A DNA stretch of 12,409 nt. Origin: Candidatus Krumholzibacteriota bacterium. GTDB lineage: Bacteria; Krumholzibacteriota; Krumholzibacteriia; LZORAL124-64-63. The DNA lies in assembly GCA_039714075.1 (NCBI GenBank), contig JBDLKA010000097.1, positions 1 to 12,409 of the forward strand. Reading direction: 5' to 3'. The position numbers and the translations under genes were made by a program. Position 1 is the stretch's first letter; every line of letters starts with the position of its first letter. Shown one piece after another: positions 1 to 12,409 of this stretch. The notes under the pieces were generated by a model that ran no database searches, was not told where the DNA came from, and saw nothing but the letters and a program-made list of their open reading frames with translations.

Positions 1-2
1 AG

Positions 3-770
3 GAACACCTTACCGGGTGTCGTATCTGTATGGCCGCCTATGTCGATGCCGTCCAGTTGCGCCATCACTGGCGGCACAAGGCAGCCGAACCGCCGCCGGC
101 CTCGGCCGATTCTAAAAAACGGCGCAGCCCCCAGGTCCGACTTTGGCTCCTGGCTGCCTGTATTCCCCTTCTGATCATTGCCGGGGCCTGGTTTTTCCTG
201 CCGGAACCGGATACCGACCTGGAAAATTTGGACCCCGCGTTCGGCCAGGTTGCCGTGGCGGTGGCGGCGGCGTCCCATGAGGGCATGATCCCGCCAGGAA
301 CTGCAGGAGCCGAGTGGAATCGGGGCAGTACCGTTTATCGATCCGGAGAAAACCACTCCACCGAACTGTCTGAAGCTCTGCTGGTCCTCCACGATTTACC
401 GGAGGAAGATTACCCCCCGTCCCTGCTGTACCTGAAAGTGGCGGGCCATTTGGCCAATGACGACCTGCAAATGGCCCGGATTCTGGTTAATAATGAAATT
501 GGCCTGGATACGGATGATCCGAACATCCTGCTATTGAAGGGTGTGGTGGAATACCTGGAAGGAAATCTGGCTGAAAGCGAAAAGTTCCTGAATAAGTCCC
601 TGGCCATTCAGCCCAAAAGCCACGAAGCCCGCTTCAACCTTGCCTTGTTGCTGGCCGAAACCAACCACCCCGATGAGGCCCGGGAAATCTTCGAGGATCT
701 CGTCCTTCTGGAGGCCTACCCCCTCCTCCACAACCGCGCCAGGTTGGAATTGGACCAGCTCGACAATTAG
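3..770 (+). CDS. 5'-truncated zinc-binding anti-sigma factor-like protein (zf-HC2/ZAS motif, one TM helix, C-terminal TPRs)
   Basis: The frame is open upstream of ATG30. Positions 3-32 read E-H-L-T-G-C-R-I-C-M, giving the HxxxCxxC ZAS motif, so the true start lies outside the window. TM segment LWLLAACIPLLIIAGAWFFL; TPR-like helices (ILLLKGVVEYLEGNLAESEKFLNKSLAIQP, EARFNLALLLAETNHPDEAREIF). Confidence 0.75.
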   Translation, partial: EHLTGCRICMAAYVDAVQLRHHWRHKAAEPPPASADSKKRRSPQVRLWLLAACIPLLIIAGAWFFLPEPDTDLENLDPAFGQVAVAVAAASHEGMIPPGTAGAEWNRGSTVYRSGENHSTELSEALLVLHDLPEEDYPPSLLYLKVAGHLANDDLQMARILVNNEIGLDTDDPNILLLKGVVEYLEGNLAESEKFLNKSLAIQPKSHEARFNLALLLAETNHPDEAREIFEDLVLLEAYPLLHNRARLELDQLDN

Positions 771-788
771 CCTTCATCCCACCCGAAA

Positions 789-3299
789 TCATTCCGACGC
801 GAGATCCGATTCCTTTTGGATTTCCGCGACCCGCCGGTCCAGCGAATCCGCCACCGCGTCCTTGCCCAACTCCCTCAGCACCTCGGAATAATCGGGCAGA
901 ATCTCCGCCAGATCCGGATGCCGCGTCCCGTTCGCCTTCTCCTGTATGGCCACGGCCCTCTCGAAAAGGGGCTCGGCCTCTTCGGGATGCCCCCGTTTAT
1001 GGGCCAACAGGGCCATGTCGCGCAGGGTCCAGGCATAGTCGGGATGTTCCTCCCCGAACGCGCCCCTTCTTATCTCCAGAGCACGCGCATACAGGGCTTC
1101 CGCTTCATCGTAATGTCCCCGCGACCTTTCCAGGTTGCCCATGTTGTTCAGCGTCTGACCGACATCGGGATGCTCCGGGCCCAGCACCTTTTCCCGGATC
1201 TCCAGAGCCCGGCGGAACAGGGGATCGGCCTCATCAAGTTGCTCCTGCTCCTGGTGGCAAAGGGCCAGGTTGTTCAACGCCTGGGCCAGGCGGGGATGAT
1301 CCGGCCCCAGAACCCTCTGGTAAATCTCGGCGGCCTCCCGGTAGATCGGTTCGGCATCGGCGAACCGGTCCTGTTGGTGATAGAGCAGGGCGAGATTGTT
1401 CTTCCCCTTCGCCACGTCGGAATGGTTCGTACCGTACGCCTTTTCCCACAGACCCAGGGCCTGCTTGTACAAACGCTCGGCTTCCCCGTAGTTGCCCCGG
1501 TTCCAGTTGAGGATCGCCAGGCTGTTATAGCTGCGGGCGACCTCCGGATCGTCGGGACCCAACGCGACCATCCGAATGGCCAGGGCCCTGTTGTAGAGAG
1601 GTTCGGCCAGATCGTACTTGCCCTTCCTCCGGTAGACGCTGGCCAGTTCGTTGATGCTCAGCGCCAGCTTCAGGTTGTCCGCCTGATCCCCGTGCCGGTC
1701 CATCACCGCCAGGGCTTCGGTCAGCATCGTCTCGGCGTCGTCGTACCGTCCCTTGTCGATATAGAGATCCCCCAGATCGGCGAGCATGCCCGCGGAAACG
1801 ACATCATCCTCGCCGCTGGCGCTGCGCCGTAGTTCGAGGGCCGATTCCAGCTGTGGCGCGGCCTCCTCGTACAACCCGAGGTTCTGATAGACCTTGCCGA
1901 TGGTATTCATCAGCCGGGACTGGGTCATGGGCTCGCCGGCCAACTCGTCGGCGACCCGCAGCGATCCCTGGTCCAGGATTTCCCGCGCGGTGATGGTATT
2001 GCCCTTGGCCTGATCCGGGTCGGACACCTCGAAGATATCGACCAGGAAATCCGAGACCTTCCGCGCCGTTTCCGCCTCCTGCAAGGCGTGCTTTTCGGCC
2101 CTGATCGCCCGCACCAGCCCGGTGGTCGTCCCGGCGATTCCCAGCAGGATGGCCGCCAGACCGATGGATGCGGCCACCACTCCGGACCTGTGCCGGCGAA
2201 TGAACTTCTTGACCTTATAGGCCCCGCTCGGTGGCCCCGCACTGACCGGTTCGAAGTTGAGATGCCGCTTGATGTCCTGGCTGAACCCCTTGACCGTTTC
2301 GTAGCGCCGGGTCCGATCCTTTTCCAGAGCCTTCATGGTGATCCAATCCAGATCACCGCGAAGTTTCTTGCCCAGGGCCGCCGGTTCGATCTTCCGGTCG
2401 CCCGCCACCTTGACCAGGGTCTCCCGGGAAGCGATCAGGGTCTTGGCCCGCGTGCTCGGTTTTGGCGCTTCGTCCTCACGGATGATCCGCAGGACCTCGT
2501 AGAACCCCTTTTCCTTCAACTCCTCGGAGGGGAACGGCAATTGTCCAACCAGAAGTTCGTAAAGCACGACGCCCAGGGCGTAGACATCCGTCCGGGTATC
2601 GATCCCCATGGCCGTCATGTCCGTCTGTTCCGGACTCATGTATTCGGGGGTGCCGACAAGCTGGCCCGCGCTGGTGGTCATCGTGTTGTCGAACATGGAG
2701 GTATCCATGGCCTTGGCCACGCCGAAATCGATGATCTTGGGCACATGATGCCCGTCGATCTGTCCGACCAGGACGTTGGATGGCTTGAGGTCGCGATGGA
2801 TGATGGCCTTCTGGTGGGCGTGCTGGACCCCTTCGCAGACCAGGATGAACAGCTCCAGACGCTCACGGAGCGAAAGTTTGTGCTCGTCGCAGTATTTGTT
2901 GATGGGAATGCCCTCGACGTATTCCATCACGAAGTAGGGGCGGCCGGCCTCGGTGGCGCCGGCGTCGAACACCTTGGCGATGGCCGGATGATCCATCATG
3001 GCCAGGGCCTGGCGTTCGGACGCGAAGCGGGCGACGAATTCCTTCGTATCCATGCCCCGCTTGACCATCTTCAGGGCGACGCGCCGCTTGATGGGTTCTA
3101 GCTGCTCCGCCTCGTAGACCAATCCCATGCCGCCTTCGCCGATCTCCTTGACCAGACGATAGGGGCCGATCTGCTCGGCACCCGGCGACCCCTCGGAGGT
3201 GTCCTGGTCCCCGGCCGGCTGGGTTTCGGCCTGGCCGAAGCCGATCGTCCGCAGCGGATCTTCCTCGGGATTGATGTCGAAGGTCTTGTCGTCGGACAT
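789..3299 (-). CDS. Hanks-type Ser/Thr protein kinase with one TM helix and about 9 C-terminal 42-aa TPR repeats
   Basis: All core kinase motifs are present: IGEGGMGLVY, VALK, HRDLKPSN, DFG, GTPEYMSPE, DVYALG. TM segment VVAASIGLAAILLGIAG. Kinesin-light-chain-type repeats (LNNLA...EAEPL..RALEIREKVLGPEHP). GGAG RBS upstream of ATG3299. Confidence 0.95.
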   Translation of the reverse strand: MSDDKTFDINPEEDPLRTIGFGQAETQPAGDQDTSEGSPGAEQIGPYRLVKEIGEGGMGLVYEAEQLEPIKRRVALKMVKRGMDTKEFVARFASERQALAMMDHPAIAKVFDAGATEAGRPYFVMEYVEGIPINKYCDEHKLSLRERLELFILVCEGVQHAHQKAIIHRDLKPSNVLVGQIDGHHVPKIIDFGVAKAMDTSMFDNTMTTSAGQLVGTPEYMSPEQTDMTAMGIDTRTDVYALGVVLYELLVGQLPFPSEELKEKGFYEVLRIIREDEAPKPSTRAKTLIASRETLVKVAGDRKIEPAALGKKLRGDLDWITMKALEKDRTRRYETVKGFSQDIKRHLNFEPVSAGPPSGAYKVKKFIRRHRSGVVAASIGLAAILLGIAGTTTGLVRAIRAEKHALQEAETARKVSDFLVDIFEVSDPDQAKGNTITAREILDQGSLRVADELAGEPMTQSRLMNTIGKVYQNLGLYEEAAPQLESALELRRSASGEDDVVSAGMLADLGDLYIDKGRYDDAETMLTEALAVMDRHGDQADNLKLALSINELASVYRRKGKYDLAEPLYNRALAIRMVALGPDDPEVARSYNSLAILNWNRGNYGEAERLYKQALGLWEKAYGTNHSDVAKGKNNLALLYHQQDRFADAEPIYREAAEIYQRVLGPDHPRLAQALNNLALCHQEQEQLDEADPLFRRALEIREKVLGPEHPDVGQTLNNMGNLERSRGHYDEAEALYARALEIRRGAFGEEHPDYAWTLRDMALLAHKRGHPEEAEPLFERAVAIQEKANGTRHPDLAEILPDYSEVLRELGKDAVADSLDRRVAEIQKESDLASE

Positions 3300-3376
3300 G
3301 CGTCTCCATCCAGCCGGATCAACGGCGGGAAAAAAAGCACGGGGGCAGGAAATCTGAATCGATCCTGTTGGGGTAC

Positions 3377-3415
3377 AGAGTACTTGATCCGCCGGATTTG
3401 TCGAGGATATGTCGA
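3377..3415 (-). promoter_or_regulatory. Putative sigma70 promoter of the kinase gene, overlapped by an 11-bp tandem direct repeat
   Basis: Minus strand TCGACA (3404-3399), 16 nt spacer, TACTCT (3382-3377). Repeat GGATTTGTCGA/GGATATGTCGA at 3394-3415 (plus-strand reading). Confidence 0.4.
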
Positions 3416-3434
3416 TTCGGCCTTTGGCCTGGTC

Positions 3435-3467
3435 ATAAAACAGCCGGCGGACCTATCCCGCCGGCTG
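3435..3467 (-). terminator. Rho-independent terminator of the blaI-M56 operon
   Basis: Perfect 10-bp stem CAGCCGGCGG (3441-3450)/CCGCCGGCTG (3458-3467) with a 7-nt loop, followed by TTTTAT on the minus strand, 16 nt after the M56 stop codon. Confidence 0.8.
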
Positions 3468-3483
3468 ATTGATCATTGCCGGG

Positions 3484-5121
3484 CTAAAGCCCCGGATCCT
3501 GGATCGCGATCTTGTTCGCGCCGCCTTTCCTGAGTGCCTGCAGGACCTGCACGAACGCCCCGTAGTGCGTGTCCTTGTCCGTGTGGAGCGTCACGACCAG
3601 TTTGGGTTCCTTGGCCATTTTCCTGGCGATCACTTTGGGCAGATCCGCGCCGTCCACCTGCCGGTCGTTCACCGTCAGTACACCCGCGCCGTCTACTTTC
3701 ACCGGCAGTATCAGCTCCTTCGGCATCTTCTCCAGCTTTTTGCGGGCCTTTTCCGGCGGCAGCACCATGGGCACCGCCTCGCCCAGTTCACCCGTGTAGA
3801 TGACCTTCAACAAACCCATTTCCTTGAGCTGGGCCTGCATGGCCTGCACCTTGCCCATGGTCACGCCGCCGTCACTGTCGATCTGTATGACGACCTTGCC
3901 GCCCTTGGTCTGCATGGCCTTCTTGACGGCATCGCTGAATTGATCCTTGGCGACCGGTTCCCCGTTGACGGTCAGGCCCTTCGCCGTCACCCCGACGTGG
4001 ACCGAGGGCGGCGGAGGCGGCGGGGCGTCCGCGGGAACAGGCTCGCCGGCCTTCACGACTTTTTCGGGCTGGGCGGGTGGCGCCTTGGCAACGGGTTGGG
4101 CAACGGGAGCCGGCTTCCTGGGCGGGGGCGGCGGCGTATCGCCATACACCAGCGACAGGGGCACGATCGCCAGCAACAGCGCCGCCACCACCAGGGTCAA
4201 CCTCATCTTCGATACGGGATTCATGATTCCCTCCTTCACCTGATAGGTCACGCGTTTCATCAGTTCACAGCGGCGGCGCATCAGCGTCGAAGCCGATTCG
4301 GCCATGGGCCGGGGTTCGAGCACGGTCTCGGCGAGATCCACCAGAAACCGCGAGTAGGCCAGTCGCAGGCGCGGATCGTCACCCACCGACATGTCGTCGC
4401 ACGCCATTTCACGCCACACCCGCAACCGGCCGATCAGCAGATAAACCAGGGGATGGAAAAAGAAGACCGCCTGCACGATCACCTCGATCGGCTGCACGAG
4501 ATTGTCCCGGCGCCGGATATGGGCCAGTTCGTGCCTGAGAACGGCGGCCCGATCGTCCCGGGACCACCGGTTCCAGGCTGCGGGCACCATGATGCGGCGA
4601 TGGAACCATCCCATGGTCAGGGGGACCGCGATCCGCTTGTTGCGGCGGATGTCCAACCGCAGGTCGCGCATCTGCACCGGAATTTCCTCGGGATCAACCG
4701 GCGTGGACCGGCGCAATTCGACGTACAACTGGACCGACTGGAGCAGTGACCAGCCAAGGCGGGCGGCCACGATACTGGCCCAGGCCAGCATAAGGACGGC
4801 GGCCAGGCCCAGCCCGCCGGTCAGGCCGTTCACGATTTCACCGTTGGGAACCGTACCTGCGGCGAAGGGGAACAACAGGGGCGCCACGGGTTCGGCCAGC
4901 GTTTCCGACGCACCGGAACCGAACCAGCCGGTGGACACGAAGGGCGGCACCGCCAGTTTGACCACGCCCACCGTGGCCACGGCCGCCAGGACCCGCGCCG
5001 ATCCCCGCCGCACCAGATAAAGAGCCGCCAGGACCAGCAGCAGGAAAAGGGAATTCTGGATCACCGCGGACAGGAACCAGGTCCCCCAGGCAACACCCCA
5101 TTCGTTCAGCGTGGAGATCAT
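3484..5121 (-). CDS. BlaR1/MecR1-like M56 family metallopeptidase signal transducer with Pro-rich linker and two C-terminal ExbD/TolR-like domains
   Basis: N-terminal TM helices, zinc motif HELAH (AVLRHELAHIRRRD), FFFHPLV, REMACDD, LMKRV, then a TM helix and poly-Pro linker. Two ExbD-like repeats follow (LTVNGEPV...VVIQIDSDGGVTMGKV...LKEMGLLKV; LTVNDRQV...VVTLHTDKDTHYGAFVQVLQALRKGGANKI). ATGA overlap with blaI. Confidence 0.9.
   Translation of the reverse strand: MISTLNEWGVAWGTWFLSAVIQNSLFLLLVLAALYLVRRGSARVLAAVATVGVVKLAVPPFVSTGWFGSGASETLAEPVAPLLFPFAAGTVPNGEIVNGLTGGLGLAAVLMLAWASIVAARLGWSLLQSVQLYVELRRSTPVDPEEIPVQMRDLRLDIRRNKRIAVPLTMGWFHRRIMVPAAWNRWSRDDRAAVLRHELAHIRRRDNLVQPIEVIVQAVFFFHPLVYLLIGRLRVWREMACDDMSVGDDPRLRLAYSRFLVDLAETVLEPRPMAESASTLMRRRCELMKRVTYQVKEGIMNPVSKMRLTLVVAALLLAIVPLSLVYGDTPPPPPRKPAPVAQPVAKAPPAQPEKVVKAGEPVPADAPPPPPPSVHVGVTAKGLTVNGEPVAKDQFSDAVKKAMQTKGGKVVIQIDSDGGVTMGKVQAMQAQLKEMGLLKVIYTGELGEAVPMVLPPEKARKKLEKMPKELILPVKVDGAGVLTVNDRQVDGADLPKVIARKMAKEPKLVVTLHTDKDTHYGAFVQVLQALRKGGANKIAIQDPGL
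4222..4236 (-). promoter_or_regulatory. Candidate internal in-frame translation start within the M56 gene
   Basis: Minus strand AAGGAGG-GAATC-ATG (ATG at 4224, Met300), followed by the signal-peptide-like MNPVSKMRLTLVVAALLLAIVPLSLVYG. Confidence 0.5.
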
Positions 5122-5516
5122 GACTTGCCCCCCTTCAACTCGGCTTCCCGCTGCCGGATGAGCTTCTTGATTTCCGCGAGATCCTCCAGGTCAACGTCAT
5201 CCAGCGACATGAGGGAGTTGGCCACGGCCGGAATCGAACCGCCGAAGATCCGCGCCACCAGGCGCGAGGTCTCCTGACGGGTGCTCTCTTCCCGGGTCTT
5301 CGTGGGGACGTAAAAACCGACAAGACCGATTTTTTTCCGTACGAGCAGTTTCTTCTTCACCAGGGTGTTCATGACCGTCTGCACCGTGGTGTAGGCTTTT
5401 TCCCCGCCGGGATAGAGATGCTCCAGCACCTCCCGCACGGTCACGGCCTCCTCGTGGGCCCAGACCGCCTGCATGATTTCCCACTCGGCCGGGGTCAGCT
5501 TGGCTTTTTCGGACAT
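5118..5516 (-). CDS. blaI: BlaI/MecI/CopY family transcriptional repressor
   Basis: LTPAEWEIMQAVW, TVREV, AYTTVQTVMNTLVKKKLL and FGGS signatures; 132 aa; AGGAGG RBS; translationally coupled to the M56 gene. Confidence 0.95.
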   Translation of the reverse strand: MSEKAKLTPAEWEIMQAVWAHEEAVTVREVLEHLYPGGEKAYTTVQTVMNTLVKKKLLVRKKIGLVGFYVPTKTREESTRQETSRLVARIFGGSIPAVANSLMSLDDVDLEDLAEIKKLIRQREAELKGGKS

Positions 5517-5540
5517 ATCCCCTCCTGCTTCATTCGGATT

Positions 5541-5580
5541 TCTACTATATTTCTAGTAACTCTACGTAAAACACAGTACG
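5541..5580. promoter_or_regulatory. Tandem BlaI-type operator (2 x TAC-N10-GTA, 20-bp period)
   Basis: TACTA-tatttc-TAGTA palindrome (5543-5558) and TACgtaaaacacaGTA (5563-5578), both preceded by TC, overlap the -10/spacer/+1 region. BlaI-family repressors bind TAC...GTA dyads. Confidence 0.65.
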
Positions 5581-5587
5581 AAGTCAA
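5559..5587 (-). promoter_or_regulatory. sigma70-type promoter of the blaI-M56 operon
   Basis: TTGACT (5587-5582), 17 nt spacer, TAGAGT (5564-5559) on the minus strand. Confidence 0.7.
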
Positions 5588-5619
5588 GGCCGGAAGGTTT
5601 CAAAAATTTTCGACCGCCC

Positions 5620-5650
5620 TTGACGATCGCCCGCCGAACCCGAATACTGT
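5620..5650 (+). promoter_or_regulatory. Possible sigma70 promoter of the P-loop protein gene
   Basis: TTGACG at 5620-5625. The -10 is weak (AATACT at 17 nt or TACTGT at 19 nt). An A/T tract at 5598-5610 lies between the two divergent -35 boxes. Confidence 0.35.
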
Positions 5651-5700
5651 CCCCCACTAAAAAATTTCGCGCACGTTCCGACCGTCGAAAGGAAGACTCC

Positions 5701-6675
5701 ATGTCCAAGCATATCGATGTCCTGCTTCTGCTCGCCCTGCCCGCCAGCGGCAAATCCGAGGCCCGCCGCTACCTGGCCAGCCTCAGCCCCGAGCAATGCC
5801 ACGAGCAGTTCGGCATCGGGCACACGGTGCAGCTCGACGATTTTCCCTACGTACACATCATGCGCCGGGTCAGCGACGAGTTGACCGAACGCGGACACCC
5901 CGGGGCGTTTTTCGTTTCCCCCGCGCTGCCCTTCCGCAATCCCGTCGACTGGCTGACGCTGATCGAGCTGATCAACGAGGATTACGACGACCTGGTGGCC
6001 GGCAACAAGCCCGCGCCCGATTCGGCGGCCCTGTGGTTGTTCGACCGGATCGACGCGGCCCGCATCCGCGCCGGCGGCGAAGCGATCATCGGCACCCTGC
6101 CCGAGGATTTGCGCAAGGAGATCGCCGGCCCCATCGAGGACGAGGCCCGCAAGCTGCTGGACGACAAGGTGGCCGAGGTGCCCGACAACCTCGAAGGCAA
6201 GACCGTGGTCATCGAGTTCGCCCGGGGCTGCGCCGACGGCCAGACCATGCCCATCCCCCACCCCTATGGCTACGCCGGCAGCCTGGGCCAGTTGAGCCCC
6301 GCCATTCTCGAGCGGTCGAGCATCCTCTACATCTGGGTCACGCCCGAGGAATCCCGCCGCAAGAACGCCGCGCGCACCGACCCCGACGATCCGGGCAGCA
6401 TCCTGCACCACGGCGTGCCGCTGGCGGTCATGTACGGGGATTACGGCTGTGACGACATGGAACACCTGCTGGGCACGTCAGGCAAAGCCGACACCGTGCA
6501 GGTGGACAAGAAGGGCACATCCTACTTCCTGCCCCTGGGCCGGTTCGACAACCGGGTGGACAAGACGTCGTTCATCCGGGAAGACGAGGACAAGTGGGCC
6601 GATGCGGACGTGAAGGCCTTGCAGGACGGAATGCGCGAGGCCTTCGATCGCCTCATGCACGGGTTGGAGGGCTGA
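5701..6675 (+). CDS. Uncharacterised P-loop NTPase, nucleoside monophosphate/small-molecule kinase-like fold (324 aa)
   Basis: ATG5701 with AAGGAAG upstream puts the Walker A-like LLLLALPASGKS at the N-terminus. VVIEFARG (Walker B-like strand) and ILYIWVTPEESRRKNAAR (lid-like) follow the NMP-kinase topology. Strong GC3 bias in this frame. Confidence 0.7.
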   Translation: MSKHIDVLLLLALPASGKSEARRYLASLSPEQCHEQFGIGHTVQLDDFPYVHIMRRVSDELTERGHPGAFFVSPALPFRNPVDWLTLIELINEDYDDLVAGNKPAPDSAALWLFDRIDAARIRAGGEAIIGTLPEDLRKEIAGPIEDEARKLLDDKVAEVPDNLEGKTVVIEFARGCADGQTMPIPHPYGYAGSLGQLSPAILERSSILYIWVTPEESRRKNAARTDPDDPGSILHHGVPLAVMYGDYGCDDMEHLLGTSGKADTVQVDKKGTSYFLPLGRFDNRVDKTSFIREDEDKWADADVKALQDGMREAFDRLMHGLEG

Positions 6676-6693
6676 ACCGACTCCGTCAATATC

Positions 6694-6764
6694 CCGGAGT
6701 CACCCCTGATTCCGGAGACCAAACCGAACGGGCGCCGCTTCCGGTGGGAAGCGGCGCCCTGTTC
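6694..6764. terminator. Bidirectional terminator-like hairpins between convergent genes
   Basis: Perfect 13-bp stem GGGCGCCGCTTCC (6730-6742)/GGAAGCGGCGCCC (6747-6759) with loop GGTG, preceded by a second hairpin CCGGAGTCA-cccc-TGATTCCGG (6694-6715). U-tracts are weak. Confidence 0.7.
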
Positions 6765-6784
6765 ATTTCGCGGAGGTCGGTCTC

Positions 6785-8518
6785 CTACTGGAAATCCGCC
6801 CGCCTTCCGACCTCCTCCAGCCAGTATTCGGAGTAGCCGTCCCCGACGACCACTCCCCCGTCGTAGTAGTTCTCTTCGTTGGACCCGTTGAACAACCCGA
6901 TCCCGGGGCAGAAGTACATGATTTCCTGACCCTCGACCAGCAGTTCCTCGCCCTGCTGGTCCAGGGTGACCTGCCGGTTGATTTCCACGTTGACCACGTT
7001 TTCCAGGACCAGGAAGGTCCCCGAAAACCCGTCGTCGCTCCACCAGCGGTAATCCTGGTCCCGCGCCACGACCGTCCCCTCGTAGCTGAAATAGGCTGTC
7101 TCCTGACCCCTGGTCATTACGGCGGTGCCGGTCCAGGTACCGGGCTGATCGGCAGGCAGGAGGGGCACGCCCGGATCGAAACGGGTGGTTGCGCTTCCGT
7201 CGACGAACCCGTCCAGGATGATTTCCCCGTCGGCCGGTTTCCGCATCAGCCAGTTGTCGGCCAGCTCGGTGAAGCCGGACTCGGTTTCATGGTAGACAAG
7301 GCGTTTGAAGGAACTGCCGGTTCCCTTGTCGAAGACCACCAGGCCCGGTCCCGAGTAGTCCCAGGACCCTCCCTGGTCGGAGCCTTCATCCACCATGCCG
7401 AAGATCAGCGCCAGGTCCGGTTCCACGGGGAAGAGATCCGGCTCGCCCTCGATAGTGAACCGCAGGGTCTGGGGGTCGGCGTTGTAGTTGTACGACCAAT
7501 CCCGAATGGTTTCTGTGTCGAACACCGCGAACAAATCCACCCCGGCGGGCAGGGGGCCGCCCAGATACAGGGTCATCTCGTCGGTGGCGTCGTTCCACAC
7601 CGGATCGCCGAGGCCGTTCAGGATGAAGAATCCGGACAGGGTGTCGGGCACCACCGACGCCGGATCGACCGACTCGCTGAACGTCACCACGACCCGGTCG
7701 ATGTCCCGCGAGGCGGTGCTGCCGTTGGCGGGTTCGGTAGCGAGGATCGTGGGCGGAACATCATCCACAGCGGCTGAAGTCGTGAACTCCAGGTGCACCG
7801 GCGCCGACAGGTTGACCCCGCCCTGGGTCTGCGCAGCGGTGCTGATGTCCAGGGTATAGGTGGTCGCGGGATCCAGGGGGAACGTGGGAAAGATGACCAC
7901 GCGCGAAAAGTCCACGTCCAGGGTTCCGAAACGGCACTCGGGATTGGCCGCTCCGTCGCTGAGGATCGTCGCGCCATTCAAGCTCGACAGATCCATGGGA
8001 TGGGAAAAGCGGAACAGGACCCTCACGTTGCAGGGAACCTCCGCAGCGTCGGCGTGCAGGTCGTATTCCATCATGACCGGTTCGCCGCTGGTCGTGAAGA
8101 AGATGGTGGAGAATTCCTGGGGCAGGGCGTTGCCCGCGACGTCCTGGAGACCCGTGCCCACCGACAGGGTCACCTTCTCCGCTTCGGACAGGCCCGAGAC
8201 CGAGACGACCAGCAAGGTGTTTTCCTCTACCCAGGTCAACCCGTCGATCGTGCCGGCGGAAAGCTGCACGTTGCCCGCGGCCGTTTCCGTGGCCATGGGC
8301 TCGGAGAAGCGGACATTCACCTCGGCAGCCAGGGGTATGTTGATGGCCCAGATCCCGGGCTCGAATTCAGCAACAATGGGGGCGATCGTATCCCCGGGGC
8401 CTGCCGGTCCCGGGGTCACCGGGTCGTCATCGCTGCTGCAGGCGTTCAGCAGGAGACCACCGGCCATGGTCAGAAGCAGGAATGTCATCCACCGGGTGCG
8501 CCGACTCGAATGCGTCAT
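6785..8518 (-). CDS. Lipoprotein with three Big_5 (SbsA-type) Ig-like domains and a beta-rich C-terminal domain (577 aa)
   Basis: Start re-assigned to ATG8518 (GGGAGG RBS). Signal MTHSSRRTRWMTFLLLTMAGGLLLNA-C has a lipobox. Repeats DTIAPIV..P...VRFSEPM...LQDVAGNAL...FFTT; FRFSHPM...PLDPATTYTL...FTT; DDVPPTILATEPANG...VTFSESVD. Confidence 0.85.
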   Translation of the reverse strand: MTHSSRRTRWMTFLLLTMAGGLLLNACSSDDDPVTPGPAGPGDTIAPIVAEFEPGIWAINIPLAAEVNVRFSEPMATETAAGNVQLSAGTIDGLTWVEENTLLVVSVSGLSEAEKVTLSVGTGLQDVAGNALPQEFSTIFFTTSGEPVMMEYDLHADAAEVPCNVRVLFRFSHPMDLSSLNGATILSDGAANPECRFGTLDVDFSRVVIFPTFPLDPATTYTLDISTAAQTQGGVNLSAPVHLEFTTSAAVDDVPPTILATEPANGSTASRDIDRVVVTFSESVDPASVVPDTLSGFFILNGLGDPVWNDATDEMTLYLGGPLPAGVDLFAVFDTETIRDWSYNYNADPQTLRFTIEGEPDLFPVEPDLALIFGMVDEGSDQGGSWDYSGPGLVVFDKGTGSSFKRLVYHETESGFTELADNWLMRKPADGEIILDGFVDGSATTRFDPGVPLLPADQPGTWTGTAVMTRGQETAYFSYEGTVVARDQDYRWWSDDGFSGTFLVLENVVNVEINRQVTLDQQGEELLVEGQEIMYFCPGIGLFNGSNEENYYDGGVVVGDGYSEYWLEEVGRRADFQ

Positions 8519-8711
8519 GAAGAATCCTCCCTGATGATAAAACGAAAACATGATCCTCCCCCGATCATCTCCGCTGTTTTCCCGTGGATCAACAGAATTT
8601 TGATATTCAAATATCGGAAATACAGGATAAACCAAGTTCTGGATTACCAACCAATAACAGGCCTCCGCATCTCTCATCACCCGCGGAATAATCCAACCTC
8701 TCATTAGTTGG

Positions 8712-8741
8712 TTGATCCCCCATGGGAAAACAAGTTAGAAT
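8712..8741 (+). promoter_or_regulatory. Putative sigma70 promoter of the 177-aa lipoprotein gene
   Basis: TTGATC (8712-8717), 18 nt spacer, TAGAAT (8736-8741). Confidence 0.45.
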
Positions 8742-8789
8742 AGGACCGGATCAGTCTTAATGGGGAATTCACACTGAACGGGGGATAAC

Positions 8790-9323
8790 ATGAAATTCGG
8801 ACTTCGGCTCTTCATCCTTTGCATTTTGACGGCTACGGTGATCTGGGGCATGTGTGGGTGTGACGACGACAATCCCGTGTGCCCGACATGCCCGGATGAG
8901 CAGGAGATGGAGGTCACCCACATCCAGCTCGTGGCCGGTCCCGTCACCGACATCCAGGAGTCCACGGCGTACGAGTTCGATCTCGTCGGATTGATTCCCC
9001 CCGCCCCCTACATGAATGGGGTCCTGTTCATTCGCCAAACCAACGCCAACTTCAACAACGAGGGCGAGACCATTCACGTCGACATCGACGGCATCTCTTT
9101 CGGAGCTCATCACTTCGCCACGGACAACCAGTCCATCCTGCGGTCCCTGATGATCCCGATCACCCTCAGCTACACCGACCTTTTCTACATCGCCGACAAC
9201 GTCCGGGCAAAGGTCACGCTGACGACGTCGGTGGAGGTCATAGACCAGACTCCCGAAGGCAACGAAAGTTCCCTGGATATCTGGCTTGATTACGACGGGT
9301 TGGTGCCGGCCGGTGGGAACTAG
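8790..9323 (+). CDS. Hypothetical lipoprotein (177 aa)
   Basis: MKFGLRLFILCILTATVIWGMCG-C-DDDNPVCPTCP is a signal peptide II-like N-terminus. GGGGA RBS, GC3-biased codons, followed by a terminator. Confidence 0.75.
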   Translation: MKFGLRLFILCILTATVIWGMCGCDDDNPVCPTCPDEQEMEVTHIQLVAGPVTDIQESTAYEFDLVGLIPPAPYMNGVLFIRQTNANFNNEGETIHVDIDGISFGAHHFATDNQSILRSLMIPITLSYTDLFYIADNVRAKVTLTTSVEVIDQTPEGNESSLDIWLDYDGLVPAGGN

Positions 9324-9339
9324 GGAGGGATAATCGTTC

Positions 9340-9384
9340 GGGGAGGGGAACCACCATCCGCGGTCACCCCTCCCCTATTTCTTG
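9340..9384 (+). terminator. Rho-independent terminator, possibly bidirectional
   Basis: GGGGAGGGG (9340-9348)/CCCCTCCCC (9367-9375) stem with inner ACC/GGT pairing, followed by TATTTTCTT. It lies between two convergent genes. Confidence 0.65.
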
Positions 9385-9402
9385 AACCTGCCTTTACGGC
9401 CC

Positions 9403-10851
9403 CTAGAACCTGTTCCACAGCATCTGGTTGGTCACCTCATGGTGGAACATGATCTCGGCCCTTTTGATCCGCCCCCCCATCTCCCGCGGACAGCGGTGGG
9501 CGCTGGCCTCCTTCAGGTCGTGGAACCTGGCGTGAGGCCGTTCACCCAGCAGTTCCTTGGCCCAGGCGCTACGCCGGTAGCTGGTCATCGCGTCGTAAAT
9601 GTTGCCCGGCAGCAACCGCTTGCGCACCCGCTTGGGTTTGGGCGCCTTCGGATCCGGGGCGGGACCTTCCATACCTGTGCGCAGCAGGGCGAAAAAGAGC
9701 ATATACGGGTTCACGTCCGGACCCACCGAACGGACCTCGATGCGCTGGCCGGATTTGCCCGCCAGGGGAATGCGGACCATGCTGCTGCGGTCGATCGCGC
9801 TGACGCCGATCTCGTTGGGAGCTTCGAACTGTGGATCCAGGCGCCGGTAGGCGTTCACGCTGGCGTTCAGAACCAGGCACAGGTCCTCGGCGTTGTGCAG
9901 GATGCGGTTCGTGAAATCCCAACCCGCTTTCGACAGGCGGTGCTCCCCTTTTTCATCCCAGAACAGGTTCGTGCCGTTCTTGGCCAGGCTCATGTTGGTG
10001 TGCATGCCGCTGCCGTTGACCCCGGTTAGCGGCTTGGGCAGGAAACTGGCAGTCATGCCCATGGTCTGGGCCACCTGGCGACACAGCAGCTTGTAGAGCT
10101 GGATGCGGTCGGCGGCGACCAGCGCCGGCGCGAAACGGTAGTTCATCTCGAACTGCGAGGGACCGACTTCGGGATGGTCCTTCTCGTTCTGGAAACCCAT
10201 GGCCCGCTGTACCTCGGCCGAGGCGTCGATGAACTGGCGCAGCGGATCCTGGGGCAGGCTGTGGTAGTAACCGCCGGTGGAGATCAGTTCGAATTCGCCG
10301 GTGCGGTAGTATTTTCGTTCGGCATCCTGGTTGGCGAACAGGAAACCCTCGGTCTCGGCCGAGATGTTGGCCGTGATGCCCTGCTCGGCATGCAGCTTCT
10401 CGGTGTAGTGGAACAGGCGGCCGCGGAAATCGGCCTCGTAGGGTTGGTGGTCCTGGCCCAGCACGTGGCCGAACACCAGCACCTTGCCGGGACCGAAGAT
10501 GTCGGCCGGCATCCAGTAGAAGGCGCGCCAGTCGACGCCCAGCCGCAGGTCGCTCTCGGCGATGCGCGAGAATCCGTTGATGGACGACCCGTCGAACGTC
10601 AGCTGCTCCGCGTTCAGCAGGTACTTCTTGTCGTAGTCCAGCATGTGCAGCCGACCCTCGAGATCGCTGAACGCGACAGTGACGGCCTTGATCCCCTTTT
10701 CCTTCTCAAGATAGGCCCGGCGCTCGGCCTCGACCTTCTCCATCGGCGCCCACTGTTCCTGGTAGGCCAGGGACTGGAGGTTGTACTCTTCGAGCTGCTC
10801 GTAGGGAATCTCGAGGAATTCGCGCAGATGGGTCTTGGTCCGGTAATTCAT
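9403..10851 (-). CDS. glnA: Glutamine synthetase, type I family
   Basis: FSDLEGRL, FDGSS, ESD, ETE, GGYY, HPEVGPSQFE, FLPKPLTGVNGSGMHTNMSL, NAYRRL, EAP, DRSSMVRIP and IEVRSVGPDVNPY motifs. Confidence 0.9.
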   Translation of the reverse strand: MNYRTKTHLREFLEIPYEQLEEYNLQSLAYQEQWAPMEKVEAERRAYLEKEKGIKAVTVAFSDLEGRLHMLDYDKKYLLNAEQLTFDGSSINGFSRIAESDLRLGVDWRAFYWMPADIFGPGKVLVFGHVLGQDHQPYEADFRGRLFHYTEKLHAEQGITANISAETEGFLFANQDAERKYYRTGEFELISTGGYYHSLPQDPLRQFIDASAEVQRAMGFQNEKDHPEVGPSQFEMNYRFAPALVAADRIQLYKLLCRQVAQTMGMTASFLPKPLTGVNGSGMHTNMSLAKNGTNLFWDEKGEHRLSKAGWDFTNRILHNAEDLCLVLNASVNAYRRLDPQFEAPNEIGVSAIDRSSMVRIPLAGKSGQRIEVRSVGPDVNPYMLFFALLRTGMEGPAPDPKAPKPKRVRKRLLPGNIYDAMTSYRRSAWAKELLGERPHARFHDLKEASAHRCPREMGGRIKRAEIMFHHEVTNQMLWNRF

Positions 10852-10899
10852 GACCTGTCACTTGCTCCTGGCCTGGGGAAAGACTGATGCAACTCGGAC

Positions 10900-10928
10900 A
10901 TTATAACACTTATTTGTGTCGAAGTTAA
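10900..10928 (-). promoter_or_regulatory. sigma70 extended -10 promoter of glnA
   Basis: Minus strand TTAACT (10928-10923), 17 nt spacer, TATAAT (10905-10900) with TGn extension (TGT-TATAAT). A very AT-rich tract lies upstream (10951-11006). Confidence 0.75.
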
Positions 10929-10950
10929 GCTTATTTTGGTCGCAAATAAG
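10909..10950. repeat. Two adjacent 21-bp imperfect palindromes (putative operator)
   Basis: CTTATTTGTGTCGAAGTTAAG (10909-10929) and CTTATTTTGGTCGCAAATAAG (10930-10950); 16/21 identical. Confidence 0.65.
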
Positions 10951-11006
10951 GTATTTTTTAATATTTTTAGGCTATTTATTGTTATTATAGGGATTTTTAG
11001 ATAATT

Positions 11007-12260
11007 TCAAGACAGGAAACGAACCCAGATCCACAACAACCCGAACCCAACCAGGAAGACGATTCCGGTCCAACTGAGCACCGACAGACCCCGCCCGGGC
11101 CGCTTCCCCGGCGGCACGTTTCCGCCTTGCACGACCGAAAAATTGAGCACAGCAACCAGGGGGGCGGTCAGAAACGCCAGGACCGTCGCGATATCCACCA
11201 GGGCCCACATCCCACCCATGAAAAACCCGATGATCGCCACGGCCAGAATCAGTAACAGGACCATGAAAACCAAGGTCGTCCGGGGATCGGGTTTCGACTC
11301 GGGGCGGAACAAAAGCCCAAAACCGGCCGCCAGGGTGCGCGCATATCCGTCCATCACCGTTATCGTGGTCGAGAACATGGTGATGAAGGCCACCAGGGAA
11401 ATGATCCAACGACTCCACCCGCCCAGCGTACCGGTGTACATGTCGACCAGTTGACGGGAAAAGGCGAGGCCGGACGGGGAAAATTCCGCGCCGGTGCCGA
11501 ACATGACCAGGGCCCCGAAGCTGACGAAGGAGAACGCCAGCACCACCGTGGCGGCATATCCGATATTGAAGTCCAGAAGAGCCTGGGCCAGAGTAGGCGG
11601 CTCGGGGTCGTTCTTGTGTTTGGCAAGGATCCACAGGGAGGACCAGGCCCCGATATCGAGCGGGGCGGGCATCCACCCCATCAAGGCCAGCAGGAAGGTC
11701 AAGCCTCCCGCCGACCAGACCGAAGGATGAACAAAATCCGGATCTCCCGCGGGTCCGTGGAATGCCGCAACCCCGACGGCCGTCAAGGTCAGAGCCCCCA
11801 GGGCCAGGACCATGACCTTCATCACGCCGTCGAGCAGACGGTAGTGCCCCGCCGCCAGCATGACCAAGATTACAACCAAAAGAACCAGGCTGAGCATCGT
11901 CAGCGACATGTCCAGGCCGAGCAGCGTCCCTGCCAGCCCCGCGGTGACCACCGTGACGGCCGCCATGGCGATGAAGGAACTGATCACAACCACGCCCATG
12001 AACAGGGCCAGCGCCCAGGTTCCCAGGCGCCGGTAACCCTGCAGCAGGCTTTCCCCCGTGGCCGCCGTGTACCGGTGCGCATATTGGAAGAAGGGATACT
12101 TGAACAGCAGCACCAGGACCACGGCCCACAGCAGGTCGAATCCGTAACCCGCGCCGGCGCGGGTGGACTGCACCAGATGGGACACGCCGATGGCGGCGCC
12201 GGCAAACAGAATGCCCGGCCCGACCGCATGCAGCTTTTGTCGCCAACGTGGGGAAATCAA
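11007..12260 (-). CDS. NRAMP-related (APC superfamily) membrane transporter
   Basis: GPGILFAGAAIGVSHLVQSTRAGAGYG, KYPFF..AHRYTAATGESLLQGY, GWMPAP and TMFSTT motifs; about 11 hydrophobic segments. The TTG start overlaps the upstream TGA stop (TTGA, 12260-12257). Confidence 0.85.
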   Translation of the reverse strand: MISPRWRQKLHAVGPGILFAGAAIGVSHLVQSTRAGAGYGFDLLWAVVLVLLFKYPFFQYAHRYTAATGESLLQGYRRLGTWALALFMGVVVISSFIAMAAVTVVTAGLAGTLLGLDMSLTMLSLVLLVVILVMLAAGHYRLLDGVMKVMVLALGALTLTAVGVAAFHGPAGDPDFVHPSVWSAGGLTFLLALMGWMPAPLDIGAWSSLWILAKHKNDPEPPTLAQALLDFNIGYAATVVLAFSFVSFGALVMFGTGAEFSPSGLAFSRQLVDMYTGTLGGWSRWIISLVAFITMFSTTITVMDGYARTLAAGFGLLFRPESKPDPRTTLVFMVLLLILAVAIIGFFMGGMWALVDIATVLAFLTAPLVAVLNFSVVQGGNVPPGKRPGRGLSVLSWTGIVFLVGFGLLWIWVRFLS

Positions 12261-12409
12261 AGTCCGGCGCTCCGGTCCGGGGCCGACGGATTCTCGAACA
12301 CGGTCCGCATTTCTCCGGTCATGGGCACCGCGCGCCCGGTCCGCGTATCGACCACGGCAAAGGTCACATCGGCGTCCGCCACCAGTTTGCCGTTGGTTTG
12401 ATTATGGAC
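12257..12409 (-). CDS. 3' end of a hotdog-fold acyl-CoA thioesterase (FadM/YbgC/4HBT family), start outside window
   Basis: Not in the ORF track. My translation is VHNQTNGKLVADADVTFAVVDTRTGRAVPMTGEMRTVFENPSAPDRSAGL*, which resembles the FadM/YbgC C-terminal strand pattern (vA.a..tfv.vD..tg+a.P). Confidence 0.7.
   Translation of the reverse strand, partial: VHNQTNGKLVADADVTFAVVDTRTGRAVPMTGEMRTVFENPSAPDRSAGL

Follow-up and report, generated by a model that had tools for sequence, protein, structure and literature searches.

The window analysed here, a stretch of 12,409 nt from the genome of an uncultured marine Candidatus Krumholzibacteriota bacterium (contig JBDLKA010000097.1), carries on its minus strand a two-gene operon in which a blaI/mecI/copY-type repressor gene is followed by a gene for a BlaR1-like membrane metalloprotease of the M56 family (Table 1). 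Pairing with a repressor gene of this type characterises the M56 family, and at this locus the Penicillinase_R gene lies upstream and its stop codon overlaps the ATG of the M56 gene as ATGA, an overlap that the initial annotation had pointed out and that is real in the sequence. The blaI-like gene itself is preceded by AGGAGG, 5 nt before its ATG. An inverted repeat adjoins the -10 hexamer of the promoter-like site upstream of blaI, and the BlaI-like protein probably represses its own operon. A single copy of the pattern TACTA-N5-8-TAGTA is present in the 4.06-Mb assembly, at this promoter; as a mark of other repressor targets, TACTA-N6-TAGTA was found nowhere else in the 92%-complete assembly, which is a weak negative because the operator pattern was guessed. 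A consensus scan detected no sigma-70-like site within the M56 coding part. No conserved neighbour family appeared among the 60 nearest of 202 listed flanking ORFs at 33 homologous loci. The host genome (62% GC) uses Shine-Dalgarno (SD)-led initiation, with a peak of GGAG 11 nt before ORF starts (0.046 versus a background of about 0.004). The sequencing runs listed for this DNA are two marine metagenome runs of DNA type from one study, and no RNA run is among them.

Table 1. Features of the blaI-M56 operon, with positions in the window.
Feature	Position	Strand	Basis or remark
Promoter-like site TTGACT-17-TAGAGT, upstream of blaI-like gene	5559..5587	minus	Consensus scan, 9/12 matches; pattern match alone
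Inverted repeat TACTAGAAATATAGTA adjoining the -10 hexamer; candidate operator for the BlaI-like repressor	5543..5558	minus	Script search; putative function
blaI/mecI/copY-type repressor gene, 132 aa	5118..5516	minus	Pfam Penicillinase_R, E 5.5e-28, 98.1 bits, cut-off 22.6
M56 (BlaR1-like) membrane metalloprotease gene, 545 aa	3484..5121	minus	M56, last membrane helix, Pro-rich linker, two ExbD-fold domains
HEXXH zinc-binding motif, H197 E198 L A H201	4519..4533	minus	Sequence read
Last cytoplasmic helix ASTLMRRRCELMKRVTYQVKE, residues 277-297	4231..4293	minus	AlphaFold2 model; preceded by low-confidence loop 270-282
Internal SD AAGGAGG, codons K296 E297 G298	4230..4236	minus	Reverse-complement read
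Internal in-frame start ATG, M300, 5 nt past AAGGAGG	4222..4224	minus	Reverse-complement read
Predicted short isoform, 246 aa, MNPVSKMRLTLVVAALLLAIVPLSLVYGDTPPPPP...	3484..4224 (stop codon included)	minus	Translation; production suggested by comparative evidence
Last membrane helix, residues ~308-326; N-terminal anchor of predicted short form	4144..4200	minus	AlphaFold2 helix 305-325
Possible signal-peptidase site VYG\|D, G327\|D328	4138..4143	minus	-3/-1 pattern
Proline-rich linker, low confidence, residues 328-372	4006..4140	minus	Sequence; pLDDT <50 at 322-369
ExbD/TolR-fold domain 1, residues 373-453	3763..4005	minus	Pfam ExbD; NCBIfam ExbD_1 aligns 359-444; model secondary structure
ExbD/TolR-fold domain 2, residues 457-540	3502..3753	minus	Best Pfam ExbD stretch 450-541; Foldseek 8PEK, 5BY4, 8VGC, 8P9R
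Intrinsic-terminator-like hairpin, 11 pairs, 9 G-C, then TTTT; end of two-gene operon	3441..3467	minus	

The 545-aa protein matches Pfam Peptidase_M56 (PF05569) over residues 107-292 with 90.3 bits against a cut-off of 31, and H197, E198, H201 and E238 are invariant in all 31 aligned homologues. Its AlphaFold2 model (mean pLDDT 73.7) retrieved S. aureus BlaR1 (8EXQ, E 4e-6) in Foldseek, along with ExbD (8PEK) and TolR (5BY4). The last cytoplasmic helix contains R282, nearly invariant in the 31-homologue alignment, and by analogy appears to be the counterpart of BlaR1 helix alpha9, which bears the active-site arginine (Arg294). The membrane helix that follows carries a conserved P321-L-S323 motif whose serine is present in 31/31 homologues. 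Beyond the linker, two C-terminal stretches match Pfam ExbD (PF02472; 58.5 bits, cut-off 25.4), and Pfam and Foldseek (8PEK, 5BY4) agree on an ExbD/TolR fold. A strict BlaR1/MecR1 beta-lactam sensor was considered and rejected: the NCBIfam models blaR1_generic and sensor_BlaR1 score 61.7 against 400 and 16.7 against 1200, and the C-terminal part is of the ExbD type.

An internal Shine-Dalgarno site and its conservation

The coding sequence at the junction between the protease module and the last membrane helix reads GTG AAG GAG GGA ATC ATG, the spacer GAATC occupying positions 4229-4225. The initial annotation had placed AAGGAGG-N5-ATG at 4236-4222, at the boundary between the M56 domain and the last helix, and the reverse complement bears this out. 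In the AlphaFold2 model, a coil (298-304) containing M300 connects helix 277-297 with membrane helix 305-325, and the internal start coincides with the modelled structural boundary at which the cytoplasmic protease module gives way to the last membrane helix. Genes with internal starts are marked by an SD-like sequence that precedes an in-frame start codon at a distance suited to initiation, and the M56 gene has one. The predicted duplex energy of this internal SD is -12.2 kcal/mol, compared with -11.3 for the primary SD of the M56 gene (AAGGGGGG) and -10.8 for that of blaI; the full-length gene does have the weaker SD, as had been proposed, but marginally so, and the difference had been overstated. 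The internal value also surpasses the 1% tail (-9.5 kcal/mol) of 1,855 internal ATGs of the host. Among 15,943 in-frame internal ATGs in 2,399 crude host ORFs of at least 200 aa, four are preceded by AAGGAGG and 16 by AGGAGG at a spacing of 4-9 nt. By itself such a site is rare, not unique in the genome, and it is its conservation among homologous sequences that lifts it above chance.

Homologues were gathered by protease-domain patterns, not by the junction. Sixty-three ORFs scored more than 280 bits against the family profile; after removal of three with 80% identity or more to another ORF, 60 diverged genes remained, spanning 36-74% GC. GGAG stands 4-10 nt before an in-frame ATG or GTG at the junction in 57 of these 60 genes and is absent in three, whereas just 27 of the 1,531 remaining in-frame ATG/GTG codons in those genes are preceded in this way. 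At the junction, 58 genes have ATG and two have GTG, and the position-wise consensus of the internal SD is aaGGAGg. In five genes the Met is one codon off, yet still within SD range (spacings 5-9); the fixed SD-ATG spacing is partly a product of the ungapped protein alignment and is not fully independent evidence. The combination of GGAG and start codon also occurs in 20 genes of an additional, more diverged set of 28; four of the 28 (L209-L212) have no Met, and two of the four, L211 and L212, retain GGAG. The initial annotation had made the presence of SD and Met in homologues the test of its proposal, and the outcome is strongly in favour of the site. Most of 90 lower-scoring M56 ORFs carry no such site, and the one classical Bacillus BlaR1 examined has neither Met nor SD at the junction. 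The motif is retained with both kinds of outer module: among 55 homologues scanned, 20 have ExbD-type and 35 TonB_C-type outer domains. The primary SD is less conserved in the family (GGAG in 19/50) than the internal one.

How much of this could follow from the protein sequence? In a null model in which amino acids were fixed and codons were drawn according to each gene's own usage, 12.5 of 60 genes would be expected to show the motif, against the 57 observed (Poisson-binomial P 3.9e-45); such P values presume independent lineages, an assumption backed, not proven, by saturation of synonymous sites. Indeed, the 60 genes agree at fourfold-degenerate sites with a median identity of 0.30, close to the random level. 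The motif is found in 26 of 28 genes below 50% GC (2.4 expected), and in 26 of 27 genes of a subset in which all pairwise fourfold-site identities are below 0.45 (5.3 expected). Glu at -3 is coded by GAG in 47/49 cases (17.7 expected), while GAA accounts for 65-67% of the codons for the invariant catalytic residues Glu198 and Glu238 in these genes; Lys at -4 is AAG in 26/28 (12.6 expected). Any of K, E, M, Q, R, L, S, T and G may be encoded at -4, but the final base of the codon is G in 57/60 genes, and column 296 has the highest third-position bias among 338 non-Met/Trp columns. After the start codon, Lys at +1 is AAA in 29/32 (20.7 expected). In 95% of the 60 genes, mRNA folding in a 61-nt window at the junction is weaker than in the gene's other windows (mean z +1.3); the A/G-rich code for a charged juxtamembrane segment contributes to this. 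Synonymous-site conservation is a further mark of internal-start genes, and these comparisons show, at the level of sequence, nucleotide-level purifying selection on the internal site across a large M56 clade whose outer domains are of the ExbD or TonB_C type.

The predicted short form and alternative explanations

We consider it probable that the site is a functional internal translation start for a 246-aa protein made of a basic tail, one membrane helix, a Pro-rich linker and two ExbD-fold domains; that a start at M300 gives a 246-aa product with two ExbD stretches had been suggested before and is confirmed by translation and Pfam. The internal initiation region would consist of the consensus AAGGAGG, a 5-nt spacer and the in-frame ATG, and ribosomes binding there on the blaI-M56 mRNA would produce the short protein beside the 545-aa sensor-protease. 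Most likely, then, a single gene gives rise to the complete sensor as well as to a shortened version of its outer half without the protease. The short form would have a cytoplasmic tail of seven residues and periplasmic ExbD-fold domains, and would lack both the protease and the alpha9-like helix.

In the homologues, the n-region of the short form has a median net charge of +3 and the uncharged run after the internal start has a median length of 21 residues (59 homologues), which is the length of a membrane helix. The h-region of a cleavable Sec signal peptide is short, about 7-15 residues. In 25/31 ExbD-type relatives the V-x-G preceding D328 complies with the -3/-1 rule, a pattern by which signal peptidase could possibly cut at VYG\|D and set free a periplasmic short form, as the initial annotation had envisaged. 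The predicted topology is that of ExbD, TolR and TonB proteins. Searches among proteins of 134-431 residues brought up no close homologue of the short form encoded as a separate gene. The 246-aa query gave five matches, by sequence apparently truncated gene calls of fused genes, one of them, from a 2-kb contig, having the internal Met as its first residue; a TonB_C-type short-form query gave seven (E up to 1e-10), the best of which carry M56 or lie on very short contigs.

Could the conserved nucleotides serve elongating ribosomes instead of initiating ones? GGAG might act as an SD-like pause element before the last membrane helix, giving time for folding or dimer swapping of the protease module or for membrane insertion, with the Met kept for protein reasons. 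Conservation of GGAG at the nucleotide level is equally compatible with this explanation, the element lies 8-10 codons ahead of the membrane helix, and two of the four Met-less genes keep GGAG. Nevertheless, we regard pausing as unlikely, since it leaves unaccounted for an ATG or GTG at the junction of all 60 genes, with GTG in both Val cases, as well as the AAA preference at +1 and the weak folding around the ATG, and since the Met moves along with a shifted SD. Also, SD-induced pausing has been questioned as an artefact of ribosome profiling. Synonymous constraint tells that selection acts on the RNA or DNA sequence but is silent on the reason, and the motif could be imagined to bind a regulatory protein or small RNA, or to be an RNase site, governing the stability or translation of the 3' half without a separate protein. 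We find such a role quite improbable, given that the conserved letters are those of the SD consensus at the spacing of true starts in the host genome, followed by a start codon, and that no conserved flanking structure was seen, the junction being the least folded part of the genes.

An explanation at the protein level would hold that K-E-G-x-M is a structural juxtamembrane motif and that AAGGAGG merely encodes K-E-G in a GC-rich genome. In the 31-sequence alignment, E297 is indeed conserved in 26/31 and M300 in 25/31, the host is GC-rich, and another M56 clade has a conserved FEGRM that also gives GAGG-N5-ATG. The excess over the fixed-amino-acid expectation makes this very improbable, as do the use of GAG for just 29% of the other Glu codons of the M56 gene, the persistence of AAG GAG in genes of 36-42% GC, and the conserved third base at a residue, 296, that is itself variable. 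As for the suggestion of the initial annotation that the site is the scar of a recent gene fusion, the un-eroded ribosome-binding site of a formerly separate TonB/ExbD-like gene, the short form does have the topology of a complete TonB/ExbD-type protein, which makes a fusion origin plausible, but we reject a neutral scar as hardly credible: a relic should decay, yet GGAG persists in 95% of genes whose fourfold sites are saturated, the fused frame is open in all 60 genes, and the same length-limited protein searches found no split forms. A fusion origin followed by retention for function is compatible with internal initiation, the explanation that fits best.

Related systems and biological significance

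The operon resembles the BlaI-BlaR1 and MecI-MecR1 systems of S. aureus and Bacillus licheniformis, which share a repressor gene overlapping a downstream M56 metalloprotease gene, HEXXH, a last membrane helix and an extracytoplasmic sensor; the fold of the M56 protein matches the BlaR1 cryo-EM chains 8EXQ and 8EXP in Foldseek. They differ in the sensor, which in BlaR1 is a penicillin-binding domain resembling class D beta-lactamases and here consists of two ExbD-fold domains. According to PMC9834060, C-terminal fragments of staphylococcal BlaR1 arise by autocleavage at S283\|F284 and by signal-peptidase (SpsB) shedding at G331\|Q332 after the last helix. In contrast to this proteolysis, the conserved internal start described in this study would yield a fragment directly, without helix alpha9.

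Among genes with in-frame internal starts, infB, clpB and mrcB can be likened to the M56-ExbD gene, as can ArcB/ArcB-C of E. coli. As described in bioRxiv 10.1101/520783, an SD-like sequence and an in-frame start, conserved among species, sit at a domain boundary of this membrane sensor, and from them the C-terminal domain is made as a protein of its own. ArcB-C is a soluble phosphotransfer domain of the cytoplasm, and its production was verified by western blotting and initiation-arrest profiling. The predicted M56 short form differs in that it would be membrane-anchored or periplasmic, belongs to a protease-type sensor and is conserved across several candidate phyla.

The architecture of an M56 domain joined to a periplasmic Ton-system domain is shared, by published description, with TonB1 (BT0813) and TonB10 (BT3898) of Bacteroides thetaiotaomicron, and TonB_C-type short forms resemble the CarboxypepD_reg plus TonB_C layout of TonB7 and TonB11 (available passages of PMC10350073). 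Those passages term M56-TonB_C fusions functionally uncharacterised and make no mention of an internal start; the protein of the window differs from these fusions in having ExbD-type rather than TonB_C domains. Titles and abstracts, and two papers by passages, yielded no description of an internal start in BlaR1 or M56-TonB/ExbD genes.

Compared with ExbD/TolR stator subunits, the short form would have the same short cytoplasmic tail, single membrane helix and periplasmic alpha/beta domain. The structures matched by Foldseek are an ExbD dimer (8PEK), TolR (5BY4) and ExbD with TonB or D-box peptide (8P9R, 8VGC). The membrane helix of ExbD/TolR carries a conserved acidic residue in the proton path, whereas residues 308-326 contain no D or E in any of the 31 homologues. 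The M56-ExbD protein also differs in its two tandem domains and in scores far under the NCBIfam equivalog cut-offs, and no ExbB/TolQ neighbour was found among the genes of the window or among the nearest flanking ORFs listed above.

What would a protease-less copy of the sensor do? Most probably the short form would tune the switch: it could draw the periplasmic partner or ligand away from the full-length sensor, or it could pair with that sensor in mixed dimers in which one protease half is missing. Given the probable self-repression of the operon by the BlaI-like protein, induction would raise the level of the short form. The initial annotation had proposed that a free exported domain could act as the induced effector or as a ligand-titrating decoy, both of which are hypothetical roles. 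A wider reading, which we put forward as possible but doubtful, is that M56-TonB_C and M56-ExbD are two-in-one genes across several FCB-type candidate phyla, encoding the full-length sensor and, from the internal start, a TonB/ExbD-like protein as the regulated output of the same self-repressed operon. Consistent with it are the absence of a conserved neighbour gene in the flanking ORFs surveyed, the occurrence of the candidate operator at the operon's own promoter only, and the better conservation of the internal than of the primary SD. If true, the state of the envelope or Ton system would be sensed and answered by an increased supply of a dedicated Ton-system component, without the involvement of a separate target gene.

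BlaI/M56 switches with TonB/ExbD-type sensors are common in environmental and gut bacteria. With a deeply conserved internal start, every such gene probably codes for a second protein that is missing from annotation pipelines, and models of M56 switches, knock-outs and tagging must reckon with this second product. The site is an unusually clean case of a hidden protein product revealed across phyla by synonymous-site analysis alone, and it offers a concrete entry point to an uncharacterised envelope-signalling family.

The two-gene operon and its probable internal start

The minus strand of the window carries a unit of two genes, a blaI-like repressor followed by the M56-ExbD ORF.

Features of the M56-ExbD operon and its surroundings in the window
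Feature	Position	Strand	Remark
Promoter-like site	5587-5559	-	upstream of the blaI-like gene
Inverted repeat TACTAGAAATATAGTA	5558-5543	-	perfect; precedes the blaI-like gene, directly behind the -10-like hexamer of its promoter
BlaI/MecI/CopY-type repressor gene, 132 aa	5516-5118	-	Pfam Penicillinase_R, E 5.5e-28
M56-ExbD ORF, 545 aa	5121-3484	-	start overlaps repressor stop as ATGA
Internal AAGGAGG	4236-4230	-	5-base spacer to the internal ATG
Internal ATG (Met300)	4224-4222	-	in frame with the 545-aa ORF
Pro-Leu-Ser motif, P321-L322-S323	4153-4161	-	within the last membrane helix
Terminator-like hairpin, strong	3467-3441	-	downstream of the 545-aa ORF
Ser/Thr protein kinase, 836 aa	789-3299	-	many TPR repeats; directly downstream past the terminator
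Open frame, 426 aa	3469-4749	+	antisense to the M56 gene

The pattern TACTA-N5-8-TAGTA occurs a single time in the 4.06-Mb assembly, at the module's own promoter, and this restriction of the candidate operator suggests that regulation by the BlaI-like repressor is possibly limited to its own operon. In the window the module is accompanied by genes for a Ser/Thr kinase with TPR repeats, an Ig-like-domain protein and a glutamine synthetase. Around 33 homologous loci, the 60 flanking ORFs that lie nearest belong to unrelated families, and among them there was no conserved neighbour of the module, no TonB-dependent receptor and no ExbB. Nor was the kinase seen among the flanking ORFs scanned at 33 homologous loci; regulation of BlaR1 by the kinase Stk1 is mentioned in PMC9834060. 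The antisense open frame is in all likelihood a GC-rich shadow frame.

Inside the M56-ExbD gene, the reverse complement reads GTG AAG GAG GGA ATC ATG AAT CCC, and on re-reading every coordinate that the initial annotation had given for this AAGGAGG-N5-ATG was correct. Initiation at Met300 would yield a short form of 246 aa, MNPVSKMRLTLVVAALLLAIVPLSLVYGDTPPPPP.... The host genome (62% GC, 260 contigs) is about 10-fold enriched for GGAG 11 nt upstream of the first start codon in long ORFs (0.046 vs about 0.004 per position), which indicates that the organism uses Shine-Dalgarno (SD)-led initiation. Because AAGGAGG precedes only 4, and AGGAGG 16, of the 15,943 in-frame internal ATGs of 2,399 crude ORFs at a spacing of 4-9, the site is rare, yet it might be accidental if judged alone. 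Predicted SD pairing, calculated with a generic anti-SD motif, is -12.2 kcal/mol at the internal site, -11.3 at the primary M56 start (region AAGGGGGG) and -10.8 at the blaI start; the primary SD had been called the weaker one, which is true in the window, but the gap is slight.

Conservation of the junction motif at the nucleotide level

Eighty relatives were found by protein search, and the M56 plus ExbD architecture recurs in many of them at identities as low as about 35%; of the 31 that were aligned, 25 have M, 5 have V and one has L at the position of Met300. DNA of relatives came from a metagenome scan (79 loci), a scan with one genome per species (79 loci) and 61 genomes related to that of the window, 6 of which had a match, including the window's own. 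Since the scan patterns (REMACDD, HExxH and QAxxFFHP) all lie in the protease domain, loci were chosen independently of the junction, the site between the last cytoplasmic helix and the last membrane helix. All stop-to-stop frames were translated and scored with a profile of the 31-sequence alignment, and 153 non-identical ORFs covering the junction were kept. Sixty-three exceeded 280 bits; 3 of these were dropped for an identity of at least 80% to another, and 60 representatives (36-74% GC) remained, assigned by record title to Gemmatimonadales, Latescibacterota, Krumholzibacteriia, KSB1, Zhuqueibacterota, Neomarinimicrobiota, Fidelibacterota and unclassified MAGs.

GGAG stands 4-10 nt before an in-frame junction start (ATG in 58, GTG in 2) in 57 of the 60 representatives, with a spacing of exactly 6 nt in 46. 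Elsewhere in those genes, the same GGAG criterion picks out 27 of 1,531 other in-frame ATG/GTG codons and 2.2% of all codon positions. With the six upstream amino acids of each gene kept constant and codons sampled according to its own usage, 12.5 motifs were expected (Poisson-binomial P 3.9e-45); the SD before the junction start is kept at synonymous sites in these homologues, the check that the initial annotation had proposed. The excess holds in the 28 genes below 50% GC (26 vs 2.4 expected) and in a subset of 27 whose pairwise fourfold identities are all below 0.45 (26 vs 5.3 expected, P 7e-23). At the primary start conservation is lower, with GGAG in 19/50 and any of three SD tetramers in 32/50.

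The position-wise consensus is aaGGAGg-N5-ATG-AAA. Glu at -3 is encoded by GAG in 47/49 cases (17.7 expected), although Glu198 and Glu238, two invariant catalytic residues of these genes, use GAA in about two thirds. Residue -4 is variable (K, E, M, Q, R, L, S, T, G), yet its codon ends in G in 57/60, and no other non-Met/Trp column among 338 has a third-position bias as strong. Just 15 nt further downstream the preference is the opposite one, AAA encoding Lys at +1 in 29/32 (20.7 expected). In 95% of cases the 61-nt junction window folds more weakly than the other windows of its gene (mean z +1.3, Wilcoxon 2e-11), to which A/G-rich coding of the charged segment may contribute. In five genes the Met is displaced by one codon and the SD range is still kept. 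Together, this comparative evidence argues strongly that the features of an initiation region are kept by selection on the nucleotide sequence.

What is then selected? The consensus SD at the genome's own spacing, the ATG or GTG, the A-rich second codon and the weak local structure indicate that the junction motif is most likely a real translation initiation region. An elongation pause signal would account for the GGAG but leaves the start codon, the GTG substitutions, the AAA at +1 and the co-shifting Met unexplained, and we consider it improbable. Some other role at the RNA level is slightly less probable still, nothing specific speaking in its favour. A pure protein-level motif is ruled against by the synonymous tests, and the recent gene fusion that the initial annotation had offered as an alternative fails as a neutral scar, because the rest of the genes is saturated, with a near-random median identity of 0.30 at fourfold-degenerate sites of the 60 genes.

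Range of the motif among M56 genes

Outer modules were scanned in 55 complete short regions, a set without the gene of the window itself and without 4 genes cut short at contig ends: 20 are ExbD-type and 35 TonB_C-type, and a CarboxypepD_reg domain often accompanies the TonB_C type. A further 28 non-identical ORFs, taken from genomes in the phylum to which one TonB_C-type locus belongs and with far more divergent ones among them (150-250 bits), had GGAG plus ATG in 20 and AGGA plus ATG in 2. The criterion failed in 6: the divergent loci L209-L212 are without the junction Met, L224 has GGAG-N8-ATG three codons downstream and L177 a weak partial match. In L209-L212 the GGAG is also lost in two and retained in two.

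The remaining 90 lower-scoring M56 ORFs, mostly of soil Acidobacteriota/Verrucomicrobiota types, have GGAG and a start near the junction in only 8, and most carry an unrelated ILDxxRNR sequence there. Another, soil-type M56 clade (L033, L020, L016, L024, L043 and others) has a conserved FEGRMLAILD motif encoded as GAGG-N5-ATG, 8-9 codons before the junction. At the junction, the one classical Bacillus plasmid BlaR1 gene inspected lacks both Met and SD. Tandem paralogous M56 genes occur at L093 (3001-4566, 4505-5980) and L011 (920-2506, 3001-4569), with an internal GGAG-ATG in every copy. The protein relative P0084 is a public 258-aa gene call on a 2,056-nt contig that begins exactly at the internal Met (MNPVSKTRL...); either the contig end truncates its upstream frame or the caller favoured the internal start.

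The predicted short form

In the 545-aa protein, Pfam finds Peptidase_M56 at residues 107-292 (90.3 bits, cut-off 31) and ExbD/TolR in two stretches (58.5 bits, cut-off 25.4); scores are far under the NCBIfam cut-offs for true BlaR1/MecR1 and for ExbD/TolR equivalogs. An AlphaFold2 model (31 homologues as input, mean pLDDT 73.7) has a membrane-embedded protease part with a low-confidence loop (270-282), a cytoplasmic helix (277-297), a short coil (298-304), a membrane helix (305-325), a disordered Pro-rich stretch and alpha/beta domains at 373-453 and 457-540. Foldseek matched the first half to S. aureus BlaR1 (8EXQ, E 4e-6) and the C-terminal domains to the ExbD periplasmic dimer 8PEK, TolR 5BY4 and ExbD-TonB complexes. 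In the model, the predicted internal start lies at a structural domain boundary.

In-frame internal starts are an already known kind of feature. In E. coli ArcB, an SD-like sequence followed by an in-frame GUG marks a domain boundary and yields the C-terminal domain as a free protein, with western blot verification and conservation among species reported in bioRxiv 10.1101/520783. The sequence of the M56-ExbD gene shows a similar arrangement. M56-TonB fusions are known from sequence and uncharacterised according to PMC10350073, and our literature search found no paper connecting them with in-frame internal starts.

According to PMC9834060, Arg294 on alpha9 of S. aureus BlaR1 completes the active site of the partner within a domain-swapped dimer; autocleavage falls between S283 and F284, in the loop preceding alpha9, and the signal peptidase SpsB sheds the sensor past the last membrane helix, between G331 and Q332. 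The predicted short form would begin right behind the helix matching alpha9 and differs from the autocleavage product, since alpha9 and all other parts of the protease are missing. Across 59 homologues the predicted N-terminus combines a basic tail (median of 8 residues, net charge +3) with an uncharged run (median of 21 residues), which is as long as a membrane helix and matches TonB/ExbD topology. Release of the predicted short form by signal peptidase is possible between VYG and D, where the -3/-1 rule fits in 25/31 relatives. The Pro-Leu-Ser motif of the last membrane helix hardly varies (S323 in 31/31, P321 in 29/31) and is also present in TonB_C-type relatives (LPLSW); that an invariant polar serine lies within a membrane helix suggests some functional contact.

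Competition for the periplasmic partner of the full-length sensor is one possible role of the predicted short form; it could also enter mixed dimers without one protease half, or could itself be the induced output. The relatives at L209-L212 are natural controls for the function of the gene without a short form.
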